From positions 2,218 to 66,217 of the IMG/VR virus record IMGVR_UViG_3300020577_005362: a DNA stretch of 64,000 nucleotides; one strand, given 5' to 3'. Positions 1-64,000 of this stretch are shown one piece after another. Positions within the stretch are counted from its first letter, which is position 1; each line of letters starts with the position of its first letter. The translations under genes were made by a program, and so were the position numbers. The notes below the pieces were generated by a model. The model was given only the letters and a program-made list of their open reading frames with translations. It made no database searches and was not told where the DNA came from. The DNA comes from a virus.

Positions 1-1
1 C

Positions 2-913
2 GCGCTCGGCGCCTTCGCGGGGCTGATGTTTCGCGCAGGCAAGACTGTCATCGGAACTGTTTCCTTCGTCCTGGTGACGCTGCTACTCGCCTATTCGATT
101 TCGAACAGTGTCGGCTACAGTTTCGAACAGACAGTCGGCAAGCAGCGACTGTCGGAAGCCTTGAACAAGCAGGCCCGCGATATCGCCGCCCAGCAAAACA
201 AGGCCGCGCTCGACCGTCAGAAGCAGCAGCAGGAATGGTTGCAGCGCACTTATTCCGAGATGGCGAAGTCGCGGAACAAGGACGACCGTAAGGAAGCGCG
301 CACGCTACTGTCGGAAGGGACCAAGGATCTTTGGACCGCGCCGACGCCGCTTGTCGTGCCGAAGGTCGCTGACGTGATGAGCGACGGCAAGGCCGAAGCG
401 TTCGGGCGCTATTTCAAGATCGACCCCGAGAGCTTCCGGTTGCTCGACAGCGTCTACCTCTCGCTGCTGCTGTCCTTCATCAAATGGACGTTCCCGGCGC
501 TGGGCTTCGGCTACTGGCCGCGCGGCAGTCGAGACGAGAAGGTCGCGGCGCCCGTCGAGACGCCGGCGCCCGAGCCCGCCCTGCCCCAGCCGATGCGCAC
601 GGTGGACATCGAGGAGAAGCAGGCGCTGGAAGCCCAGCTCGTCGGCGAATGGCTCGGCGCACGCATGAGCCACGACCCGAAAGCAACGAGCGGCATGCCT
701 GCGACCGACGCCTATGGCGATTTCGTGCGCTGGTGTCAGGGCGTGAAGCGTCGCGGCGCAGTGATGAGCCAAACGGCTTTCGGCCTGCGCATGAAGGAAG
801 CGGGCATCGAGAAGCGCAAGCAGAACGGGTTCGTTTACGTCGGTCTTTCGCTGCGCAAGCCGGAACTCGTCAGCGCGCCCGTCCGCAAACTGTCTGCGAC
901 GGCTGCCGCCTGA
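2..913 (+). CDS. Membrane protein with coiled coil and C-terminal D5/P4-primase-type winged-helix domain (5' truncated by window)
   Basis: Frame open from base 2; hydrophobic segments, Q/K/E-rich coiled coil, C-terminal AYGDFVRWC..MSQTAFGLRMKEAGIEKRKQNGFVYVGLSL wHTH motif. Confidence 0.65.
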   Translation, partial: ALGAFAGLMFRAGKTVIGTVSFVLVTLLLAYSISNSVGYSFEQTVGKQRLSEALNKQARDIAAQQNKAALDRQKQQQEWLQRTYSEMAKSRNKDDRKEARTLLSEGTKDLWTAPTPLVVPKVADVMSDGKAEAFGRYFKIDPESFRLLDSVYLSLLLSFIKWTFPALGFGYWPRGSRDEKVAAPVETPAPEPALPQPMRTVDIEEKQALEAQLVGEWLGARMSHDPKATSGMPATDAYGDFVRWCQGVKRRGAVMSQTAFGLRMKEAGIEKRKQNGFVYVGLSLRKPELVSAPVRKLSATAAA

Positions 914-922
914 CGAAAAGCA

Positions 923-947
923 AAACCCCGCCGGTTAGGGCGGGGCT
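923..947 (+). terminator. GC-rich hairpin after ORF1
   Basis: ccccgcc-ggtta-gggcgggg preceded by an A tract; direction uncertain. Confidence 0.45.
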
Positions 948-1054
948 GGGAAGTCCTCTTAGGCACTTGAAGCTGATCTCCGAAGGGCTGCCACCCGGAA
1001 GAGATCGAAGGCGGGTCAATTACGACCCCACGTCGCCAACAGGATCTGCACAGC

Positions 1055-1381
1055 ATGTATCACAAAGCTAAAAAGCCCGTCAACGCCGAGGACGACACGC
1101 CCATCGTCCCGCGCTTCGATCTTGAAGCAGAACGCCCGGTGAGGGGTCCGGTTCTGTTTGATTTGAAAGAAGTTTGCGACTTTGACGTATTCGCGGCGAT
1201 TTCGCGCGAAGTGACGTGGGACCTGTCGCTGACGTGGCAGCACACGGCCATCATGGCGAACATTCTCGCTGGCCGTCCCTATAACGAGGGCGTGCGCGGG
1301 CTGCGCGCGATTGCAGCCGTCTCCCAGCTCGTCGAGCGCGGCTACCTGCCGATCACGGTGATGGAGCGCATCGCGCCATGA
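1055..1381 (+). CDS. Hypothetical phage protein
   Basis: ORF coupled (ATGA) to the next gene. Confidence 0.55.
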   Translation: MYHKAKKPVNAEDDTPIVPRFDLEAERPVRGPVLFDLKEVCDFDVFAAISREVTWDLSLTWQHTAIMANILAGRPYNEGVRGLRAIAAVSQLVERGYLPITVMERIAP

Positions 1382-1593
1382 CCATCCTTTTCGACATCGA
1401 CGGCATGCGCGCCATTACTGCGACCTGCGATCTTGAGGCTCACGGGCTCGCCCTGCGCCGTTTCGTGGCCGACGTGGAGCGCGGCGGCTCGATCCCGTCC
1501 TCGCCGCCCAGCGACCTCCAGGGGCCTGCGCGCGACTGCTACATGCAGCTCGCCTCAATCGCGCGCATCGAGGAGGGCGCCCATGTTGACTAG
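1378..1593 (+). CDS. Hypothetical phage protein
   Basis: Overlapping start/stop with neighbours. Confidence 0.55.
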   Translation: MTILFDIDGMRAITATCDLEAHGLALRRFVADVERGGSIPSSPPSDLQGPARDCYMQLASIARIEEGAHVD

Positions 1594-2689
1594 GCTCCCC
1601 TCGAACCACAACGGCGGCCCGTCCTTGGAAGAGGACGAGAGCGGCGACTTCCGCATCCGCTACATGCGCATCCACATCAACGACTGGCGCGCCTCGACGG
1701 CAAATCTGCTGCCCGAGCAGGGCTGGCTGTTCCTCAAGCTGATGATGGAGATGTATGACCGGGGCGGTCCCTTGCCCAACGACGACGCCTACAACGCGCG
1801 TCTGGTCGGCTTCGAAATCCGCACCTACCGGCGCGTGCTCCGTCAGCTGATCTTGATGGGCAAGATCCACGTCGCGCAGATGCAGCCCGCCGACAAGGGC
1901 ACGCTGTTCCACCCGCGCACGATACGCGAAATCGAGCAGGCGGTTTTGGAGCACAAGAAGCGTCGCGCGGCCGCCCTTCAGCGCGAGGAAGATCGGCGTA
2001 AAGGGGCTCGTGTTGCTGATGAGATCCGGCCGACTTCGGGCGGACTTCCGGCCGACTTCCGGCCGACTTCGGCCGAACTTCCGGCCGACTTCCAGCCGAA
2101 GTCCGGCGAACTTCTGCCCGAGCTAAGCCCCGATCTTTCCGAAAAAGTCAATGAAATCAATGGGTGCGCCGCCACGACTGTGACCACAAGCGGACCACAG
2201 CCCTCGCGGGCGCGCGCGTTTCCTAAGCCTAAGCCAATAAAGAAAGAAGAAGAAAGAGCGGCGCCTAGCGACGCCGCCGATGCTCTCCAACCTTTGGTCA
2301 GGGGGAGCGTGCGGTGGGCGTACAACGCCTACAACGAGGTCGCCAATCGGATCGGTCTCCCGCTCGCCGTCGCGCTCACCGAAGCGCGCGTCAAGGCGAT
2401 CCGTGTCCGGCTCAAGGAGTTCGGGCCCGAGGGGTGGGAGACGGCGCTCGCCAACATCGAGCGCAACCCGTTCATGCGCGGCCGCAACGACCGCGGCTGG
2501 CGCGCAAGCCTCGACTACGTGCTCCAGGCCAAGAGCTACGCCAAGCTCGTCGAGGGCGCCGCAGGGCGCCGTGATGTCGGGCTGCGGCCTGCGCAGGCTG
2601 CCGATCTCGCGAAGGTCTACGAGGACGACCAGTTCGCCCGCGACCTTGAGAAGGCCGCTGCGCTCGAGCGCGGGGACTTCAATCAATGA
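1583..2689 (+). CDS. Phage replication initiator, DUF1376/YdaU family
   Basis: RBS aggagg before ATG 1583; N-terminal YMRIHINDWRASTANL..EQGWLFLKLMMEMYDRGGPLPNDD; C-terminal FMRGRNDRGWRASLDYVL; internal iterons. Confidence 0.85.
   Translation: MLTRLPSNHNGGPSLEEDESGDFRIRYMRIHINDWRASTANLLPEQGWLFLKLMMEMYDRGGPLPNDDAYNARLVGFEIRTYRRVLRQLILMGKIHVAQMQPADKGTLFHPRTIREIEQAVLEHKKRRAAALQREEDRRKGARVADEIRPTSGGLPADFRPTSAELPADFQPKSGELLPELSPDLSEKVNEINGCAATTVTTSGPQPSRARAFPKPKPIKKEEERAAPSDAADALQPLVRGSVRWAYNAYNEVANRIGLPLAVALTEARVKAIRVRLKEFGPEGWETALANIERNPFMRGRNDRGWRASLDYVLQAKSYAKLVEGAAGRRDVGLRPAQAADLAKVYEDDQFARDLEKAAALERGDFNQ
2027..2114 (+). repeat. Eight tandem 11-bp iterons (consensus CGGCCGACTTC), putative replication origin
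   Basis: Units at 2027, 2038, 2049, 2060, 2071, 2082, 2093, 2104; A-rich tracts follow at about 2141-2160 and 2236-2257. Confidence 0.8.
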
Positions 2690-3312
2690 AAACCCTTGCC
2701 CAGCTTCTCGCCGACGAGGGGATCACGTTTCGGCACGCCCCGCGCACCGGCCAGAACGCCACCATCTGCCCCAAGTGCTCGCACCTCCGAAAGCCGATGA
2801 ACAGGCGAAAGCCCTGCCTCGGCGTCCACATCGACGACCGAGGCATCCGAGCCCACTGCGCGCACTGCCACCACACCGCTGCACGATTTTTCGACGAGGA
2901 CGAGAATGCTGGATCAGGTCAGGACCGAGCTACAGTTGAGCGAACGGCACGCCATGTGGCTCGAGGACGTGCGAAAGATCCCGTGCGAACTGGCGGCCGA
3001 GTTGGGGATCGTGTCGAAGGGTCCGCACCTCGCGTTCGAGTATCGTCGGCACGGACAGTTGCTGTTTCGACAGATCCGCAAGGAGCTGCCGGGCGGCGAC
3101 AAGACGTTCCGGCTGGAGGCCCCGGACGGCCGCACGCTCAAGGAAGCGGGCATCGGGCTGTCGTTCTGGCAGGAGGACGACCTGACCGGGTCGTCGTCAC
3201 CGGATGTTCCCAGGATCATCACGGAAGGCCAGTTCGACACGGCGGCGTTTCGACTGGCGGGCTTTCCGCTCGTCGGATCTGTACCGAACGGCGCGAGCGG
3301 CCGACCGAGTGA
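2686..3312 (+). CDS. Primase zinc-binding domain (T7 gp4/Twinkle-type N-terminus); only the first ~70 aa look genuine
   Basis: ICPKCSHLRK..PCLGVHID..AHCAHCH Zn-finger; remainder overlaps the next gene out of frame. Confidence 0.7.
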   Translation: MKTLAQLLADEGITFRHAPRTGQNATICPKCSHLRKPMNRRKPCLGVHIDDRGIRAHCAHCHHTAARFFDEDENAGSGQDRATVERTARHVARGRAKDPVRTGGRVGDRVEGSAPRVRVSSARTVAVSTDPQGAAGRRQDVPAGGPGRPHAQGSGHRAVVLAGGRPDRVVVTGCSQDHHGRPVRHGGVSTGGLSARRICTERRERPTE

Positions 3313-4465
3313 AGGCGAGATCGTCGCGGCCGAGGATACCGGGTTCTCGTATCTGTGGGAGTTCGACGAGGCGGCCGACAAGTGGCGCCTGCGCGGCGGG
3401 CTCGCAACGTGCGCGCGGATCATCCTAGCGACGGACGGCGACAAAGCCGGGCGCGTCCTGCGCGACGAGCTCGCCGTTCGCCTTGGCCGCGATCGGTGCT
3501 GGGTCGTCGAGTATCCCGAAGGCGAGATCGGCGGGCATCCGATCAAGGACGCGAACGACGTTCTGCGCAAGTGGGGCGCAGACGAGGGCTGCGAGCGCTT
3601 GCGCGACATGGTGGCCGACGCCCGCCCGCTCGTTGCTCCGACGCTCGTGCCGATGTCGCAGATCCCCGAGGTCAAGCGCGAATATCTGCGTACCGGCTGG
3701 AAAGAACTCGACACCCACCTCAAGGTGACGCGTCCCGAATTGATGATCGTTTCGGGACCTCCAGGTGACGGCAAATCGCAATTCGTCACCGCGTTGGGTG
3801 CGAGCCTCGCTTATCTGCACGGATGGAAGGGCGCCGTTCTCCAGTTCGAGGACGACGTCGAGCGCATCCGTGAGGACTTCGTGAAGTTCTGGTGCGGGCG
3901 GCGCGAGGCTGATCCGACAGTCGCAGAAAACCGTGCGCAGGCGCTCGCCTGGGTCGACCAACAGTTTCGAACTGTCTCGCCCGACGAGAGCGAAGGCGAG
4001 CACCGTTTCGATCTGTCTTGGCTCGACGCGAAGCTGACCGAGGCTGCGCGCGTGCATGGGTGCCAGTTCGCCGTGATCGATCCTTGGAACGAGGTCGAGC
4101 ACGCTTGGCACAAGGGCATCACCGAGACGCAGTACCTCAACGATGCGCTGCGCAATTTGAAGCGCACGTCGCGTCGACTGTCGATGTGCCTGATCATTGT
4201 CACGCACCCCGACAAGGCGGCGGGCCGCATCAAGGATATCGAGGAATGGGATCTCTATTCGATCTCCGGTGGGCAGGCTTGGAACAACAAAGCCGATCAC
4301 GGCATCATCGTGCTGCGCCCTGACAAGGAGAAGCGCGAGACCTTTATCAAGGTCTCGAAGTCCAAGCGCCATCTCGTGATGGGGCGCCCCGGCATAGTCG
4401 TCATGCGCCTCAATCCGCTCAAAGCTACCTACGAGTTCGTAGGGCACCACGAGGGGACGCAATGA
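2906..4465 (+). CDS. TOPRIM primase plus DnaB-like (SF4) helicase, Twinkle/T7 gp4-like
   Basis: IITEGQFD, SVPNGA, ILATDGDKAG, KDANDVL, Walker A SGPPGDGKS, VIDPWN, IVTHP, ISGGQAWNNKAD. Confidence 0.92.
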   Translation: MLDQVRTELQLSERHAMWLEDVRKIPCELAAELGIVSKGPHLAFEYRRHGQLLFRQIRKELPGGDKTFRLEAPDGRTLKEAGIGLSFWQEDDLTGSSSPDVPRIITEGQFDTAAFRLAGFPLVGSVPNGASGRPSEGEIVAAEDTGFSYLWEFDEAADKWRLRGGLATCARIILATDGDKAGRVLRDELAVRLGRDRCWVVEYPEGEIGGHPIKDANDVLRKWGADEGCERLRDMVADARPLVAPTLVPMSQIPEVKREYLRTGWKELDTHLKVTRPELMIVSGPPGDGKSQFVTALGASLAYLHGWKGAVLQFEDDVERIREDFVKFWCGRREADPTVAENRAQALAWVDQQFRTVSPDESEGEHRFDLSWLDAKLTEAARVHGCQFAVIDPWNEVEHAWHKGITETQYLNDALRNLKRTSRRLSMCLIIVTHPDKAAGRIKDIEEWDLYSISGGQAWNNKADHGIIVLRPDKEKRETFIKVSKSKRHLVMGRPGIVVMRLNPLKATYEFVGHHEGTQ

Positions 4466-4761
4466 TCGTCGACGATCTCGCTGAGCGCCAGAACGCGCTG
4501 CGCCTCTTCAACGAGTACATGAGTGCGGTTGATGCGCTTGTGGTTGCGTATCACGCGGGCGCCACTGCGGACGAGATCGACGAACTTACCGCCGCCGTCA
4601 ACGAAGCGGAGCGGGTCTACGACGATTGCGGCTACGAGCTCGACTGCGACTATTCCGACGAGCCGACGATCTGCGCGCGCACCGGCACGCCGATCATCAT
4701 TGGCGACAAGGTCATCCACGACATGACCACGAACGAGGTTTTTCTGCGCGTGTGCGTCTGA
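4462..4761 (+). CDS. Hypothetical acidic protein
   Basis: ATGA overlap with the helicase stop. Confidence 0.6.
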   Translation: MIVDDLAERQNALRLFNEYMSAVDALVVAYHAGATADEIDELTAAVNEAERVYDDCGYELDCDYSDEPTICARTGTPIIIGDKVIHDMTTNEVFLRVCV

Positions 4762-4785
4762 CTGAGAGAGAAAAGGGCAAAGGGC

Positions 4786-5280
4786 ATGAACGAAGCAAAT
4801 CTGATGGGGAATGTGGGAGCAGACCCCGAAATCAAGGAAACGAAAGGCGGCAAGAAGTTCGCAAGCTTCTCGCTCGCCACGTCGGAGCGCTGGACTGACA
4901 AGGCGACCGGCGAAAAGAAGGAAGTGACGACCTGGCACCGCTGCATCGTATGGAACGAGAACCTTGTTCCGGTTGTCGAGCAGTACGTGCGCAAGGGGTC
5001 GCAACTGTTCGTGCGCGGGCAGATCACGATCCGCGAATGGCACAAGGAAGGCACGCCGCAAGACGACCGTCGCTGGCAAACGGAAATCACGTTGAACGGC
5101 TTCAGCGCCGTGCTCCGGCTGCTCGGCAAGGCAGGCAACGGCAGCAACCGCGCGCCAGATCCTGAAGAGCCCAAGCGCGATTATGCCCGCCCGCCCGCCA
5201 ATGGAAACGGTTCGGCACCGTCCCGCTCCTTCGATCGCACGATGGACGACGAGATCCCCTTTGCGCCGGAGGTCCGCTAA
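4786..5280 (+). CDS. ssb: Single-stranded DNA-binding protein
   Basis: LMGNVGADPE, FSLATSERW, TWHRC, VRKGSQLFVRG, acidic tail MDDEIPF. Confidence 0.97.
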   Translation: MNEANLMGNVGADPEIKETKGGKKFASFSLATSERWTDKATGEKKEVTTWHRCIVWNENLVPVVEQYVRKGSQLFVRGQITIREWHKEGTPQDDRRWQTEITLNGFSAVLRLLGKAGNGSNRAPDPEEPKRDYARPPANGNGSAPSRSFDRTMDDEIPFAPEVR

Positions 5281-6405
5281 ATGCAGTTCAAAGCTGAAAA
5301 CCGCGCGTTCGCCGACGCGCTCGACCTGGTCAAGGGCGCGATCCGCCCCTCGACCGTCCCGATCCTCTCCCACGTGTGCGTGACGGCCAGCGATGGCGTC
5401 GTGACGTTGCGCGCCAACAACCTCGACCGCGAAACGGAAGCCTCGTTCCGGGCAGAGGTAACGCGAGAAGGGTCGGCCGCACTTCCGGGCGAGATCCTGG
5501 CGGGCATCGTGCGCCGCCTGCCAAAGGGCGGCGACTGCACGCTCGACCTGCGCGACGAGGTCGCCGAGCTCACCTCGCGCAAGTCGGTCTACAAGCTGCG
5601 CTCGCTGCCCGCCGACGACTTTCCGAAGGGTCGCCGGATCACTGGCGAGGCGGCGGTATTCGAGATGGACGGCGCCACCTTCCGCGATCTGCTGCGCCAT
5701 GTGGCCTATCCAGCGAACGAAACCCACCCGAAGCAGTACAGCCGCGGCGTCTACCTGCACGCGCACGAGGGTAAGCTGGCTGCGACGGCGACGGACGGTC
5801 ACCGGCTCGCACTCGTCGAGGTGGATCTGCCGGAGGGTGCGGCCGAGTTCCCCGAGATGATAATCCCGGCCAGCACGGTCAAGGCGATCCTCGAACTCAC
5901 CGCCAAGGTTGACCGGGTGGTGGTGGCGGGGACGCGACATGCGATCGAGGTGCGCGTCGAAGGCGCCCGGCTCACCAGCGCGCTCGTCGATTGCGCCTAT
6001 CCCGACTACCGCAAGGTCATTCCGAAGCGCAACGGCGCGGCGGCCGTGTTCCGCCCCGACAGTATGAGCGAGGCCCTGGATCGTGCGGCGACAGTCTATC
6101 TCGGCCGCAGCGATCCGAACAAGCTCGCCCCGACCGTCAAGATCACGGCGGGTGACGACAGCATCGAACTCGTCGCGGGCATCGCCGGTGGCGAGCGCGG
6201 CCTTGAGACAGTCGAGGCGGACATCAACGAGCATCCGCTCGAGGTGTCGGTCGTGACGACCTACTTGGCCGAGATGCTGAAGCAGTGGCCGGAGACCACC
6301 GACCTCGCGATCCAGCATGGCGGCGGCATGGGTCCGGTGCTGTTTTGCGCCGCAGCGATGCCGAACGTCACCCACCTGATCATGCCGACGAAGCCGACCC
6401 TTTAA
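5281..6405 (+). CDS. dnaN: DNA polymerase III beta sliding clamp homolog
   Basis: 374 aa; TVPILSHV, LPADDFP, ATDGHRLA, YPDYRKVIP, C-terminal LIMP. Confidence 0.92.
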   Translation: MQFKAENRAFADALDLVKGAIRPSTVPILSHVCVTASDGVVTLRANNLDRETEASFRAEVTREGSAALPGEILAGIVRRLPKGGDCTLDLRDEVAELTSRKSVYKLRSLPADDFPKGRRITGEAAVFEMDGATFRDLLRHVAYPANETHPKQYSRGVYLHAHEGKLAATATDGHRLALVEVDLPEGAAEFPEMIIPASTVKAILELTAKVDRVVVAGTRHAIEVRVEGARLTSALVDCAYPDYRKVIPKRNGAAAVFRPDSMSEALDRAATVYLGRSDPNKLAPTVKITAGDDSIELVAGIAGGERGLETVEADINEHPLEVSVVTTYLAEMLKQWPETTDLAIQHGGGMGPVLFCAAAMPNVTHLIMPTKPTL

Positions 6406-6427
6406 GCCTGCGACTGCAACCAACGGA

Positions 6428-6829
6428 GTGAAAGACATGACCGCGACTGCCATCGCGACTGCGACTGCCCTCGAAACCTTGAAGCGGATCGCAAAGCCGA
6501 TCCCGTTTGCGCCGAACGATGAACCCGAGGCGGAACTGTCGAACATTCTGACCCTGCTCAAGTCCGAGCGCTTTAAGGAAGCAACAGAGCGCGTTGATCG
6601 AATGCTGGTGATGAAACTGGTCGCCGAAGCATCGCACGACCTGCAGGAGCGGATCGACGAACTGGATCACGAGATCGAGGGGCTGGATCACGAGATCGAG
6701 GGGCTGGGCGACGAAAACAGCAGCCTTCAATCGGAGAAAGACGATCTTGAGGACAAGGTCGCGGAGCTTGAGACCAAGATCAGCAAGCTGGAGGACGAAA
6801 TCGAAGAACTGAAGGGCGCCGGCGCATGA
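6428..6829 (+). CDS. Acidic coiled-coil protein with a 21-bp tandem duplication
   Basis: Heptad repeats LDHEIEGLDHEIEG. Confidence 0.65.
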   Translation: MKDMTATAIATATALETLKRIAKPIPFAPNDEPEAELSNILTLLKSERFKEATERVDRMLVMKLVAEASHDLQERIDELDHEIEGLDHEIEGLGDENSSLQSEKDDLEDKVAELETKISKLEDEIEELKGAGA

Positions 6830-8220
6830 GCTACGAAGAGTTCATTGCGCGGAAGTCCGCCATCGCGAAGCCGGTCGGGTTCACTCCCGATCGGAGGCGC
6901 TTTCCGCAAGCCATGAAACCGTTCCAACGCGATATCGCGACGTGGGCGTGCAAGCGGGGCAAGGCTGCCGTGTTTGCGGGCACGGGTCTCGGCAAAACCC
7001 TGATGGAACTGTCGTGGGCGTCTCAGGTCGCGCATCACACCGAAGGGCGTGTGCTGGTGTTCACCCCGTTGGCCGTGGCCGAGCAGACGGTGCAAGAGGC
7101 GCGCAAGTTCGGCATCGCCGATGTCGCCTATGCGCCCGATCATGCGAGCAGTTCGACGCAGATCGTCGTCACGAACTACGACCGGCGCGACAAGTTCGAC
7201 ATCGGCCAGTTCGCCGGCGTCGTCTGCGACGAAAGCGGCATCCTGAAAGACCACGCGAGCCGAACCCGCATGGAATTGACGGAGGCGTGTAGCGGCGTCT
7301 CTTACCTGTTGTGCGGCTCGGCAACACCGGCGCCGAACGACTGGACCGAACTCGGCCAGCATGCGGAGTTCCTGGGCGTCATGTCCGCCAAGGAAATGCT
7401 CGCCATGTATTTCGTCCACGAAGGCGCGCTGCGTGCAGACGCCGAAGAGGATTGGCGTTTGAAGGGGCATGCCGCAAAGGACTTCTGGCGCTGGGTGGCG
7501 TCGTGGTCCGTCATGATCCGGCATCCGCGCGATCTGGGCTACGAAGAGGACGGCTACGACCTGCCGCCCCTCGACATGGTGCAGATCACCGTCGAAGGCG
7601 ACCGCAAGCCCCGTGAGGGCGAACTGTTCGCGGAAGACGCGGCAACTCTGCGCGAGCAGCTTCAGGTCCGCAAGGACACGATTGCCGAGCGTGTGGCTGC
7701 CGCTGCCGATCTCGTGGCGCAGGAGCCGAACGAACCCTGGCTGATCTGGTGTCACCTCAACGCGGAAGCGGAAGCGCTCACGGCGGCGATCCCCGGCTCC
7801 GTGAACGTCGAGGGCTCCGATACGATCGAGCACAAGACGACGAACCTTCTGGGCTTTGCCAAGGGCACGCCGCGCATTCTCGTGAGCAAACCGAAGATCG
7901 CGGCGCGCGGGATGAACTACCAGAACTGCGCGCGGACCATCTTCGTCGGCATGAACCACTCGTTTGAAGAGCTGTTTCAGGCTGTCCGCCGCTTGTGGCG
8001 CTTCGGCCAGGTCCGGCCCGTCAAGGCGTATCTCATTGCGTCCGATCTCGAAGGCGCTGTCGTCGCGAACCTGCAAGCCAAGGAACGGAAATATGAAGCG
8101 ATGGCGGAAGCCATGGCCGAGCACATGAAGGACTTGAGCAAGAAGGCCGTGCGCGGTGGGCGCATTGCTGTTTCCGACTACAAACCGAACACGAAGATGG
8201 GGATGCCGTCATGGATGTAA
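6826..8220 (+). CDS. SNF2-family helicase
   Basis: GTGLGKT, VVCDES, SATPAPN, GMNYQ, QAVRRLWRFGQ. Confidence 0.92.
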   Translation: MSYEEFIARKSAIAKPVGFTPDRRRFPQAMKPFQRDIATWACKRGKAAVFAGTGLGKTLMELSWASQVAHHTEGRVLVFTPLAVAEQTVQEARKFGIADVAYAPDHASSSTQIVVTNYDRRDKFDIGQFAGVVCDESGILKDHASRTRMELTEACSGVSYLLCGSATPAPNDWTELGQHAEFLGVMSAKEMLAMYFVHEGALRADAEEDWRLKGHAAKDFWRWVASWSVMIRHPRDLGYEEDGYDLPPLDMVQITVEGDRKPREGELFAEDAATLREQLQVRKDTIAERVAAAADLVAQEPNEPWLIWCHLNAEAEALTAAIPGSVNVEGSDTIEHKTTNLLGFAKGTPRILVSKPKIAARGMNYQNCARTIFVGMNHSFEELFQAVRRLWRFGQVRPVKAYLIASDLEGAVVANLQAKERKYEAMAEAMAEHMKDLSKKAVRGGRIAVSDYKPNTKMGMPSWM

Positions 8221-9197
8221 ATGTGTTGGACAAGGCCGAGGGCCGGGACTGGTGGATCGCAAATGGTGACTGCGTGGACGTGGCGCGCGGGCTGCCGGAC
8301 GATAGCGTCGGGCTTACCGTGTTTTCCCCGCCGTTTGAAAGTCTCTACACCTTCAGTGATCACCCGCGCGATATGTCGAATTGCCCGAACCCCGAGACGT
8401 TCTGGGAACACTTCGGGTTTCTGATCGAGCAGCTTTACCGCATCACCAAGCCAGGCCGCCTGTGCGCCGTGCATTGCATGCCGCTGCCAACTTCAAAAAC
8501 GCGCGACGGCTACATCGGTATCCGCGACTTCCCTGGCGAGGTCATCCGCGCCTTTCAGGCGCACGGCTGGATTTTTCATTCCGAGGTGGTGATCTTCAAG
8601 GACCCCGTCACGGCGATGCAGCGCACGAAGGCGATCGGGCTTCTGCACAAGCAGATCAAGAAGGACAGTGCACTGAGCCGGATGGGGTTCGCCGACTACG
8701 TGGTGGTGATGCGCAAGCCGGGCGACAACGCCGAGCCGGTAGAAGGCGCGTTCGATGCTTACTATGGCGACGAAACGTCCGTAAAAGGTCCACTCACGAC
8801 CGAGACGGGCAAAATCCGCAGCGTGAACGTGCCGGGCGACGAATGGTATTCGGTGGCAGTGTGGCAGCGCTACGCTTCCCCCGTTTGGATGGACATCAAC
8901 CAGTCCGACGTACTGTCGCACAAGATGGCGCGCGACGAACAGGACGAGCGGCACATCTCGCCGTTGCAGTTGACCGTCATTCGCCGGTGTATCGATCTCT
9001 GGTCGAACCCTGGCGACGTGGTGTTCTCGCCGTTTGCTGGCATCGGCTCCGAACTCTATTGCGCGGTGCAGATGGGCCGCAAGGCTGTGGGGGCAGAGCT
9101 CAAGGCGTCGTATTTCCGGCAGGCGGTCGCAAACCTCGGATCGCTGAAGGCCGAGCAGACTGTCGACATCTTTTCGACTGTCGAGGCCGCCGAATGA
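8211..9197 (+). CDS. DNA N6-adenine/N4-cytosine methyltransferase (beta class)
   Basis: Catalytic FSPPF near N-terminus; SAM-binding VFSPFAGIGSE near C-terminus. Confidence 0.92.
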   Translation: MDVNVLDKAEGRDWWIANGDCVDVARGLPDDSVGLTVFSPPFESLYTFSDHPRDMSNCPNPETFWEHFGFLIEQLYRITKPGRLCAVHCMPLPTSKTRDGYIGIRDFPGEVIRAFQAHGWIFHSEVVIFKDPVTAMQRTKAIGLLHKQIKKDSALSRMGFADYVVVMRKPGDNAEPVEGAFDAYYGDETSVKGPLTTETGKIRSVNVPGDEWYSVAVWQRYASPVWMDINQSDVLSHKMARDEQDERHISPLQLTVIRRCIDLWSNPGDVVFSPFAGIGSELYCAVQMGRKAVGAELKASYFRQAVANLGSLKAEQTVDIFSTVEAAE

Positions 9198-9418
9198 ACA
9201 CGCAACAGATCATCGAAACGAAAGACGCGGCTCCGCAGCAAATTTGTCGGTCCTGCCACATGAAGCAGCATCGACAGAAAGCGAGTTGCACGTTGTGCGA
9301 CAAGCCCGCGAAGGGGCTCGGGTACTGCGTGAAGCACTATCAGCGGTTCAAAAAGTGGGGCGACCCTATGGCGTTGAAGGTCAACCAGCACAGACCGCTT
9401 GGCAAGTCCGCAGATTGA
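9194..9418 (+). pseudogene. HNH endonuclease remnant
   Basis: CRSCHMKQH and C..C....GYC.KHYQRFKKWGDP motifs; most of the nuclease domain is absent. Confidence 0.55.
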
Positions 9419-9603
9419 CGCCGCGGGAGGCGGAGCGACTGCAGGGCTTCCCTGACGGCTACACGGCCATCACGTATCGCGGAAAGCCAGCTGCGGACGG
9501 CCCTCGCTACAGGGCCCTCGGCAACAGCAAAGCCGTCAACGCGGTGCGCTGGCTGGGCCAGAGAATTTCTATCGTCGATGCAATCGGAAGGGGGAACGCA
9601 TGA
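9400..9603 (+). pseudogene. C-terminal fragment of a C5-cytosine methyltransferase
   Basis: VRRLTPREAERLQGFPD (motif IX) and RYRALGNS (motif X); motifs I-VIII missing. Confidence 0.85.
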
Positions 9604-9812
9604 GCTGGGTCTTGATCGTCGTCCTCATGAGCGGGGACATTGCCGTGAAAGTCACGTCGCAGCGAACTTGCGAGTTGCTAATCGGCCAATTGCAGCGGGG
9701 CGAGGACGTCTACGCCACGAACTCGAACACCGGACGGTCGGAGCCAGTCAAGAACGCCGCCTGCGCCCCAAAGGAAGCGCTACAGGCCCATCTCGGGGGT
9801 CCGACCTCATGA
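9600..9812 (+). CDS. Small hypothetical protein with hydrophobic N-terminus
   Basis: Coupled ORF. Confidence 0.55.
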   Translation: MSWVLIVVLMSGDIAVKVTSQRTCELLIGQLQRGEDVYATNSNTGRSEPVKNAACAPKEALQAHLGGPTS

Positions 9813-9943
9813 GATACCTGACAACCCAAGTTCTGCCGCTGGTGCTCGTCCTAGCGGCGATTGCGGGCATGGTCGCATACTGGAACGCGACGACCTTGCC
9901 GCCGATCCTCATCACGCTGCGCACGGCGGGGTTGCTGCCATGA
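9809..9943 (+). CDS. Small single-TM protein
   Basis: VLPLVLVLAAIAGMVAYW; ATGA overlaps on both sides. Confidence 0.5.
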   Translation: MRYLTTQVLPLVLVLAAIAGMVAYWNATTLPPILITLRTAGLLP

Positions 9944-10710
9944 CCGAAAACGTTTGGCTTTCCCCCGATGATCCTCCGGCTTACGGGCTCGACGTGTATG
10001 TGCGCATCGGCTCGTCAGTTCGGCGCGGCGGCCGCATCCTGCATCGGAAGATGCGCGTGCCCGTGTGGCTCGTTCTGCGCGGGCGCTCGATGATCCGGCT
10101 GCGGCGGCCGCCCGACGCCTGGCGCCCGGTCAACCCGGATGGGCGTCACGACATCCGCTCGCCGAAGATGCCCGGGAGCTTCCGCGAGCAAGCGGACCAG
10201 CTCAACACCAAGCCCACACCGGCGGACCTGCCGCCACCGGAAAAGCGCGCATGGTGGCTCGATGCCAACGCCATCACGTATTCGCCGGAGGGCGCCCGCA
10301 CGCCGAGGGAGGTCGAGGGCCGGGTCATGCGCATGCTCAACACCTGCCGCGTCGAGAAAATTCCGAACCCGCGCGGCCCCGGATCCAACTCCGACTGGAT
10401 CGCGAAGATGGTGGCCAAGGTCGAGATCGAGATGGGGTTGCGTGAGCGCGCGAGCTACTGGCACGACAAGTTCCAGCCCACGGCGCGGGATCTCTCGGAC
10501 GCGGTGACGGCCATCGAGTGGCTGTCTGTGGTCTCGGGGCAGACCTACGAGATCCTGGCGCTCCGCAGCGCGAGCCCGGTCTATTCCTGGCGACAGATCT
10601 CCGAGATCAAGGGAATGCCGCGCACGGCTCAAAAGGTCGAGGCGACCTACCGGGGCGCGATCCTGCGGCTGACGAACGCCGCGAACGGTCGGAGGCTCGA
10701 TGCGGCATGA
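9940..10710 (+). CDS. Putative late-gene regulator with DUF6362-like C-terminal HTH
   Basis: PTARDLSDAVTAIEWL..ILALRS..YSWRQIS; position at the end of the early-right genes. Confidence 0.55.
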   Translation: MTENVWLSPDDPPAYGLDVYVRIGSSVRRGGRILHRKMRVPVWLVLRGRSMIRLRRPPDAWRPVNPDGRHDIRSPKMPGSFREQADQLNTKPTPADLPPPEKRAWWLDANAITYSPEGARTPREVEGRVMRMLNTCRVEKIPNPRGPGSNSDWIAKMVAKVEIEMGLRERASYWHDKFQPTARDLSDAVTAIEWLSVVSGQTYEILALRSASPVYSWRQISEIKGMPRTAQKVEATYRGAILRLTNAANGRRLDAA

Positions 10711-11194
10711 GCCGAACAGTTCTGGGCGCAAGCGCCGACAGTCGCCACAGGAGGCGATTATCGAGCGGCAGCTGGGGATCACGGCCGTGTGCATGATCGC
10801 CTACGCGACGCGCGTGCCCCGACACTTCGGCGACAACGAGGGGGCATGGCCGATCAAATTCGTCGTCACGCAGAAACCCAGGAACGCGGCGAAGATCGAC
10901 GACCTCTCGAACCCGATCCACAAGGTCGCGGTGCGCCACATGGTCAACGTCCGCGACAAGGACGCGGCGAAGCGACTGAAGAACGCGCTCGATCATCTGC
11001 TACTCGGGAGCGCCAGCGCCAGCAAGTTGCGGCACGGCTGGCGCGATGTCGAGGATCCGGATCTGACATGGGATCTGCTGCTCGGCGAAGCCCTGCGCAC
11101 GACGAAGCTTGAAGGTTTCGACGAGGAAGAAAAGACGCGCCGCATCCGGCGCGAGTACGAGCGTCGCATCAACGGCTTTAGACGGCGAGGCTGA
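10700..11194 (+). CDS. Hypothetical protein
   Basis: Overlapping ORF with typical codon usage. Confidence 0.6.
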   Translation: MRHEPNSSGRKRRQSPQEAIIERQLGITAVCMIAYATRVPRHFGDNEGAWPIKFVVTQKPRNAAKIDDLSNPIHKVAVRHMVNVRDKDAAKRLKNALDHLLLGSASASKLRHGWRDVEDPDLTWDLLLGEALRTTKLEGFDEEEKTRRIRREYERRINGFRRRG

Positions 11195-11197
11195 AAA

Positions 11198-11293
11198 ATG
11201 GAGGACGGCATGTATCTGATCGCGATGATTTGCCTGCTCATCGGCTTCGCGCTGGGTGGCGCGATTATGCACATCCTGATCGTGCGAGGGTGA
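11198..11293 (+). CDS. 31-aa TM peptide
   Basis: MEDGMYLIAMICLLIGFALGGAIMHILIVRG; fills the gap between genes. Confidence 0.45.
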   Translation: MEDGMYLIAMICLLIGFALGGAIMHILIVRG

Positions 11294-11297
11294 CGAC

Positions 11298-11810
11298 ATG
11301 GCTGTGAAAATCCCCGTGCAGGGCCTGTCGATCACGATCGATCCGGGTTGCCTTCCTCCAGGCCCTCCGGGGCCCGCCGGCGGTGTCGTGCTCATGTGCG
11401 ATTGCGACATCTCTAGCGCCGACTTTTCGACGGGCACCGCTGGCGCGGTCGTGCTGGTGGGTCGCGAGGTCGTGCCGACCACCGGCAACAACCTGATCGT
11501 CGAAGCTTCGCTTGATGCGCGCATGACGCGGTCCTCGGGGGCGATTGTCGCAGATCTGCAATTGCTGGAGCGCATCAACCAGGGCGCGGGATGGTTGCAA
11601 TGGAATTGCGTGCGTGTGCTGCGCGGCTTCCTCAGCGGGGGATCGGTCGCCGTTGACGTGCGCGGATCACGGTCGACGCTCTACAGGCGCAGCTTGCTCG
11701 GAATTGCGCGCGTCCAATACCAGCTCGTCGTGGGTGCGCTCTCATCCGACCCGCCAGCTGCCATAACGGTCTATGCCGGTGCGTCGATGAAATACACGGA
11801 GACGATATGA
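11298..11810 (+). CDS. Free-standing paralog of the tail-fibre C-terminal domain
   Basis: Aligns by eye with the last ~145 aa of 43262..45280; short PPGPPGPAG collagen-like motif. Confidence 0.8.
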   Translation: MAVKIPVQGLSITIDPGCLPPGPPGPAGGVVLMCDCDISSADFSTGTAGAVVLVGREVVPTTGNNLIVEASLDARMTRSSGAIVADLQLLERINQGAGWLQWNCVRVLRGFLSGGSVAVDVRGSRSTLYRRSLLGIARVQYQLVVGALSSDPPAAITVYAGASMKYTETI

Positions 11811-12307
11811 TCGAATGCGACCTCCTGATCCCGACCACGACAAGCGAGCTGTTCACGGCACCAGCCCCGATTGAAAAAGTGTCGTATCTCCGCGTTTGGG
11901 ATTACGGGCCGGGCACCGGGCAGACGTTCCCTGACCGCGTGCGATTTGCCGACGTGCTCGTTCCCGACTGTCGGGCAGGGGATTGGCTCGACGTCGTGTT
12001 CTTGTACCAGATCACGAACAACCTCCCCTACGATGTCGAAAACTCGTGGCGTCTCATCCTGACGCAGGATGCTTCCGGCATCGAGGGCATCCGCGCGCCG
12101 GGGCGGGGGTATAACATCATGCCGGGCATTCATCACGGACCGGGCGCTGATCAATGGCGCGTGGTCGTCCCATCTGATGGCGACTGGTACGTGGCGGCCG
12201 TGGTGTATGCGGGTGGCGGCTCGTACTCGAAGCCGGGAGACACGGTGGTTGTCGATGTTGGATATGGAAGCCTGTCGGCAATACGGGTTAGATCTGGGAC
12301 CACTTGA
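11807..12307 (+). CDS. Beta-rich hypothetical protein
   Basis: ATGA-coupled; alternating hydrophobic and aromatic strands. Confidence 0.65.
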   Translation: MIECDLLIPTTTSELFTAPAPIEKVSYLRVWDYGPGTGQTFPDRVRFADVLVPDCRAGDWLDVVFLYQITNNLPYDVENSWRLILTQDASGIEGIRAPGRGYNIMPGIHHGPGADQWRVVVPSDGDWYVAAVVYAGGGSYSKPGDTVVVDVGYGSLSAIRVRSGTT

Positions 12308-12322
12308 TCACAGCGGACTTTC

Positions 12323-12511
12323 CTATCGGTGTGCCACGATGAAGTTGATGGCCTCTCGGCGCGTGCGAAATGTGCGGGTCAGAAAGTCATTCCCGTGCAC
12401 TCGCCATTCGCGCCGAGACGCACGCTCAAGGATCGCAACCGTTACGCCAAGCCGGTGATAGTGCCAGCAGTTGCACGATCCGTCCGGGTTCGGTGATGGG
12501 TCGATCTGCAT
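12323..12511 (-). CDS. Small hypothetical protein
   Basis: Ends in TFRTRREAI, a common small phage ORF pattern. Confidence 0.45.
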   Translation of the reverse strand: MQIDPSPNPDGSCNCWHYHRLGVTVAILERASRREWRVHGNDFLTRTFRTRREAINFIVAHR

Positions 12512-12622
12512 GGCTTCGGGCCTTTCGCATCGGTTCTACTTCTTGGCAAAGTACGCGCCGACTGCGAACGCTAAGATGCCTGCGAGCATGTACCAAAAGG
12601 CGTCAGGTGGCATATCGGGGCT

Positions 12623-12853
12623 CTATTGTTGTTTCTGATCTCTGGCTTTCAGCATCGCGTCTGCAAGTCGATAGGCGGCCGCTGGCGCATCAAACCATTC
12701 CGTCATAGGAACCCCTTCGCGCGACGCTGGACCAGACAGGATGCCGAGCAAGGCTTGTCCCGCGAAGTAGTCGCGCAGCGACATTCCCTCTTGGCCGTTG
12801 TCTCCGCATCCTGGGATGCTTACGGGGAATGCAGTTCCACCATCGGTTCTCAT
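12623..12853 (-). CDS. Conserved phage protein (GGxAFP..GMSLRDYFA family)
   Basis: DGGTAFP, GMSLRDYFAGQAL, AYRLADAMLKAR. Confidence 0.85.
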   Translation of the reverse strand: MRTDGGTAFPVSIPGCGDNGQEGMSLRDYFAGQALLGILSGPASREGVPMTEWFDAPAAAYRLADAMLKARDQKQQ

Positions 12854-13151
12854 CGTCGGGCCTTCTGTGTTGCTTCGGATAAGATCGAGTGCGGGCCTTC
12901 AACCCGCTCCCGGACCACACACCTTGCGGCGTGCTCTTAGGCCGTCACTTCGGTCGCGGCCCCGTGGCGGGAATGCTGCCGCTGTCAGTTGTCCACACCC
13001 AACCCCTCCTCTTAACTGCTCGGCAGCTTATCAGGCCACCGGCCGGCACTATCGAAGGCCGCACTGCTCCACGCTGATAAAGCGTGTTGAGGGATCTTGC
13101 CAAAGTCCGGGCGGCGCCTACGCCACCCAATCATGCTTCGCGAGCAGTGGG

Positions 13152-13196
13152 TTTATACCAAATCATGTTGGCGCGCGCAAGCTGCAAATGTAGATT
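13152..13196. promoter_or_regulatory. Overlapping divergent sigma70 promoters
   Basis: Minus: TTGCGC(13180-13175)-N17-TATAAA(13157-13152). Plus: TTGGCG(13168-13173)-N17-TAGATT(13191-13196), placing +1 at about the ATG at 13204. Confidence 0.65.
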
Positions 13197-13203
13197 TGCG
13201 CAA

Positions 13204-13806
13204 ATGACGAAATCATCCACAGAAGACGCAATCGGACTGACCCGCGTTCACCGCTGGGCTCCGATCCCCGTGCAGACCGAGCGCCTAGAGGCGGCCGGCG
13301 TCAGGCGGATTGTAAGCCTCGACAAGATCACGCGCGAGCAGTTGGTGCGCATGATCCGCGACCGCACAGTGCTTAAGGTTCTGCATGCCAGCTTTCTGAT
13401 TGACCCGCACAAGCGCGGCGCCATCAGGCGGTTGAACGACTATCAGAAGTTCGCCGAGGAATTGGCGAACCTCCCGCGCAAATGCCGTGGCATCGTCTTG
13501 GACGTTGATAGCGGTTTCCTTGCCGATACGGCGCCACAGCGGCGCGCTATGGTTGCGCTGGTGCGTGAGCAGATCGCGAAGGATCTGCGTGGCAAGGCGT
13601 CGGCGTCAAACGGGAAGCGCGGCGGGCAACCGCTGAAGCTCTCGGGTGAGCAGAAGGAACGCGGGCGCGGCATTTGGATGGACGTGGTGCGTTTTCCGAC
13701 ATGGGACGACGCGGAGCTTGAGTTGAAAAAGCAGGTACACAAGGACTTCACCAAATGGCGGGCTAACCGCGAGTACGGGCTGCGGCCCACAAGGCCAAAA
13801 CGATAG
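13204..13806 (+). CDS. Degenerate serine-recombinase (resolvase-like) protein lacking the catalytic Ser
   Basis: IGLTRVH (vs IGYARVS), Q..RLEAAGVRRI, R.QL..MIR...VLKV, GKRGGQPLKLS.EQ hinge. Confidence 0.6.
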   Translation: MTKSSTEDAIGLTRVHRWAPIPVQTERLEAAGVRRIVSLDKITREQLVRMIRDRTVLKVLHASFLIDPHKRGAIRRLNDYQKFAEELANLPRKCRGIVLDVDSGFLADTAPQRRAMVALVREQIAKDLRGKASASNGKRGGQPLKLSGEQKERGRGIWMDVVRFPTWDDAELELKKQVHKDFTKWRANREYGLRPTRPKR

Positions 13807-13815
13807 GAGCACCTG

Positions 13816-14088
13816 ATGGACGACGCAGCCCGGATCGAAATTCGCGACGCAGCCAGAGATTTGACGCTGCGCGAGATGCTTGCCGCGTCCTACATGGCCG
13901 TGATGGATGATTGCACTGCCGCCGAAGCGGCCCGCCGTCTGACCAATGGGCGGGGCGCCGAGCACTCTGGCGACTGCCGCAAGCTGCCATGGACGTGCAT
14001 GCGCTGCTACTACGAAAACCACATGCGCGACGTTGACGAACTGATCACGCATCTTGATGAGTTTGGCGTGAAGCTGACGACAAAATAG
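13816..14088 (+). CDS. Hypothetical protein (HSGDC..CMRC)
   Basis: RBS aggag; Cys/His motif. Confidence 0.65.
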   Translation: MDDAARIEIRDAARDLTLREMLAASYMAVMDDCTAAEAARRLTNGRGAEHSGDCRKLPWTCMRCYYENHMRDVDELITHLDEFGVKLTTK

Positions 14089-14099
14089 GAGCGACGAAG

Positions 14100-14297
14100 A
14101 TGAGCGAGACGCGGACGCTTTCGCAGTACCGAGACGACAAGCACGGAACTGTGCGTGTCGAAGAGTGGCCAGAGGGTCTGGTGCTATGGGTCGGCGGTGA
14201 AATCGCTTGGCGCCAATGGCGACCGCAGTCGCACCAAGTCATCACGTTGAAATTGGACTGTAGCGAGTTGCGCAATTTGCTCGCCAGTCAAACGTAA
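14100..14297 (+). CDS. Hypothetical protein
   Basis: RBS aggag. Confidence 0.6.
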   Translation: MSETRTLSQYRDDKHGTVRVEEWPEGLVLWVGGEIAWRQWRPQSHQVITLKLDCSELRNLLASQT

Positions 14298-14508
14298 GTA
14301 GCATCCAATGCAGTGGCTTGCGAAGTCCACCCCGGTGCAGTGGCTGGTGTTCGTGATCGGATATTGGAAGATGGCAGGTGCGCGGCGTGAGATCGCCAAA
14401 GACCGAACCGATAGGATGTGATATGCACGCTATGATCGTGCGGGGGAGTTAGCGCCGATTTGCCTCCTGCAAAGGGCGATTTGCGCAAATCACCGAATTC
14501 GAGGAACG

Positions 14509-14691
14509 ATGACAATGGGCGGCGCATACACGTATTACTGCGACAACAATAGCCTCAAGCGCATTGACGCCACGGCGGAGGAGCACTTGGCCAACCTTGA
14601 TCGCATGGCCGTTGATCTTCTCAAGATGCGCCAGCGCTATCTGGATGAGATTGCGCAACGTTGTCCGACGTGTGGCAAACCGAAAATCTGA
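14509..14691 (+). CDS. Hypothetical protein with C-terminal CPTCG
   Basis: RBS gagga. Confidence 0.55.
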   Translation: MTMGGAYTYYCDNNSLKRIDATAEEHLANLDRMAVDLLKMRQRYLDEIAQRCPTCGKPKI

Positions 14692-14701
14692 GAGGCTGGA
14701 C

Positions 14702-15055
14702 GTGGCTGAGATCACTGAGGAATGGCTTGCGTCGGTCGGGTTCAAGTATCGCGAGCCCGGTGAGCGTCAGCCGTGGCGACACTGGACGCTGACTTTCTCA
14801 GAGCAAGACGACCACGGACTATATCTGGAGACCACGATGCCGGGCTGGCTCAACCGGTACGGTGAGCACGTCAACGCCGACAGTGGGTGGTTCCTATGGA
14901 TCGGTCGCGAGAGCCAGTTCATGCATCTGCGCCACGTGTTTGAGCAGTCTGAGATTGTTGCCTTGGTCGAGGCTCTGACTGGACAGCCCTGGGTGCCGAC
15001 CAAGGCGGGGAATGTGCAGGTAAAGCGGCGCGTCCGCGAAGCCGCAAGCCAATAG
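14702..15055 (+). CDS. Hypothetical protein
   Basis: GTG start; ITEEWLASVGF motif. Confidence 0.6.
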   Translation: MAEITEEWLASVGFKYREPGERQPWRHWTLTFSEQDDHGLYLETTMPGWLNRYGEHVNADSGWFLWIGRESQFMHLRHVFEQSEIVALVEALTGQPWVPTKAGNVQVKRRVREAASQ

Positions 15056-15068
15056 GACAGGAGGCCCT

Positions 15069-15446
15069 ATGCGCGTGGTATGTCCCGAGTGTCGTGGTCA
15101 GCGCCAAATGTACTATCTGCAGCGGCCGGAGCCTGAGCCGATCCGCGAGTTTGCTCCGTTCACGGCGTCGTCCGAAATGACCGTGACCAAGACGCTTGAA
15201 GACTGCCGTCGCTGCCGTGGCGCTGGTGTGGTCGAGAACACTGATCGCATCCCGGTGTATCAGTACGGCGCCAAGATCGGGACCGTGCCGCCAGACTTCG
15301 ATCCGAATAGCTTCGTCAGCCGCAGTATCATGTACCGGCCGCGCCTTGGTGACTTTCAGCAGATCGGCTCGCGCATCGACGCGAGCCCGTCTCTCGGCAA
15401 CGGCGACCTTGAGGCCGTGCCCGGATTTGTGTGGGACAGGGAATAG
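15069..15446 (+). CDS. Protein with DnaJ-type CxxCxG zinc motifs
   Basis: CPECRG..CRRCRGAG; RBS aggagg. Confidence 0.65.
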   Translation: MRVVCPECRGQRQMYYLQRPEPEPIREFAPFTASSEMTVTKTLEDCRRCRGAGVVENTDRIPVYQYGAKIGTVPPDFDPNSFVSRSIMYRPRLGDFQQIGSRIDASPSLGNGDLEAVPGFVWDRE

Positions 15447-15461
15447 AGCAGAGGAGCGAAC

Positions 15462-15686
15462 GTGGCAGAAGTTCACACCATCCATGAGGAGCGCGCCACG
15501 CCGCAGCAAGTGCTGGCGCAGGCATACGCACGCGCCCAATCTGGCGCTTACGCAGACGTTGTGATCGTCGCCACAAAGCAAGACGGGTCCATGGACATCG
15601 GCTGGGCATCATGCGCCGCTTCTGACCTTGCCGTTGCCGCGCTTTACATTGAGGCGGAGGCTCGCAAGCTTCTGAAGATGGAATGA
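15462..15686 (+). CDS. Hypothetical protein
   Basis: RBS gaggag, GTG start. Confidence 0.6.
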   Translation: MAEVHTIHEERATPQQVLAQAYARAQSGAYADVVIVATKQDGSMDIGWASCAASDLAVAALYIEAEARKLLKME

Positions 15687-15880
15687 CGTTCGCGGGGTGG
15701 ACATGCAGGAAGGTGCATCGTGAATACTACATGCCGCAGGTTCCGCGCCTTGGCTTGGATACTTTGACGGGTCGCGCCATCTACCGCGATGGCCGCCGCG
15801 TGCCCCCGCGCGGCAAGGAGCCTAGGTGGCAAGTGTACGCCCTGATTGAGCAAGCTAATAGGCGCAAGCCAAAACGATAG
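15683..15880 (+). CDS. Small basic hypothetical protein
   Basis: ATGA-coupled. Confidence 0.45.
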   Translation: MTFAGWTCRKVHREYYMPQVPRLGLDTLTGRAIYRDGRRVPPRGKEPRWQVYALIEQANRRKPKR

Positions 15881-16027
15881 GAGCATGGCGATCAATCCGG
15901 TGCCCTCAAGAAAAAGGACCGGATGGACGAACCCCACATCCATGCCGCGCGCAAGGTGATCGAGCACATGAAACTGTGCGGCTACGTGATCACGCCGCCG
16001 GACGCCACGCAGCCGCACAAGACATAA

Positions 16028-16291
16028 TCATAGCGCCGACGTTTTCGACATCATCGGATCGCTGCGATCCGCAACGGTCTCACGAACCTCAATGTGACCT
16101 CGGCTTGCCAGATCTGATAAGGAGCGCGCTAGTCGATTTCGCGTCTCCACGTCAGGCAAATGGCCCAGAGCATCGGCGGCGTCCGCAAAAATGCGCGCCT
16201 CCAATTCGTCGATAAACACGGCCTCCGGTTTTACTCGGCAATCCGCGAAAACCGAATAAATCCCCGCGGCAGTCTCTTCGTAGCGTCGCAT
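16028..16291 (-). CDS. Hypothetical protein
   Basis: ORF with purine-rich upstream region. Confidence 0.45.
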   Translation of the reverse strand: MRRYEETAAGIYSVFADCRVKPEAVFIDELEARIFADAADALGHLPDVETRNRLARSLSDLASRGHIEVRETVADRSDPMMSKTSAL

Positions 16292-16426
16292 TTCGTGCTT
16301 GCCTTTCTCTTCACGCGCCACCCCTCATTGGCTAAAAACGGAAATGGCCGCCCAAGCCATTTCCCCCGCAACACGCGCATCATCTCACCCGACCGTCGCG
16401 CGGCCAAGTCCTGAGCCCACAACATC

Positions 16427-16560
16427 GAAAACAGTGGTGCCACGCGGACACTGTTTCGGCCAACTCCTGTGGAAAACATGGACAGTCGAGAAACAGTTCG
16501 AAACCGACAAAGAAAAAGCCCCGGCCTTTTGGACCGGGGCGAAACGGTGCGAAACCGTTC
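16427..16560. repeat. Cluster of GAAACNGT-like repeats
   Basis: Copies at 16490, 16500, 16541, 16551 (10-bp-spaced pairs), inverted at 16450-16457, variant at 16427. Confidence 0.6.
16508..16540 (-). terminator. Intrinsic terminator for 16560..17498
   Basis: gccccggtcc-aaaa-ggccggggc followed by TTTTTCTTT on the minus strand. Confidence 0.75.
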
Positions 16561-17498
16561 TAGTGCATCAGGCTGATTTGGACCTCGCGACCGACACGCT
16601 CCCTGCGGAGCAATTTCTGCCGGTCGGAAACCCACTTCGACGCCGTGCTCTTGGAAACCTGCAACATGGCGGCAAGTTCGTCGTTGGTGACGGGCTTACC
16701 GACAGTGCGAAGAGCCTCAACGACCGGATCGACCTCGATGACGACTTCCTGCTTGGGGGCAGGCAGAACCTTCATCGTGCCGCCAGTCGGCATCGTCGGC
16801 GCGGCGATCTTGATGACTTTCGTGTGGCCGAAGCCAAGGCCGAAGAACACGATTGTCGCCAGTTCCAAGATCAGCGCCTTGGCGAGCGGGGTGATGAGAC
16901 CGATGGCCTTTTCGATCTCCTGAACCGGAGCGCGAATGACGAGCGCGACTAGCTCGGCAGTGTACCGCAGTTCTCCGTTCGCCTGCTCCGAGGGTTGCAG
17001 CCTATCAAGACGAACCTCGTAGAGGCGGACTTGATCGTCAGCCGCTTCGAGTGCAGTCTTCAACCCATCGCAGCGAAGCCCTTTACCCGACGCGCACTCC
17101 TTGGCGAGATTGGCGCTTGCGGATGCACGCGCGTCGCGGGCCTTCTTGAGTTCGATCTCGGCGTCCTTGCGGGCATCCGCGATCTTCGTGGCCTCGGCCT
17201 CCCGATGCTGGGCAACCTTGGCGGCGCGTCCGGCCGAACCCGAGACGCAGAAGTAAGTGCCACCTGCAAAAACCAACGCCAGCCCAATCGCCGACATCAG
17301 CCTAAGTGCCTTGACCGCAGGCCAGAACATATGTCCGGCTGCAATCGTGCCCAAGATCACCAGCACAGTCATCACGTGGTCGGTCGTGAATTCTGCGCCG
17401 TGCCGCACGTCATCGAGGATGACTGCGGTCGTGCCGAGGGCGAAAATCGCTCCGAGACCCATTGCAGGCCAGGAACGAATGGTGGTAGTATATGCCAT
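16560..17498 (-). CDS. Multi-TM/coiled-coil/TM/winged-helix protein
   Basis: Three N-terminal hydrophobic helices, coiled coil with C-x6-C, fourth TM, C-terminal VTNDELAAMLQVSKSTASKWV HTH. Confidence 0.8.
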   Translation of the reverse strand: MAYTTTIRSWPAMGLGAIFALGTTAVILDDVRHGAEFTTDHVMTVLVILGTIAAGHMFWPAVKALRLMSAIGLALVFAGGTYFCVSGSAGRAAKVAQHREAEATKIADARKDAEIELKKARDARASASANLAKECASGKGLRCDGLKTALEAADDQVRLYEVRLDRLQPSEQANGELRYTAELVALVIRAPVQEIEKAIGLITPLAKALILELATIVFFGLGFGHTKVIKIAAPTMPTGGTMKVLPAPKQEVVIEVDPVVEALRTVGKPVTNDELAAMLQVSKSTASKWVSDRQKLLRRERVGREVQISLMH

Positions 17499-17585
17499 AG
17501 TCGCTAACTCCCTTGGTGGGGTGGTTGGATGACAGTCAAGGCTCGGGAGGGTTGCGCCCCTTCCGGGCCTTTCGCATTTCTGATG

Positions 17586-17639
17586 GGCCTCATCAGCTAC
17601 CGCTTTACGGTAGGACCGGGATTGCTCCCGGTTTCGGCC
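17586..17639 (-). ncRNA. Type II hammerhead ribozyme
   Basis: Minus strand GGCC-GAAA-CCGGGA(gcaa)UCCCGG-UC/CUACCG(uaaag)CGGUAG-CUGAUGA-GGCC: all core nucleotides and three stems present; predicted cut between 17614 and 17613. Confidence 0.92.
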
Positions 17640-17786
17640 TTAGCTGTGCACTGGTAGCGACCACATTGCGAGGTTGGCCAGATTGAGCGCCACCCACCCC
17701 CATTGCCCGTTAAGCGCGAACGCCAGGATCAGGAGAAGGCAGACCGGGATCATGACCCACCGAAGCACGCGGAAAAACTTGTCCAT
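17640..17786 (-). CDS. 48-aa two-TM peptide
   Basis: MDKFFRVLRWVMIPVCLLLILAFALNGQWGWVALNLANLAMWSLPVHS; RBS gaggtg; stop abuts the hammerhead. Confidence 0.7.
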   Translation of the reverse strand: MDKFFRVLRWVMIPVCLLLILAFALNGQWGWVALNLANLAMWSLPVHS

Positions 17787-17807
17787 TTCACACCTCTACT
17801 GTTGGCA

Positions 17808-17915
17808 GTAACCTTAATGTAACCCATCCGGTTACATAAATCAAGTAGTACGCACCGTCGTTCCGATCAATTTTTTGTGATCTAATAGGGTCTATTAGAA
17901 CTCATCCGGTTACGT
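17808..17915. promoter_or_regulatory. Leftward promoter with palindromic operator; second operator copy before the RHH gene
   Basis: Minus TTGATT-N17-TACATT (17844-17816) with GTAACC-n5-GGTTAC (17819-17835) in the spacer; CATCCGGTTAC repeated at about 17903-17913. Confidence 0.7.
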
Positions 17916-17927
17916 TATATACAAGCC

Positions 17928-18116
17928 ATGAAAACACCGCGTAGAGGCCGCCCGCCTAAACAGGGCAAACCGCTGATGGCAGCGCTTACGATCCGCATGC
18001 CGCAGGCGATGATGGATGAGATCGAGCGCCGCGCCGTCGATCAGGCTGATAACGGCAAAGACAAAGCCGACATCATCCGCGAACTTATTGCGCGGGGGCT
18101 TGGTTGGGCAAAATGA
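17928..18116 (+). CDS. Ribbon-helix-helix (Arc/CopG-like) regulator, probably leaderless
   Basis: RRGRPP, LTIRMPQAMMDEIERRA, KADIIRELIARGL. Confidence 0.8.
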   Translation: MKTPRRGRPPKQGKPLMAALTIRMPQAMMDEIERRAVDQADNGKDKADIIRELIARGLGWAK

Positions 18117-18336
18117 AAGCGCGGGGCCATGTTACGCGATGACGTCAAGCGTAGGCCTGACCAAGGTCGGGTATTCGAGTGATCCGGCTCGTCGTGCGCA
18201 GCAAATATACGGCAAAGGCACAGTTGCGGTCGCGTTCCTCGATTATTTTCGACATGTCGTCGCAATCGACATGACGCAGGCCACGTGTCTACGTTTTGCG
18301 GTTTCGTCGACATATCGTGATTACGGTTATGTCTAA
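18113..18336 (+). pseudogene. Frameshifted GIY-YIG/T5orf172-like nuclease fragment
   Basis: MKARGHV joins YAMTSSVGLTKVGYSSDPARRAQQ if one T is restored near 18131. Confidence 0.55.
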
Positions 18337-18447
18337 GCCAGAACAAAAATACCGCGTCATCGCACCGCATATATTATGCGATAATAGGGCTATTCTAAAA
18401 ACACGAACCATGTAATACGTCTTGTGCTCTGGTTAATCTGGAGCATT

Positions 18448-18488
18448 GCGCCCGCGAGCCGAAAGGTTCTCGCGGGCGTTTGCATTTC
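18448..18488 (+). terminator. Intrinsic terminator
   Basis: gcgcccgcgag-cc-gaaa-gg-tt-ctcgcgggcg followed by tttgcattt. Confidence 0.7.
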
Positions 18489-18528
18489 TGCATCGGCCCG
18501 CAGAATGTTCTGGGAATTGTTCTTGTTT

Positions 18529-18544
18529 CGTTTCACGTGAAACA
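18529..18544. promoter_or_regulatory. parS: Chromosomal-type parS site
   Basis: CGTTTCACGTGAAACA, 15/16 match to consensus TGTTTCACGTGAAACA, intergenic. Confidence 0.75.
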
Positions 18545-18752
18545 GTCAGGAAACAGTTTCCCGGCGCTCGAACTCTCCGCAGTCGCCCGTCCCACGACAC
18601 ACACCCGCGATCACCGTATCCGCAAAAGGTGGGCACGCCGAGCAAACCCGGAGAACCGAGCGCCCGCGCGGGCAGGCGCCAAACGCATGACGCCTCGGTC
18701 AAGCTTTCGCTAGCACCGAGGCGTTGGCAGTCCATGCGATACGCAACACACG

Positions 18753-19286
18753 ATGACGCAACTCACTAACCCGACCACCATCGCTGGTGCGTTTGACGAA
18801 AGGGCGGCAGAAATGGGCGAGTTTCAAGGCAGGCGGCGGTGTACGTTCCCCAAATGCGGCTGCGTAGGCAGTTGCACCCTGGCGAAGAACGTCACGCCCC
18901 CGGTGGTCTATGAGGACGTGCGCAAAGCGCTTCCCCTCGTGAGGCCCCCGGTCGTGGTGGTGCGCGCCAAGCGCAGCAACCCGCCCGCCTCCCTTTCTTC
19001 GACCTACACCCAATTCAACGGCGAGCCCTGCCCCTACTGCGACCGTCCGATGGACACGCGGTCTTGGACGCTCGCGCCCTCGACCGACCACATCAATCCG
19101 ACCAGCCGAGGCGGCAGCGACAAGCCAGCGAACAAGCTTGTGGTTTGCCGTGGCTGCAACGAGGCCAAATCGGGACGCACGCTAGCCGAGTTCCAGGCCT
19201 ACCTGGCCGACCGTCGAGACCCGCGCGCAGCTCACGTGCAGCGCGTCCTCGACAGTCGGCAGACGGCGACCGAAGCCGCCGAATAG
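18753..19286 (+). CDS. HNH endonuclease upstream of the packaging genes
   Basis: CPYC..STDHINPTSRGGSDKPANKLVVCRGCNEAKS. Confidence 0.88.
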   Translation: MTQLTNPTTIAGAFDERAAEMGEFQGRRRCTFPKCGCVGSCTLAKNVTPPVVYEDVRKALPLVRPPVVVVRAKRSNPPASLSSTYTQFNGEPCPYCDRPMDTRSWTLAPSTDHINPTSRGGSDKPANKLVVCRGCNEAKSGRTLAEFQAYLADRRDPRAAHVQRVLDSRQTATEAAE

Positions 19287-19315
19287 CTCTCCACACCCAC
19301 AAGCGAGAAGCGTCG

Positions 19316-19561
19316 ATGTCCGAAGAAGCGACCGCGATCTTGACCATCACCGCTATCGTCTGCGCAGCCGTGCAGATTGTCCTCATGCTGGCGCTCAAGG
19401 CTTGGAAGTGGTGGCGGCACGACCGTCACGAAGCCGAGCGCAAAGCCATGGTCCGCGCGAAATGGCGCGAACTGCACGAGGCTGCAGGCCGGGTTCTCGA
19501 CGATCCCGAGGACGCCCAATACCTCTATCGCCTCGAGCGCGCCGTCTCTGCGCTGCGCTGA
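19316..19561 (+). CDS. Single-TM hypothetical protein
   Basis: Hydrophobic N-terminus. Confidence 0.55.
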   Translation: MSEEATAILTITAIVCAAVQIVLMLALKAWKWWRHDRHEAERKAMVRAKWRELHEAAGRVLDDPEDAQYLYRLERAVSALR

Positions 19562-19724
19562 GGCTCCAGTTTCTGCAAGGTGCGGGGGTTCATCGGGGGC
19601 GGGCTGGCGTCCTACTAACGAGAGAGGGTCGATCCGGCCCCGCACGACGGAATAGGCGCTGAACCCGCCCTCCCGTTTCATTTCCCGGCAAATCGACCCA
19701 TCCAGCCAATACAACGAGGCGCAC

Positions 19725-20059
19725 ATGCTCGTCCATGACGAATACGGCCGAGAGATTGGCCGCTTCCCCATCGACTGGGACTGCGAACGCATCCTGCTCG
19801 ACTACGGGTCGGTCAAGATCGCTTGTCCGCTTCCCCCGTTCAAGGCCCCTCCATCGTCCGCATCGATAAGCGCGGCAAGCAGTACGTCGCTTCCCCGGCG
19901 CTGCACGCCCGCTACCTGATCGCATGGCACCACGCCAACGAGCTCTCGCGCCGCGTCTTCCGGTCAAGCCTCAATCACATGGACTGCGAAGCCGCTCAAG
20001 CCGAGCGTGACCGGCTCTGGTCCGAGGTGCAGCAGAACGCGGCACGCGCTGTCGCATAA
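19725..20059 (+). CDS. Hypothetical; two overlapping ORFs (19725..19919, 19823..20059), possibly one frameshifted gene
   Basis: RBS before 19725; plausible coding sequence switches frame near 19840. Confidence 0.4.
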
Positions 20060-20255
20060 CCCACATCACCAGGGCCGCAAGCCCTTCTCCCGTAGGTGCT
20101 AGGACCGAGCGAGAGGCCAAGGACCCGACGACGTTGCCTAGACGCACGATCCCTCGTCCCGCGGCTCTGGTGATCATCTCTATACAGAACAAAACCCCGT
20201 CAGGCACGGGTCATGGTCGCTTGAAGCGCTCATGCAACAGATAGGCTAAGACACA

Positions 20256-20828
20256 ATGGCTAGTAAAAACAAGGGGAAGGCCCAGGTTCAAAAGTCCCGC
20301 AAGACGAAGCGCGACACGAGCCCGAAGCAGGCGGCCAAGGACATCGAGCGCATGGAGTGGATCGATACCGCTCTCGCGCTGCGCCGCAAGGCGTGGAACT
20401 ACCGCCGCATCGCCGCTGAAATGTCCAAGCCCAAGGGCGAAGGCCACGGCATCGGACGGTCGGTCGCGTTCTCGACTGTCGCGAAATGGGTCAAGGAGGG
20501 GATGGACATGATCCCCGTCGAGAATGCCGAGATCGTCAAGCAGATGCACCTCGACCGCCTCGACGAACTGATGCGCATGACATGGCGCGAAGTTGAGGAA
20601 GCCGACGAGGCCAACGAGGGCGTATCGCCCGCAGTCTTCAGCCGCGTGATGCGCATCATGGACCGGCAGGCCCAATATATCGGCCTCTACGCGCCGGAGG
20701 GTGGCGGCAGCGCTGCCAACCGCATCGCGGACGCGTTCGCCGACCCCGACAACTACGCGAAGATCGTCGCCGCCAGCGCGCCGACCATCAGCCCAGATGG
20801 GCCCATGCCCGTCAATCCGATCCTTTAG
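20256..20828 (+). CDS. terS: Terminase small subunit
   Basis: ALALRRKAWNYRRIA HTH, IMDRQAQYIGLYAP motif; directly upstream of terL. Confidence 0.75.
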   Translation: MASKNKGKAQVQKSRKTKRDTSPKQAAKDIERMEWIDTALALRRKAWNYRRIAAEMSKPKGEGHGIGRSVAFSTVAKWVKEGMDMIPVENAEIVKQMHLDRLDELMRMTWREVEEADEANEGVSPAVFSRVMRIMDRQAQYIGLYAPEGGGSAANRIADAFADPDNYAKIVAASAPTISPDGPMPVNPIL

Positions 20829-20877
20829 TCGCCGCGAAACGGACCTCGAGGGGCCTGGGCGGCAGGAGTGCCACCCC

Positions 20878-22248
20878 ATGCAGCTTCGACTTGCCGACAA
20901 GCCGAGCGCTGTTTCGCCCGCCGCGATACAGCTCACTCGAAAGCAAGCCAACATTTTCGTGTTTGGCTGGCAACCCTACGCGCGTTTTCGCTACGCCGTC
21001 TGCGGCCGCCGCTTCGGCAAGACCTATCTAGCCGTCGAGGAGATCAAGCGCGCTTACCGGCTCGCGGTGAAGCACAACATTCACCCCGACAACGAGATCT
21101 GGTACGGCGCGCCAATATTCAAACAGGCCAAGCGCGTGTTCTGGAACCGCCTCAAGCGTGCAATCCCAGAGGATTGGCTGGGTGGCAAACCCAACAACAC
21201 CGAATGCGTGTTGCCGATGCGCTGCGGCCGGATCATCCGGCTCGTCGGTCTCGATGATATCGACGCCCTGCGCGGCTCGGGCCTGTGGTTCTTTGTCGGC
21301 GACGAGTGGGACGACGCCAAGCCCGAAGCCTGGACCGAAGCCATTCGGCCCATGCTCGCGAGCGCCAACGGCCACGCGCTGAAGATCGGCACGCCCAAGG
21401 GTTTCGGCATGCTCTACGACGGGTTTTGCGACGGCCAGCCAGGCCGCTTCAAGCCAGGCGAGCAGCAGTATGTCGCCGAGATCCAGGGTCGCGACCCGTT
21501 CACGATGTCGTGGAAGTACAATTCCATCGAGGGCGGCAACGTCCCTCAGCACGAAATCGACCACGCCCGGCGCACGCTCGACCCCCGCACCTTTCGCCAG
21601 GAATGGGAAGCGAGTTTCGAGACCTATTCGGGCCGCGTCTACTACGACTTCGACCGGCGCGAGAGCGTTCGTCCGATCTCCTACGACCCCGGCCGACCCA
21701 TCCACATTGGGCTGGATTTCAACGTCAACCCGATGTCGGCGACGCTGTTTCAGGAGCGGATCGAGGGCGGCAAGGTGATCTCGGAGATGTTCCGCGAGAT
21801 CGTCATCCCGACTTCGAACACGCACGAAATGGCGCGCGAGATTTCGACGCTCTTTCCGCAGGCCTTCAAGGACAAGCAGATCTGGATCTATCCCGACCCC
21901 GCCGGCGCGCAGAACCGCACGTCGGCACAGGGCGAGACCGATATCTCGATCCTGCGCAAGTCCGGCTTTCACGTCTACGCGATGTCGACGCATCCGCTGG
22001 TTCGCGACCGCGTCAACCTCGTCAACGGCCGCATCAAGTCGGCGGACGGCGATCGCCACCTGTTCGTCGATCCGTCCTGCCGACAGGCGATCAAGTCGCT
22101 CGAGCGCCACGTCTACAAGGAAGGCACGAGCGAGCCCGAGAAGGGCGAATTCGACCACTTGAACGATGCCGTGGGCTACTACGCATACACCCGTTTCGCC
22201 CACCAACGCGCGCACACCGCGGCCGTCGCGCCGCACATGACCCGATAA
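20878..22248 (+). CDS. terL: Terminase large subunit
   Basis: Walker A CGRRFGKT, LRGSGL..VGDE, IGTPKG, RNase H-like IGLDFN, DHLNDAVGY. Confidence 0.96.
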   Translation: MQLRLADKPSAVSPAAIQLTRKQANIFVFGWQPYARFRYAVCGRRFGKTYLAVEEIKRAYRLAVKHNIHPDNEIWYGAPIFKQAKRVFWNRLKRAIPEDWLGGKPNNTECVLPMRCGRIIRLVGLDDIDALRGSGLWFFVGDEWDDAKPEAWTEAIRPMLASANGHALKIGTPKGFGMLYDGFCDGQPGRFKPGEQQYVAEIQGRDPFTMSWKYNSIEGGNVPQHEIDHARRTLDPRTFRQEWEASFETYSGRVYYDFDRRESVRPISYDPGRPIHIGLDFNVNPMSATLFQERIEGGKVISEMFREIVIPTSNTHEMAREISTLFPQAFKDKQIWIYPDPAGAQNRTSAQGETDISILRKSGFHVYAMSTHPLVRDRVNLVNGRIKSADGDRHLFVDPSCRQAIKSLERHVYKEGTSEPEKGEFDHLNDAVGYYAYTRFAHQRAHTAAVAPHMTR

Positions 22249-22260
22249 ACGGAGAGCACC

Positions 22261-23895
22261 ATGCTCGACACCATCAAGGCGCTGATCCCCGAGGACAGCG
22301 ACATGCCCGCGCGGTCGCGCGAGATCCATATCCGCGAACTGTTCCGCACCGGCGAAATCTACGACGTGAAGGACAGCGGCGGCCAGCCGGCGCTGCGCGA
22401 GTTCCACGAGGAGCGCAACAGCAACGACGATTACGTGCCGCTGCACAAGCGCAAGCCGTCCGTGCGCTATGGCCTCGCCGCGATCATCGTCAACGACACG
22501 ACCTCGCTTCTGTTCGGCGACGACCACTTCCCGGCCTTCGAGATCAAGAAGATCGAGAAGCGGCTCGGCAAGAAGCCGAAGCGCCGCAAGCCCGGTGCCG
22601 AACCTTCGGTCGCCGAGGTCGAGGCCGATGCTTTCGGCGAGCAGATCGACGACGTGTTGCAGGACCTCAAGAAGGAAATTCGCCTGCAGCAGATCATGCT
22701 CGAGGGCGCCGTGATCGGTTCTGCGGGCTCGGTCTGCTTCACGTTTCGCGTTCTGAAGGGCCGCATCTTCGTCAAGCCGGTCTCGACCAAGGACCTCACG
22801 CCTGAGTGGGACCCGGAAGAGCCCGACAAGCTGCTGCGCGTCGTCGAGAAATACAAGGTCCGCGGCGCAGCACTGCGCGCCATGGGCTACGTGGTCGAGG
22901 AAAAGGATCTCAATCGGCAGTTCTGGTTCCAACGGATCTGGGACCGCCAGCGCGAGATCTGGTTCATCCCCTGGCCGGTGCTGAGGCAGAAGGGCGACGA
23001 GCTCACCGCTTACCCGGAAGGGCCGACCGAGGACGCTTCGCGCACGATCAGCCACAGCTTGGGCTTCGTGCCGATGGTCTGGGCCAAGAACCTGCCCGGC
23101 GGCGATGACATCGACGGCGAGTGCACGTTCCGGCTTGGCATGCAAAACGCGCTGGAGATCGACTATCAGATCAGCCAGGGCGGCCGCGGCCTCAAGTACT
23201 CGTCCGACCCGACGCTGCACATCCGCGACCCGGGCTACGAAAGCATCGGCGCGGGTACGCCCATCGTCAAGGGTGGCGACAACGCGCTGGTGACGGGCCC
23301 CGACAGCGAGGTCAAGCTGCTCGAGATCTCGGGCACGGCCTCGAAAGCGGTCGAGGACTATGCACGGTTCGTGCGTGAGATCACGCTGGAACTGTGCGGC
23401 GGAAACCGCACGACACCTGAGAAACTGTCGGGCGCACAGTCCGGCAAGGCCATGGAACTGATGAACCAGGGCCTGATCTGGGTGACGAAGCGGCTGCGCA
23501 CGTCCTACGGCGACGGCGCGCTCGTCGATATCCTCAAGATGGTGCTCGATGCGAACCAGGTCTTCCCCCTGCGCATCGGCGGCATCCAATACGACAAGGG
23601 CGATCTGCCCGCGTCGAGCAAGGTCTCGGTCAATCTCGTGTGGCCCGCTTGGTATCCGCCGACGGCGGCCGACGACGCCAACGAAGCGACCGCGATCAAG
23701 ACCAATCGCGAGGCAGGTGTTCTCAGTCGCGAAACCGCGGTGCGCAAGCTCGCATCGCGCTACGACATCGAGGACCCGATGGAGGAGATCGATCGCATCG
23801 ATCACGACCTTCAGTTGGATGCCGACCGAGAGATCGAGACGCAGACGGCCATCAAGCCGCCCGCGTCTCCCAAGCTCGCGAAGGACGCGGCCTAA
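22261..23895 (+). CDS. Portal protein (SPP1-like)
   Basis: 544 aa after terL; SLLFG, LGFVPMVW, QSGKAME, GVLSRETAV. Confidence 0.88.
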   Translation: MLDTIKALIPEDSDMPARSREIHIRELFRTGEIYDVKDSGGQPALREFHEERNSNDDYVPLHKRKPSVRYGLAAIIVNDTTSLLFGDDHFPAFEIKKIEKRLGKKPKRRKPGAEPSVAEVEADAFGEQIDDVLQDLKKEIRLQQIMLEGAVIGSAGSVCFTFRVLKGRIFVKPVSTKDLTPEWDPEEPDKLLRVVEKYKVRGAALRAMGYVVEEKDLNRQFWFQRIWDRQREIWFIPWPVLRQKGDELTAYPEGPTEDASRTISHSLGFVPMVWAKNLPGGDDIDGECTFRLGMQNALEIDYQISQGGRGLKYSSDPTLHIRDPGYESIGAGTPIVKGGDNALVTGPDSEVKLLEISGTASKAVEDYARFVREITLELCGGNRTTPEKLSGAQSGKAMELMNQGLIWVTKRLRTSYGDGALVDILKMVLDANQVFPLRIGGIQYDKGDLPASSKVSVNLVWPAWYPPTAADDANEATAIKTNREAGVLSRETAVRKLASRYDIEDPMEEIDRIDHDLQLDADREIETQTAIKPPASPKLAKDAA

Positions 23896-24159
23896 GCGCC
23901 CGCTTCGCGTTGAGGGCGGCAAGGAGAGGCGACACGCGAGGGGCGAGCAACGCTCAATCCCCTGCCGTCCCTTCCGCTCAACTGCCCGCCAGGCCTCGCG
24001 CCTGGCTCTCGAAAGCCTTCGCCCTGGCCCAGGTCGCGCCTGGGGTTGCGAGGGTCGGCTGAGCTAGACAGCCGGAACGCCTGCAAGCCTGCTGTTCGAC
24101 TGTCGGGGCTGGTCCCCACAAGACCGTCGAACGGTTCCAAGCCTACCGCCTACCCAATC

Positions 24160-24214
24160 GCCCAAGGTGCTCCTCGACGCTGGTCGTCGGGGCAGCCCTT
24201 GGGCTTTTGCTTTT
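24160..24214 (+). terminator. Long hairpin with T tract
   Basis: gcccaagg..ccttgggc followed by ttttgctttt. Confidence 0.65.
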
Positions 24215-24260
24215 CCCACACACCCTCCTTGACGGAGGACCACCACACAAGGGCAATCCC

Positions 24261-24965
24261 ATGAAGATCAACATGACCGGCGACAGCTGGGATGCGCTTC
24301 TGCGCATCGTCCGCGACACCGCCACCGAAGGCAGCGACACCTCGACGACCAAGAAGCCGAACGGCCGCGCGTCCTACATGGACGACGAGGGCGATGACGG
24401 CGAGGGCGACGACGAGAACCCCGGCCCGTCGCGCGACGTGAAGGAATGGCGCACGTATGCGCAGGGCCTGCGCAAGGTGCAGGGCAAGTATCGCACCGAG
24501 CGCAACGACGCCCGCCGCCAGCTCGCCGAGATCCAGGCCCAGCGTGAAGCCGACAAGGCCGCACGCGAAGCTGACCTCGCAGCACTGCGCACCGAGAGCG
24601 AGAACGCGAAGAACGCGGCCATCGCAGAAGCGCGCGCCGCAGGCGATCAGCGTCTCGTGCGCTATCACCTCAAGGCCGCCCTCGGCGCAGAAAAGTGCAA
24701 GGACGTTGACGACGCCTTGAAAATTATCGACGCATCGGGTATCAAGATTTCCGACGCTGGCGATGTTGAGGGTGCAGAAGCCCTGATCGCCGAGCTCAAG
24801 AAGTCGAAGCCCTATCTGTTCGACGGCGTCGCGTCCTCCACCACGTCCTCCACGTCTGCAACTCCTCCCCGCGATGCGGGTGGGGCGAAGCACGCCAAGG
24901 ACATGAGCAAGGAAGAATACGACGCCGCGCTGCGTAAGTTTACCGGGGGCGGTGTCCGCCGGTAA
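24261..24965 (+). CDS. Capsid scaffolding protein
   Basis: Acidic N-terminus, coiled coil, LKKSKPYLF motif; between portal and capsid. Confidence 0.85.
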   Translation: MKINMTGDSWDALLRIVRDTATEGSDTSTTKKPNGRASYMDDEGDDGEGDDENPGPSRDVKEWRTYAQGLRKVQGKYRTERNDARRQLAEIQAQREADKAAREADLAALRTESENAKNAAIAEARAAGDQRLVRYHLKAALGAEKCKDVDDALKIIDASGIKISDAGDVEGAEALIAELKKSKPYLFDGVASSTTSSTSATPPRDAGGAKHAKDMSKEEYDAALRKFTGGGVRR

Positions 24966-24982
24966 TCCAGCGTTAAACCGGA

Positions 24983-25006
24983 CCATCGGGCGCAGGCCGC
25001 CATGGG
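24983..25006 (+). promoter_or_regulatory. Repeated element, copy 1 (CATCGGGCGCAGGCCGCCA core)
   Basis: Core identical to copies at 29107 and 36000. Confidence 0.75.
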
Positions 25007-25033
25007 TCACCTCAACTTAAAGAGGGGGCCCAT

Positions 25034-26365
25034 ATGGGCATTCAGAACCTTCCGACCGCTTTGCAGCCTGCGATCCAGCAGGGTTTCCTCGAGCGCCAGT
25101 TCCGCACTGGCCTTGAGAGTTCGACCGTCTATCGCTCGATCGCCGACCCCGAGATTTTCCCCTCGAACGTCGGTGAAACCATCACCAAGACCCGGAAGGG
25201 ACTGAAGGCGCCGGTCACGACGCCGACGAACCCCTCGACGAACACCAACCTCGACAACGGCATGACCGCGTCGGGCTGGACGGTCGAGCAATACACGCTC
25301 GGCGTCGATATGTATAACGACACCATCGACCTCAACATGGTGACGAGCCGTGTCGGCATCGAGGGCCACTTCGTCCACAACGCCTACACCAACGGGCGCC
25401 AGGCCGCGCAGTCGATCGACCGCATCGCGCGGAAGACGATCATCAACGGTTACATGGGCGGCAACACCCGCGTGACCGCAACGCTCGGCTCGAACGGCCC
25501 GACCATCAACGTCGATGACGTGCGCGGCTTCCTCCAGATGCCGGTCAACGGTGTCATGAAGGACGTCTCGACCACGAACAAGATGTCGGTGCTGGTCAAC
25601 GGCACGGCCTACAACCTCCAGGCCGTAGCCATCGACGGATCGAACACCTCGAGCGTCGCGGCGCTCGGCGGCATGTCCGGCACGTTGACCATGGACGCCA
25701 ACGTCATCGTCGCCAACGGCACGACCAATAACCCGGTCGTCTCCGTCTACGCGCCGACGATGCTGCGCCCGAATGGTCGCGCCACGACCAAGAAGCTGAC
25801 CGGCGCGGACATCTTCTCGATGGGCCTCGTGCTCGACGGCGTCACGCAGCTGCGCAACAACGGCGTGGATACGGTCGACGGCTTCTATAACTGCTACATC
25901 GACAACACGAGCCAGCGGCAGCTTTTCGCTGACCCGGACTTCAAGCAGCTTTTCCAGGGCCGCAACGCCACGGAAGAGTTCCGCAAGGCCCGCGTCATCG
26001 AACTGCTCGACGTGCGGTTCTATCCCACGACCGAGGCGGTGCAGCAGCAGATCTCGAACGAGAGCAGCGCCACGATCAACGTGCACCGCCCGTTCCTGTG
26101 CGGCGCCGGCACGCTGGTCGAAGGCATCTACGCCGACACGGCCTACACCGACCTCCCCACGAACCCGAACTCGATCATCGAGGTCGTGAACGGGGTGGCG
26201 ATGGTGACGCGTCCGCCGCTCGATCGCCTCGGCCAAATCATCGGTCAGTCGTGGTACTACATCGGCGGGTTCGCCCTGCCGACCGACGTCACCGCGACGC
26301 AGACCATCATCCCAACCGCTTCTCAGGCATTCCTGAAGCGCGGCGTCATGATGGAACACGCCTAA
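25034..26365 (+). CDS. Major capsid protein
   Basis: 443 aa directly after the scaffold; strong codon bias; RPPLDRLGQIIGQSWY. Confidence 0.85.
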   Translation: MGIQNLPTALQPAIQQGFLERQFRTGLESSTVYRSIADPEIFPSNVGETITKTRKGLKAPVTTPTNPSTNTNLDNGMTASGWTVEQYTLGVDMYNDTIDLNMVTSRVGIEGHFVHNAYTNGRQAAQSIDRIARKTIINGYMGGNTRVTATLGSNGPTINVDDVRGFLQMPVNGVMKDVSTTNKMSVLVNGTAYNLQAVAIDGSNTSSVAALGGMSGTLTMDANVIVANGTTNNPVVSVYAPTMLRPNGRATTKKLTGADIFSMGLVLDGVTQLRNNGVDTVDGFYNCYIDNTSQRQLFADPDFKQLFQGRNATEEFRKARVIELLDVRFYPTTEAVQQQISNESSATINVHRPFLCGAGTLVEGIYADTAYTDLPTNPNSIIEVVNGVAMVTRPPLDRLGQIIGQSWYYIGGFALPTDVTATQTIIPTASQAFLKRGVMMEHA

Positions 26366-26682
26366 TGGCGGATATCATCCGCGGTCAGAAGCGGAAGAAC
26401 TCTCTGGTGCGGCCCAACGGGGCCGCGCCAGTCGAGAACGATCCGACGCCTCAACTCGGCGAGCGCGAATACCTGCTGCCTGCCGAAGCGGCCGAGATCG
26501 TCCACACACCTGTTGCCGCCGAGAAGCGCCCCATGGCGCCGCTCGCGATCCTTCCGGCCCGCGACTTCCTCGTGTCGGTCGGCAATCAACTGCTGCAATT
26601 CCGTGGCGGTCTGCGTGTGACGGTCGAGCCGCATGTTCTCCAGGTGCTCGACGACGCGGGCGCCCCCTACACGAAAGCCTGA
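26365..26682 (+). CDS. Hypothetical virion-associated protein
   Basis: TAATG overlap with the capsid stop. Confidence 0.6.
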   Translation: MADIIRGQKRKNSLVRPNGAAPVENDPTPQLGEREYLLPAEAAEIVHTPVAAEKRPMAPLAILPARDFLVSVGNQLLQFRGGLRVTVEPHVLQVLDDAGAPYTKA

Positions 26683-26686
26683 AGCC

Positions 26687-26977
26687 ATGGACCGACAGTC
26701 GATGCCCGTATGCTCGGGCGAGCAGTCGAAGCTCAATATCTCGGCCGCGACAGTCGTCAAGGTCGGGCCCGGCCGCGTCGTCCGCGTGTCGGTGGTCACG
26801 AACGGTTCGGCCGCTGGCACCATCAACGACTGCGCCACGACGGGCGCTGCGGCGACCGCCAATGCCGTTTTCACCGTCCCGAATGCCGCTGGAACGCACC
26901 TTCTCGATTTCCCCGTCAACGATGGGATTGTCGTCGCGCCCGGCACAGGGCAAGTCCTGGCCGTGACGTTCTCCTGA
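26687..26977 (+). CDS. Small structural protein
   Basis: Beta-rich; GIVVAPGTGQVLAVTF. Confidence 0.65.
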   Translation: MDRQSMPVCSGEQSKLNISAATVVKVGPGRVVRVSVVTNGSAAGTINDCATTGAAATANAVFTVPNAAGTHLLDFPVNDGIVVAPGTGQVLAVTFS

Positions 26978-26988
26978 TCGAGGCCGCC

Positions 26989-27363
26989 ATGCTCACCGAT
27001 GCCCAGAAAGCCCGCTGCCGCTACCACCTCGGCTACCCCGTTTATGGGGACGAGGCGACGCAGGGCTTCGGGCATCGCTTCCTGCACCACTACGGCACGC
27101 TCGAATATCGCATGAACCATCTGCGGGATTTCGAGGAGACGACCGTGACCACGATGTTGACCAAGCTCGACGAGCTCGAGGACGCCATCGATGGATCGGG
27201 CGACAACATGGACACCGACGTTGCGGCCGTCTGGGAACGGAACCGCTCCGAAATGGCAGAGCGCGAACGCCTCTACCTCGGCAAACGCCGTCGGCTGTCG
27301 CGCTTCTTCGGCGTCCCTCTCAACCAGGAAGAGGGCAGCAACACTGTCCGCTTGGTGGTGTAG
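26989..27363 (+). CDS. Putative head-tail adaptor
   Basis: MLTDAQKARCRYHLGYP pattern; position. Confidence 0.6.
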   Translation: MLTDAQKARCRYHLGYPVYGDEATQGFGHRFLHHYGTLEYRMNHLRDFEETTVTTMLTKLDELEDAIDGSGDNMDTDVAAVWERNRSEMAERERLYLGKRRRLSRFFGVPLNQEEGSNTVRLVV

Positions 27364-27366
27364 GCC

Positions 27367-28026
27367 ATGAACCAGGCGCGGATGGAAACGCTGATCGCCA
27401 AGGGCTACGCGAAAGCGGCCTCGAAGGTCGGCGCGTCGTTCAACCTCTACCGCCCTTCTGGCGCTTCGAGCCCGCTCGACATCTCGCGCAAGGTCGGCAC
27501 GCTCTACGCCTCGTTCACGCCGCATAGCGCCTCGGGCTTCAGCTATAAGCGGCCGTCCGACTACACCTCGTCGCTCTATCACGGCATGTTCGACACCCGC
27601 GAGGTCGAGGTCGGCGATTATCTGACCCACGCAACGCAGGGCACATGGTTCGTCGCAGGCATGGATCCGATCCAGCCGCCGCTGTGCATCGAGTGCCAGC
27701 GTACGGTCACCATCACGCGGCCCTCGGGCGCAACCCAGGTCGGCCTCAATAGCTACGGCGGCAACGTCCCCGAGACGGAAACGCCCGTCATGAGCGGCTG
27801 GCCTGCCTCGCTGCTCGACAGCGGCAAGGGCCAGACCAAGAAATATGGCGACCTGCCGGGCGATGTCGGCACGGGCATCTGGGAGCTATTGCTGCCGCTC
27901 GTCCCTGGCGTGCTCGTCCGCGACGCCGATATCATGGTCGACGATCTCGGCCGCCGCTACGTGCTCGGGTCCTGCGAATTGCAGGATTATGGCTGGCGTT
28001 GCAAAGCCGTGCAGAAGGTGACCTGA
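27367..28026 (+). CDS. Putative head closure protein
   Basis: Position; DDLGRRYVL motif. Confidence 0.55.
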   Translation: MNQARMETLIAKGYAKAASKVGASFNLYRPSGASSPLDISRKVGTLYASFTPHSASGFSYKRPSDYTSSLYHGMFDTREVEVGDYLTHATQGTWFVAGMDPIQPPLCIECQRTVTITRPSGATQVGLNSYGGNVPETETPVMSGWPASLLDSGKGQTKKYGDLPGDVGTGIWELLLPLVPGVLVRDADIMVDDLGRRYVLGSCELQDYGWRCKAVQKVT

Positions 28027-28874
28027 TGGCCGACCTTCAAGACGTGCAGGATACGCTCGCGAGCCTGATCGCTGGCGTCATCTATCCGCAAGGCACCGGC
28101 GCCCCCTCCGTCACCGGCGGCGATGTGCGCATCTTCGCGGGCTGGCCAGCGGCCAACAAGCTCGACGCCGATTTGCGTGCTGGCGTTGCCAACGTGTCGG
28201 TGTTCACCTTCGACACCGAGAAGAACACGAGCCGCTATCTGGAGCCGTGGGGAGAACTGTCCCGCGGCACGAAAACCATCGGCGCGACTGTCGACGCCTC
28301 GGTCAAGGCGTTCACCCTGACCGGCACGGTCGCGACCCCGCAGATTGTGACGGCCATCGTCAACGGCACCGCCTTCTCGCGCGCCGTGCAGGACAACGAC
28401 ACGCTCACGACGATAGCCGCCGGGCTCGCAACGCTGATCACGGCTTTTGGCATCGCCGCGAGCTCGTCAGGCCCGACGGTCTCGATCCCCGACGCCTACC
28501 GGATCACGGTCAACATCGGCGTCAACGGCAAGATCGCGCGCGTCACGAAGCGGCAGGAGAAACTGTTCCAGGTGGACATCTGGGCTGCGTCGAACGATGC
28601 GCGCGGGGCGCTGGCCAAGGCTATCGACCCGATGCTCTCGGATATGAGCCATATCGCCCTGCCTGACGGCACCAGCGGGCGCATGATCTACGTGCGCTCG
28701 CAAAACATCGACGAGACGCAGCCGGAACTGCTTTACCGGCGCGTGCTCTGCTATTCGGTCGACTACCCGACCATCATCACGGCGGACGCAACCGAGATTA
28801 CCAGCGTTGCAGCCGACATCGCGAAACAGGACGGCGACACCGTTGGCGCAGTCTTCAGGGTACAGAGGGGTTAG
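28026..28874 (+). CDS. Putative tail terminator/neck protein
   Basis: Position upstream of the sheath; IFAGWP motif. Confidence 0.55.
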   Translation: MADLQDVQDTLASLIAGVIYPQGTGAPSVTGGDVRIFAGWPAANKLDADLRAGVANVSVFTFDTEKNTSRYLEPWGELSRGTKTIGATVDASVKAFTLTGTVATPQIVTAIVNGTAFSRAVQDNDTLTTIAAGLATLITAFGIAASSSGPTVSIPDAYRITVNIGVNGKIARVTKRQEKLFQVDIWAASNDARGALAKAIDPMLSDMSHIALPDGTSGRMIYVRSQNIDETQPELLYRRVLCYSVDYPTIITADATEITSVAADIAKQDGDTVGAVFRVQRG

Positions 28875-28877
28875 ACC

Positions 28878-29054
28878 ATGTTTCATCTTGTCGTGACGCG
28901 CGCCTTCGGGCAGTATGCCATCGGACAACGCATCACCGATGCGGCCGAGATCGAAGCGGCGCGTGCGAACTACGCCTCCAACGTCGTGCCGATCATCGCC
29001 GAGGACGCGGTCGAACCCGCGCCCCCGAGCCCGAAGCCGGGCAAGTCGAAGTAA
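28878..29054 (+). CDS. Small protein preceding the sheath
   Basis: MFHLVVTRAFGQYAIGQRITD; 58 aa. Confidence 0.6.
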   Translation: MFHLVVTRAFGQYAIGQRITDAAEIEAARANYASNVVPIIAEDAVEPAPPSPKPGKSK

Positions 29055-29105
29055 CCGGCCAGTCCAAGTAACCCGTAACCGTTCACACCGCGTTCAATCG
29101 CCGGT

Positions 29106-29129
29106 CCATCGGGCGCAGGCCGCCATGGG
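29106..29129 (+). promoter_or_regulatory. Repeated element, copy 2
   Basis: 24-nt identity with 24983-25006. Confidence 0.75.
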
Positions 29130-29159
29130 GCCTTTCTCGAGCTTTCGAGGGGAACCCCT

Positions 29160-30926
29160 ATGCCGTCCATTTCGCAGCTTGGCACCTATAACATCTCCGC
29201 CCTGACGGTCCCTGGCGTCTACGTCCAGATCGTCCCGCCGGCCTTCCGCCTCAACGGCGTTCCGTCCTCCATCTTCGGCGTCGTCGGCACCACCACATGG
29301 GGCCCGATCAACCAGCCGCAGATCATCGGCGATTATGCCGAGTTCGCGAGCGTGTTCGGCCAGATGCAGGCCCGCCCTTACGACATGGGCACCGCCGCAT
29401 GGATCGCATTCCAGCAAGGCGCGGCAGCGGCTGGCAAGTTCGTGCGCGTCACGGACGGCACCGAAACCGCGGCCTCTGTGATCGTGCAGACGAACTGCAT
29501 CACGCTCACGGCCAAATACGCAGGATCGCGCGGCAACCAGGTGCAAGCCGCCATCGGCGTCGGCTCGGCGGTCGGGTCTTCCCGCGTCCGCGTCATCATG
29601 CCGGGCGAGGTGCCCGAGATCTACGACAACATCTTCAAGGGCGTGGCCTCCGTCTCGGTCTCGGCCGCAGGCACCGGCTACACCAGCGCGCCGACGGTTT
29701 CGTTCTCGGACCCGCAGACGCCCGGCGGTCGCCGTGCGCGCGGCCATGCCGTGCTCTCGACGACGACTGTCGGATCGATCGTGATCGACGACCCCGGTAA
29801 TGGCTACACCTCGGCGCCCACTGTTACCCTCTCGGGTGGCGGTGGCTCCGGCGCGACGCTCGGTTCGCCTGTCATTTCGTCCTGGCCTGCGATTGCCGAC
29901 GCCATCAACAACGGACAGTCGGGATTGCGCGGACCTTCGCGCTACATCGTGGCAACCGCAGGCGTCGGCACCACGACGCCGACCGAAACCCTCTACTCGC
30001 TGGTCGGTGGCACCGACGGCGCGTCGAACATCACCACGTCGATCATGCTCGGCGTCGACAGCATCCCCCGCAAGGGCATGTATGCCCTGCGCGGCCAGGA
30101 CGTGTCCTGCGCCATGCTGACCGATCTGGTCGATACCAACTCATGGGCGACGCAGATCGCCTTCGGTGTCTCCGAAGGCATCGCCATGGCGCTGACAGGC
30201 CCGTCTGGCGAAAGCATCGCGGATGCGGTGACGGCGAAAACGACGGCGGCGATCGACACCTATTCCGGCAAGGTGCTGCTCGGCGACTACGTCTACTTCT
30301 TCGACCCCGTGAACAACCTGCCGCGCCGCCTGATCTCGCAGCAAGCCTTCTGGATCGGCCGCCGCGCCAATCTGAGCCCCGAGCACTCGTCCCTCAACAA
30401 GACGGTGCAGGGTGTGATCGCGACGCAGCGCACCGAGACGGGCATGCCCTACTCGGACGGCGACGTCACGGAATTGCAGCGGCTCTCAATCGACGTGCTC
30501 ACCTCGCCGTCGCCGGGTGGCAACTACTTCGCCTTCCGCACCGGCCGCAACGCCTCCTCGAACCCGTCAACGCGGGGCGAGAACTATACGATGATGACCA
30601 ACTACCTCGCCAAGACCATGGCGAAGGGCATGGGCATCTATATCGGTGCGCTGCAATCCCGGCGCGTCGACGACAAGACGCGGCGCGAGATCAAGGCGAC
30701 GCTCGACGCCTTCCTGTCGGTGCTGGCGAACACGCAGCCATATCCGATGATCGACGAGTTCGACGTGGTCGTGAACAAGACCAACAACTCGAACGAGACC
30801 ATCGCACTCGGATACGCCTTCGCCTACGTGCGGGTCGTCTACATGTCGATCGTCGAATTCCTGGTGATCAACTTGGAAGGCGGCCAGACGGTCAACATCA
30901 CGCGCCAGAACCAAGCGCCCTTCTGA
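29160..30926 (+). CDS. Contractile tail sheath
   Basis: PGVYVQ, GTTTWGP, TAKYAGSRGN, duplicated GTGYTSAPTV insert. Confidence 0.92.
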   Translation: MPSISQLGTYNISALTVPGVYVQIVPPAFRLNGVPSSIFGVVGTTTWGPINQPQIIGDYAEFASVFGQMQARPYDMGTAAWIAFQQGAAAAGKFVRVTDGTETAASVIVQTNCITLTAKYAGSRGNQVQAAIGVGSAVGSSRVRVIMPGEVPEIYDNIFKGVASVSVSAAGTGYTSAPTVSFSDPQTPGGRRARGHAVLSTTTVGSIVIDDPGNGYTSAPTVTLSGGGGSGATLGSPVISSWPAIADAINNGQSGLRGPSRYIVATAGVGTTTPTETLYSLVGGTDGASNITTSIMLGVDSIPRKGMYALRGQDVSCAMLTDLVDTNSWATQIAFGVSEGIAMALTGPSGESIADAVTAKTTAAIDTYSGKVLLGDYVYFFDPVNNLPRRLISQQAFWIGRRANLSPEHSSLNKTVQGVIATQRTETGMPYSDGDVTELQRLSIDVLTSPSPGGNYFAFRTGRNASSNPSTRGENYTMMTNYLAKTMAKGMGIYIGALQSRRVDDKTRREIKATLDAFLSVLANTQPYPMIDEFDVVVNKTNNSNETIALGYAFAYVRVVYMSIVEFLVINLEGGQTVNITRQNQAPF

Positions 30927-30993
30927 CGCCAGTCACGCGAAACCCTGGCGCTAGACCGGCGCCAGGTCCTCCTCTCGCACAAGGACCACACCC

Positions 30994-31440
30994 ATGCCCG
31001 TCGCATCGCAATTCGGCACTCTCTCCATCGGCCGCGACATCGCGGTCAACTGCACGCTCCCCGGTGGCGGCCAGCTCCAGATCGCTGGCATCACCGACTT
31101 CGACCGCAAGCCCAAGCAGAAAAAGCTTGAGAGCCACGGGCTCGACGGCATCACGCGCACGGCGACCATCCCCGGCACGTGGACGCTGTCGTTTTCGGTC
31201 GATCGCAACAATCGCGAACTCGACGATTTCTTCTCTGCGGTCGAAGCGGCCTACTTCCAAGGCGCGACTGTCGAGAACGTCACGGTGCTCGAGACCATCA
31301 CCGAGCCCGACGGTTCCATCTCTCAATACCGCTACGAAGGCGTCAGCCTGCATTTCGAGGATGCGGGCACGTGGAAAGCCGACAGCTACGTGAAGATGAA
31401 GCTGGGCGGCGAGGCATCGCGGCGCGTGATCGTCGCCTGA
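30994..31440 (+). CDS. Tail tube protein
   Basis: 148 aa following the sheath. Confidence 0.8.
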   Translation: MPVASQFGTLSIGRDIAVNCTLPGGGQLQIAGITDFDRKPKQKKLESHGLDGITRTATIPGTWTLSFSVDRNNRELDDFFSAVEAAYFQGATVENVTVLETITEPDGSISQYRYEGVSLHFEDAGTWKADSYVKMKLGGEASRRVIVA

Positions 31441-31469
31441 CACCGCGCGCATGGGGAAAGCGATAATCG

Positions 31470-31498
31470 GCAGGGCGGATGGTCTGCCCTGCTTTTTT
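31470..31498 (+). terminator. Intrinsic terminator
   Basis: gcagggcgga-tgg-tctgccctgc-tttttt. Confidence 0.85.
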
Positions 31499-31518
31499 AA
31501 CCTGAAGGGCACAAACAC

Positions 31519-31917
31519 ATGACGAAGATCACCCGCATCGCGGCGAAACCTGCCGAGGGCCAGACGCCGACGCAGCAGGCGATGGCGATGGGCGCGCATC
31601 CGACCGTGTCTATCGAGGACGGTTACGGCCGCAATTTCACGCTGCGCCGACTGTCGACGATGGAGATGATGCAGCTGTCGCGCAAGATGGGCGCCGAGAA
31701 CGCGGCCAATACGGTCTGGTTCACGATGGCGATCTGCACGGCGACCGTGCGCGCCATCGACGACAACCGCTACGACTTCATGCCTGCCAATCCCGCCGAG
31801 GCCGAGAAGAAAATGGAGAGCATCGGCGAGAGCGGCATGGAACTCCTGCAAAAGTGGATCGAGGAAACGCAGGAAGCCAGGGAGATGGCGACCAGCCTCG
31901 ACGACGCAAAAAACTGA
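31519..31917 (+). CDS. Tail assembly chaperone (G-like)
   Basis: After the tube; ends in slippery A AAA AAC TGA. Confidence 0.8.
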   Translation: MTKITRIAAKPAEGQTPTQQAMAMGAHPTVSIEDGYGRNFTLRRLSTMEMMQLSRKMGAENAANTVWFTMAICTATVRAIDDNRYDFMPANPAEAEKKMESIGESGMELLQKWIEETQEAREMATSLDDAKN

Positions 31918-32090
31918 CCGAGCACGCCGATCTTCAGTTGAGGTTGCACCTCGTGAAGAACGGCGTGCCGTTCGATGTCGCTTTCTCCTGGCCTGACGAT
32001 TGGGCGCTCGCCGCGCATGTGATCTTCGGCCAGTTCGACGGCGGCGAGTGGGATTGGCGCGAGCGCAAGTGGGTCAAGAGGGACGCATGA
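31908..32090 (+). CDS. Tail chaperone -1 frameshift extension (GT-like)
   Basis: The -1 frame continues LTEHADLQLRLHLVKNGVPFDVAF. Confidence 0.75.
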   Translation, partial: KKLTEHADLQLRLHLVKNGVPFDVAFSWPDDWALAAHVIFGQFDGGEWDWRERKWVKRDA

Positions 32091-32512
32091 CGACCAGAAC
32101 GCACTCGCTGCAATCCTTCTCGACCCACCTCACCATGCACGCGCTCGTTGCCCGGCACGAACAGCGGCACGCGCTCAACGAGGTGGGGCAGCTCATCCTC
32201 GCCGAGGCGCGGTCTGCGATGGGCACCTATCGCTATGGCTGGCCGCCGCTTCAACCCTCGACGGTAGCGCGCAAGCGCAACGGCGACACGCCGCTGGTCG
32301 AGACGGGGGAAATGCGGCGCGACTACGGGGTGAACTTGGTGGACGATACGACTGTCGAGGTCGGGTCGAACAACCCCAAAGCGATCTGGCATGAACTCGG
32401 AACCGGGCATGTACCGCCGCGCCCGGTGTTGCAGCCTGCCGCCCAGGCGGTCGAGCCACGCGCGTCGCAGATCATCGGCGACCGCTGTCTGCGGGGGCTG
32501 TTCCTGCGCTAA
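32087..32512 (+). CDS. Virion morphogenesis/HK97 gp10-like protein
   Basis: WPPLQPSTVARK, PLVETGEMR, AIWHELGT..PPRPVL. Confidence 0.8.
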   Translation: MTTRTHSLQSFSTHLTMHALVARHEQRHALNEVGQLILAEARSAMGTYRYGWPPLQPSTVARKRNGDTPLVETGEMRRDYGVNLVDDTTVEVGSNNPKAIWHELGTGHVPPRPVLQPAAQAVEPRASQIIGDRCLRGLFLR

Positions 32513-33036
32513 TTGATGCCGCAGCCCTTCGTGAAATAGAGAAACTGTTCGAAGGTCCGGCCAACCATCGCGGCCGACTGGAACGAATAGGCCTCGCGGC
32601 TCGGCACATCGAGCACGAGGCCAATGCTCAGGTTCATGCGCCGAAGGCTCAAGACGATCTCGCGCAGCTTGTCGCCGTAGCCGATCATCAGCAGTTTTCC
32701 GTTCGCGGTTCGCTCGAACCGCGTCTCGATCAGGATGGCCTCGTCGCCGGGGTCTTCCCAGATCGTGACGCCGATCTTGGCGCCCTCCTTACGCAGTTGA
32801 GCGAGTTCGTCGTCGCTGACGATGTGCGGCACCTGATAAAACAGGCTCAGGTTTGACGCGTTGCTGCATCGGAAGGCCGCAACGCCTCCCGACGTGAGGT
32901 CCATGCTGGAGACGACCTGTTCGGTCGGCTTGTTGCCGATCTGGTCCTTGACCTCGGCATAGCGCCACGCTGCGCAAGGGCCTGAGACTGTCGCCAAGAT
33001 GGCGGCTAGAACCGCAAGCCTCATCTTTCGCAGCAT
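32509..33036 (-). CDS. Secreted/periplasmic hypothetical protein (moron)
   Basis: Signal-peptide-like N-terminus; opposite strand to the tail operon. Confidence 0.7.
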   Translation of the reverse strand: MLRKMRLAVLAAILATVSGPCAAWRYAEVKDQIGNKPTEQVVSSMDLTSGGVAAFRCSNASNLSLFYQVPHIVSDDELAQLRKEGAKIGVTIWEDPGDEAILIETRFERTANGKLLMIGYGDKLREIVLSLRRMNLSIGLVLDVPSREAYSFQSAAMVGRTFEQFLYFTKGCGIN

Positions 33037-33046
33037 CGTTGTCCCC

Positions 33047-33370
33047 CTAGATCAGGATGGCCAGCACCAGAACGATTGCGAGGGCGAGCCAGATCCACCG
33101 CAGAACGCGCGCCATCTTGGCATTGGGGACGCCGAAGTGCCCGCAGCCCGGACACCAGCGCGCGTTGAGTGCGATGGGCTTGCCGCAGGAGCGGCACGGC
33201 CCGGACTTCGACGGGGTGCTGTAAACGACTGACATCTCGCCACGCAGGCGGCGCGCGGCCGCTGCGTGTTCTTCCGCGCTCATGCGCTCCAGATGCCCGC
33301 GGGCAACTCCCGCTTTCAGCAAATAGGCCACGTCGTCGGTCAACCGCACGACGCGACCTCGCTTGCCCAC
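33047..33370 (-). CDS. Zinc-ribbon plus C-terminal TM protein (moron)
   Basis: CRSCG..CPGCG; WIWLALAIVLVLAILI. Confidence 0.65.
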   Translation of the reverse strand: MGKRGRVVRLTDDVAYLLKAGVARGHLERMSAEEHAAAARRLRGEMSVVYSTPSKSGPCRSCGKPIALNARWCPGCGHFGVPNAKMARVLRWIWLALAIVLVLAILI

Positions 33371-33429
33371 TTCGCCAAAGCCTCAGCTTCGACCTGCATT
33401 CCCATTATTCCCTCAAGGGAGGTGTTCCC

Positions 33430-35580
33430 ATGGCTTCGATCTACGACATCGCCGTGCGTATGACTATGACTAACCAAGTTTCGCCGGTCCTGCAAACCAT
33501 CGCGCACGATCTGCTCGGCATCCATCGGCACACGATGAATGCGGCGGGCGGCTTCAACACGATCCGCAACGCCATCGTGGGCTTGGGCGCAGCGTGGGCA
33601 GGCACCAAGATCATCGAGGGTGTTTCGAAAATCGTCGACCATGGCGGCAAGCTGCTCAACATCCAGAACCAGATGAAAACCGGCTCATGGTCGCCGGAGG
33701 AAATCGATCACGGCTATCAGCGTGCGCGCGAGCTTTCGCAGAAATACAAGGCCCTCGCCCCGCGCGAGATCCTGGAGATCATGAAGGAGATCGCGCCGGC
33801 GCTCGGCAGCAAAGATGACGCCATGGCCAAGGCCGAACCGATGGTGCAGATGCTGATGGCGCTGAAGTTGCGTCTTGGCGATGAAAAGGGCTCGGCGCTG
33901 CACAAGCAGGTGATCGCGTCGGTGCGCGCCGCGGAACTCACCGGTAACGCCATGACGAAAGAACGCTTCGTCCAATACCTCGACATGCAGACGAAGATCA
34001 TCAACGCCTTTAACGGCCTCATCAAGCCCGAGGACATGGCGCTGATGGCCAAGTATGGCCGGTCGAGCGCGATGCGTTGGTCTGATCGCTTTATCGGCTC
34101 TGTCTTGCCGACCATCGGCCAGGAACTCGGCGGCTCCTCGACGGGCGTCGCCATCATGAGCATGAACCAGGCCGTCGCGGGCGGCATGATGACGGAGAAG
34201 TCCCGCAACTGGTTCAACGATATGGGGCTCGTCGATCAGGCCAAGGCGCGCCGTCTGGGCGCGTTGTCGCCGGAAGGTCGCCTGCGCCGGAACATGCCGG
34301 GGCTGATCATCGGCGCCGATCAGGCGCAGACCGACCCCGATCTGTGGATGAAAAACACGGTCATTCCCGCGATGATCAAGAAGGGGAAGATCACGCAGGC
34401 GCACATCGATGCCATCGCCAAGGGGGACCTCAAGGACGGGCTCGGCCTTGAGGGCATGTCGAAGATCCAGAACGAACTCTATATCGCCTTCGGCAACCGC
34501 ACGGCGCAGGGCCTCGCCAACATCTACGCCCTGCAAGTGCGCAAGATCGAGCGCGACCAGAAGATCCTGCAGGACAGTTTCGGCCTGTCCAAGACTGTCG
34601 AGGTGTGGGAACGCGACTACAACATGCAGAAGGGCGCGTTTCACGCGCAGCTTGACGCCATTGGTGATGCCCTGTCCTTGCCAATGCTGCCGAGTGCAAT
34701 CGAGGGGCTGAAGTCCTTGAACGGAATTCTGGCGGGCATCGCCAAATTCTTCGGCGATAACCCGGTCTTTGCCCGCATGGCGGTCTCGGCCGCGATGGCA
34801 GGCGGTCTCGTGTTGCTCGCGGCAGGCGTCGGCGCCCTGATCGCGATCTTCGCAGGCCCGATTGCGCTTGCGACCGCTGGCGTGGTCGCGTTGACCGCGG
34901 CGGTGGGCACACTGGTTGCGATCAAGTGGGACAAGGTCAAAACATGGGCGCAGGATATCGCGCAGAAGATCGCCGAGGGCTTCGCTGACGTCAAAGCCAA
35001 GATCAAGGTGAAGCCCGAGCAGGGATGGCTCGACTACATCTTCAAGGACATGGTGGGCGATATCGCGAGTGGCGCCCGCCGACTGTTCTTTGCTGTCCCG
35101 CAGTTGCTGACGGAAGCGGTGACGGCCGTCGCCAAGGACGTCGACCACTGGTTCCGCAAGATCCCGAACATGCTGACGGAGACGGTTTCCGCAGTGTTCG
35201 GGGAGTTGGGGAACATGATCAAGAACGCCCTGCTTTCGCTGCTGCCGAACCTCAAAAAGATCTTCGGGCTCGATGGGTCTTGGAAGGGCGGACCACTGAA
35301 GCCCGGCGAAGTCTCTCCTGTGCCGGGCTCGCCGGGACCGAACAGCAACCCCGGCTTCGAACCCGGCAGTGGTGTTCCAAGCTTCCAGTTGCAGCGCTAC
35401 GTGCCGGGGATGGACAAGAACGGCATGATCCAGACCCGCACGGTCATCAATCTCGACAGCCGGACGATTGCCGACGTGGTCGCGATGCAGATCGCGCGCA
35501 TGGCGGAACATGCAACGGGCGGCATGGGCTTCGACCGGCAGATGCAGCCGCTGTTGCCGGACAACTCGATCGCAACGTGA
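33430..35580 (+). CDS. Tape measure protein
   Basis: 716 aa, A/G/M-rich helical, hydrophobic segment; RBS ggaggt. Confidence 0.88.
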   Translation: MASIYDIAVRMTMTNQVSPVLQTIAHDLLGIHRHTMNAAGGFNTIRNAIVGLGAAWAGTKIIEGVSKIVDHGGKLLNIQNQMKTGSWSPEEIDHGYQRARELSQKYKALAPREILEIMKEIAPALGSKDDAMAKAEPMVQMLMALKLRLGDEKGSALHKQVIASVRAAELTGNAMTKERFVQYLDMQTKIINAFNGLIKPEDMALMAKYGRSSAMRWSDRFIGSVLPTIGQELGGSSTGVAIMSMNQAVAGGMMTEKSRNWFNDMGLVDQAKARRLGALSPEGRLRRNMPGLIIGADQAQTDPDLWMKNTVIPAMIKKGKITQAHIDAIAKGDLKDGLGLEGMSKIQNELYIAFGNRTAQGLANIYALQVRKIERDQKILQDSFGLSKTVEVWERDYNMQKGAFHAQLDAIGDALSLPMLPSAIEGLKSLNGILAGIAKFFGDNPVFARMAVSAAMAGGLVLLAAGVGALIAIFAGPIALATAGVVALTAAVGTLVAIKWDKVKTWAQDIAQKIAEGFADVKAKIKVKPEQGWLDYIFKDMVGDIASGARRLFFAVPQLLTEAVTAVAKDVDHWFRKIPNMLTETVSAVFGELGNMIKNALLSLLPNLKKIFGLDGSWKGGPLKPGEVSPVPGSPGPNSNPGFEPGSGVPSFQLQRYVPGMDKNGMIQTRTVINLDSRTIADVVAMQIARMAEHATGGMGFDRQMQPLLPDNSIAT

Positions 35581-35649
35581 GGGGTTTTTCGGTACCTCAC
35601 GAAAAACCTCGGGGTATTTACTGAGGTCAGTAAAAACCTCGCCGCACTT

Positions 35650-35686
35650 GGGCCACTCCAGAGATGGGGCGGCCCTTTTTCTGTTT
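35650..35686 (+). terminator. Intrinsic terminator after the tape measure gene
   Basis: gggcc-a-ctcca-gaga-tgggg-c-ggccc-tttttctgttt. Confidence 0.65.
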
Positions 35687-35880
35687 CAGGCCCGCATGAC
35701 GGCAAGCCTTTTGCGGGGGTCGCTCCGCAAATCAGGAACCACCCTCTCGGCCTCCGCAATTGCCGACGCGATGTCCTCGGAGAAGCTACGTTCGGGCGTC
35801 ATGATCACCTCTGCCCGGAAGATCTCTTCGCCGTCCTGCTTGACTGTGACCACATAGGGAACCTCGTTAACGGGGATCAT
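35686..35880 (-). CDS. Small hypothetical protein
   Basis: RBS aggagg before MIPVNEVPY. Confidence 0.55.
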   Translation of the reverse strand: MIPVNEVPYVVTVKQDGEEIFRAEVIMTPERSFSEDIASAIAEAERVVPDLRSDPRKRLAVMRA

Positions 35881-35999
35881 GCTTGCCTCCTGCGCTGCTT
35901 GAGATGGCGAATTGGGGTTGCCATTGTGGCGCGACGCGGGCATAAAGAGTGCGCGCCGCATGTTGCTGCTTCGGCGAGAAATCGGAAAAGGAAGCAGCT

Positions 36000-36022
36000 C
36001 ATCGGGCGCAGGCCGCCAGGGG
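36000..36022 (+). promoter_or_regulatory. Repeated element, copy 3
   Basis: 19-nt core identical to copies 1 and 2. Confidence 0.7.
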
Positions 36023-36074
36023 CGAAAGCGAACAGCTTTCAGCCCCTTTTTCGCGTGTTGGGGAACACGTCGAG

Positions 36075-36530
36075 ATGCAGGCGGACACTGTTGTGGTCCT
36101 CGGACAAGTCGCGCTGCGCGACTTCGAGGTGCCCGAGAATATTCCATTCGGCGGCAAGCACATCATCAATCGGCACACGCTGATCGGTGGCGAGCGCGTG
36201 CTCGACAAGATGGGGCCGAGCCCCGAGGATCTGCGCTGGTTCGGCCGCTTTCGCGGCAATGACGCGCTGCAGCGCGCCCGCGCAATCGACGCCATGCGCA
36301 TTTCGGGCGAGGAAGTCTCGCTGTCGTGGGGTGGGCTGACGTTTCAGGTCGTCGTCGAGGAATTCGAGCCCGACTACCACAAGCGCTACGAGATCCCCTA
36401 CAAGGTCCGCTGCGTCGTCTCCGAGGTTGACCGGCAAGGCCAATCTGGCGCGTCGATGGGATCTGCCATCTCGGCGGACGTGAGCCTGCTTGCCACCAGC
36501 ATCAAGAACCTGCCGGACGGTCCCCTATGA
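36075..36530 (+). CDS. Tail tube initiator (P2 GpU-like)
   Basis: LIGGERVLDKMG, LSWG; position after the tape measure gene. Confidence 0.75.
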   Translation: MQADTVVVLGQVALRDFEVPENIPFGGKHIINRHTLIGGERVLDKMGPSPEDLRWFGRFRGNDALQRARAIDAMRISGEEVSLSWGGLTFQVVVEEFEPDYHKRYEIPYKVRCVVSEVDRQGQSGASMGSAISADVSLLATSIKNLPDGPL

Positions 36531-36877
36531 CCGTCTACGTGGGAGACGTGAAATCGCAGTTTTCGGCGCTCTCGGACGCGCTCAACCAGGTCGAGGATCT
36601 GGACGAGGCAACTGTTTCCGAATTGACGGCCATGCGCATCGTTGCGCGCGCCACGAGCGAGGCCATCGACGTCCGCGTTGCCGAGCTTGACCCGCAACTC
36701 TCAGGCGACGAACTCGCGATTGCAGGCGTCGCCGCGGGCGTGTTCGCGCTCGACGCCATCGCCGCGATCAACGCGGCTGACGCGTCTCTCGCACAGATGA
36801 ACGGTCTGCTCGACTGTCGGGCCTACGCAGGCCGCATCGAGGCGAACCTTCGGCAGGTCACGGGGGGCGCGCAATGA
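36527..36877 (+). CDS. Hypothetical tail protein
   Basis: Coupled ORF. Confidence 0.65.
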   Translation: MTVYVGDVKSQFSALSDALNQVEDLDEATVSELTAMRIVARATSEAIDVRVAELDPQLSGDELAIAGVAAGVFALDAIAAINAADASLAQMNGLLDCRAYAGRIEANLRQVTGGAQ

Positions 36878-37092
36878 GCACGACCGTCCTCGAAATCGCG
36901 GAGATGCGCACGATCACCGTGTCCTCGGACACGCTATTCGCGGTCGCTGCGCGCGAGCTCGGTGACGCCGCGCAGTGGACCCGCATCGCCAAGTTGAACG
37001 GGATCACCGACCCGTGGATCAACGGCACCATGTCAATACGCCTTCCCCTGCTCGATACCAAATCGAGCTATGACGGGGTGCTGGCGCTATGA
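36874..37092 (+). CDS. LysM-like baseplate protein (tail X-like)
   Basis: DTLFAVAARELGDAAQWTRIAKLNGITDP. Confidence 0.85.
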   Translation: MSTTVLEIAEMRTITVSSDTLFAVAARELGDAAQWTRIAKLNGITDPWINGTMSIRLPLLDTKSSYDGVLAL

Positions 37093-38090
37093 GCAGCCGC
37101 GATATCACCGCAACGATCTCCGCAGGCGGCCTCTCGGTGGCGCCGATCTCGGTCGATTGCGACTTCAACATGACGCGGTCGGCAGGGACGTTTCACGCCG
37201 TCATGTCGCTCAACGACCCGAACAACGCCCCGGACTATTGGGCGACGGCCGCTCCGATCGAGGTCGAGATCACGATCCTCGGGCAGAACCTGTTCACGGG
37301 GCAGGTCGACATGGTGTCGTTCGACTATCACGCAGGAACGATCGGCATCAACGGCCGGGACCTGTCCGCGCTCCTGATGGACAAGACGACAACGGAGACG
37401 TTCGACAACCGCTCGCGCGCCAGCGTGGTGCAGGAGTTGGCCGGGCGTGCCGGGCTCGGGTTTGCGGGCGGCAGCAGCGGCATGGTCGGCGACGACGCCG
37501 GTAAGGAGTGGGAGAGCAAGCACCGCGCCGCGCTTGAAGAAGCCCGCTCGCTTTGGTCGATTATCGACAACTACGCCAAGATCGAGGGCGTGTCGGCCTA
37601 CGTGCTCGGCCGCACGCTTTACTATGGCGATGTTGCAGGCGGCAACGCGGGCTCGTTCAATTTCCGTCCGCAGTCACAAGGCCAAGCCGCGAGCGCGAAT
37701 TTCTGCGACATCCAATTCCGCCGCAACATGGCGCTCGCCAAGACCCTCAAGGTCACGGTGTCTGGGTACCACGCCAAGAAAAAGCGCAAGATCCGCGGCG
37801 ACGCCACCAAGCCCGGCCAGGGCGGCGAGATGGAAATCAAAACGCACCGTTACAACAACGGCGACGATGGCGAAGCGGGGACGATCGCGCAGAACACGCT
37901 CAAGGACTGGGCCGACAAGGAGTTCGGCTGCACCGTCACCATCCCAGGCGATCCGTCGAAGCGCAACGGCGCCACGATGTCGATTTCGGGCACGGCTCTC
38001 GATGGGTCCTACACGCTCGAGGGCATTCATCACGCGGTTTCGATCCACGCCCCCTACATCACGCGGCTGTCGGGCCGCAGGGGGCGCTAG
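37089..38090 (+). CDS. Baseplate hub (GpD/Mu gp44-like)
   Basis: LFTGQVD, INGRDLSALL, IPGDP. Confidence 0.8.
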   Translation: MSSRDITATISAGGLSVAPISVDCDFNMTRSAGTFHAVMSLNDPNNAPDYWATAAPIEVEITILGQNLFTGQVDMVSFDYHAGTIGINGRDLSALLMDKTTTETFDNRSRASVVQELAGRAGLGFAGGSSGMVGDDAGKEWESKHRAALEEARSLWSIIDNYAKIEGVSAYVLGRTLYYGDVAGGNAGSFNFRPQSQGQAASANFCDIQFRRNMALAKTLKVTVSGYHAKKKRKIRGDATKPGQGGEMEIKTHRYNNGDDGEAGTIAQNTLKDWADKEFGCTVTIPGDPSKRNGATMSISGTALDGSYTLEGIHHAVSIHAPYITRLSGRRGR

Positions 38091-38801
38091 ATGATGGGGG
38101 CCGCCTACATCACCAACCTGATCCGCCGCGAGATCGACCGCGCGCTCAACGCGCGGCCCGTGCCGCAATGGGGTCTCGTCAAGAGCTATGACCCCGACAA
38201 ATACGCGGTGAAGGTCGAATTGCAGCCCGAGGAAATCCTGACCGAGTGGATGCCGCTCCCGGTCGAGCACGTCGGCAATGGTTACGGGCTGCTGATGGCG
38301 CCCGAACTCGAGGACCTTGTGCTCGTCGGCTTCACCGATGGCGACCGTAACGCCCCCTTCATCATGAAGCGCGCCCACAACGACGAGCAGAAGCCTCCGA
38401 AGGTCGAGGCCGGCGAGATGGTGCTGATGCACAAGTCGAAGGGCTACATCAAGATGGACAAGGACAACGTGCTCACCGTGAAACACGGCAACGGCAAGGA
38501 GCACGCCTTCGTCATGCGCGACGACACCATGGAGATGACGCACGCCGACGGCGAGAGCGCGATCGTCTTCCAGGGGGAGGGCAAGGTGCTGATCAAGGGT
38601 CGCAAGATCATGCTCGACGCCTCCGAAAAGCTCGTGCTCGGCGGCACCGACGGTACTGCGGCGCTGATCATGAATGGAGATCCCGACACCGCTGGCAACG
38701 CGAACATGGCGACGCAGTCGAAGGTCTACATGGGCGCCGGCGCGGGCTCGATCCCGGCTGCGCCTCCGACGCCAACGCCATCAGAATTCGTAGGAGTGTA
38801 A
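38091..38801 (+). CDS. Baseplate spike (GpV-like)
   Basis: GLVKSYDPDKYAVKV, TEWMP, VLVGF.DGD OB-fold. Confidence 0.85.
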   Translation: MMGAAYITNLIRREIDRALNARPVPQWGLVKSYDPDKYAVKVELQPEEILTEWMPLPVEHVGNGYGLLMAPELEDLVLVGFTDGDRNAPFIMKRAHNDEQKPPKVEAGEMVLMHKSKGYIKMDKDNVLTVKHGNGKEHAFVMRDDTMEMTHADGESAIVFQGEGKVLIKGRKIMLDASEKLVLGGTDGTAALIMNGDPDTAGNANMATQSKVYMGAGAGSIPAAPPTPTPSEFVGV

Positions 38802-38804
38802 GAG

Positions 38805-39194
38805 ATGCCGACACCCTTCACAAAGATCGTGCAGCTGACGACGGCCAACACGAACCGCGACGGCACCGGGGCGATTGTGGACGTCCACACCGGCAACGCC
38901 TCGAACCGTACCCGTCTCGACCGTCTGCGCGTCCAGGCGACGGGCCCGACGACGGTCGGCTTTATCCACGCCTACATCAAGAAGTCGACGACCGGGGTGT
39001 ATCGCTTCGTGCGCGAGTGGCAAGTGAAAGCGATCACCTCGCAGAATATCACGGATGGAACCCTGCGCTGGTCCCTCGACCTCGACTGCACCATCAACGC
39101 CGAGGCGTTCTATCTCCAATCCGGCGACATCCTCGCGCTCGCCACCAACAAGGGCGAGACCTTCAACGTGATCGCGATGGGAGGCGACGCGTGA
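38805..39194 (+). CDS. Structural protein of unknown function
   Basis: TANTNRDGTG motif; position in the baseplate module. Confidence 0.65.
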   Translation: MPTPFTKIVQLTTANTNRDGTGAIVDVHTGNASNRTRLDRLRVQATGPTTVGFIHAYIKKSTTGVYRFVREWQVKAITSQNITDGTLRWSLDLDCTINAEAFYLQSGDILALATNKGETFNVIAMGGDA

Positions 39195-40084
39195 GCCTTC
39201 CGGCCCTCCCCTCCGCGCTGTTCGGCTCTGTGCTGGGTCCGCCTTTCGGCGGGCTCGGGCAGAAGCTGACCATTCTGACGGCGGCGAGTGGCCTGTGGGT
39301 GCCTCATCCCAAGACAGCGCGCGTGCTCGTGATTGCGACCGGCCCCGGCGGCATCGGCACGGCCAACTCGAACAGCGGCGGCGCTGGCGGGACCGCGATC
39401 AAGATGCTCGATCTCTCGCAGTTGGCCGGCACCGACATCGCCTTCTCCGTCGGCCAGGCCGGGACGGGCAACCCCACGCAGATCGCAGGTCTGAACGCGC
39501 TTGCGGGCAACGGCATGCTGGGCGGGGGTGCCTCCGGTGGCGACATGAACCTCATCGGCGGGCGGGGCGCCTATTGCCCTGTGCTTGATGTGGCGACGGC
39601 TGTGGCCACGAACGTCAACACCAGCGTCAATACGACGGTCAACACGAGCGTCGCCACCAATACGACCGTCAATACGACCGTCAACACGACGGTCAGCACG
39701 AGCACGTCGGTCAGCGTGACGGGTTTGCCGCTGATCGTGTCCTCTGGAAACCTAAACTCACCATTCACCGGCTCGTACAACACTGTCAACGGCGCCAGCG
39801 CGACCAGCACGAGCACCGCATCGAGCCCAGCGACCAGCACGGCCACCAGCACCAGCACCGCGACGAGCACCGCGAGCAGCCCCGCGACGAGCACGGCCAG
39901 CAGCACGGCGACGAATACCCTGACCAAGGGCGATGCTGAGGGCGGGGCCTCGTTCTGGGGCGGGTGCGACGGCTTCGGAGCCAACGCCACGGCCTACGGG
40001 GTGGGCGGCCCGGCCAATGCCTCCACGGCCTTCACCGGCGCCCCTGGCGTGATCTATATCCTGGGGGATCTCTCCGATGGCTGA
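39191..40084 (+). CDS. Glycine-rich fibre-like protein with Thr/Ser-rich repeat insert
   Basis: GPGG, GGAGG, GGGASGGD glycine-rich blocks flanking NTTV and ASSPATST repeats. Confidence 0.7.
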   Translation: MSLPALPSALFGSVLGPPFGGLGQKLTILTAASGLWVPHPKTARVLVIATGPGGIGTANSNSGGAGGTAIKMLDLSQLAGTDIAFSVGQAGTGNPTQIAGLNALAGNGMLGGGASGGDMNLIGGRGAYCPVLDVATAVATNVNTSVNTTVNTSVATNTTVNTTVNTTVSTSTSVSVTGLPLIVSSGNLNSPFTGSYNTVNGASATSTSTASSPATSTATSTSTATSTASSPATSTASSTATNTLTKGDAEGGASFWGGCDGFGANATAYGVGGPANASTAFTGAPGVIYILGDLSDG

Positions 40085-40442
40085 CATATTCCACGAATGG
40101 GGGTCAGACCTCCTCGTCAGCGCCACCGGCGACCTCGTCGGGGTCTCCGGCACGCAGAGGGGCGAGCAGCGGCTGATCCGCCGGCTCATGACCAATCTCA
40201 AGGAGTACATCTGGTCGCCTCCCTACGGCGCCGGCATGGGCCGCCGCGTCGGCGATGTGCTCGACCGCGGCCTGATCGAGGGCATCGTGCGGGGGCAGAT
40301 CCATCTGGAGGCCTCTGTCGCACGAACTCCCATTCCCCAGATCACCGTGCAGCCGATCCCTGACGGCGTGTTTGTTCGCATCCAGTACGCCGATGCCCTG
40401 ACGGGGCAGATGATCGACCTTCCCTTCGAGGTAACGCCCTGA
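40077..40442 (+). CDS. Baseplate wedge, gp25/GpW-like
   Basis: DLLVSATGDL, QRLIRRL, YGAG. Confidence 0.8.
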   Translation: MADIFHEWGSDLLVSATGDLVGVSGTQRGEQRLIRRLMTNLKEYIWSPPYGAGMGRRVGDVLDRGLIEGIVRGQIHLEASVARTPIPQITVQPIPDGVFVRIQYADALTGQMIDLPFEVTP

Positions 40443-41569
40443 TGGCCGCGATCTCCACACGCTCCCTCGCCCAGCTCGTGCAGCGCCAGGCCGCCGCGAT
40501 GCAGGCCAAGTGCTCCCAGCTTCTCGACTTCTCCGTGGGCTCGATCCTGCGCGCCGTGGTCGACAGCAACGCTGCCATTTCGCTGTGGCTGCAAGCGGAA
40601 GTGATCAAGGTTCTGCGCGCAAACCGCCTCTCGACCTCTACGGGCTCGGATGTCGACAGCTTCGTGCAAGACTTCGGTATGACGCGGCTTGGCGCCCAGA
40701 AGGCGCTTGGCACGGTCACTTTTTCCCGCTTCACGCCCTCCGCACAAGCCGTCATCCCGATCGGCGCCGTCGTACGCACGGCCGACACCTTGCAGACGTT
40801 CCGCGTCGTGATCGACAGCAGCAACACCGCTTACAATGCCGGGCTCTCCGGCTACGTGATCCCCTCGGGCGTTGCCTCGATGAGTGTCCCCGTCGAGGCC
40901 ACGGCGCCGGGCGCGGGCGGCAACGTGCTCGCCAATACGGTCACGACCATCGTCGGCTCCATCACCTACGTCGACACGGTGAACAACGTCGCGCCATTTT
41001 CAGGCGGCGGCGAACAGGAGGGCGACGAGAGCGTCAAGACGCGCTTCACCGCCTACATCAACTCCCTGTCAAAGGCGACGGCAGCCGCGATCGAGTTCGA
41101 GGCGAAGCGGCAGCGCATCGGCATCGAATTCACGATCACGGAGAACTACGACCCGAACGGCTCCTTCCATCCCGGCTCTTTCCTCGTCTGCATCGATGAC
41201 GGGTCCGGCACCCCGCCGAGCGCGCTGGTGACGGATGTTTATGCGGCCGTCGACACGGTGCGCGCGGGCGGCATCATGATGGCCGTGGTCTCCCCGTCGA
41301 TCCTGACTGCGACAGTCGCCATGACGCTCACCATCGCCCCCGGATACGATGTCGTCGACGTGCGCGGCCGCGTCGGAACAAGCCTCATGACCAACATCAA
41401 GGCGCTCGGGCTCGGCAACTCGCTCCCTTATACCAAGCTCGCCCAGTGGGCCTACGAGGCCTCCCCCGGCGTCCGCAACGTCACCGCCATCACCCTGAAC
41501 GGCCTGACGGCCGACCTTGTCGCAAGCAAGGTGCAGACGGTGAAGCCCGGCACGATCACGGTGAGCTGA
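40442..41569 (+). CDS. Baseplate J-like protein
   Basis: GSILRAV, ALGTVTF, VEATAPGAGGN, GGGEQEGD. Confidence 0.9.
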   Translation: MAAISTRSLAQLVQRQAAAMQAKCSQLLDFSVGSILRAVVDSNAAISLWLQAEVIKVLRANRLSTSTGSDVDSFVQDFGMTRLGAQKALGTVTFSRFTPSAQAVIPIGAVVRTADTLQTFRVVIDSSNTAYNAGLSGYVIPSGVASMSVPVEATAPGAGGNVLANTVTTIVGSITYVDTVNNVAPFSGGGEQEGDESVKTRFTAYINSLSKATAAAIEFEAKRQRIGIEFTITENYDPNGSFHPGSFLVCIDDGSGTPPSALVTDVYAAVDTVRAGGIMMAVVSPSILTATVAMTLTIAPGYDVVDVRGRVGTSLMTNIKALGLGNSLPYTKLAQWAYEASPGVRNVTAITLNGLTADLVASKVQTVKPGTITVS

Positions 41570-41572
41570 CCC

Positions 41573-42307
41573 ATGGCCATCGGCGATCAAGACGAGATGC
41601 TGGCGCGCTCCAAGGCGGTCATTCCGCGAAGCTGGTTTCCCAGCGTCTCGCCCGTTCTCGACGGCGTACTGACGGGGTTTGCCATCGTCGCCGCGCACGT
41701 GTTCTCGCTCATTGCCTACGCGCGCGCCCAGACCCGCATCGGCACCGCCAGCGATGGCTGGCTCGACGTGCTCGCCTACGACTTCTTCGCGCTTCGCTTC
41801 CGTCGCTCCGTGAACGAACTCGACGACGCCTACCGGGCACGCATTCTCGCTGAGATCGTGCGTCCGCGGGCCACGCGCGCCGCCATCATCGGCGCGGTGC
41901 AGGCGCTCACGGGGCGCACACCCCGCTTCTTTGAGCCGGCCAATCCGACCGACACCGGCGGCTGGTCGCCCCGACCCTCGGTCAAGGGGTATGGCGCCGC
42001 CTGGAATGTCACGGGGCGCTGGGGAAGCCGCAACTTTCCGGCCCAGATCTTCATGACCGCCTTCAGGCCCTCCGGCCAGGGCGTGCCGCTGGTCTCCGGC
42101 TACAACGAGCCCGCCGGTGGGTATGGGCGTGGTCGCCTGACCTACGTTGGTGAGCGCCAGATCGCGGGCCCCGTTTCGGACGCGCAGATCTATCAGGTCG
42201 CAGCTGACGTGAAAGCCGCTGGCACGCTGATCTGGATGGACATCGAGAGCACCGACAACGAGTTCCGCGTCGACAGCGCCAAGGCCGATCAGGCCAAGGC
42301 GTTCTGA
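41573..42307 (+). CDS. Baseplate wedge (GpI-like)
   Basis: TASDGWLD, ELDDAYRARI; follows J. Confidence 0.8.
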   Translation: MAIGDQDEMLARSKAVIPRSWFPSVSPVLDGVLTGFAIVAAHVFSLIAYARAQTRIGTASDGWLDVLAYDFFALRFRRSVNELDDAYRARILAEIVRPRATRAAIIGAVQALTGRTPRFFEPANPTDTGGWSPRPSVKGYGAAWNVTGRWGSRNFPAQIFMTAFRPSGQGVPLVSGYNEPAGGYGRGRLTYVGERQIAGPVSDAQIYQVAADVKAAGTLIWMDIESTDNEFRVDSAKADQAKAF

Positions 42308-42321
42308 GGGGAGATTGCATC

Positions 42322-43260
42322 GTGGATCGTCGCATCATTTGGCCTGGCGCGCAGCCCCTCGACGAGGATCTGCTTCTGCCGCAACGCTACGCCATGGAAG
42401 CGCTCGGACGACTGATCTGGTCGCTGATGGGCTCGACGTTTGCCGCGCACGGGCTCGCCTGCGCCCAGCAAGCGACGCCCAACATGAGCGTGCTGGTCGG
42501 GCCCGGCTCGATCTACGCGCAAGCCCCCGTCGATCAAACGGCGTTCGGCTCGCTCGCCCCCGACACCACCCACCAGATCATCAAGCAAGGCGTCCTGCGC
42601 GACAACCTCACGATCCCCCTCACCGCCCCCGTCACGGTCGGTCACTCGATCAATTATCTGATCCAGGCGGGACTGTCGGACGCAGACAGCGATGCGCTGG
42701 TGCTGCCGTTCTTCAACGTCGACAACCCCGCACAGTCTCTGCTCGGCCCCGATGGGCAAGGCGCGACGGTCATGACCACGCGCAAGTGCCTCTGCACTGT
42801 CAACGCCAAGCCGGGCACCTCGGCCTCGACCGGCACGCAGACGACGCCCTCGCCCGACGCGGGCTTCAACGGCATTTACGTGGTGACGGTCGCCTACGGC
42901 GCCACGACGGTCGTCAATGCCAATATCGCGACCGTCTCCCCGAACCCGTTCCTGCGCGCGCCTTCGGCGCAAAGCGCGCAACGCACGGCCGCATGGACCT
43001 ACGCCGCCGACACCGGCACCGCGAATGCGCTTGTCGTCACCCTCGACCCGGCCCCGACCGTGCTCCCGCGCATGCTGACCGTCCTCAAGGGATCGAACAA
43101 CAATTCGGGCGCGACCACGATTAACCCGAACGGTCTTGGCGCTGTCTCCGTCGTGGACAAGGCCGGATCCGCGCTCACCAGCGGCGGATGGCCCGCAAAC
43201 ACCATTCGCATGCTCGTTCTGAACGGCGCCGGCAACGCCTACCAGATGATCGGAGCCTGA
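42322..43260 (+). CDS. Tail fibre/baseplate-attachment protein A
   Basis: GTG start after wedge genes; N-terminal ~300 aa paralogous to 45735..47360. Confidence 0.75.
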   Translation: MDRRIIWPGAQPLDEDLLLPQRYAMEALGRLIWSLMGSTFAAHGLACAQQATPNMSVLVGPGSIYAQAPVDQTAFGSLAPDTTHQIIKQGVLRDNLTIPLTAPVTVGHSINYLIQAGLSDADSDALVLPFFNVDNPAQSLLGPDGQGATVMTTRKCLCTVNAKPGTSASTGTQTTPSPDAGFNGIYVVTVAYGATTVVNANIATVSPNPFLRAPSAQSAQRTAAWTYAADTGTANALVVTLDPAPTVLPRMLTVLKGSNNNSGATTINPNGLGAVSVVDKAGSALTSGGWPANTIRMLVLNGAGNAYQMIGA

Positions 43261-43261
43261 C

Positions 43262-45280
43262 ATGACGACGCCCATCACGCGCACCGAGATCCTGACGGCC
43301 TCTCGCCTCAATGCCCTGTTCGAGGACAAGCCGAACCCCGGCGTCGATTATATGTTCGACCTCGCCACGGCAGACGCAGATCCGGGTGCTGGGTACGTTC
43401 GGCTCAACAATGTGGCCTGGGGGTCGGCCACCTATCTCTACATCTCCAAAACCGACCGCAACTCCTCCCCGATCGGCCCGCTCATCGGCTCGCTGATGAA
43501 CAATGGCAGTCATCTGCGGCTGTTTCCGACTGTCGACCGCACCCGCTATCTCGAGGCCGACATTATCGGCTCGGCGGTCGATGCGACCACCTATTGGAAG
43601 ATCCCCATCGGCAACGTGATCGCGTCAGCCGCGATGCCGGTGCAGGGGACGATCATGTGCGTGTTCCCCGCACCTTCTGGCACGCCAGGGGCGAGCTATG
43701 GCGCGACCTCGACGACGAGCCTTGCGAACGCCGCTTCCGGCTCCAAGGCCTTCACGATCACCTCCGGCAAGGCCTACCTGACCGGCGCGCGCATCCGCGC
43801 CACCAGCGCGGGCACGGGGCATTGGATGGAGGGTGTCGTCGCCTCCTACGTCGGCACGACGCTGACCGTCACCATGGACCTGTCGGACGGCAATACCGGC
43901 ACATATGATGATTGGAGCATCAATCTCACCGGCGAGCGCGGTACGCCCGGCGCCACGGGCGCCGCAGGCTCGACCGGCGCTACAGGCGCAACGGGCCCAG
44001 CGGGGACCAATGGCACGAACGGTACCAACGGCATCAACGCCGGCATGCGCTGGTTGTTTGCCTCTTCGACCACGATGGGCAATCCGTCCGCTGGCAACGT
44101 CCGCTTCGACAACGCGACACTCGCCTCCGTCACCGCGATTGCGATCTCGTATTCGAACGGGGAAAGCGGCAACCCGAGCGTCGCCAATTGGGTGAAGAAT
44201 TGGGGCGGCTCGACCTCGACCGACAAGGCGCGCTTGATTGTCAGCAAGATCTCGGCCCCCGAGAACTACGTCGTGTTCAAGATCACGGCGGCCGTCACCG
44301 ACAACACGACATGGGGACAGATCACGGTCACGGTCGATGACGCGGCCGGATCGTTCTCGGCTTCTGACGCGCTTTCGGTGCAATGGGCTCGCACGGGCGA
44401 TGCGGGCTCCGGCGCCGTGGCTTCGTTCAACGGCCGCTCCGGCGCCGTTGTCCCTGTTCCCGGCGATTACGCTGCAAGCGCGATCACAAATGACAGCACC
44501 GTGTCCGGCACCGGCGTCTCGGGCGCCTTGAACACGCTGAGGTCGGCCTATGACGCGCTCGTGGCCAGCGCCAATGCGGCCTACGACACGTTCGCGGAAG
44601 TTGGAACCGCGATCTCCGCGATCCTGGCCAACAATTGGGTGACGACGGTGCGCATCGCCGACGCCAACGTCACGACTGCGAAGATCGCCGACGCCAATGT
44701 CACGACGGCCAAAATCGCTGACAGCAACGTCACTCTTGCGAAGATCGCCTCGATCGGCGCAGCCACGATCCTGGGCAACAATGGAGGCTCATCGGCGGCA
44801 CCATCCGCACTCTCGGTTGCTAACGTCCGAAGTCTCTCGTCTCGCCTTCGGCAGGTCGTCTTTGACGTGCTCGGAACCGATCAAACCACCACCGTGTCCG
44901 GCACCGTATATATGACGGGGTCGGAGATTGTCCCTGTCGAGGCGGCGAACAGCCATCTCTACGTCGATTTCGCAGGCTCCGCCTTGATGACCCGCGCTAC
45001 CGCAAGCTGCGCCGGCGACGTTACCCTGCAAGAGCGCGTCGATACGGGCGCCGGCTACGGCTCCTATTCCACCGTCCGCGTGATGTCTGGCTGGGCCGGT
45101 ACGGACAGCGGAAGCAACAGCTACTATCGGCGCACGGTGGCAACGACATATCGACGATCCCTTAGCGGCGTCGTGAAAGTCCAGTACCGCCTCATCAGCA
45201 ACAACCTGAATACCTCGACCCCGGAAACCCTGACGCTGGCTAGCGGGGCTTCCCTTCGCGCCATGGAGATCGCCACATGA
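43262..45280 (+). CDS. Tail fibre protein
   Basis: Duplicated F...T...P.AG.VR.NN/DN domain, collagen-like Gxy run, VASFNGRSGAV, IADANVTTAK repeats, C-terminal beta domain. Confidence 0.85.
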   Translation: MTTPITRTEILTASRLNALFEDKPNPGVDYMFDLATADADPGAGYVRLNNVAWGSATYLYISKTDRNSSPIGPLIGSLMNNGSHLRLFPTVDRTRYLEADIIGSAVDATTYWKIPIGNVIASAAMPVQGTIMCVFPAPSGTPGASYGATSTTSLANAASGSKAFTITSGKAYLTGARIRATSAGTGHWMEGVVASYVGTTLTVTMDLSDGNTGTYDDWSINLTGERGTPGATGAAGSTGATGATGPAGTNGTNGTNGINAGMRWLFASSTTMGNPSAGNVRFDNATLASVTAIAISYSNGESGNPSVANWVKNWGGSTSTDKARLIVSKISAPENYVVFKITAAVTDNTTWGQITVTVDDAAGSFSASDALSVQWARTGDAGSGAVASFNGRSGAVVPVPGDYAASAITNDSTVSGTGVSGALNTLRSAYDALVASANAAYDTFAEVGTAISAILANNWVTTVRIADANVTTAKIADANVTTAKIADSNVTLAKIASIGAATILGNNGGSSAAPSALSVANVRSLSSRLRQVVFDVLGTDQTTTVSGTVYMTGSEIVPVEAANSHLYVDFAGSALMTRATASCAGDVTLQERVDTGAGYGSYSTVRVMSGWAGTDSGSNSYYRRTVATTYRRSLSGVVKVQYRLISNNLNTSTPETLTLASGASLRAMEIAT

Positions 45281-45735
45281 GGCTCGCAGTTCTTCTTGCA
45301 CAACAAGGCATCCACACCCTCATCGAAGGGGAGCAGCCTCAAACGGAGAGCGAGTACAATGCGCGCGTCACTCCGCTGCTCGGGGCAACGCTGCCTCCGT
45401 GGTCCACTGTCCTCGCCATGCTCGAGGCCGAAAACGCGGCGGCGCGCGTGCGCTCCGTCAAGGACGAGGCGCAGCGCCGCATCATTGCTCGCACCGGCGC
45501 CTCCGACTTCCAAAGCTGCATTACAAAGCAGCTGAACGCGCAGATGCGGGCACTCGAACTGACGCGCAAGCAAGTCTCCGGCGAGACGCTGTCCGGCGCT
45601 GAAGTGGCAGAGGCGGCCGCCTTGCAGGCACTGGCCGACGACATCAAGGCGCTTCGAGGCTGCTCGAACGCGCTGGAGGCGATGACGCCAATCCCGGATG
45701 ACTTTGCCGACGATGCTCATTGGGAGATCGGCTGA
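45277..45735 (+). CDS. Tail fibre assembly-associated protein
   Basis: VKDEAQRRI, IPDDFADDAHW C-terminus. Confidence 0.7.
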   Translation: MRLAVLLAQQGIHTLIEGEQPQTESEYNARVTPLLGATLPPWSTVLAMLEAENAAARVRSVKDEAQRRIIARTGASDFQSCITKQLNAQMRALELTRKQVSGETLSGAEVAEAAALQALADDIKALRGCSNALEAMTPIPDDFADDAHWEIG

Positions 45736-47360
45736 TGCACCGAATTATTGTCAAGCCGGGACAGCTACCCCTCGATGAGGACGCGCTCAAGATCGAGCGC
45801 TTTTCGCATGTGGGGCTTGGCCGCTTCATCGCCCAGGTCATGGGCCTGGAGACTGTCGCCGACGGCATGGAAGTGACGCAGACAAGCCCTGCGTCGATGC
45901 AGGTCAAGGTTTCGGCAGGGTCGCTGTGCGTCCTTGGTCAGGTCGATGCCAATGCCTACGGAACGCTCGCGAGCGACACGCGACCGATCATGCGCCTGGG
46001 TGAGCTTGCCGACGATGCGCTGATCACGTTGACGGCGCCCGCGACTTTCGGGCATGCAATCAACTACCTGATCCAGGCGACGTTCTCGGAGGCCGACGAC
46101 ACGCCGGTCGTTCGCCCCTACTACAACGAAAGCAATCCGGCAGAACCGTTCTCCGGCCCCGAAAACTCCGGCGTCACCGACTACACGGTGCGTCGCGCTG
46201 CGTGCGTGGTGAGTTCCAAGGCCGGGTCGTCCGCAACGGCTGGAACCCAAAGCACGGCAACAGCCGACCCCGGCTACGTGCCGCTCGCGGTCGTCACCGT
46301 CGCATTTGGCGCCACCACGATCACGTCGGTCAACATCGTGGCGCATGCGCTCGCGCCCTATCTGCTGGCGAAGCTGCCGCAGATCCCGTCGAAAGTGCAA
46401 TCAGGAACGTGGATCTACGCGGCCGACGCGGGGTCCGCCAACGCGCTTTCGATTGTGCTGACGCCGATCCCTGCGGTGCCGCCCCGTCTTATCCTCGTCA
46501 AGGCCGCCGCGACCAATACGGCAGCCACAACGATCTCCGTCAACGGCACGACCTATCCCTTGGTGCGCGAGGATGGAACGGCGCTGGTTGGCAACCAGAT
46601 CCTCGCCAACCAGATGCTCGCGTTGCTCTACGACGGTGGCAGCTATCAGCTTCTGAACCCTTCGACATCGATCCCCCTGGCCCCGATCTTCCCCGAGATC
46701 CTGGCCACGAGCAATATCTTCACGTTCACCTCATCGACTGGCAGCGTCTCGATCAATTCGGGCCTTGCCTGGGTGTGGCGCGGTCTGCGCGGCTTTAACA
46801 CGGCCCACTTTTCATCGATCGAGCGGACCTTCTCGACGCAAGCGAGCAAGACATATCATTTGCGATGGTACGCCCCAGGCACGTCGCAGGCTCCGCAGGC
46901 GACGTACCCACGCGGCCGCTTCATGCTGCAAGATCTGGCTGACGGCGGCTACAATCCAAGCGCCAACACCGATAGCAGCACGTCGTTCGACAGCACCTAC
47001 GACAACATGCTGATCGCGCGCGTGGTCACTAATGGCTCGAACGTCCCTACCATCACGGCGCTCAAGAACTTGGCCGTGCTTACGGGGCAGTTGAGCAAGT
47101 CAACATTCCACGTGAGCACCGCAACGTGGAACGGGCTTGCGACAGCCAGCGCGACGCTCAATTGGGCGCGCTCTCCTCGTGTGCAGTGGCAGTACGCAAA
47201 CGCGGAATACACGACCAACTTCGACGCCATCAACACGATGTACACGGCCCTGACGCGCTACAGCGCGATTGCGGCACTCTATGGCTACAGCTGGGACGTC
47301 TCGACCCCGAGTTATGTCTTGTACACGTCCGGCCCCTTCACTCTCGACCTGTCTTGCTGA
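45735..47360 (+). CDS. Tail fibre protein B (paralog of A with additional C-terminal domain)
   Basis: RIIVKPGQLPLDEDAL vs RIIWPGAQPLDEDLL; INYLIQA; W.YAAD.G.ANAL. Confidence 0.8.
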   Translation: MHRIIVKPGQLPLDEDALKIERFSHVGLGRFIAQVMGLETVADGMEVTQTSPASMQVKVSAGSLCVLGQVDANAYGTLASDTRPIMRLGELADDALITLTAPATFGHAINYLIQATFSEADDTPVVRPYYNESNPAEPFSGPENSGVTDYTVRRAACVVSSKAGSSATAGTQSTATADPGYVPLAVVTVAFGATTITSVNIVAHALAPYLLAKLPQIPSKVQSGTWIYAADAGSANALSIVLTPIPAVPPRLILVKAAATNTAATTISVNGTTYPLVREDGTALVGNQILANQMLALLYDGGSYQLLNPSTSIPLAPIFPEILATSNIFTFTSSTGSVSINSGLAWVWRGLRGFNTAHFSSIERTFSTQASKTYHLRWYAPGTSQAPQATYPRGRFMLQDLADGGYNPSANTDSSTSFDSTYDNMLIARVVTNGSNVPTITALKNLAVLTGQLSKSTFHVSTATWNGLATASATLNWARSPRVQWQYANAEYTTNFDAINTMYTALTRYSAIAALYGYSWDVSTPSYVLYTSGPFTLDLSC

Positions 47361-47378
47361 CACAGCAAAGGACACTCC

Positions 47379-48689
47379 ATGCTCTCGCTCACGAAAGCCG
47401 ACATGCAGCGTGTGTGTCCGCGCCCTGCCCGCTACCCGGCCCAGGCGAAAATCTGGGACGCTTACGTCGATGCGATCCTGTCGCCGGAGGGTCTGGCTCT
47501 CCTTGAGCGCTACGAGATCACGACGGAGCGCCGCTGGTGCTACCTGATCGCGACCTGGGCGTGCGAGACGGGCGGATTGACGTTGGTCTGGGAAAACATG
47601 AACTATGACGCCGCGCGCATGGTGCAGATCTTCTCCGACAAGGGCATCACCTACCCGGAGGCCAAGACCCTCGCGCACAACCCTTACGCCATCGCGGAGC
47701 GCTGCTACGGCATCCCCTACCCCGGCAACGTCGGCTGCAAGCGAATGGCCGACATGCTGGGCAACACCCAGAAGGGCGACGGCTGGCGCTTTCGGGGCTG
47801 TGGCATCACGCAGCTGACGGGGCGCTACAGCCACGAGCGCGCGGCCAAGATCGTCGGCTGCCCCCTCGACGAGGTCGAGAAGCCGCTGAACTCGATGCAC
47901 GGAGCGCTGATCGAGTGGGCCGACAAGCGCTGCAACGCCGCGATCGATCGAGAGGCCGTCTACGGATACGACGCGACCCTTCGTGAGGTGCGCCGCCGCA
48001 TCAACGGCGGGTTCAACGGGCTTGCGATCTTCCGCACCTACCTCGCAACCGCGCGCCGGATCTGGCCCAGCGCCGAAGGACCGGCCCAATCCGACGCGAT
48101 TGCGCTCGGGGACAGCGGCCCACAGGTGAAGGAAATCCAGGGATGGCTCGCAGCCTCCGGCAATCCGGCGGGCGCCATCGACGGCATCTTTGGATCCCTG
48201 ACCGAGAAGGCCGTCGCTGGCTTCCAGGTGAGCCACGGGCTGCCCGGCACGGGCCGCGTCGATCAGAAGACGCGCGACGAGCTCAAGGCGGCGGCTGCCG
48301 CTCCTCCGGCTGCCGTCACGCCAGGCCGCGCGCTCGCGACCAAGGAAGACCTGAAGAAGCAGGGGTCGGAGACGGTCGAGAAGGCCGACAAGGTCGAGAA
48401 CACGGGCAAGGTGGTGGTCGGCACGAGCGTCCTTGGCCTGGCTGACACCATCGGCGGCTTCGGCATGATCGACAGCGTGTTCGATCAGATCGAGAAGGTG
48501 CAGGCCGTGGCCTCGAGGTCGGGGTCGGTCTTCGCTGCGCTGATCCAGCCGCGCGTGCTCCTCACGCTCATTGCGCTCTACGTCGGCTACCGGCTGTTCA
48601 TGTGGGGCCGCACCATCAACTGGCGCCGCCTTGCCGACTACCGCTCCGGCGCCAACACGGCGGCGCACGCCGCTCCGGGAGGACAGTGA
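47379..48689 (+). CDS. Endolysin: GH19-like domain, PG-binding domain, C-terminal TM helices
   Basis: ETGG..ENMNY, DGWRFRGCGITQLTGR, RRINGGFNG; GAIDGIFGSLTEKAVAGFQ; hydrophobic C-terminus. Confidence 0.9.
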   Translation: MLSLTKADMQRVCPRPARYPAQAKIWDAYVDAILSPEGLALLERYEITTERRWCYLIATWACETGGLTLVWENMNYDAARMVQIFSDKGITYPEAKTLAHNPYAIAERCYGIPYPGNVGCKRMADMLGNTQKGDGWRFRGCGITQLTGRYSHERAAKIVGCPLDEVEKPLNSMHGALIEWADKRCNAAIDREAVYGYDATLREVRRRINGGFNGLAIFRTYLATARRIWPSAEGPAQSDAIALGDSGPQVKEIQGWLAASGNPAGAIDGIFGSLTEKAVAGFQVSHGLPGTGRVDQKTRDELKAAAAAPPAAVTPGRALATKEDLKKQGSETVEKADKVENTGKVVVGTSVLGLADTIGGFGMIDSVFDQIEKVQAVASRSGSVFAALIQPRVLLTLIALYVGYRLFMWGRTINWRRLADYRSGANTAAHAAPGGQ

Positions 48690-48693
48690 TCCC

Positions 48694-49137
48694 ATGTTCA
48701 CGCTCGCAGCCTCCATCGCCCTCTGGGCGCTCAAGCTCCTCGGTGCCTCGGACTTCTTCGCGGGGCGCTTCGTGACCAGCTGGGTCTTCCGGCCCCTGGT
48801 CATCGCTCTCGTCGCCGGTGGCGGCTATCTGGGCGTCACCCAGGGCCTTCCGGCGATGAAGCGCTCCTATGACGCCCACGTCGCGGAGCGCGCCACAGAA
48901 ACCTTCCGGCTTCGCCTCAAGAACGAGGAGCTGGCCGCCAAGGCGCGCGCCGAAGATGAGGCTCGTCTACAGGCCTCCGAGACCCTTCGCTCTCGGGATG
49001 TAGAGCTGGCCGTGCTGCGTACCGTCGTCGATAAGATGAAAGAGGAGAAATCCGATGCGCGCCGCGCTAGTCCCGATGCTGATCTCGTTGTGGTGCCTGC
49101 TCATGATCCCTGGCTGCGGGCTGGTGCCCGCCAGTGA
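48694..49137 (+). CDS. Putative i-spanin (Rz-like)
   Basis: N-terminal TM, coiled coil; follows the endolysin. Confidence 0.65.
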   Translation: MFTLAASIALWALKLLGASDFFAGRFVTSWVFRPLVIALVAGGGYLGVTQGLPAMKRSYDAHVAERATETFRLRLKNEELAAKARAEDEARLQASETLRSRDVELAVLRTVVDKMKEEKSDARRASPDADLVVVPAHDPWLRAGARQ

Positions 49138-49387
49138 GCCGGAGGTGATGGTCGTCCACAAGGATCTGACGGCCAAGAAGTGCCCGTCGTTCACGGAAGC
49201 CGACAAGGCCGAAGCGCGGAAGACTGTCGAGCGTCCGCCTGAGTGGACATCGAAAGGCGCGACCAAGCAGTCGATGCAAATGCACATCGACGCGCTGGAG
49301 ATCGGCCAAGTCGAGAAGAACAATGTGATCGAGCGTATGGACCGCGAGCACGAGAAATGTCGCGGCAATGCACCCAAGACCAGCTGA
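49055..49387 (+). CDS. Putative o-spanin lipoprotein (Rz1-like)
   Basis: Lipobox IPGC; overlaps the Rz-like 3' end. Confidence 0.7.
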   Translation: MRAALVPMLISLWCLLMIPGCGLVPASEPEVMVVHKDLTAKKCPSFTEADKAEARKTVERPPEWTSKGATKQSMQMHIDALEIGQVEKNNVIERMDREHEKCRGNAPKTS

Positions 49388-49476
49388 AGTGGGGCTCGCG
49401 CAGGTCGCGACCAAGATCCGAGAGGGGACCATGACCAATGCCACGCGCGCGGCGATCCCAGCGCCTGGGAGGGACG

Positions 49477-49941
49477 ATGATGCCGCATTCATCCTACGCG
49501 TCACACAGCGACGACTGGACGCGACTGCTCGCGGAGCGGGTGACGGCGGTCGAGGTCGCGCACCAGATGACAGCCCAGCGCCAGGACGAGCGGCTTGGGG
49601 CGATCTCTCAGCGCGCGAACCAGACCGATCAGCGACTGTCGGATGGCCGCCGGAGGATGGACGAGCTGGACGACCGTTTGCGAGCGACGACGCGGGAGAT
49701 TGGTCCGCTCCTGCCGCTTCCCGAGCGCGTTTCGGAGATGGAGCGCACCCTATCCCCGTTCCCTTCGCGCATGACGGCGCAAGAGCAGAGGATGGAGGAC
49801 TGGCTCAAGAGCTTCGTCAGGCTGAGAGACGGAGTGCTTTATGGGCTGGGCCTGCTGCTTCTGTCGCTGCTGCTGAGCGGAAAAATGACGCTCGATCAGT
49901 TCGGCAAGGCCGTGGTCGCCATCGGAAAGGCCTTCCTATGA
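49477..49941 (+). CDS. Coiled coil plus C-terminal TM protein (holin-like)
   Basis: GVLYGLGLLLLSLLL; lysis module. Confidence 0.55.
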   Translation: MMPHSSYASHSDDWTRLLAERVTAVEVAHQMTAQRQDERLGAISQRANQTDQRLSDGRRRMDELDDRLRATTREIGPLLPLPERVSEMERTLSPFPSRMTAQEQRMEDWLKSFVRLRDGVLYGLGLLLLSLLLSGKMTLDQFGKAVVAIGKAFL

Positions 49942-50075
49942 CGGTGATCGTCCAGGCCTTCAAGGACCGCGAGCGCAGGCCGCTCGCTTTCTTTTTGGCC
50001 GTCACGGCGGCGTGCGCCGTGTCGGTCCTCGCTTCGAGCTTGTGGGCCGTCATCGGCACCGCGCTCGCCCGGTAG
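49938..50075 (+). CDS. Small TM peptide
   Basis: ATGA-coupled, hydrophobic. Confidence 0.45.
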   Translation: MTVIVQAFKDRERRPLAFFLAVTAACAVSVLASSLWAVIGTALAR

Positions 50076-50649
50076 CCTGCCCCGCCTGCCCTTGCGGCTC
50101 GCAGGCCCCGCACCCCGCTGCCGTCCGCCTATTCCCCCAACGGCGGCGGGGTGCCCCTGCACTCTTCGATCCGACCAGTTGCAGGTTATCGGGGATGGCT
50201 TCGCTGTCGACGACGACACCGCCGACGTGATTGTATTTCTCGTCCTTGCGCGGCATCGCCGAGTGGAGGGTGGCCTTGATCGGTTGCGGACGGCGCCAGT
50301 ACTCGTGGGTGCGCGCCTCAACCACGCGATCTGGGGCCGTCAGATAGCTGAAGCCCTCGGGCGCGATCTTGAAGTGATGCACGCCGTTGTCGAGCCCCCC
50401 TTCCCAGCGTCGCACCTGGCCCAGCGGCAGACCGTAGAGCGACAGGCCATCGGGGAAGAAGTTGCCGATCACCTGGCAAAGCCGGGCGTGGAACGTGTAG
50501 AGATCGTCGCGGCCCTGGGCGAACGTCTCCCAGGTGTATTCGATCATGGCGAGCACGCTCTCCAAGCCGCCGTTCCAGTGCACGTAAAGGGCGACGGGAT
50601 GTTTTTTGCTCTTGTTATCCTCCAAGGTGATGATGGCGCGATTGCCCAT
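50050..50649 (-). CDS. Conserved phage protein (MGNRAII..YxHWNGG)
   Basis: Recurrent phage motif, function unknown. Confidence 0.7.
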   Translation of the reverse strand: MGNRAIITLEDNKSKKHPVALYVHWNGGLESVLAMIEYTWETFAQGRDDLYTFHARLCQVIGNFFPDGLSLYGLPLGQVRRWEGGLDNGVHHFKIAPEGFSYLTAPDRVVEARTHEYWRRPQPIKATLHSAMPRKDEKYNHVGGVVVDSEAIPDNLQLVGSKSAGAPRRRWGNRRTAAGCGACEPQGQAGQATGRARCR

Positions 50650-50818
50650 GGGTCTTGTCTTTCGTTATGGCTTCAGTCGTTGCCTCCTCGCGGTTCGCGA
50701 GAATGCGTTCCACCTCGGCACGCGCCTCGGATGAGGTCGGCACCCGACCGAGGCGCATGGCGAGGCGGTTCCAGATGGTGTTTGGGTTGTCATTGCGGAC
50801 GCTGACCGTGATCTTCAT
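50615..50818 (-). CDS. Small hypothetical protein
   Basis: MKITVSVRNDNPNTIWNRL; coupled. Confidence 0.5.
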   Translation of the reverse strand: MKITVSVRNDNPNTIWNRLAMRLGRVPTSSEARAEVERILANREEATTEAITKDKTHGQSRHHHLGG

Positions 50819-51159
50819 AGGTGCCCCTTCTCGAGCACGGGGAAGCCATCGACGGCGCGATATTCCATCCATCCGGCGTGGGGATCGCTCCAGTCCATGC
50901 CAATCAGGATGCGCAAAGCGTCGGGTGAGTCGGGGCTGGGCTTGTAGCCGGTGGCCTTGCCCCACCAGTGCCAGGAGGCGTTGCGTTGCGGGCGTTCGCG
51001 GCAGTGCGCGATGATGGCGGCGTCCGTCCATTTGGAGAACGCCACGGCATTGGTCTGCAGATGCACGACCACGCGGGGCTGCACGGCGGCGCAACCGACA
51101 CTCAGGACGGCAACGCTCATCAGCAGCACCAGGGCGAGCCCCCACACGGCGGCCCTCAT
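50815..51159 (-). CDS. Putative lipoprotein
   Basis: MRAAVWGLALVLLMSVAVLSVGC lipobox-like. Confidence 0.6.
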   Translation of the reverse strand: MRAAVWGLALVLLMSVAVLSVGCAAVQPRVVVHLQTNAVAFSKWTDAAIIAHCRERPQRNASWHWWGKATGYKPSPDSPDALRILIGMDWSDPHAGWMEYRAVDGFPVLEKGHL

Positions 51160-51356
51160 GTCTCGTCCCCGGACCGATACGGCGGCCGCTGCGACGACAA
51201 CTCGGCACGGTAGTCGCGTCGCGCCCGGTCCATCTCCCTGTTGATGTAGGCGAGCCCGGCCATGATGGCGGCGGGGATCAGCATCCAGGGCTTGAGCGTC
51301 AGGGCGAACAAGAACAGCCAGACGAGACCCGTGATGGCGCATAGGGTGCTCAGCAT
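51156..51356 (-). CDS. Two-TM small protein
   Basis: Hydrophobic segments. Confidence 0.6.
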   Translation of the reverse strand: MLSTLCAITGLVWLFLFALTLKPWMLIPAAIMAGLAYINREMDRARRDYRAELSSQRPPYRSGDET

Positions 51357-51673
51357 GGGCCGGCCTCCCGAATTCGGAACAAGCCTCGCCCGGCGCGCTC
51401 CAGGGTGCCCTCTCGCACCATCCGGTCGATGCGGCCGCGCACGATGTCGGGACCGACACGGAAGCGAGCGCCGACGTCCTTAGCCGTCACCAGTCCGCGG
51501 TGACGCACGAACCGCGCAATCTCTGGTCGCCACGTGCCGAAGCGCCAATCGTCGCGGGTGTCGTCCCAGAAATGTTGTGTGGGGGATTTTGTGGGGACCG
51601 GCTGCGCCGGTTCCGCGTCTGTTCCGCGTTTATCCGGGCAGGCGGTTTCGGTTGCTTTTGAGGCTAGGACCAT
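51350..51673 (-). CDS. Winged-helix protein
   Basis: VTAKDVGARF..RIDRMVREGTLERAGRGLF. Confidence 0.6.
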   Translation of the reverse strand: MVLASKATETACPDKRGTDAEPAQPVPTKSPTQHFWDDTRDDWRFGTWRPEIARFVRHRGLVTAKDVGARFRVGPDIVRGRIDRMVREGTLERAGRGLFRIREAGPC

Positions 51674-51680
51674 GTATCAG
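51652..51680 (+). promoter_or_regulatory. Stable-RNA-type promoter upstream of the tRNA fragment
   Basis: TTGCTT-N17-TATCAG plus GC-rich discriminator. Confidence 0.6.
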
Positions 51681-51711
51681 ACCCCCGTTTTCCCTGAGTA
51701 AAACGGGGCAA

Positions 51712-51750
51712 GCCGCCTTAGCTCAGTTGGTTAGAGCACCAGATTGTGGA
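51712..51750 (+). tRNA. 5' half of tRNA-His(GTG); att core, not a complete tRNA
   Basis: GCCGCCTTAGCTCAGTTGGTTAGAGCACCAGATTGTGGA; tRNA similarity stops at the end of the anticodon loop. Confidence 0.88.
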
Positions 51751-51838
51751 ACTCGTGGTCCCTTTCTGATGCGGTTGAAAATTCAATCGCTTACGTCGTG
51801 TTTTTTCGTTCTGTGGGGGTTTTTGTGTGGGTTTGCCT

Positions 51839-52900
51839 TCACGGCGCTTCCTCCCCCGCACGCTTCATCGGCACTACCGGACCCTCGATCAGCACCGGCA
51901 GTCTGTTCACGGCAGCGGCTACGTCACCCCGGATGACGTGCAGGTAGCGCATCGTGGTCTCGATCTTGGAGTGGCCCAGCGCTTGCTGGATCACATGCAA
52001 CCCTGCGCCCTTGTGGCCGAGCCAGGTCGCAAACGTGTGCCGCATATCGTGCCAGCGGAAATCGACGATGCCCGCGAGCTTCAGGGCGCGCTCCCAATGC
52101 TTGCGCCGGTTCGTGCAGTTGAAGACCTCGACCCCCGACGGGTCGGCCAATTGCAGGATGGCGACAGCGTTGGCGTCGATCGGCACGAAGCGGGTGCCCC
52201 CACCCTTCTTGAAGACCTCGGCTTGCATGGTGTCGTAGTTGACGCGGTCCCAGCGCAGCGTCTCGGTTTCGTCGAGACGGCATCCGGTCGTCAGTGACCA
52301 TGCCACCATCAGGTTGATGTGGGCCGGCAGGCGCTGAAGGACGCGCTTGGCTTCGTCGAGGGTGATGTGGCGCACACGCACGTCGGGCTCGGCCCGCAGG
52401 AGCGCCTTGAATTTGATCCTCTGCGTCGGGAGATCCCACACGTCGGAGGCCTTGTTGTAGATCTGCCGGAAGACAGCAAGGCGTCGGTTGACGGTGCTCT
52501 CGCTTGGCTTGCCGGGGCGCTCGCTGCCCCCGCGATTGGTGCGAACGGTCTTGGCGGCGTACGCCTCGAGCATCGCAGCCACGTCCGAGGTTTTCAGTTC
52601 GCAGAACATGGCGTCGGCGCCGAAGTGGTTCTCCATCTCGATCATATGCGCCTTCACACCCGTGTCCTTGAGCTTGTGGCCGTAGTTTTTCCAATAGCGT
52701 GCGAACACGTCGCCTACTGTGGATCGTCGGGGGTCCAGTCGCTCCAGTGCAATTTGTTGGAGGGCGTCGTCGCGCGCCTTCCGTTCGACGGCGCGGGCCT
52801 CCGTTTTGGATGCACAGTGCGTAGAGCCTCTAAAGCGTTGATTGTTGATTTCAAATTCGTAGTGGTAGTTGGGGCTTCCTGGTCGCCGGTAAACTGACAC
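51839..52900 (-). CDS. int: Tyrosine integrase
   Basis: TGCR, HDMRHTFATWL, LGHSKIETTMRY; N-terminal arm-binding domain. Confidence 0.97.
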   Translation of the reverse strand: MSVYRRPGSPNYHYEFEINNQRFRGSTHCASKTEARAVERKARDDALQQIALERLDPRRSTVGDVFARYWKNYGHKLKDTGVKAHMIEMENHFGADAMFCELKTSDVAAMLEAYAAKTVRTNRGGSERPGKPSESTVNRRLAVFRQIYNKASDVWDLPTQRIKFKALLRAEPDVRVRHITLDEAKRVLQRLPAHINLMVAWSLTTGCRLDETETLRWDRVNYDTMQAEVFKKGGGTRFVPIDANAVAILQLADPSGVEVFNCTNRRKHWERALKLAGIVDFRWHDMRHTFATWLGHKGAGLHVIQQALGHSKIETTMRYLHVIRGDVAAAVNRLPVLIEGPVVPMKRAGEEAP

Positions 52901-53079
52901 TGCTGCCTCCTCAGAAAACGCTTGAGCCCGTCGAGTGTATAACGCTTGCCGCGCTTGCGGTGGGGGCTCAGGTAGTAGTGGTCGATCTTCATGCGCCGGA
53001 CGGCCATCGGCTTGCAGTTGAGGATCTTGGCGACCTCCTCCTCGGTGTAGCCGATGGGCTCAAGGATAAGCTCACCCAT
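52714..53079 (-). CDS. Putative excisionase (HTH)
   Basis: YTEEEVAKILNC..RYT; overlaps the integrase start. Confidence 0.65.
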   Translation of the reverse strand: MGELILEPIGYTEEEVAKILNCKPMAVRRMKIDHYYLSPHRKRGKRYTLDGLKRFLRRQQCQFTGDQEAPTTTTNLKSTINALEALRTVHPKRRPAPSNGRRATTPSNKLHWSDWTPDDPQ

Positions 53080-53278
53080 TGCGTCGGTCCTTCTCCATGT
53101 GGCGCAGCGTGCGGGCTAGCGCCTCTTGCCAGTCAGCGCGCGGGCCCACGACGAACGACATCTCTTCCTCGTTGATGCGCAGGAGCCAGCCGCGCTCCGA
53201 CGCCATCAACCGGCCCTTGAGGTTTTTGACGGAGATGTCAAAAACCTCCGGCGTCTGTGCTGTGATGCTGATCGTCAC
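53072..53278 (-). CDS. Hypothetical protein
   Basis: Coupled ORF. Confidence 0.55.
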   Translation of the reverse strand: MTISITAQTPEVFDISVKNLKGRLMASERGWLLRINEEEMSFVVGPRADWQEALARTLRHMEKDRRNG

Positions 53279-53580
53279 CAGTTGCCCCCGGTTTTGGAAA
53301 CCTTGTCGAGCATGGTCCGCGCCTGCGCTGCGACAGTCGGGTGCATCACGATCACGCGCTGCGCCTCAAGGATGAAGCCGCCGGGCTTCGGCGTGCGGGT
53401 GACAACGATGCGCTGGCGATGCTTCGCCCGCCTGCGGCGCGCGCGGGATGGCGACCGCACTTGCGACCAGTCCTCGACAATGTCGACGAGGTTCGGATCC
53501 TCGACGATGCGATAACCGCTCCACGTTCCAATCATGGGCATTGCCTTTCGGATAAGAGCGCCCGGCCGCGCAGCGAACAC
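53275..53580 (-). CDS. Hypothetical protein
   Basis: EDWSQVRSPSRARRR..MHP motif; start may be ~53538. Confidence 0.6.
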   Translation of the reverse strand: MFAARPGALIRKAMPMIGTWSGYRIVEDPNLVDIVEDWSQVRSPSRARRRRAKHRQRIVVTRTPKPGGFILEAQRVIVMHPTVAAQARTMLDKVSKTGGNW

Positions 53581-53598
53581 CGGCCGGGCGCTTCTGTT

Positions 53599-53868
53599 TC
53601 AGGCTGCGGCTTCGCCCCCGCTCACATGCACGGGCAGTTCGTATTCCGTCGCGATGTCGTCATCGATGTCAGGCAAAAAGCACCACGCCACCGGCTGGGC
53701 GTCCGGGTATGCCGTCGCCCAGCTTCCGTCCCATTGGCCATCTTCCCAGCTCGCAATTTCGTAGAGCAGCGGCGAACTCGCGTCGCCCGTGGGCACGAGC
53801 ACGCAGATCGGCTCATCCTTCGGCGCGTCGGTGAAATCCTTTTGCCAGTTCCGGTTTTCGTCGAACAT
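53599..53868 (-). CDS. DUF551-like protein
   Basis: WQ..APKDE..PVAWCFLP. Confidence 0.65.
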   Translation of the reverse strand: MFDENRNWQKDFTDAPKDEPICVLVPTGDASSPLLYEIASWEDGQWDGSWATAYPDAQPVAWCFLPDIDDDIATEYELPVHVSGGEAAA

Positions 53869-53893
53869 TTCGTTTCCCTCTGGTTGCTACGCG

Positions 53894-54184
53894 TCACTGA
53901 AAGTTCGGATCATCGACGCCGCGCGGCAGACGCTCGCCGGTGGCGGCCTCCACGTCTGCGGCGTAGAACATATGATAGCCGCCGCCGGCGAGAGACACGC
54001 ACGCGACCCATTCGCGGTCGACCGCCTGCACGATCTCGATGCTCGCGATCTGCGCCGGGTTGATCATCACCGGCACGCCGTCGGTTCGGACAAGCCGCAA
54101 CGTCAGGTGTGCGAGCGGGCTGTTCGTCGGCGCTTCAACGGGCACTTCACGCTGATAGACGGCCTCCGGGTTGATCATGTTCAT
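53894..54184 (-). CDS. Hypothetical protein
   Basis: PVMINPAQIASI motif. Confidence 0.55.
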   Translation of the reverse strand: MNMINPEAVYQREVPVEAPTNSPLAHLTLRLVRTDGVPVMINPAQIASIEIVQAVDREWVACVSLAGGGYHMFYAADVEAATGERLPRGVDDPNFQ

Positions 54185-54627
54185 CGCCTGACACCCCTCT
54201 GCTGTGCAAAGGACCGGCTGGCCCATTTGCGCTTGAACTTCTGCTTCGCCGGCGCCTCCGTCTCGATGCCGACCTTCGCCAGCATGCGACGCTGAAACTC
54301 GGCTTGCTCTGCGCTGATGCGGTCGCTCTTGGCGATCTCTGGGATGTCCACCTTCGCGGTCTTCACGCGATGCGTGTGAATGGCCTTCACGGAGATGTTG
54401 GTCGGGTGGTTGTACTGTCGTGGCGTCCAGCCGAGCGCTTTGGCCGTCTCGACGCGGATCGGATCGTGGTCGCGTTGCGTCAGGGAGAAGATCTGCTCGG
54501 CCGTCATGAGTTTGGCTTCCTCGCGCGTGACCATCGGCACCGGGTTTCCGTGCTCGTCCTCGACCTTGACGTGCTCGATGATGAGCGCGGCGCAGATCTC
54601 GATCAGACGCGGGTCCCGGCGCTTCAC
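54181..54627 (-). CDS. Degenerate HNH-like protein
   Basis: DH..NHPTNI..HRVKT..DIPEIAKSDR; GTG start. Confidence 0.55.
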   Translation of the reverse strand: MKRRDPRLIEICAALIIEHVKVEDEHGNPVPMVTREEAKLMTAEQIFSLTQRDHDPIRVETAKALGWTPRQYNHPTNISVKAIHTHRVKTAKVDIPEIAKSDRISAEQAEFQRRMLAKVGIETEAPAKQKFKRKWASRSFAQQRGVRR

Positions 54628-54953
54628 CGCTTCGCCCCCGCAGCCCTGCGCGCCTTGGCGATGCGCTGCGTCGCCGACAGCTTGTTCGGCGGCGTACGCC
54701 AGCCCGTGTCCGTGTTGCGCTTGAGGTCGAAGCCGTACTTGCGGGCGACGGCCTCCACGCGCTCCATGGACACGTCCATTTCGCCGAACTGCGCCCGCGT
54801 GACGCCGTTTTTCATCATGCGCAGCAGACGGCGTTCCTGTTTCTCGGCCTCGATCGGGTCCATTTGCGTGCGCATGGACTTCATCAGGTCCTGGCGACGC
54901 TCCCGATAAGGGCGCTTGTCGTCGCCCCAGAAATAGACACCAAAGGGTTTCAT
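54624..54953 (-). CDS. Basic hypothetical protein
   Basis: Coupled ORF. Confidence 0.55.
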   Translation of the reverse strand: MKPFGVYFWGDDKRPYRERRQDLMKSMRTQMDPIEAEKQERRLLRMMKNGVTRAQFGEMDVSMERVEAVARKYGFDLKRNTDTGWRTPPNKLSATQRIAKARRAAGAKR

Positions 54954-55657
54954 GCGGCGGCCCCCTTGCGTGTCTCTGCGAGCGCATGCTCGGCGGAATA
55001 GCGCACGTCGGGGCGCATCGATGGCGCTCCGATGATCCACTCGAGATAGGCCCTATCGGTGCGCGCGATCTCGGCGAAGGTCTGCCCGCGATACTTTCCG
55101 ATGGGGCAGATCCGATGCAGCGCGGGCTCCATCGTCCATGCCTCAAGATCGGAGAAGCGCACGCCAGTCCGCAGCAGGTCATGCATGATCGCGGCCGTCA
55201 CGATCACGTCGGACAAGGCGCGGTGCGGGTGGATTTCCGAGCGGGCCTTGCCGAACGGGCGCACGTGTCCGCGCGAGTAGCGCAGCGCTTGCAGGTTGTG
55301 CTTTTTCTCCTCGGGCCAGACCCGGAGCGCAGCCTTATAGGTGCACAGAAATCGCGGGAAGCGATCCGCCGGCAGGAAGGACGCCTCGAATTCAGCGTTG
55401 TGGGCCACGATGAAATCGGCCCCCTCGAAGATGGAAAGCGCCGACGACAGGGATATGGCGCCCTCCAGGTCCTCCATCAGGATATGATTGACCGCCGACA
55501 CTTCGGGCGGGATCGTCACGCCTTCGGGGAGTGCGACGTAGTGCTGGCGCGGGTTACAGATGCCGCCGTCGCGCGTGAGATCGACGGACGCGATCTCGAT
55601 GATGTGGTCCTTCGACGGATCCACTCCTGTCGTCTCCAAATCTAGCACCCGTAGCAT
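54950..55657 (-). CDS. DEDDh 3'-5' exonuclease (ExoX-like)
   Basis: LDLETTG, VAHNAEFE, HRALSDV, C-terminal PIGKYRG..YLEW. Confidence 0.9.
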   Translation of the reverse strand: MLRVLDLETTGVDPSKDHIIEIASVDLTRDGGICNPRQHYVALPEGVTIPPEVSAVNHILMEDLEGAISLSSALSIFEGADFIVAHNAEFEASFLPADRFPRFLCTYKAALRVWPEEKKHNLQALRYSRGHVRPFGKARSEIHPHRALSDVIVTAAIMHDLLRTGVRFSDLEAWTMEPALHRICPIGKYRGQTFAEIARTDRAYLEWIIGAPSMRPDVRYSAEHALAETRKGAAA

Positions 55658-55662
55658 TTCGT

Positions 55663-55875
55663 TTACCTCAATTGCTCGATGAGGCACGTGATCAGGTTGT
55701 CGGCTTCCTCGGGCTTCAGGCCGATCCACGAGTAGCCCTCGCCCTCGGCCTCGCGCGTGACGCGGATGCCGAAGCGCTTGCCGTCTTTCGTGCGCTTGAC
55801 GCGGATGCGGAAGCCGTTGCCCTCGTAGATGCTCGCGGGCGGTGGCGTGTGTTCGATCTTGGAGAAAGCGTTCAC
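55663..55875 (-). CDS. Hypothetical protein
   Basis: Coupled ORF. Confidence 0.55.
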   Translation of the reverse strand: MNAFSKIEHTPPPASIYEGNGFRIRVKRTKDGKRFGIRVTREAEGEGYSWIGLKPEEADNLITCLIEQLR

Positions 55876-56195
55876 GATGACGCCTCCTGCACGGGTTCCT
55901 CGGGTTGCTTGATGGGGAGCCCCTGCACCGGCACGATCTGCACGTCCTCAAGCAAGGGCGTGTCCTGCCCGCGCCGATGCACTTCCTTCACGACCATGTC
56001 CCACGTCGCCGGGCTGAAAAGCCCTTCCTCGGCGGCCGCGAGGCTCGCATGATGGAAACACAAGGGCAGCGGCAGCTGGCCGATAATGGCGGTGGCTTTG
56101 ACCTTCCTGATCGACTGCCCCCAGGCCATGAAATTGAGGTGGTGGGTGGCTTGTGCCTTGCAGCCCTGGCGGCTGCACATGACGTGCAGGCTCAT
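55872..56195 (-). CDS. Hypothetical protein (Cys/His motif)
   Basis: CSRQGC..LCFHH. Confidence 0.55.
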   Translation of the reverse strand: MSLHVMCSRQGCKAQATHHLNFMAWGQSIRKVKATAIIGQLPLPLCFHHASLAAAEEGLFSPATWDMVVKEVHRRGQDTPLLEDVQIVPVQGLPIKQPEEPVQEASS

Positions 56196-57067
56196 GCTGC
56201 GGCCTCCCCGAACCAGCGGCGCTTCAACGAGACGAACTGCATGTCCTCGATGAACGCGAGCAGCGCGTCGCGGTCCTCGTTCGCCGCTGCGAGCGTTTCG
56301 ATCTCAGGCAACGGTTCGACGTCGTCGAACAGTTTCGCCAAGCGCAAGGACAGTCGCGCGGACGCCGCGTTTTCGAGAATGGCGCTGCGGATACGTGGAG
56401 AGCAGCCGCATTGGTCGGCATTCGTCGCGAGCCCGACCAGGGCCTCCTCGAGCCCACCCCAGCGGTTGATCACGTCGCGGCCGTAAACAGTTCCGACACC
56501 ATCAACGCCAGGGATGCCATCGATCGCATCGCCCCATAGCGCTTGCACGTGCGGCACGAGATGCGGCGCAACGCCGAATTTCTTGAGGCAGTCGGCCTCG
56601 TTGACATAGCGGCCCTTCATCCAATCGAAGAAACGCACGCCAGGTCGGAGGAGCTGGAGGTAGTCCTTGTCGTTCGTGAACAGGGTCACGTCGAGCCCAG
56701 CGGCACTAGCACGGCGCACGTAGGTCGCGACGACATCGTCGGCTTCCTCGCCCTCGACCTCGACCACAGGGAAACCGACAGCGCGGGCGGCGGCGCGCAC
56801 AAGGTCATATTGCGCGAGCAGCGCCGAGGGCTTTTCGTTGCGGTGGGCCTTGTAGCCGGGATGCGCCGCGATGCGGCGGCGGCTGCCGCCATTGCCGTCG
56901 AAAACTACAGCCGCATGCGTGTGAACGTAACCGTAGCGGATTTCGCTCATGTGCTGGATGAAGCCAAACACCGCCCCTACAGGATGGCCATCGCGGGGGC
57001 GCGTCAGGTGCTTGTGCTGATGAAAAGAGCGGTGCATGTAGGACGAGCCGTCGATCAATAAGAACAT
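56192..57067 (-). CDS. 5'-3' exonuclease/flap endonuclease (PolA N-terminal-like)
   Basis: LIDGSSY, VVFD, YKAHR, EADDVVAT, TNDKDYLQL, GDAIDGIPGVDGVG. Confidence 0.93.
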   Translation of the reverse strand: MFLLIDGSSYMHRSFHQHKHLTRPRDGHPVGAVFGFIQHMSEIRYGYVHTHAAVVFDGNGGSRRRIAAHPGYKAHRNEKPSALLAQYDLVRAAARAVGFPVVEVEGEEADDVVATYVRRASAAGLDVTLFTNDKDYLQLLRPGVRFFDWMKGRYVNEADCLKKFGVAPHLVPHVQALWGDAIDGIPGVDGVGTVYGRDVINRWGGLEEALVGLATNADQCGCSPRIRSAILENAASARLSLRLAKLFDDVEPLPEIETLAAANEDRDALLAFIEDMQFVSLKRRWFGEAAA

Positions 57068-57357
57068 GCGAGCGGCCCCGTCAGCTTGCGACCCGATGCC
57101 CGCTCTTCACGCGCGTCCAGGTCCTTGAGCACCAGCGCCAGGATCGCCTTGATCACGGCAATCCGATTGAGCTCATGCTCGGAGAATCGGCGCGCCGCAG
57201 CGTCGAGCGCCATCGTCACTGAAAGGCGCGCGATCTCGATGCGGTCGTCGGCGAGCAGCCCCTGCGCTTCGACGCTGCCCCACAGCAGATTGAGATAATG
57301 CTCGGCCTCAAGCTCTGCGCGCTCGACAGCGGTGCGTGGATTTATGCTGCGTGCCAC
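57055..57357 (-). CDS. Hypothetical protein
   Basis: GTG start overlapping the upstream stop. Confidence 0.5.
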   Translation of the reverse strand: MARSINPRTAVERAELEAEHYLNLLWGSVEAQGLLADDRIEIARLSVTMALDAAARRFSEHELNRIAVIKAILALVLKDLDAREERASGRKLTGPLACSY

Positions 57358-57878
57358 TTGTTCTTTTCCCTCTTCCACTTCTCGATGTTGACCCCGGTGA
57401 CCTGCTCGATGATGTCGAAAACCTTGTTGCAGACCTCGTTGAACGTGCGCGCCCCGACGCGCTTGGCGTCCTCGTCCTTGAAGCTGAGGGATTTCGGCCG
57501 CCAGACCGTGATGCCGGTCACCTCGCCCGTCTTCTGATCGACCATCGGTGTCAGGCGCGTGTGCATCGCCTCCTCTCCGAACGCGCGCCGATTGGCGCGG
57601 GTGATGGCGATCAGGTGCTCGACCGAGCAGCCGGGCGGCCGAACGGTCAGCTCGCTCTCGCAATGCTTGGCTTCGATCAAAAGCCAGGAACGCAAGTGCG
57701 GTTCGTCGATGGGCTGGAAAGGATGGCTTTCGGGCCAATTCTCCAGCGCCATGCGCAGGACGACGAAGAAAAAGCCATGGTGCGCGGCCGATCGGTCGTG
57801 CGGGTCCTTGTTCCCGCACGTGGGGCACCGCCCCTCACGCGATGACAGCCCCGAATTGTGACCGATGCCCGGCTCCAT
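57342..57878 (-). CDS. NinB/DUF1367-like recombination accessory protein
   Basis: HHGFFF..LR.WL..PKSLSF. Confidence 0.6.
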   Translation of the reverse strand: MEPGIGHNSGLSSREGRCPTCGNKDPHDRSAAHHGFFFVVLRMALENWPESHPFQPIDEPHLRSWLLIEAKHCESELTVRPPGCSVEHLIAITRANRRAFGEEAMHTRLTPMVDQKTGEVTGITVWRPKSLSFKDEDAKRVGARTFNEVCNKVFDIIEQVTGVNIEKWKREKNKWHAA

Positions 57879-57891
57879 GCCGCCCCCCCCC

Positions 57892-58239
57892 TCAAGACAT
57901 CAAGGGCTTCAGCACGCGCTCAAGCGCGGCGATGCGCTTTTCGAGCGTCGTCAAACGGTCGTCGTTCGTGTCCTTGGGTTCGGACTTGTTCAACAGCGAC
58001 CCGAAGGCTTCGCGGCGCACGAAGCTCACGGTGCCCTTGGCGACGCCAGCCTCTTCTGCGATGCGCGCATCGTTCCAGCCGTCCGCGTACGTGTAGACAT
58101 CGCCGCTGACGGTGCCGTGCTTTTGCAGGAGGTCACGCACCTTGAAAGCTTCGACGAAACCTGCGCGCTGCAGGGTCTTTTTCGCCTTCGGTGCGTGTCC
58201 GTTGGTGAAAACCTCATTGAGTTCTTCGATGGTCGCCAT
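57892..58239 (-). CDS. Hypothetical HTH protein
   Basis: YADGWNDARIAEE..VRREAFG. Confidence 0.6.
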   Translation of the reverse strand: MATIEELNEVFTNGHAPKAKKTLQRAGFVEAFKVRDLLQKHGTVSGDVYTYADGWNDARIAEEAGVAKGTVSFVRREAFGSLLNKSEPKDTNDDRLTTLEKRIAALERVLKPLMS

Positions 58240-58265
58240 TTTCAATTCCTTTTTTGGGGTGGCAG

Positions 58266-58616
58266 TCACAGGTAAAGGGACGCGAGACAGCCGACCGTGA
58301 GCGCGAGCGCACCCGGCAGAAAGGTGATTGCGAGGATGAGCCACACGGGGCTTTCCGAGACGTCGGTGGGGTCTTTTCTGCGGGGCATGCCGCGTGCCAA
58401 GTGGGCCATGGCGATGATGCCGATGCCCGCGGCGGTGCTGATCTGCGGCGCGCCGAGCCCGGTGATGAACCAGCCCCACAGGATCGCGAACACGTAGCCG
58501 TTCCAGACGATGCCGCCGACGGTCGCCAGCGCGAACATGACCAGCGTCATCACGGTCCAGAACAGTTCGAACATCAGGCGCGCGAAATCCGCGCGCGCAC
58601 GGCTAGTCTGATCCAT
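58266..58616 (-). CDS. Three-TM membrane protein
   Basis: GYVFAILWGWFI motif. Confidence 0.65.
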   Translation of the reverse strand: MDQTSRARADFARLMFELFWTVMTLVMFALATVGGIVWNGYVFAILWGWFITGLGAPQISTAAGIGIIAMAHLARGMPRRKDPTDVSESPVWLILAITFLPGALALTVGCLASLYL

Positions 58617-58945
58617 CAATTCCCCCTGCTTTTGCGTTGTGCGAGTTCTGCGATCTTGCTGCGCGCTTCCTCGGCCTGTTTGTCCGGCAAGCCGCCGACG
58701 CCGCAGTGCGGGCAGGCATGGAAGTCGGGCGGCAATTTGATCAGGCTGATCTGGCGGCGCGTGCCCGGCGCGCCGCGCTGCACGTAGCCTGCGGCCTCCA
58801 GTCGCCGCACCTGCGTGTAATAGCTCTCCATGCTGACGATGCCCCACGCCTGCCTAAGCTCGCGCACGCTGGGCGAGACGCCCATGCGCTCGAATTCGTG
58901 CAGGACGATCAGGGCCTCGCGATCCCGAACCGACAGCCCGCTCAT
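58616..58945 (-). CDS. LexA-like DNA-binding-domain protein without peptidase
   Basis: GVSPSVRELRQAWG..LEAAGYVQR..RQISL; CPHCG. Confidence 0.8.
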   Translation of the reverse strand: MSGLSVRDREALIVLHEFERMGVSPSVRELRQAWGIVSMESYYTQVRRLEAAGYVQRGAPGTRRQISLIKLPPDFHACPHCGVGGLPDKQAEEARSKIAELAQRKSRGN

Positions 58946-59856
58946 GCGCTGGCCTTCTCGATGCGGGCTTCGGCTTCGTCATAAATGGCGTAGGCACGCT
59001 CGCGCTGGTCGATGGGCATGGGCCCCTCGATCTCGGCGTCGAACGGGCGCCATGCGGTCGCGAGTTCGTCCGAGGTCCGGCAGGCGTCGAGCGCCTTCTT
59101 GAGGCGAGCCAGTAGGCCCTCGACATCGAAGGCGCCCGTCTGATCGGCGAACACGTCGTCGAGCGGCGCCGGCGCGTCTTGGGCCGGGCCGGGCAGCGAC
59201 TTGCGCGGCGTCACATCGACCATTTCGTTAAACTCGGGCGCCATTTCTTCGCGCACCATCATGCCGCGCGTAGCGTCGCTCGCGCCGTCCTTGCAGCAGA
59301 AGCCGAAGGCGCGCCATTCGAGCATGCGGTCGGGGAAGCGATACCAGGGGCTATCGTTGACGGCCTCGTAGAATTCGCCGCCGCGCCCCTTGCGGCGAAC
59401 CTTATCGCGTTCGTCCCAGAGGCGAGCACGCTTGGCGTCGGCAACCGAGAACCGTTTCTCAATCGTTTGGCCGTCCGGGCGCGTGATCTTGGCGTAGCCG
59501 CAGCGCATTTCGCCCGTGCCCTCGATCCGCTTCTCGATTTTGAAGCCCTTCGACCAGAGGACGGCGGTCAGCAAATCGCCGTAAATCATCGCCTTGCCGT
59601 TGATGATGGCGATGTTCTGCACCGCCTGCATGGCGGGCAGCCCGAGTTCGAGCCCTTGCATCACCGCCATCGTTGCCTTGGCAATCGCGGCGTCCTGGTT
59701 GTCGTCTTTCGATCCCGACAACCCGGCCATCACGGCCATCTTCGCAAGGCGGGTGACCTCGTCGAACGTGGTCGGGTTAAACGAGCGCAGAGCAGCGCCT
59801 GCCTGCATCGCCGGGGCCGACTGTTTGGCCGGGAGCTTCGCGACTGTTTCAGACAT
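58942..59856 (-). CDS. RecT-like single-strand annealing protein
   Basis: QGLELGLPAMQAVQNIAIINGK, FSVADAKRARLW, PWYRFPDRML. Confidence 0.8.
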   Translation of the reverse strand: MSETVAKLPAKQSAPAMQAGAALRSFNPTTFDEVTRLAKMAVMAGLSGSKDDNQDAAIAKATMAVMQGLELGLPAMQAVQNIAIINGKAMIYGDLLTAVLWSKGFKIEKRIEGTGEMRCGYAKITRPDGQTIEKRFSVADAKRARLWDERDKVRRKGRGGEFYEAVNDSPWYRFPDRMLEWRAFGFCCKDGASDATRGMMVREEMAPEFNEMVDVTPRKSLPGPAQDAPAPLDDVFADQTGAFDVEGLLARLKKALDACRTSDELATAWRPFDAEIEGPMPIDQRERAYAIYDEAEARIEKASA

Positions 59857-60073
59857 TGGCGCCCTCCTTCTCGGCGGGCTCGAACTTGCCGCGCACATGG
59901 GCGCCGAAGAACTTCCCCGCGCTCTCGGCCTTGGCGAAGTCGTCGAACAGGGTCTCTGGCACGTCGGCGTAGCGGTAGCTTTTGCCGTTGTTCATGGTGA
60001 CGGTCAGGATGCCCTTGTTCCAGGCGATCCCCGTCAGCCACGAGGCATTGGTAAAAGTGACGTGCTTACTCAT
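59849..60073 (-). CDS. KTSC domain protein
   Basis: YRYADVPE..AESAGKFFGAHVRGKF. Confidence 0.85.
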   Translation of the reverse strand: MSKHVTFTNASWLTGIAWNKGILTVTMNNGKSYRYADVPETLFDDFAKAESAGKFFGAHVRGKFEPAEKEGANV

Positions 60074-60605
60074 CGTCGTGCTCCATGGGGTCGGTTGATA
60101 GGGTGGCGCCACCAAGATCCGCGACGAGATCGCGAGCCTCGGCGTCGATACTGTCGCTTTCGAAGAGTTGGTCGGCGTTGCGCTCGATGATGTCGGCGAT
60201 CTCGGCAAACGACTTGCCCGCATCGTTGAGTTGCGCGAGCGATGTGGTCTTGCCGTCGAGCACAAGTTCGCCGTCCTCGGAGGTGAGGCCAAGCCACGCC
60301 TGCACCATCGGCGAAGTGAATTCCTCACTCCTCGCATTGCACTCGCAATCGCTGCCGTCTTCCCAGGTCAATTCGCTGCATGTCGGGCAAGTCGTGTCCG
60401 TGAGCTTGCGCGCCTTGACGACGGCCTGCTGCTGATCCTGAAAAGTCGTGCCGTCCCACGTGCCAAGCCCGCTCAACTCGCAGGCCACACCGAGGCAGCA
60501 GAAGCGGGCAGGCCCTTCAAAGTCGGTCTTCCGAAGCGCCTTCTGAGCTTGCAGCCACTTGCCGCTACGCAGTTCTTCGACCCAGCGTTTTGCGTTCTCG
60601 TTCAT
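60066..60605 (-). CDS. Conserved phage protein (WVxxLRSG..FCCLGV)
   Basis: Recurrent motifs; LND..SF.EIADIIE. Confidence 0.7.
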   Translation of the reverse strand: MNENAKRWVEELRSGKWLQAQKALRKTDFEGPARFCCLGVACELSGLGTWDGTTFQDQQQAVVKARKLTDTTCPTCSELTWEDGSDCECNARSEEFTSPMVQAWLGLTSEDGELVLDGKTTSLAQLNDAGKSFAEIADIIERNADQLFESDSIDAEARDLVADLGGATLSTDPMEHDDE

Positions 60606-60607
60606 GA

Positions 60608-61663
60608 TCAGGCCACCTTCGCGACTTGCACGATCTTCGTGCCTTGCGGCGCAGATCCGGTTTCCTTCCAGTCGCGGCGCGCGAGCTTGAGAAACAGTTC
60701 GGCAACCTCCGAATGGTTCTGGTAGCGGTCGAACAGTGCGCCGAGATCGTCGATCTCCAGAACCGCCTCTTGTCGGAATGACAAGGCGCGGCCAGTGTCG
60801 GACTGGATCTTGGTCTGCGGGGCAGGGGCGAGGTTTTCGATGTTGGGCGGCGGCGGCGGGGTCTTCCCCTTCGCTTCCGCCTTGGCGACCTTCTTGGCGT
60901 GCGCCTCCTCGATCTTGCGGCGTGCCGCTTCGGCGGCGTCGAGTTCCGCCTGCTTGAACGCCGCGATCAGCGTGCGCAGATGCTTCACCGCCTCGTCACA
61001 CGTCTTGATCGAGGGGTTGTATTTCTTGTCGACGGCGCGCCCGGCTTCGAGATGCGGCGCCTTCTCGATTTCGTGTGCCTTAGACGCCTTCGAGGAAAGG
61101 TCGCGCAAGACGCCGACCTTGTTGGTTGCGGTTTGGACCTGCGCCTGATCCGTGATCTTGTTGCCGATGGTCTTCAGCCAGCCGCGCAGGCTATCCGCCG
61201 CGTCCTTCATTTCCTCAAGAAGCGAGGGGCCGCCGTTGTGGCCGATGACGGGCGCAACAGCTTGCGGCGGCGTTGAGGGGGAGGGTTGCGCGCCGACCGT
61301 CGTGGCCACAGTCAGCCCCTCCCCCTCTGCCGCAACCGGCTTAGCCTCTTCTCCTGGCCAGCGGCCGTGCGCGAAGAAATAGTTGCAGGACTGTTCGTCG
61401 ATGGGCTCGTAGGCAAGATCGAGCCACACCGCGATCAGATCCTCGGCCATGTCGTCGCCGATGCGGCAGATGAGCTGGCCTTGCGAATTGTAGCGGATGA
61501 ACGCGCCGACCCAGCCGCCGCGCCGCTTGGCGCGATAAAAGCCGGGGTGCGGGTCGCCGTCGTGGATGCCGACGAGATCCTTGCCGTCGCGCTTGAGGGC
61601 GAGGTTGCGGTGCCAGTGGCGCATGGCGGGCGGAATGCGGGGCGTCGTAGTGTTGGGGGTCAT
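60608..61663 (-). CDS. Gp157/Gam-like coiled-coil recombination-operon protein
   Basis: PHPGFYR N-domain, IGHNG linker, EKAPHLEAGRAVD. Confidence 0.65.
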   Translation of the reverse strand: MTPNTTTPRIPPAMRHWHRNLALKRDGKDLVGIHDGDPHPGFYRAKRRGGWVGAFIRYNSQGQLICRIGDDMAEDLIAVWLDLAYEPIDEQSCNYFFAHGRWPGEEAKPVAAEGEGLTVATTVGAQPSPSTPPQAVAPVIGHNGGPSLLEEMKDAADSLRGWLKTIGNKITDQAQVQTATNKVGVLRDLSSKASKAHEIEKAPHLEAGRAVDKKYNPSIKTCDEAVKHLRTLIAAFKQAELDAAEAARRKIEEAHAKKVAKAEAKGKTPPPPPNIENLAPAPQTKIQSDTGRALSFRQEAVLEIDDLGALFDRYQNHSEVAELFLKLARRDWKETGSAPQGTKIVQVAKVA

Positions 61664-61676
61664 TTGGTGGGGTCCG

Positions 61677-61793
61677 TCACGAGATTGCGAAATAGACGAG
61701 GATGCCGAGAAGGGTTGCCGTCAGCGAGGCCGCCGTCACGAGAAAGGCGACGCGCGCGCCCCCGCCGAGGCCATGGTCGTTGATGTCGAGCAT
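61677..61793 (-). CDS. 38-aa TM peptide
   Basis: AFLVTAASLTATLLGILVYFAIS. Confidence 0.45.
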   Translation of the reverse strand: MLDINDHGLGGGARVAFLVTAASLTATLLGILVYFAIS

Positions 61794-61942
61794 TTGGGTT
61801 GCATTTCATGTCTCCACGCGCACGGTGAACGTCAGTACACGGATGAAATAGGTGGGGCGGCGCTCAACGCCCGCTTTTGCGCCGCCCCTATCCTTCAGGC
61901 CTATGCCCCCGCTGCCGAACGGCCTCGCCTGAAGGAGTTCGA

Positions 61943-62308
61943 TTAGACGTCGGGGTCGCTGTCGTCGGTGAAGCCGGAAAAACCCACCATCCAACCGCGC
62001 ACGTCGTCGAGCTTGTGGCTGACGCGGGCCAATCGGTCGTAGACGAACGGATCGCCCCCCGAGAGCAGGTCGCCGATCTCAGCCTTCAGGCGCCGAAGGG
62101 CGGCTTCGGCGTGCCCGATGGCGCTCTCGATGTCGCGGTGGGTGACAGGGTCTGCGCCGAGGATGCAGCTGCGCAGGATGGGTGACTTTGGGACCACGTG
62201 AGCCAGCCCGCTTGCCAGTCCAGGGGCATCGTCGGGTCGAAGGATCGCCCCTGCTGCGCCGCCATCCAGCCCTGCACCAGCGCCTGCGTGTCCGTGCTCG
62301 TATTGCAT
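61943..62308 (-). CDS. Hypothetical protein (start uncertain)
   Basis: C-terminal half looks helical; N-terminal half overlaps an Rmf-like alternative frame. Confidence 0.5.
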   Translation of the reverse strand: MQYEHGHAGAGAGLDGGAAGAILRPDDAPGLASGLAHVVPKSPILRSCILGADPVTHRDIESAIGHAEAALRRLKAEIGDLLSGGDPFVYDRLARVSHKLDDVRGWMVGFSGFTDDSDPDV

Positions 62309-62446
62309 GGGGGGCCCTTTTCCTGCATTTTCATCCGTCCGGGGCACTGCCGAAGTTTTGGGGTTATTTGGGGTGCGCCAGAACATAAATAAGAACATAG
62401 CCCCAAATCGGTCCATTTGACAAGAGTGTGGCAAGGGGTATTTTTA

Positions 62447-62461
62447 GAACAAGGCGAGAAC
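62447..62461. promoter_or_regulatory. Alphaproteobacterial LexA (SOS) box
   Basis: GAAC-aaggcga-GAAC (N7) in an AT-rich region upstream of the leftward operon. Confidence 0.7.
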
Positions 62462-62664
62462 ATATACGAAAACATCATATGAAACAGGGGGTTGATATGG
62501 CGAAAAATAGTATTCCGCGACCTGTGGGCAAGTTGGGTTGCAGGGGCCGCGTGGATGGCTTATGCGTTCCGATCAGTAGACCGCTGGCGGCAATGCGTGG
62601 CCTTGGCCCGACCATTGTCGGGCTAAAAATGTTATCTAGGGCAAAGGATTGGGACTTATATAGT

Positions 62665-62808
62665 TCACTCCCTTTCCTCACGTTTCGCCTTCCTTTCCGC
62701 CTTTTTGATTTGGTCCCGCATCTTCGTGGCGGCGACCCCTTTGTCCTTGGGACGGTAGGCGAGAACGCGACTGGTGATCGCGTCGAGTGCTTTCAGGATT
62801 TCGGTCAT
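62665..62808 (-). CDS. Small ORF downstream of the IS1595 transposase
   Basis: MTEILKALDAITSRVLAYRPK; ATGA-coupled. Confidence 0.6.
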   Translation of the reverse strand: MTEILKALDAITSRVLAYRPKDKGVAATKMRDQIKKAERKAKREERE

Positions 62809-63722
62809 GCGATCAGGGCCTTGTAGGTGAGCCGCTTGCCATTGGCGGCGAACAGGAGGGAGGCGATGCGATCCAGCGTGTGCCGGGCAACGTCGCCGTC
62901 GTTGAGGCGGAACGTGAACTCGCTGACGTAGCGATCCAGATGCTTCGGACTGGCGTGGTGATAGACGCCGTGAAGGCCGCGCTTCATGACCGCCCACACG
63001 CTCTCGATAGAGTTGGTATGAACGCCGTCGCGGACGTATTCACCCGACCCGTGGTTGATACTCTCGTGGGTATAGAACAGCCCGTCGAGCCCGAGGTATC
63101 CGCCATGCTCGTCCGTGTGGAGCGTCGAGCCCGGCTCGACGTGGCCGTGGACGGCGCGGTGGAGCGTATTGGCAGACGTGTTCGGGATGACCCCGGCCTT
63201 CGTCCGACCGCCCTTCTCGCGCATCCCCAGCACGGCAGTCTTACCGACCGCGCCGCGACCAGCGTTGAGCTTCTTGCCCTTGTGCTTGTTGGCTTCCTTC
63301 CCACCAACATACATCTCGTCGATCTCGACGAAGCCGCGCAGGACGGTCGGGTCATTGCCACAGGCTTCGCGGAGCCGCTGAAGCATGAACCACGCGGATT
63401 TCTGCGTGACCCCGATTTGCTTCGCCAGTTGCATCGACGAGATGCCCTTGCGGGAGGTGACGAGCAGATACATGGCGTAGAGCCACTTATGGAGCGGGAT
63501 GTGAGACCGCTCAAAGATGGTCGCCGTGCGGACGGTGAAGTCAGTCTTGCAGGCGTTGCAGCGGTAGAAACCGCCCTTGCGTGTGGTGATCCGCTGGGCC
63601 TCGTCGCAGGCCGGGCAGACGGCGCCGTCAGGCCACCGTTTGCCCTCCATGTAGACCCGCGCGGCCTCCGCGTCGGGGAACATTTCGAAAAGCTGGAACG
63701 TGGAGATGGTGGACTTGCTCAC
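62805..63722 (-). CDS. IS1595-family DDE transposase
   Basis: RWPDGAVCPAC..YRCNAC Zn ribbon, KGISSMQL, VEIDEMYVGG, LHTDE, HTNSIESVW. Confidence 0.96.
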   Translation of the reverse strand: MSKSTISTFQLFEMFPDAEAARVYMEGKRWPDGAVCPACDEAQRITTRKGGFYRCNACKTDFTVRTATIFERSHIPLHKWLYAMYLLVTSRKGISSMQLAKQIGVTQKSAWFMLQRLREACGNDPTVLRGFVEIDEMYVGGKEANKHKGKKLNAGRGAVGKTAVLGMREKGGRTKAGVIPNTSANTLHRAVHGHVEPGSTLHTDEHGGYLGLDGLFYTHESINHGSGEYVRDGVHTNSIESVWAVMKRGLHGVYHHASPKHLDRYVSEFTFRLNDGDVARHTLDRIASLLFAANGKRLTYKALIA

Positions 63723-63916
63723 AGGTCGTATTCCGAAGCTACGCCCGTCAGGAAGAACTCATGCTCAAGGTGGTGTAGCTCGGCCTTGAGTTCTTCGATG
63801 TCCGCAGCGTCCATGCTGGGATCGCCTTGGGCCTCGTGAAGGTAGTTGCGAGCCGCTTCGATCTCCAAGGCGAGAGCGCGAGCGCGGCGGTAGTTGGGGC
63901 GAAGAACAGTATTCAT
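63719..63916 (-). CDS. Passenger hypothetical protein
   Basis: RBS aaggag; overlaps the transposase start. Confidence 0.6.
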   Translation of the reverse strand: MNTVLRPNYRRARALALEIEAARNYLHEAQGDPSMDAADIEELKAELHHLEHEFFLTGVASEYDL

Positions 63917-64000
63917 GCGAAGGCTCCTTTCAGGAGGTCATGGAAGCTGGAAGGTCGCGCGAGGCGAAGCCGAAGAACCGGGCACGCTCGTTGTGCATTC

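Follow-up and report, generated by a model that had tools for sequence, protein, structure and literature searches.

The region analysed here, which is part of a 64,000-nucleotide stretch of viral DNA (the window), is best read as an accessory cassette (a 'moron') of a temperate phage, self-contained and with a hammerhead-processed mRNA (probability about 0.6). An integrated parS/repeat tethering machine, as put forward in the original prediction, is not the favoured reading of the locus, but all the features named in that prediction were found in the sequence. The cassette is flanked by the replication genes on one side and the HNH/terminase packaging genes on the other, lies on the strand opposite to that of the neighbouring genes, and ends in its own terminator. 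Its GC3 is 0.73, compared with ~0.8-0.9 in most structural genes. The same phage has an integrase gene (51839-52900), and its main CI/Cro-type switch is located away from the cassette. Leftward transcription would start from the region that also controls an RHH repressor gene, which is read rightward. The features of the locus are as follows.

16479-16557, strandless: left repeat cluster, which brackets the terminator.
16518-16540 (-): intrinsic terminator of the leftward operon, with a 9-pair stem (8 G-C pairs) followed by a T run.
16560-17498 (-): gene for a 312-aa membrane protein, characterized by an AF2 model and by profile and structure searches.
17540-17569 (-): GC-rich 5'UTR hairpin from folds, with its 3' end ~30-40 nt upstream of the ATG of the 312-aa gene.
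17580-17596 (-): alternative hairpin of the minimum-energy fold, in which CUGAUG of the hammerhead core is base-paired to the CAUCAG immediately 3' of stem II.
17586-17639 (-): type II hammerhead of a short-stem-I subclass, identified by a descriptor, a covariance model and a homologous copy.
17640-17786 (-): hydrophobic 48-aa ORF, the first cistron of the leftward operon, whose stop abuts the hammerhead.
17787-17927, strandless: divergent control region with palindromes and a direct repeat.
17928-18116 (+): gene for a 62-aa RHH protein, with Pfam and PHROG profile matches.
18449-18478 (+): perfect 10-pair hairpin with a T-rich stretch, 3' of the RHH gene; terminator-like in look, below the bar in the terminator scan.
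18524-18560, strandless: right repeat cluster of GAAAC/GTTTC units with a parS-like palindrome.

Weak Rfam 'sRNA' matches corresponded only to the terminator at 16518-16540. A 97-aa ORF at 16028-16321 (-) lies beyond two terminator-like hairpins and was excluded from the cassette; a profile search found no family match for it. No DNA or protein in phage GenBank records matched the region or the 312-aa protein.

Judged by its sequence, the element at 17586-17639 is a genuine type II hammerhead, a known kind of ribozyme. It begins one base past the TAA stop of the 48-aa ORF and has a complete core (CUGANGA, GAAA and a U-H cleavage site after stem III), with a predicted cut 3' of C17614, i.e. between 17614 and 17613. 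Stems II, III and I have 4, 7 and 7 contiguous pairs, respectively, A15.1-U16.1 included, and there is no mispair beside the core. The topology is that of type II, with loops closing stems I and III and an open stem II. Our descriptor matched once in the window and in none of 300 shuffles. A covariance model (R1) derived from 66 independent viral hammerheads, the window copy not among them, gave it 61.8 bits (E 4e-17), so that the hammerhead predicted after the 48-aa ORF was borne out. It was unreported by Rfam both at the gathering score and in a 2.5-kb scan at E <= 10; RF02276 aligned over its full length with 24.5 bits, below its gathering score of 37. Stem II has only 4 pairs, and the minimum-energy fold puts the catalytic core into the competing hairpin instead. 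By-eye inspection found no complementarity between loop I and the 3' tail; the tail complements the core instead. The hammerhead is a discrete conserved block in other metagenome contigs: contigs in runs X4 and X6 match just ~17577-17643 and are divergent on either side. One X4 contig joins 16697 to 17586, which may be a short spurious match.

The short-stem-I type II subclass is common in viral contigs and mostly missed at the Rfam threshold. With a stem-free pattern, all three stems were present in 105 of the 120 matching loci in viral contigs; a fixed-geometry hammerhead pattern had no matches there. When Rfam was run on nine viral loci, three of nine such copies were called in L038, and none in L055, L050, L064, L056, L137 or L078. 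A core-complementary 3' tail was found in 10 of 66 subclass members, compared with ~1 expected. A covariation count on alignment A3 was used just for the diversity of pair types, because its sequences had been picked by a pairing descriptor and covariation would be circular as support for pairing.

Related loci were found with a 12-row alignment of the family of the 312-aa protein. The components had been expected to occur together in other genomes, and this was found for a core unit. The RHH gene, hammerhead, 5'UTR hairpin, TM/coiled-coil/wHTH gene and terminator recur together in a single other genome (L263/L270), whereas the 48-aa ORF, the GAAAC pairs and parS were absent from the loci searched. 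In L263, which is located in a Hyphomicrobium prophage, a divergent RHH gene is present, and a hammerhead after a stop codon is followed by the same CAUCAG tail and 5'UTR hairpin as in the window and by the family gene. Three hammerheads stand in a row in this locus. The L263 hammerhead scored 48.4 bits with R1; compared with the window, the core and stem II are invariant, and stems I and III have changed over their whole length but remain paired. Another locus, L012, has an RHH gene, the hairpin and the gene, with no hammerhead. R1 found no hammerhead in 21 of the 22 related loci, which indicates that the ribozyme is dispensable for the family.

The 48-aa TM ORF heads the leftward operon as predicted and has a GAGG-type ribosome site 6 nt upstream of its ATG. 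A single homologue was found (P0034), of equal length and 71% identical. No counterpart of this TM peptide was found in the 16 loci L001-L016, and the ORF ahead of the last hammerhead in L263 encodes an 81-aa non-membrane protein. The earlier proposal that self-cleavage tunes the ratio of two membrane proteins therefore does not hold as a general one.

The AF2 model of the 312-aa protein (pLDDT 87.2) confirmed the predicted TM/coiled-coil/wHTH layout, and the stem at 16518-16540 confirmed the terminator that was expected to follow the gene. The model predicts four TM helices, comprising TM1 (10-32), TM2 (39-63), a TM3 that merges into a long helix (67-134), and TM4 (192-222). A predicted helical hairpin has the conserved C135 and C143 at its tip and a return helix at 141-166. 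The wHTH is placed at 258-310, after a flexible linker past TM4, and its modelled elements (H258-266, H272-279, H283-292 and strands E297-302 and E305-310) have pLDDT ~95. According to the positive-inside rule, the N-terminus and the wHTH would be cytoplasmic and the ~100-residue Cys-pair hairpin periplasmic. In a Foldseek search against the PDB, the wHTH was the only part matched, and the top matches were SmtB, ZitR, MarR and NolR (probability 1.00, E 0.04-0.2). The best profile match of the sequence itself was HTH_17, at 19.3 bits and thus below the cut-off of 27. Among 32 family members, HTH_IclR and MarR_2 each matched 8 at E <= 0.01. DUF4407 (PF14362, cut-off 31.3 bits) gave 11 bits for the window protein, 15.2 for the L263 protein and E 0.0025 for 1 of the 32 members, and a possible kinship with it is a lead only.

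At E <= 0.001, the family comprises at least 1540 cluster representatives, most of them viral. It is unnamed, and its membrane part has no Pfam model; none of the ten representative proteins looked up in the clusters has a name, and the structural look-alikes in BFVD and the ESM Atlas are uncharacterised phage proteins. The closest relatives (P0002-P0007) are 61-81% identical, and a homologue was found in only 6 of 401 genomes of one order. The neighbours of relatives include a tRNA, tail-fibre genes or an endolysin gene. Some relatives have no wHTH or a different one, and the tblastn matches of L003-L005 stop at about residue 234-248, which weakens roles that depend on DNA binding. The same phage encodes a second, distantly similar protein in its early replication operon, so that replication or DNA anchoring fits at least as well as exclusion.

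The hairpin that had been predicted between the hammerhead and the 312-aa gene is also present. On the basis of per-sequence folds, the GC-rich 5'UTR hairpin occupies the corresponding position in the window and in 12 of the 13 related loci that were folded, with z-scores between -1.0 and -4.3. A small hairpin with the ribosome site comes after it. MAFFT alignments of the GC-rich hairpin yielded no RNAalifold consensus, since its copies are out of register.

In the mechanism that we propose, self-cleavage after C17614 would split the leftward message. The downstream RNA would begin with a 5'-OH and the stem I hairpin, followed by a second hairpin that would bury the CUGAUGA core and then by the family-conserved GC-rich 5'UTR hairpin. 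Through this split and the new 5' structures, expression of the last gene, in terms of both RNA stability and translation, would become independent of the upstream ORF. The product of the last gene would be an inner-membrane protein. The layout of the locus, the identification of the hammerhead, the recurring unit and the family size are observations, whereas cleavage in vivo and its effect on expression, the topology given above and the role of the protein are inferred. Tentatively, and at odds somewhat below even, this role is that of a prophage-made membrane-tethered DNA-binding protein at the inner membrane, for example in superinfection exclusion at genome entry. PADLOC-DB 2.0 (E <= 1) gave no defence family for the 312-aa, 48-aa, RHH or 97-aa products, which counts against this proposal.

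A wider reading would join these parts, and as a whole it is speculative. The TM/helical-hairpin/TM/wHTH family, with its at least 1540 representatives, could be an undescribed class of membrane-tethered DNA-binding proteins that hold DNA at the inner membrane, either excluding superinfecting genomes or anchoring that of the phage itself. Their production would then be controlled post-transcriptionally through the GC-rich leader hairpin with its AAC-containing loop, which would be dedicated to this purpose and be bound by the protein or a partner. In one lineage, the hammerhead and the core-sequestering tail would lie upstream and form a one-shot switch that frees the leader, with which a stable mRNA would then begin.

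The repeat pairs predicted on both flanks of the cassette were recovered. GAAACNGT occurs 25 times in the window, compared with 5.7 expected, and none of 100 shuffles reached 25. In the left cluster, a 28-nt sequence is present twice in direct orientation, at 16479-16506 and at 16530-16557 (79% alike), with two GAAAC units 10 nt apart in either copy, and an extra inverted pair is located nearby (16429-16436 / 16449-16456). There are exactly three same-strand GAAAC pairs spaced 10-11 nt in the window (16490, 16541 and 18539), and the third (18539/18550) is in a cluster with the parS-like palindrome. This palindrome, expected beside the right repeats as a parS, is an exact 14-nt palindrome found once in the window (18530-18543), and matches 14/14 core and 15/16 canonical positions. 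The pairs and the palindrome are statistically non-random, but they are features of this phage and lie outside the conserved unit. No GAAAC pairs or parS were found in L001-L016 or in the 18 kb around L263, and no ParB_N domain was found in the virus record.

The right repeat cluster and its parS-like site might instead belong to the late or packaging region and lie beside the cassette by position only, which we consider rather unlikely. The cluster is ~200 nt ahead of an HNH gene, beyond which the terminase large-subunit ORF is located at 20701-22248. The same parS-like 16-mer was found in L140 and L141, and in L140, from an unrelated phage, a near-identical parS and GAAAC composite is located 10 nt upstream of a gene for a 508-aa protein labelled terminase-like on visual inspection of its sequence. 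At least 119 viral contigs also contain the canonical 16-nt parS. However, the left cluster carries the same units at the far end of the cassette, distant from the packaging genes, and L140 is the sole comparable locus, with its protein named by eye.

The cassette reading also has to be weighed against a role of the 312-aa protein in transcription, for which the control region is informative. The divergent RHH gene was present as predicted, and its product scored above the curated cut-off of Pfam RHH_1 (PF01402, CopG; 20.6 bits against 20.5, E 4.4e-4) and matched PHROG 4738 'transcriptional repressor' (E 7.8e-6). RHH homologues are encoded divergently from the membrane-wHTH family gene in both L012 and L263. 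The control region contains a palindrome (17814-17824 / 17830-17840) with 11-nt arms that are 91% complementary, 28-54 nt upstream of the leftward ORF, a second palindrome (17876-17904), and two copies of a 15-nt direct repeat (17821-17835 and 17899-17913). An operator palindrome had been placed inside the leftward promoter. The palindrome stood (17814-17840), but no sigma-70-like promoter was found across 16000-19000, so its location within a promoter is presumed.

The 312-aa protein could be a membrane-tethered transcription factor, i.e. a one-component sensor whose periplasmic hairpin senses an envelope or infection signal and whose wHTH, with or against the RHH protein, acts on the control-region palindromes. 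A wHTH of the MarR/IclR type would suit this role, as would the two kinds of palindrome and the repeated half-site. In run X4, a near-identical strain carries 8 transitions relative to the window; they all lie within 17797-17910, and 2 of them hit the equivalent position in both copies of the direct repeat. In addition, an 8-letter word is located ~10 nt upstream of the RHH start in the window, and its reverse complement is in the same place in L263. However, most relatives have no divergent RHH gene or comparable control region, the wHTH is missing in some of them, and the operators are explicable by the RHH protein alone; we regard this role as unlikely.

In the original prediction, the wHTH binds the GAAACNGT pairs and tethers phage DNA to the membrane with host ParB at parS, or the protein is a DNA-gated pore, and the ribozyme sets the membrane-protein ratio. 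The non-random pairs that bracket the cassette, the parS-like palindrome exact over 14 nt, a wHTH predicted to be cytoplasmic on a flexible tether, and an inverted GAAAC/GTTTC pair in the control region of L012 are all consistent with tethering. There are also precedents for DNA-binding membrane proteins in phi29 p16.7 (PMC4974454) and Streptomyces SpdB2 (PMC4447253). We nevertheless give this a low probability, since the pairs and parS are lacking in the loci named above, the 48-aa ORF is not conserved alongside the gene, and the virus record has no ParB_N domain. A near-identical parS and GAAAC composite also precedes the large-terminase-like gene of an unrelated phage, and the integrase means that a plasmid-like partition is not obviously needed. 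Finally, a chance or decayed look-alike of a hammerhead without cleavage, among intergenic hairpins of ordinary mRNA structure, would account for the RF02276 score under the Rfam gathering value and for the competing hairpin (by our own arithmetic, a chance motif of such quality might arise ~once per some hundred thousand windows), but is very improbable given the full core with 61.8 bits against an independent model, the homologous L263 copy with wholly different yet paired stems, and the discrete conserved block in other contigs.

Several parts of the cassette, on our preferred reading, can be compared with known systems. The small divergent RHH gene, the intervening palindromes and the repeated half-sites resemble RHH (CopG/Arc/Mnt-type) repressors at divergent phage promoters; here the candidate RHH sites are of three types (17814-17840, 17876-17904 and the GAAAC pairs). 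The putative parS site is identical to the chromosomal core over 14 nt and to 15/16 of the canonical site; it differs in its setting, which is a phage without a ParB_N gene, amid GAAAC repeats that resemble parS half-sites. In the available text of the respective papers, p16.7 anchors replicating phi29 DNA to the membrane (PMC4974454), and SpdB2 is an oligomerising, pore-forming protein with four predicted TM helices that binds dsDNA non-specifically (PMC4447253). The 312-aa protein shares with them the layout of a mobile-element-encoded membrane protein with coiled-coil and DNA-binding parts. The likeness is in layout only: the domain order and the DNA-binding fold differ, and neither the Pfam matches of 32 members nor the window protein gave any p16.7, SpdB2 or DUF2637-type sequence kinship. 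With SNIPE, as far as its available description goes (bioRxiv 10.1101/2025.11.03.685801), the shared idea is a membrane-bound, DNA-directed protein acting at phage genome entry; SNIPE is a nuclease, whereas the 312-aa protein has no nuclease domain or PADLOC family.

The locus offers a tractable hammerhead case, with a single ribozyme that abuts a stop codon and a tail able to cover the core, and it ties the hammerhead to the same leader hairpin and one kind of gene in two diverged phages. Should the family prove to act on DNA at the membrane, this would be relevant to superinfection exclusion and to phage genome handling at the cell envelope. The original prediction knew of no description of this combination. 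This stands for the combination as such, and a surface-level literature search found no link of a hammerhead to a membrane wHTH gene; it does not stand for a hammerhead in a prophage operon, which was reported in 2011 by Perreault et al. (PMC3088659). As described in the available text of that paper, prophage hammerheads flank small ORFs, several in a row, an arrangement that the three in L263 match. A loop I/3'-tail pseudoknot is possible in most type II motifs there and is likely used by ~40% of all hammerheads, and the methods include a rule that rejects candidates with a mispair adjoining the core. The supplementary alignments or figures S4-S6 of the paper may already contain short-stem-I type II forms or core-complementary tails. 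Compared with the type II prophage hammerheads as far as they are described there and in RF02276, the window copy has the same core, topology and sense orientation between phage cistrons. It differs from them in its 17-nt stem I hairpin, in having no visible loop I/3'-tail pseudoknot and a sub-gathering score, and in its core-complementary tail and its tie to a particular gene and 5'UTR hairpin.

Every part named in the original prediction, which described an RHH-controlled operon split by a ribozyme, was found in the window sequence. The virus record (66,217 bases, linear, estimated 79% complete), of which the window covers bases 2218-66217, is a temperate phage. The cassette lies between the replication and packaging blocks and on the strand opposite to both. 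The closest cellular relatives of its main protein, of 312 aa, were found in Hyphomicrobium MAGs. No sigma-70-like promoter was found in 16000-19000, so the promoters of the cassette remain putative, and 18449-18478, a hairpin 3' of the RHH gene, failed the terminator scan. An IS1595-family transposase gene (DDE_Tnp_IS1595, E 9e-47; 62805-63722) was also observed towards the right edge of the window.

Features of the cassette and its phage, in window coordinates
Contig left end, outside the window: CI-like S24 repressor, Cro-like gene and GcrA-like gene (named by eye from translations)
2-913 (2009-3130 of L139, the locus with the contig left end): second TM-wHTH protein, 373 aa
1433-9197: replication genes (DUF1376, AAA_25/KaiC-type ATPase, pol III beta clamp, SNF2 helicase, methylase)
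16560-17498, minus strand: gene of the 312-aa TM/helical-hairpin/wHTH protein
17540-17569, minus strand: leader hairpin
17586-17639, minus strand: hammerhead
17640-17786, minus strand: 48-aa TM ORF
17928-18116, plus strand: RHH gene
18753-19286: HNH endonuclease
20701-22248: terminase large-subunit ORF, 3' of the HNH endonuclease
51839-52900, minus strand: integrase

We found a complete type II hammerhead layout on the minus strand from 17639 to 17586. A descriptor that combined CUGANGA and GAAA with closed stems I and III, the latter ending in U-H, and an open stem II, each stem having at least 4 pairs, matched once in the window (stems of 4, 7 and 7 pairs) and in 0 of 300 dinucleotide shuffles. 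Rfam reported nothing at the gathering score across the whole window, and a scan of 16300-18800 gave no hammerhead even at E <= 10. The full-length alignment of RF02276 to a 141-nt slice scored 24.5 bits, compared with a gathering score of 37. A stem-free hammerhead pattern matched at least 120 viral contigs. Among the 120 listed, the three stems were complete in 105, which held 153 hammerheads, and in 70 of these the stem I hairpin was, as in the window, short (no more than 18 nt). When the Rfam threshold was applied to nine such viral loci, the long-stem-I forms (L053, L020) were caught, as were three of the nine copies in L038, and none was caught in L055, L050, L064, L056, L137 or L078. 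Since long-stem-I forms were caught and short-stem-I forms mostly missed, the Rfam miss in the window is a property of the subclass.

We built a covariance model, R1, from 66 distinct short-stem-I copies (alignment A3), with the window excluded. R1 scored the window's hammerhead at 61.8 bits (E 4e-17), its only real match in the whole virus record, window included. The predicted cut site is between 17614 and 17613. Contigs from other metagenomes (records 4 and 6 of run X4, record 19 of run X6) aligned only over ~17577-17643 and diverged on both flanks; the ribozyme is kept as a block. In one X4 contig, the hammerhead 3' end was joined to sequence similar to 16620-16697 of the wHTH-coding part (17 differences). 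This 16697/17586 joint may be a short spurious match or may reflect another arrangement of hammerhead and wHTH.

The complement of the first five core letters occurred within 18 nt 3' of stem II in 10 of the 66 hammerheads of A3, where about one was expected, and none of 2000 flank shuffles reached 10 such tails. There was a single compensatory case of core/tail pairing (n=1), CUGAC with GUCAG. The core-complementary tail is also present in the window (17580-17585) and in L263, a related locus. In these sequences, tail and core make up a recurrent hairpin in which the hammerhead core would be sequestered. The fold might form after a co-transcriptional cut, or it might compete with the cut.

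Downstream of the tail, we folded the leader individually in 14 sequences, the window and 13 related loci. A GC-rich hairpin within the 56 nt from -80 to -25 was found in the window and in all of the related loci except L001. These hairpins have 11-19 pairs, end 24-45 nt before the ATG and have z-scores of -1.0 to -4.3. Their outer stems vary between loci, and an AAC word was seen by eye in 10 of 13 loops.

To assess recurrence of the whole module, 22 related loci were examined, L001-L016 (32-57% identity) together with L263 and L265-L269; L003/L004 and L007/L009 are near duplicates. R1 detected a hammerhead adjoining the family gene in one of the 22, L263, a Hyphomicrobium prophage in the same MAG as L001. 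Here the unit again precedes a large terminase-like ORF and a portal-like ORF (both named by eye), and a 79-aa RHH-like gene, 37% identical to the window RHH (E 2e-4), is divergent from the operon. The operon, on the minus strand, has ORFs of 99, 50 and 81 aa in that order, each followed by a hammerhead; the last hammerhead comes after the stop codon of the 81-aa ORF. The three type II hammerheads in a row (L263:2309-2927, corresponding to 9587-10205 of L270, the surrounding 18 kb) scored 48.4, 28.9 and 33 bits with R1, the 48.4 bits belonging to the last, before the family gene. After it come the same CAUCAG-AAA tail and the GC-rich leader hairpin, then a ribosome site and the gene of a 367-aa family member, and the operon closes with a strong terminator. 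In the alignment of the window with L263, the core, stem II, the tail, the hairpin outer stem and the hairpin loop word were invariant, whereas stems I and III were entirely different with their pairing kept.

Other loci carried parts of the unit. L012 has a divergent RHH gene (41% identical, E 1.5e-8), the hairpin and the family gene without a hammerhead, and the RHH match in L006 is weak. No counterpart of the 48-aa ORF was found in L001-L016, and only one homologue among 5.8 billion clusters. Upstream of the leader hairpin, L008:926-1264 and L013:331-495 each carry a small two-TM ORF of unrelated sequence, along with a hairpin resembling a terminator and one additional small hairpin; a small membrane ORF before the family gene therefore recurs without sequence similarity. 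The recurring core is the leader hairpin and the gene (the hairpin at 12 of the 13 folded loci), with the RHH at some loci and the hammerhead in one lineage. The predicted co-occurrence therefore held for the RHH, hammerhead, leader hairpin and gene, which recur in L263, and failed for the flanking repeats, parS and the small TM ORF, which do not recur at the relatives.

GAAAC pairs are non-random in the window, with a chance expectation of ~0.2 by our own arithmetic. The left pairs form a 28-nt direct repeat around the terminator, and the right units cluster together with a parS-like palindrome. It had been proposed that the wHTH binds these pairs and tethers phage DNA with host ParB at parS; co-occurrence gave this no support, as GAAAC pairs and parS were absent from L001-L016 and L270. 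Overall, the original interpretation was partly supported. The canonical 16-nt parS was found in at least 119 viral contigs (L142-L260), indicating that parS in viral sequence is not unusual in these data. Several contigs (e.g., L162, L201, L147, L161) carried 2-5 copies clustered in a few kb, and such contigs may represent phage-plasmids, or regions of host origins misfiled as viral. In an unrelated contig, a 508-aa terminase-like gene is preceded, at a distance of 10 nt, by a parS and GAAAC composite (L140:2060-2085) near-identical to window 18529-18556. In another (L141:2464-2532), a type II hammerhead (R1 34.7 bits) lies immediately next to a perfect 16-nt parS palindrome. No ParB_N gene was found in the virus record. 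Possible binders of the GAAAC/parS sites are the RHH, either wHTH protein, a late regulator or host ParB.

Further GAAAC near-palindromes were observed in the AAA_25/KaiC-type ATPase gene (3961-4018; two copies, 41 nt apart) and at 40-130, in the 5' part of the second TM-wHTH gene. Both could be iteron-like sites. The 9-mer CGACAGTCG with its reverse complement is the commonest in the window (21 copies, spread throughout), and together with GAAACWGT it suggests that ACWGT-containing words are favoured genome-wide. In a near-identical strain (X4, 1282-nt contig), 8 changes, all T>C or A>G, were all located in the divergent control region 17797-17910, two of them at the same position of both 15-nt direct-repeat copies (17832, 17910); the surrounding coding regions were unchanged.

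The AF2 model of the 312-aa protein (pLDDT 87.2) has three N-terminal TM helices. TM3 continues as a long helix (67-134) up to a turn, whose tip carries C135 and C143, both nearly invariant. The chain then runs back into TM4, followed by a low-confidence linker and a winged helix (258-310). Based on the charged loops (KALR after TM2, HTKVIK after TM4, an acidic loop 1), we infer that the N-terminus and wHTH are inside and the helical hairpin outside; a periplasmic position would suit the Cys pair. Solved structural look-alikes were found for the winged helix only (SmtB, ZitR, MarR, NolR). As a whole, the fold is similar to uncharacterised phage proteins in BFVD (E 2.7e-4, TMq 0.51) and several ESM Atlas clusters, mostly viral. 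A profile search returned 1540 cluster representatives at E <= 0.001, including 532 at E <= 1e-30; none of ten representatives looked up carries a name. Homologues were present in 6 of 401 genomes of one bacterial order. Neighbours of the family gene include a tRNA (L001, L012, L269), tail genes on one side and an endolysin-like gene on the other (L003), and tail-fibre-like genes named by eye (L002, L005). Such surroundings, combined with a dedicated terminator and a reduced GC3 (0.73) for the 312-aa gene, are the signature of an accessory 'moron' gene. The 373-aa protein shares the layout of the 312-aa protein, with TM helices, a coiled coil, a further TM, a Pro-rich linker and a C-terminal wHTH; its gene comes directly after the CI/Cro/GcrA-like genes and opens the replication operon. 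Its similarity to the 312-aa family is distant (hhalign probability 75%, E 2.6e-5, over TM3 to TM4). p16.7, SpdB2 and SNIPE resemble the 312-aa protein in layout only, and no homology to them was found.

Hammerheads between cistrons of prophage operons have been described previously. According to Perreault et al. 2011 (PMC3088659), such arrays flank genes 'whose identities are not constant' and are proposed to cut long transcripts into shorter mRNAs; the window presents the same situation. New here are the association of a hammerhead, in two diverged phages, with a single gene family and that family's leader hairpin, a hammerhead subclass under-called by Rfam, and a tail complementary to the first five core letters. 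The ribozyme itself is of a known kind, and the novelty is its combination, in one unit, with the core-complementary tail, the leader hairpin and the gene of the membrane wHTH protein.

Follow-up and report, generated by a model that had tools for sequence, protein, structure and literature searches.

In the window (the whole 64-kb stretch of viral DNA that was analysed), the 54-nt element that follows a gene for a 48-aa peptide is, judged from its own sequence and from its relatives, a real and evolutionarily maintained type II hammerhead ribozyme of a large phage subgroup. It probably splits a message that is shared by two genes. Directly 3' of the ribozyme lies a short tail that can pair with the catalytic core and that is under selection, as read from its covariation with that core. 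The explanation that we consider likely joins these elements: a maintained hammerhead would cut the RNA during transcription, after which the tail would mask the core, leaving two unlinked messages.

Anatomy and genomic context of the ribozyme

The features of the locus are listed in Table 1. The core of the hammerhead class, C3-U4-G5-A6-N7-G8-A9, is represented by CUGAUGA (17596-17590), the conserved GAA is in place, A15.1 (17632) pairs with U16.1 (17615), and position 17, which can be any base except G, is a C (17614). The pair that closes stem II, G10.1-C11.1, is also present (G 17589 with C 17636). Stem II is open and loops cap stems I and III, which is the type II permutation. The original prediction had described this anatomy, the strand, the abutment on a stop codon and a cleavage that generates a new 5' end at 17613, and direct reading showed all of these to be correct. 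The hammerhead begins one base past the TAA (17642-17640) of the 48-aa ORF and is separated by 87 nt from the gene for a 312-aa protein. By eye, no complement to the loop UAAAG was found in the 3' tail or in the 5' flank, so that the pseudoknot of loop I is absent.

The minimum free energy fold of the 54-mer has the hammerhead shape (-26.1 kcal/mol, z -3.85), and none of 200 shuffled sequences folded as well. A descriptor scan of both strands of the window returned a single hammerhead site, the one at 17639..17586. When the window was shuffled 1000 times with preservation of dinucleotides, a loose descriptor (minimum stems 4/3/3 bp, all three topologies) gave 4 matches in total and a strict one (minimum 6/4/6 bp) gave 0, so that for the strict descriptor fewer than 0.001 matches per window are expected by chance. 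On the strength of these shuffles and of the covariation within the family described below, a chance motif was rejected.

Table 1. Features of the leftward two-gene unit (positions in the window)
Feature	Position	Strand	Basis
Putative leftward promoter (TTGATT, 17 nt, TACATT)	17816..17844	minus	By eye; weak, 8/12 positions matched
Upstream ORF P0002, 48-aa hydrophobic peptide	17640..17786	minus	GC3 0.80, typical of local coding frames
Type II hammerhead ribozyme, 54 nt	17586..17639	minus	Motif read from sequence, fold, descriptor scan
Stem II, 5' strand GGCC	17639-17636	minus	Partner is 17586-17589
G12-A14 (GAA), just 5' of stem III	17635-17633	minus	Direct reading
Stem III hairpin, 7 bp including A15.1-U16.1, GCAA loop	17632-17615	minus	Direct reading
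Predicted cleavage site, C17 / new 5'-OH end	17614 / 17613	minus	Position expected from the consensus; the GUC triplet is 17616-17614
Stem I hairpin, 6 bp, loop UAAAG	17613-17597	minus	Direct reading
Catalytic core strand CUGAUGA (C3-A9)	17596-17590	minus	Direct reading
Stem II, 3' strand GGCC (G10.1 is 17589)	17589-17586	minus	Direct reading
Anti-core tail CAUCAG, followed by AAA (17579-17577)	17585-17580	minus	Predicted pairing with core C3-G8, covariation
GC-rich bulged hairpin, leader of downstream gene	17538..17571	minus	Predicted fold
Ribosome-binding site AAGGGAG, 9 nt before ATG at 17498	17508..17514	minus	Direct reading
Downstream gene P0001, 312-aa membrane/HTH protein	16560..17498	minus	Domain layout and homologues
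Terminator-like hairpin and T run, end of two-gene unit	16518..16540	minus	Terminator scan

The leftward unit thus reads, in order, putative promoter, peptide gene, ribozyme on the sense strand, hairpin, membrane/HTH gene and terminator. The terminator scan showed no terminator-like site between the two genes, and the promoter scanner returned no promoter-like site, the putative TTGATT/TACATT falling below its cut. Within the spacer of that putative promoter an 8-nt inverted repeat can be seen (17817-17824 / 17830-17837). A terminator for the plus strand, formed by the complement of stem III, was considered and rejected: it was not flagged by the scanner and no plus-strand gene was seen to run into it. 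The 48-aa peptide has no Pfam or PHROG family. In the 312-aa protein, membrane helices at the N terminus are followed by a coiled middle region, in which two Cys residues are conserved, and by an HTH at the C terminus; its residues 271-308 gave a weak match to HTH_17 (E 0.0014) that is below the cut-off.

We found 31 homologues of the 312-aa protein (28-80% identity), the closest being P0003-P0008 (61-80%). Alignment-based scans for relatives of the locus recovered 1 viral locus, 2 genome loci and 10 metagenome loci. A search of viral contigs with the single protein returned no relatives, a search of phage GenBank records with the DNA returned none, and a homologue was present in 4 of the 401 genomes of the order to which G002 belongs. 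Related phages and a Hyphomicrobium genome have the same ribozyme ahead of homologous genes, and it precedes the homologous gene in L109, L024/L017/L079, L051, L081 and L093. The first of these, L109, is a syntenic phage with 72-77% nucleotide identity and a different upstream ORF; its ribozyme stretch is 89.7% identical, and its other aligned stretches mostly show 68-77%, with one short stretch at 89.0%. In L013 a hammerhead copy lies ~500 nt upstream of the homologous gene, and successive gaps of one operon hold three hammerheads in L024 and two in L013. A hairpin of different sequence was seen by eye at the same place as the leader hairpin of the window, before the homologous genes of L109, L024 and L006-L015.

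No hammerhead was found before the homologous genes in L003-L012, L014, L015 and L020-L023. Since many homologues are without a hammerhead in front, the ribozyme is dispensable for this gene. Other ribozyme classes do not seem to take its place, as there was no Rfam match (E<=5) at the same spot in the hammerhead-less loci among L006-L015. The homologues with and without the ribozyme thereby offer a natural comparison for the effect of cutting on the message.

A phage subgroup with a GGCC stem II

A pattern drawn from the window element matched at least 119 stretches in viral contigs, a family size that partly depends on the derivation of the pattern from that element; there were 111 unique copies among the matches listed. 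We define the subgroup by an A at position -1 (just 5' of stem II), by GGCC/GGCC as stem II, by a stem III whose base is CC/GG, and by a stem I hairpin of 17 nt that is closed by a G-C pair and has the loop U-N-A-N-G. The window copy has every one of these characteristics. The A at -1 (17640 in the window) was present in all 111 copies among the matches listed.

The members of the subgroup vary in sequence and preserve the pairing. Of the cells in a gapless 20-copy alignment, 99.7% were paired, as compared with 24-42% in controls in which the alignment was slid, and the covariation score was matched by none of 500 shuffles. All 10 pairs that the pattern had left free (6 in stem I and 4 in stem III) changed on both sides, while stem II (GGCC) was fixed by the search pattern and is therefore uninformative for covariation. 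In a set of 92 copies, 550 of the 552 stem I cells were paired and the loop showed a clear consensus (U7 in 91/92, A9 in 71/92 and G11 in 78/92), to which the UAAAG of the window conforms.

Usually the hammerhead begins close to the end of the upstream gene: in 86 of the 109 copies among the matches listed its start lies at the stop codon or no more than 2 nt from it, and 47 of those 86 overlap the stop codon by one base. The median distance from the ribozyme to the next start codon is 27-31 nt in the subgroup.

The original prediction had proposed Infernal with the Hammerhead_II model as a check, and on this point it failed: the site scored 24.5 bits against a gathering score of 37 for RF02276 (E 0.005 in a 241-base search). 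This threshold is the cut-off set by the curators and does not correspond to a biochemical feature. Over the whole window the RF02276 search gave nothing at the gathering level and nothing at E<=1, and in a search of the window's own record the hammerhead site was not listed. Two weak RF02276 matches, of 13 and 12 bits, were seen in that record. Only 1 of the 21 subgroup copies tested reached the cut-off, and the low score is therefore a weakness of the Rfam model for the GGCC-stem-II subgroup. As the subgroup is mostly invisible to this model, it is missed by routine annotation.

We also built a dedicated covariance model, R1, from 17 copies, excluding the window copy and its relatives L109 and L122. 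This model gave 76 bits at the window hammerhead (E 1.9e-19) against 15.3 bits at the next best site, scores that, like the family size, are partly shaped by a search pattern taken from the window element. The second site (34586-34510) is not another hammerhead, for its stems are absent and its core is non-consensus. A match in L016 (1582-1501, 23 bits) was likewise rejected, being without the GAAA and U16.1.

A tail complementary to the catalytic core

Immediately after stem II the window carries the tail CAUCAG, which the original prediction had overlooked. In the predicted fold it forms a 6-bp hairpin with the core that is mutually exclusive with the active hammerhead. With the tail transcribed, the predicted probability of tail-core pairing is 0.77-0.98 and that of stem II drops from 0.98 to 0.05 or less. 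Nearest-neighbour folding gives -29.0 for the masked form and -25.9 for the active fold, a difference of ~3 kcal/mol, so that the tail is predicted to dominate at equilibrium. The predicted dominance of this core-pairing tail changes the simple picture of a cutter that is always on.

The tail is not peculiar to the window. RUCAG, at 0-1 nt after stem II, occurs in 31 of the 111 copies among the matches listed and in 1 of 108 at a control place, and it pairs with core bases C3-N7. Base 7 is the sole free base of the core, and its combinations with the tail partner in the 31 tailed copies were 16 C:G and 15 U:A without a single mismatch (Fisher 3e-9). These copies fall into 17 sequence clusters, and both states of base 7 occur within one cluster. 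The window copy, with U7, is one of the 15 U:A cases. When native 3' flanks were compared with shuffled ones for their pairing with the core, the median z was 1.23 in tailed copies and 0.1 in untailed ones, and the window copy had a z of 0.48. Tailed copies lie slightly farther from the next gene than untailed ones (median 31 vs 27 nt). A second type of masking hairpin, with a GCC a few bases past stem II, was not enriched (15/80 vs 12/78 at the control place). A Box C/D-like kink-turn (Rfam sR5, 11.9 bits) was rejected as an identity for the tail, which reads UCAG and not CUGA and whose partner covaries in the Watson-Crick manner.

We tentatively propose, with somewhat less than even confidence, that this widespread subgroup has a conformational switch of its own in the RUCAG tail, acting either as a lock after the cut or as a timer of cutting. 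If it is a lock, it would drive the release of the product, block re-ligation and leave the new 5' end capped by two hairpins. If it is a timer, it would hold back cutting and, together with the abutting stop codon, link the cut both to transcription and to the translation of the gene upstream. Either version would constitute a natural, protein-free device that sets how and when a phage message is split. In full-text literature searches, neither the RUCAG-core pairing nor the abutment on a stop codon was found. That the tail and core base 7 covary is a simple, testable hint of a natural off-switch for hammerheads, which bears on how self-cleaving ribozymes are used by bacteria and on the design of ribozyme insulators.

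Proposed mechanism and alternative explanations

On the likely explanation given at the outset, the three helices would form during transcription and the RNA would cut itself after C 17614. The upstream piece would keep its stop codon plus 26 nt, the last of which belong to the stem III hairpin, and would terminate in a 2',3'-cyclic phosphate. On the downstream piece the 5'-OH would be flush with stem I. Next, pairing of the tail CAUCAG with CUGAUG of the core would dissolve stem II and release the halves, and the new 5' end would carry two hairpins. The outcome would be two separate messages of which decay and translation are unlinked. That the ribozyme uncouples the downstream gene from the peptide message had been suggested in the original prediction, and it is the standard and a reasonable reading, considering that the ribozyme is kept before homologues of the same gene and that cleavage of clustered prophage hammerheads has been published. 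Cleavage in the cell, the order of cutting and masking, and any effect on mRNA half-life, including the stabilisation of the downstream message that had been predicted as well, are inferred. Of the listed sequencing runs in which the stretch occurs, none is recorded as RNA; for X2-X5, the entry is 'DNA?' in two cases and '?' in the other two.

Masking could also precede the cut rather than follow it, since the masked form is predicted to lie below the active fold. In such a gated or delayed ribozyme the tail would form first or dominate, the ribozyme would mostly be off, and slow or partial cleavage would adjust the proportions of linked and unlinked message. The extent of cleavage would be set by the speed of transcription and by ribosomes, since a ribosome halted at the abutting stop codon would occlude stem II on its 5' side. 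The folding probabilities, the covariation of tail and core (and hence selection on the tail) and the frequent location at or overlapping a stop codon are consistent with this. On the other hand, the energy model ignores the tertiary contacts and the Mg2+ that stabilise active hammerheads, 80 of the 111 copies among the matches listed are tail-less and yet occur in the same type of gap, and abutment on a stop codon may be plain genome compaction. All in all, we regard gating as possible but rather unlikely.

It is improbable, in our estimation, that the cut serves to lower the expression of the downstream gene, in which case the 5'-OH product would be open to a 5'-exonuclease, for example RNase J, and the message for the membrane/HTH protein would be limited. 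Such a fate has a precedent in the glmS ribozyme, whose 5'-OH product can be attacked by RNase J or a similar 5'-exonuclease; RNase J is present in some alphaproteobacteria. The degradation by cellular RNases that follows glmS cleavage is described in a review (PMC6765202). In the window, however, the new 5' end would be paired flush in stem I and followed by a second hairpin, which should hinder a 5' exonuclease, and the short distance to the start codon in the subgroup fits the delivery of a translatable message.

We give very little credence to an element without catalysis, i.e. a chance match or a decayed relic that merely provides intergenic hairpins. It would agree with the score below the Rfam cut-off, the absence of the known pseudoknot and the greater predicted stability of the masked fold. 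Against it stand the shuffles of the window under the strict descriptor, the intact state of every core base, the covariation of the family, the conservation of the stretch in L109 and the presence of the same element before homologous genes in diverged phages. Least probable of all, and hardly credible, is a part in a cut-and-join system that makes circular or spliced RNA. This was raised in 2011 for clustered hammerheads, although the products were undetected in that work (PMC3088659), and both the window and the whole 66-kb record contain a single hammerhead, so that there is no second cut site.

Comparison with known systems

Prophage messages that are cut by clusters of type II hammerheads were described as early as 2011, and in this respect the core finding is an ordinary one. 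The clustered prophage hammerheads described by Perreault et al. cleave in vitro, and one set does so in vivo (PMC3088659). As far as the descriptions in that paper go, the window element shares with the type II hammerheads (RF02276; PMC3088659) the core, the junction, the permutation, the A before stem II and the occurrence in phage gaps. It differs from the consensus in having a stem II of 4 bp (GGCC) where the consensus has 2. According to the same source, a majority of type II hammerheads, though not all, have a pseudoknot of at least 4 bp between loop I and bases directly 3' of stem II that is critical for speed (PMC3088659). The window element is without it, and its subgroup instead has the U-N-A-N-G loop I and, in 31 of the 111 copies among the matches listed, the tail.

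The clusters reported from prophages of Agrobacterium tumefaciens, Azorhizobium caulinodans and Clostridium scindens flank single genes (PMC3088659). The present locus resembles them, so far as described there, in the location in polycistronic gaps of alphaproteobacterial phages, in the rows of two and three hammerheads in L013 and L024, and in the proposed role, in which long messages would be cut to single-gene pieces. In contrast to these clusters, the window has a single copy, in a two-gene unit that adjoins a divergent regulatory region, and the flanking genes are those for the peptide and the membrane/HTH protein instead of ardA. Three type II hammerheads of Desulfovibrio vulgaris were found to be active in cells by cyPhyRNA-seq (PMC8782182). 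Both those and the present one are short type II ribozymes in different hosts, and the sizes of the products are of the same order, with 29-32 nt and 39 nt reported for D. vulgaris (PMC8782182) and, as predicted here, 26 nt for one product and 28 nt for the other when counted as far as stem II extends.

In layout only, and without membership of the same group, the locus is like an engineered insulator, as the cut would remove the upstream context and a hairpin precedes the ribosome-binding site. In synthetic insulators of the RiboJ type, first a hammerhead and then a hairpin precede the RBS, and RiboJ was engineered from a type III hammerhead of a satellite RNA. The likeness to glmS is one of self-cleavage in an mRNA leader, where the 5'-OH decides the fate of the downstream message (PMC6765202). 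As described in that source, glmS differs in its fold, in its metabolite cofactor and in the decay of the message that follows, and no ligand pocket is evident in the window element. The biological role of phage hammerheads is still called 'largely elusive' in the same review (PMC6765202).

Anatomy and scores of the hammerhead element

The window comprises most of a 66-kb IMG/VR virus record and carries, on direct reading of its minus strand, a type II hammerhead of textbook form (see the table). The hammerhead shape is the minimum-energy fold of the 54-mer (-26.1 kcal/mol, z -3.85), and none of 200 shuffles folded as well. A scan of both strands with our own hammerhead descriptor recovered this single site. 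When the window was shuffled 1000 times with dinucleotides preserved, a loose descriptor covering all three topologies gave 4 matches in total and a descriptor as strict as the real element gave none. The original prediction of a complete hammerhead is confirmed.

The Rfam evidence counts against the element. No match was obtained there at gathering level, and the element was listed neither in a whole-window Rfam search at E<=1 nor in a search of the window's own virus record with RF02276, the Rfam type II hammerhead model. RF02276 scores it at 24.5 bits, short of the cut-off of 37, and the E-value of 0.005 holds for a 241-base search space only. Applied to 21 unique subgroup copies (18 loci), the same model listed 11 at E<=10 and brought 1 to 37 bits; Rfam's model thus sees the subgroup poorly. 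R1, a covariance model of the GGCC-stem-II subgroup trained on 17 copies with those of the window, L109 and L122 left out, gave the element 76 bits (E 1.9e-19), a score that is partly circular because the search pattern was derived from the window element. The next best site in the window (15.3 bits) was rejected as not being a hammerhead.

Positions of the features in the window and in related loci (L-numbers)
Feature	Locus	Position	Strand	Remarks
Hammerhead	window	17639-17586	minus	type II
Stem II, 5' strand	window		minus	GGCC; first part of hammerhead
GAA	window		minus	between stem II 5' strand and stem III
Stem III	window		minus	7 bp, first pair A15.1-U16.1, GCAA cap
GUC triplet	window	17614 (C17)	minus
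Stem I	window		minus	6 bp, loop UAAAG
Core strand	window		minus	CUGAUGA; 3' of stem I
Stem II, 3' strand	window		minus	GGCC; last part of hammerhead
Tail	window	17585-17580	minus	CAUCAG
Leader hairpin	window	17538-17571	minus	bulged, GC-rich
48-aa ORF	window	17786-17640	minus	hydrophobic; 17640 = last A of TAA
312-aa ORF	window	17498-16560	minus	membrane/HTH
Terminator-like hairpin, T run	window	16540-16518
Promoter candidate	window	17844-17816		TTGATT-17-TACATT
Inverted repeat	window	17817-17837		ATGTAACC/GGTTACAT
Inverted repeat	window	17881-17899		TCTAATAG/CTATTAGA
Repressor-like gene	window	17928-18116	plus
ORF before large terminase	window	20256-20828	plus
tRNA-like stretch	window	51712-51776	plus
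Raised contig depth	window	17578-17642		runs X2-X4
Three hammerheads	L024	2983-2920, 2783-2718, 2432-2366	minus	type II, one operon; same DNA as L017, L079
Leader hairpin	L024	2345-2315	minus
Gene neighbourhood	L007	1098-1265	plus	no hammerhead
Gene neighbourhood	L015	330-510	plus	no hammerhead
Four hammerheads	L031	2913-4012	plus	within 1.1 kb
Three hammerheads	L077	528-2150	plus	one contig
Pistol match	L073	2853-2927	minus
Second hammerhead	L028	2524-2588	minus	type II

Genes around the ribozyme

The ribozyme directly follows the stop codon of the 48-aa ORF. The 312-aa ORF begins 87 nt after the ribozyme, preceded by a GC-rich hairpin and, as ribosome-binding site, AAGGGAG. Codon-position G+C indicates that most genes of the 8-30 kb region run rightward and that these two ORFs form a small leftward unit. 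A terminator scan gave no terminator-like site between the two genes and, 20 nt past the second, a hairpin plus T run resembling a terminator. No promoter above the scanner's cut was found; by eye, a weak candidate with an 8-nt inverted repeat in its spacer can be discerned. The conserved hammerhead sits between the two genes of a single transcription unit, on their coding strand.

The 312-aa protein has 31 homologues (28-80% identity), some with HTH families of the MarR/IclR type; its own C-terminal HTH_17 match is weak (E 0.0014, below cut-off). The divergent rightward gene matches a PHROG of transcriptional repressors (E 7.8e-06) and is followed by genes for an HNH endonuclease, the large terminase and the portal protein. 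Two inverted repeats in the divergent region between this gene and the leftward unit look like operators. The ORF directly before the large terminase hits a PHROG labelled 'Rnase E' (E 2.1e-14) and may, by its position, be the small terminase. A tRNA-like stretch further on scores 24.7 bits (Rfam cut-off 29) and has stem mismatches.

The subgroup in viral contigs

Viral contigs were searched with a pattern taken from the fixed parts of the copies (GGCCGAAACC, gap, GGTC, gap, CTGAYGAGGCC), which matched at least 119 stretches. Among the matches listed, 136 in number, 114 were unique by a first key and 134 were left once a nested match was dropped and flanks required; removal of duplicates yielded 111 unique copies, those of the window, L013 and L017 counted in. 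In a gapless alignment of the 20 copies equal in length to the window element, 99.7% of the cells were paired, all 10 pattern-free pairs varied on both sides and none of 500 shuffles reached the real covariation score, while pairing fell to 24-42% when the partner was slid by 1-3 columns. Copies with a 17-nt stem I hairpin (n=92) had 550 of 552 cells paired. The pattern-free positions thus behave as expected of a hammerhead. Unpaired positions outside the core are conserved as well: an A precedes stem II in 111/111 copies, and loop I has the consensus U (91/92), N, A (71/92), N, G (78/92), which the loop in the window fits.

We found that contig depth over the ribozyme was around 5-35 times that of the flanks in three of the four runs whose contigs were compared with the stretch (X2-X5), and one contig variant has a G for the third A of loop I, an N position of the consensus; none of the runs listed for the stretch is on record as RNA, and depth and variants carry no information on cleavage. 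Several contigs match 17586-17642 only and then continue into unrelated sequence, so that further genomes in these communities also carry the element. In X2-X4, contigs break or switch partner within the ribozyme, so that the stretch behaves as a short repeat common to genomes of one community.

Some contigs carry several elements. L031 has two tailed and two untailed subgroup hammerheads, and L077 has three copies. A pistol ribozyme match in L073 (37.6 bits, Rfam cut-off 34.5) shares its strand with the hammerhead of that locus, and the second hammerhead of L028 passes Rfam at 49.4 bits; different self-cleaving classes occur together in these phage regions.

Position relative to stop and start codons

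In 109 of the 111 copies the hammerhead is immediately preceded by the end of an ORF of 30 codons or more. In 47 of them the stop codon shares one base with stem II (UAG, its G being the first G of GGCC); it abuts stem II in 17, the window included, and lies 1 nt away in 7 and 2 nt away in 15. Since this places the stop codon within 2 nt in 86/109 copies, the start at a stop codon, as originally predicted for the window, holds there and is also a trait of the family. The median distance to the next plausible start codon is 27-31 nt, and the 87 nt of the window are at the long end.

A tail complementary to the core

The six bases directly after stem II in the window are the complement of core bases C3-G8. 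Their addition lowers the predicted pairing probability of stem II from 0.98 to 0.23, and three more bases lower it to 0.05, with the core-tail hairpin at 0.77-0.98. The masked form is predicted to lie around 3 kcal/mol below the hammerhead fold, and the masked hairpin is also present in a minimum-energy fold. In an active hammerhead C3-G8 cannot be in a helix; the tail therefore defines an alternative, inactive fold.

RUCAG occurs 0-1 nt after stem II in 31/111 copies, against 1/108 at a control place 60 nt downstream, and with G-U pairs and offsets 0-2 allowed a tail is found in 35/111. Base 7, the sole free core base, matches its tail partner throughout (16 C:G, 15 U:A, 0 mismatched; Fisher 3e-9). 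Clustering of the 31 tailed copies by their variable stems, at 70% identity, gives 17 clusters (eleven C:G, five U:A and one with both states among close relatives), so that the count does not reflect one inherited event. The tail is not an accident of a single sequence. The alternative core-tail hairpin is under selection. All hammerheads directly 5' of the membrane/HTH gene family are tailed, except that of L093.

Relatives of the locus

Searches for relatives gave 13 loci, to which a set of 401 genomes from the order of a Hyphomicrobium assembly added five, found in 4 of the genomes; contigs of the closest protein homologues are not among these loci. Most have no hammerhead before the homologous gene and a GC-rich hairpin in the same place instead. 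L109 is a syntenic phage (72-77% identical over ~11 kb; 68-89% across all aligned stretches), whose ribozyme is 89.7% identical and also abuts a TAA, that of a different upstream ORF. The ribozyme also precedes homologues of the 312-aa gene in L051, L081 and L093. In L013 a type II hammerhead in the operon leader passes Rfam (57.9 bits) and a second one, of the window's kind, occurs one gap further on. L024, from a Hyphomicrobium genome, has three in successive gaps, the third directly 5' of a distant homologue of the 312-aa gene; this third one shares stem II, tail and the following hairpin with the window, and its stems I and III differ yet pair. The L024 hammerheads have a long stem III with a conserved UA/GAU internal loop, and the first, with a C-A mismatch adjoining the cleavage site (AUC triplet), may be weakened.

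The bulged hairpin of the window has counterparts just 5' of the homologous gene in L109, L024, L006-L015, L011 and L013. Almost every homologous locus has it, ~40-50 nt before the membrane/HTH gene start and whether or not a hammerhead is present. It varies in sequence, keeps its pairing and lacks a T run after it, and may serve this gene family as a leader element. In L007 and L015 a small hydrophobic ORF lies upstream of the homologous gene, and the gap of ~190 nt between them holds several hairpins and matched no Rfam family at E<=5.

Proposed course of events

We propose that the RNA cuts itself after C17, which would leave an upstream piece whose 3' end is the stem III hairpin, bearing a cyclic phosphate, and a downstream piece whose 5'-OH is flush with stem I. 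Capture of the core by the tail would follow, the 4-bp stem II would open and the halves would separate. Based on the predicted fold of the 3' product, the new message would have two hairpins at its start and, after them, the leader hairpin and then the ribosome-binding site. The predicted cut lies 26 nt past the stop codon, which would thus stay well within the upstream message. In the main rival reading the tail acts ahead of the cut, as a brake or timer, perhaps together with ribosomes that halt at the stop codon next to the ribozyme. That order is favoured by the energy figures, but these leave out tertiary contacts, and 80/111 copies have no tail in the same kind of gap.

Beyond anatomy and stop-codon start, the interpretation given with the original prediction is supported in part. 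It held that the ribozyme uncouples the two messages, which agrees with the putative cut followed by capture; the cut might also, as proposed there, protect the downstream message. A 5'-OH is a poor activator of RNase E, and in the glmS case it is a substrate of RNase J. Cleaved glmS mRNA is described as being degraded by cellular RNases (PMC6765202).

Comparison with known hammerheads

Work published in 2011 described type II hammerheads as abundant in bacteria, linked to prophages and clustered around single genes (PMC3088659). In the same work, sets of three hammerheads from two alphaproteobacteria and one Clostridium cleaved in vitro, and one set did so in vivo in E. coli. The role of type II hammerheads was still termed elusive in 2019 (PMC6765202), and three were reported to cut in Desulfovibrio cells in 2021 (PMC8782182). 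A literature search limited to main article texts gave no description of the core-masking tail or of the stop-codon abutment. In chemistry and setting the element is an ordinary member of the known class, and the message splitting proposed for it agrees with the view, as worded in the 2011 report, that prophage hammerheads split long messages into gene-length pieces (PMC3088659). It belongs to a phage subgroup that is large and poorly annotated and has a self-masking tail that covaries. In the consensus given in 2011 a pseudoknot joins loop I to the 3' tail (PMC3088659); none was seen by eye at the window element, and its tail is predicted to pair with the core instead.
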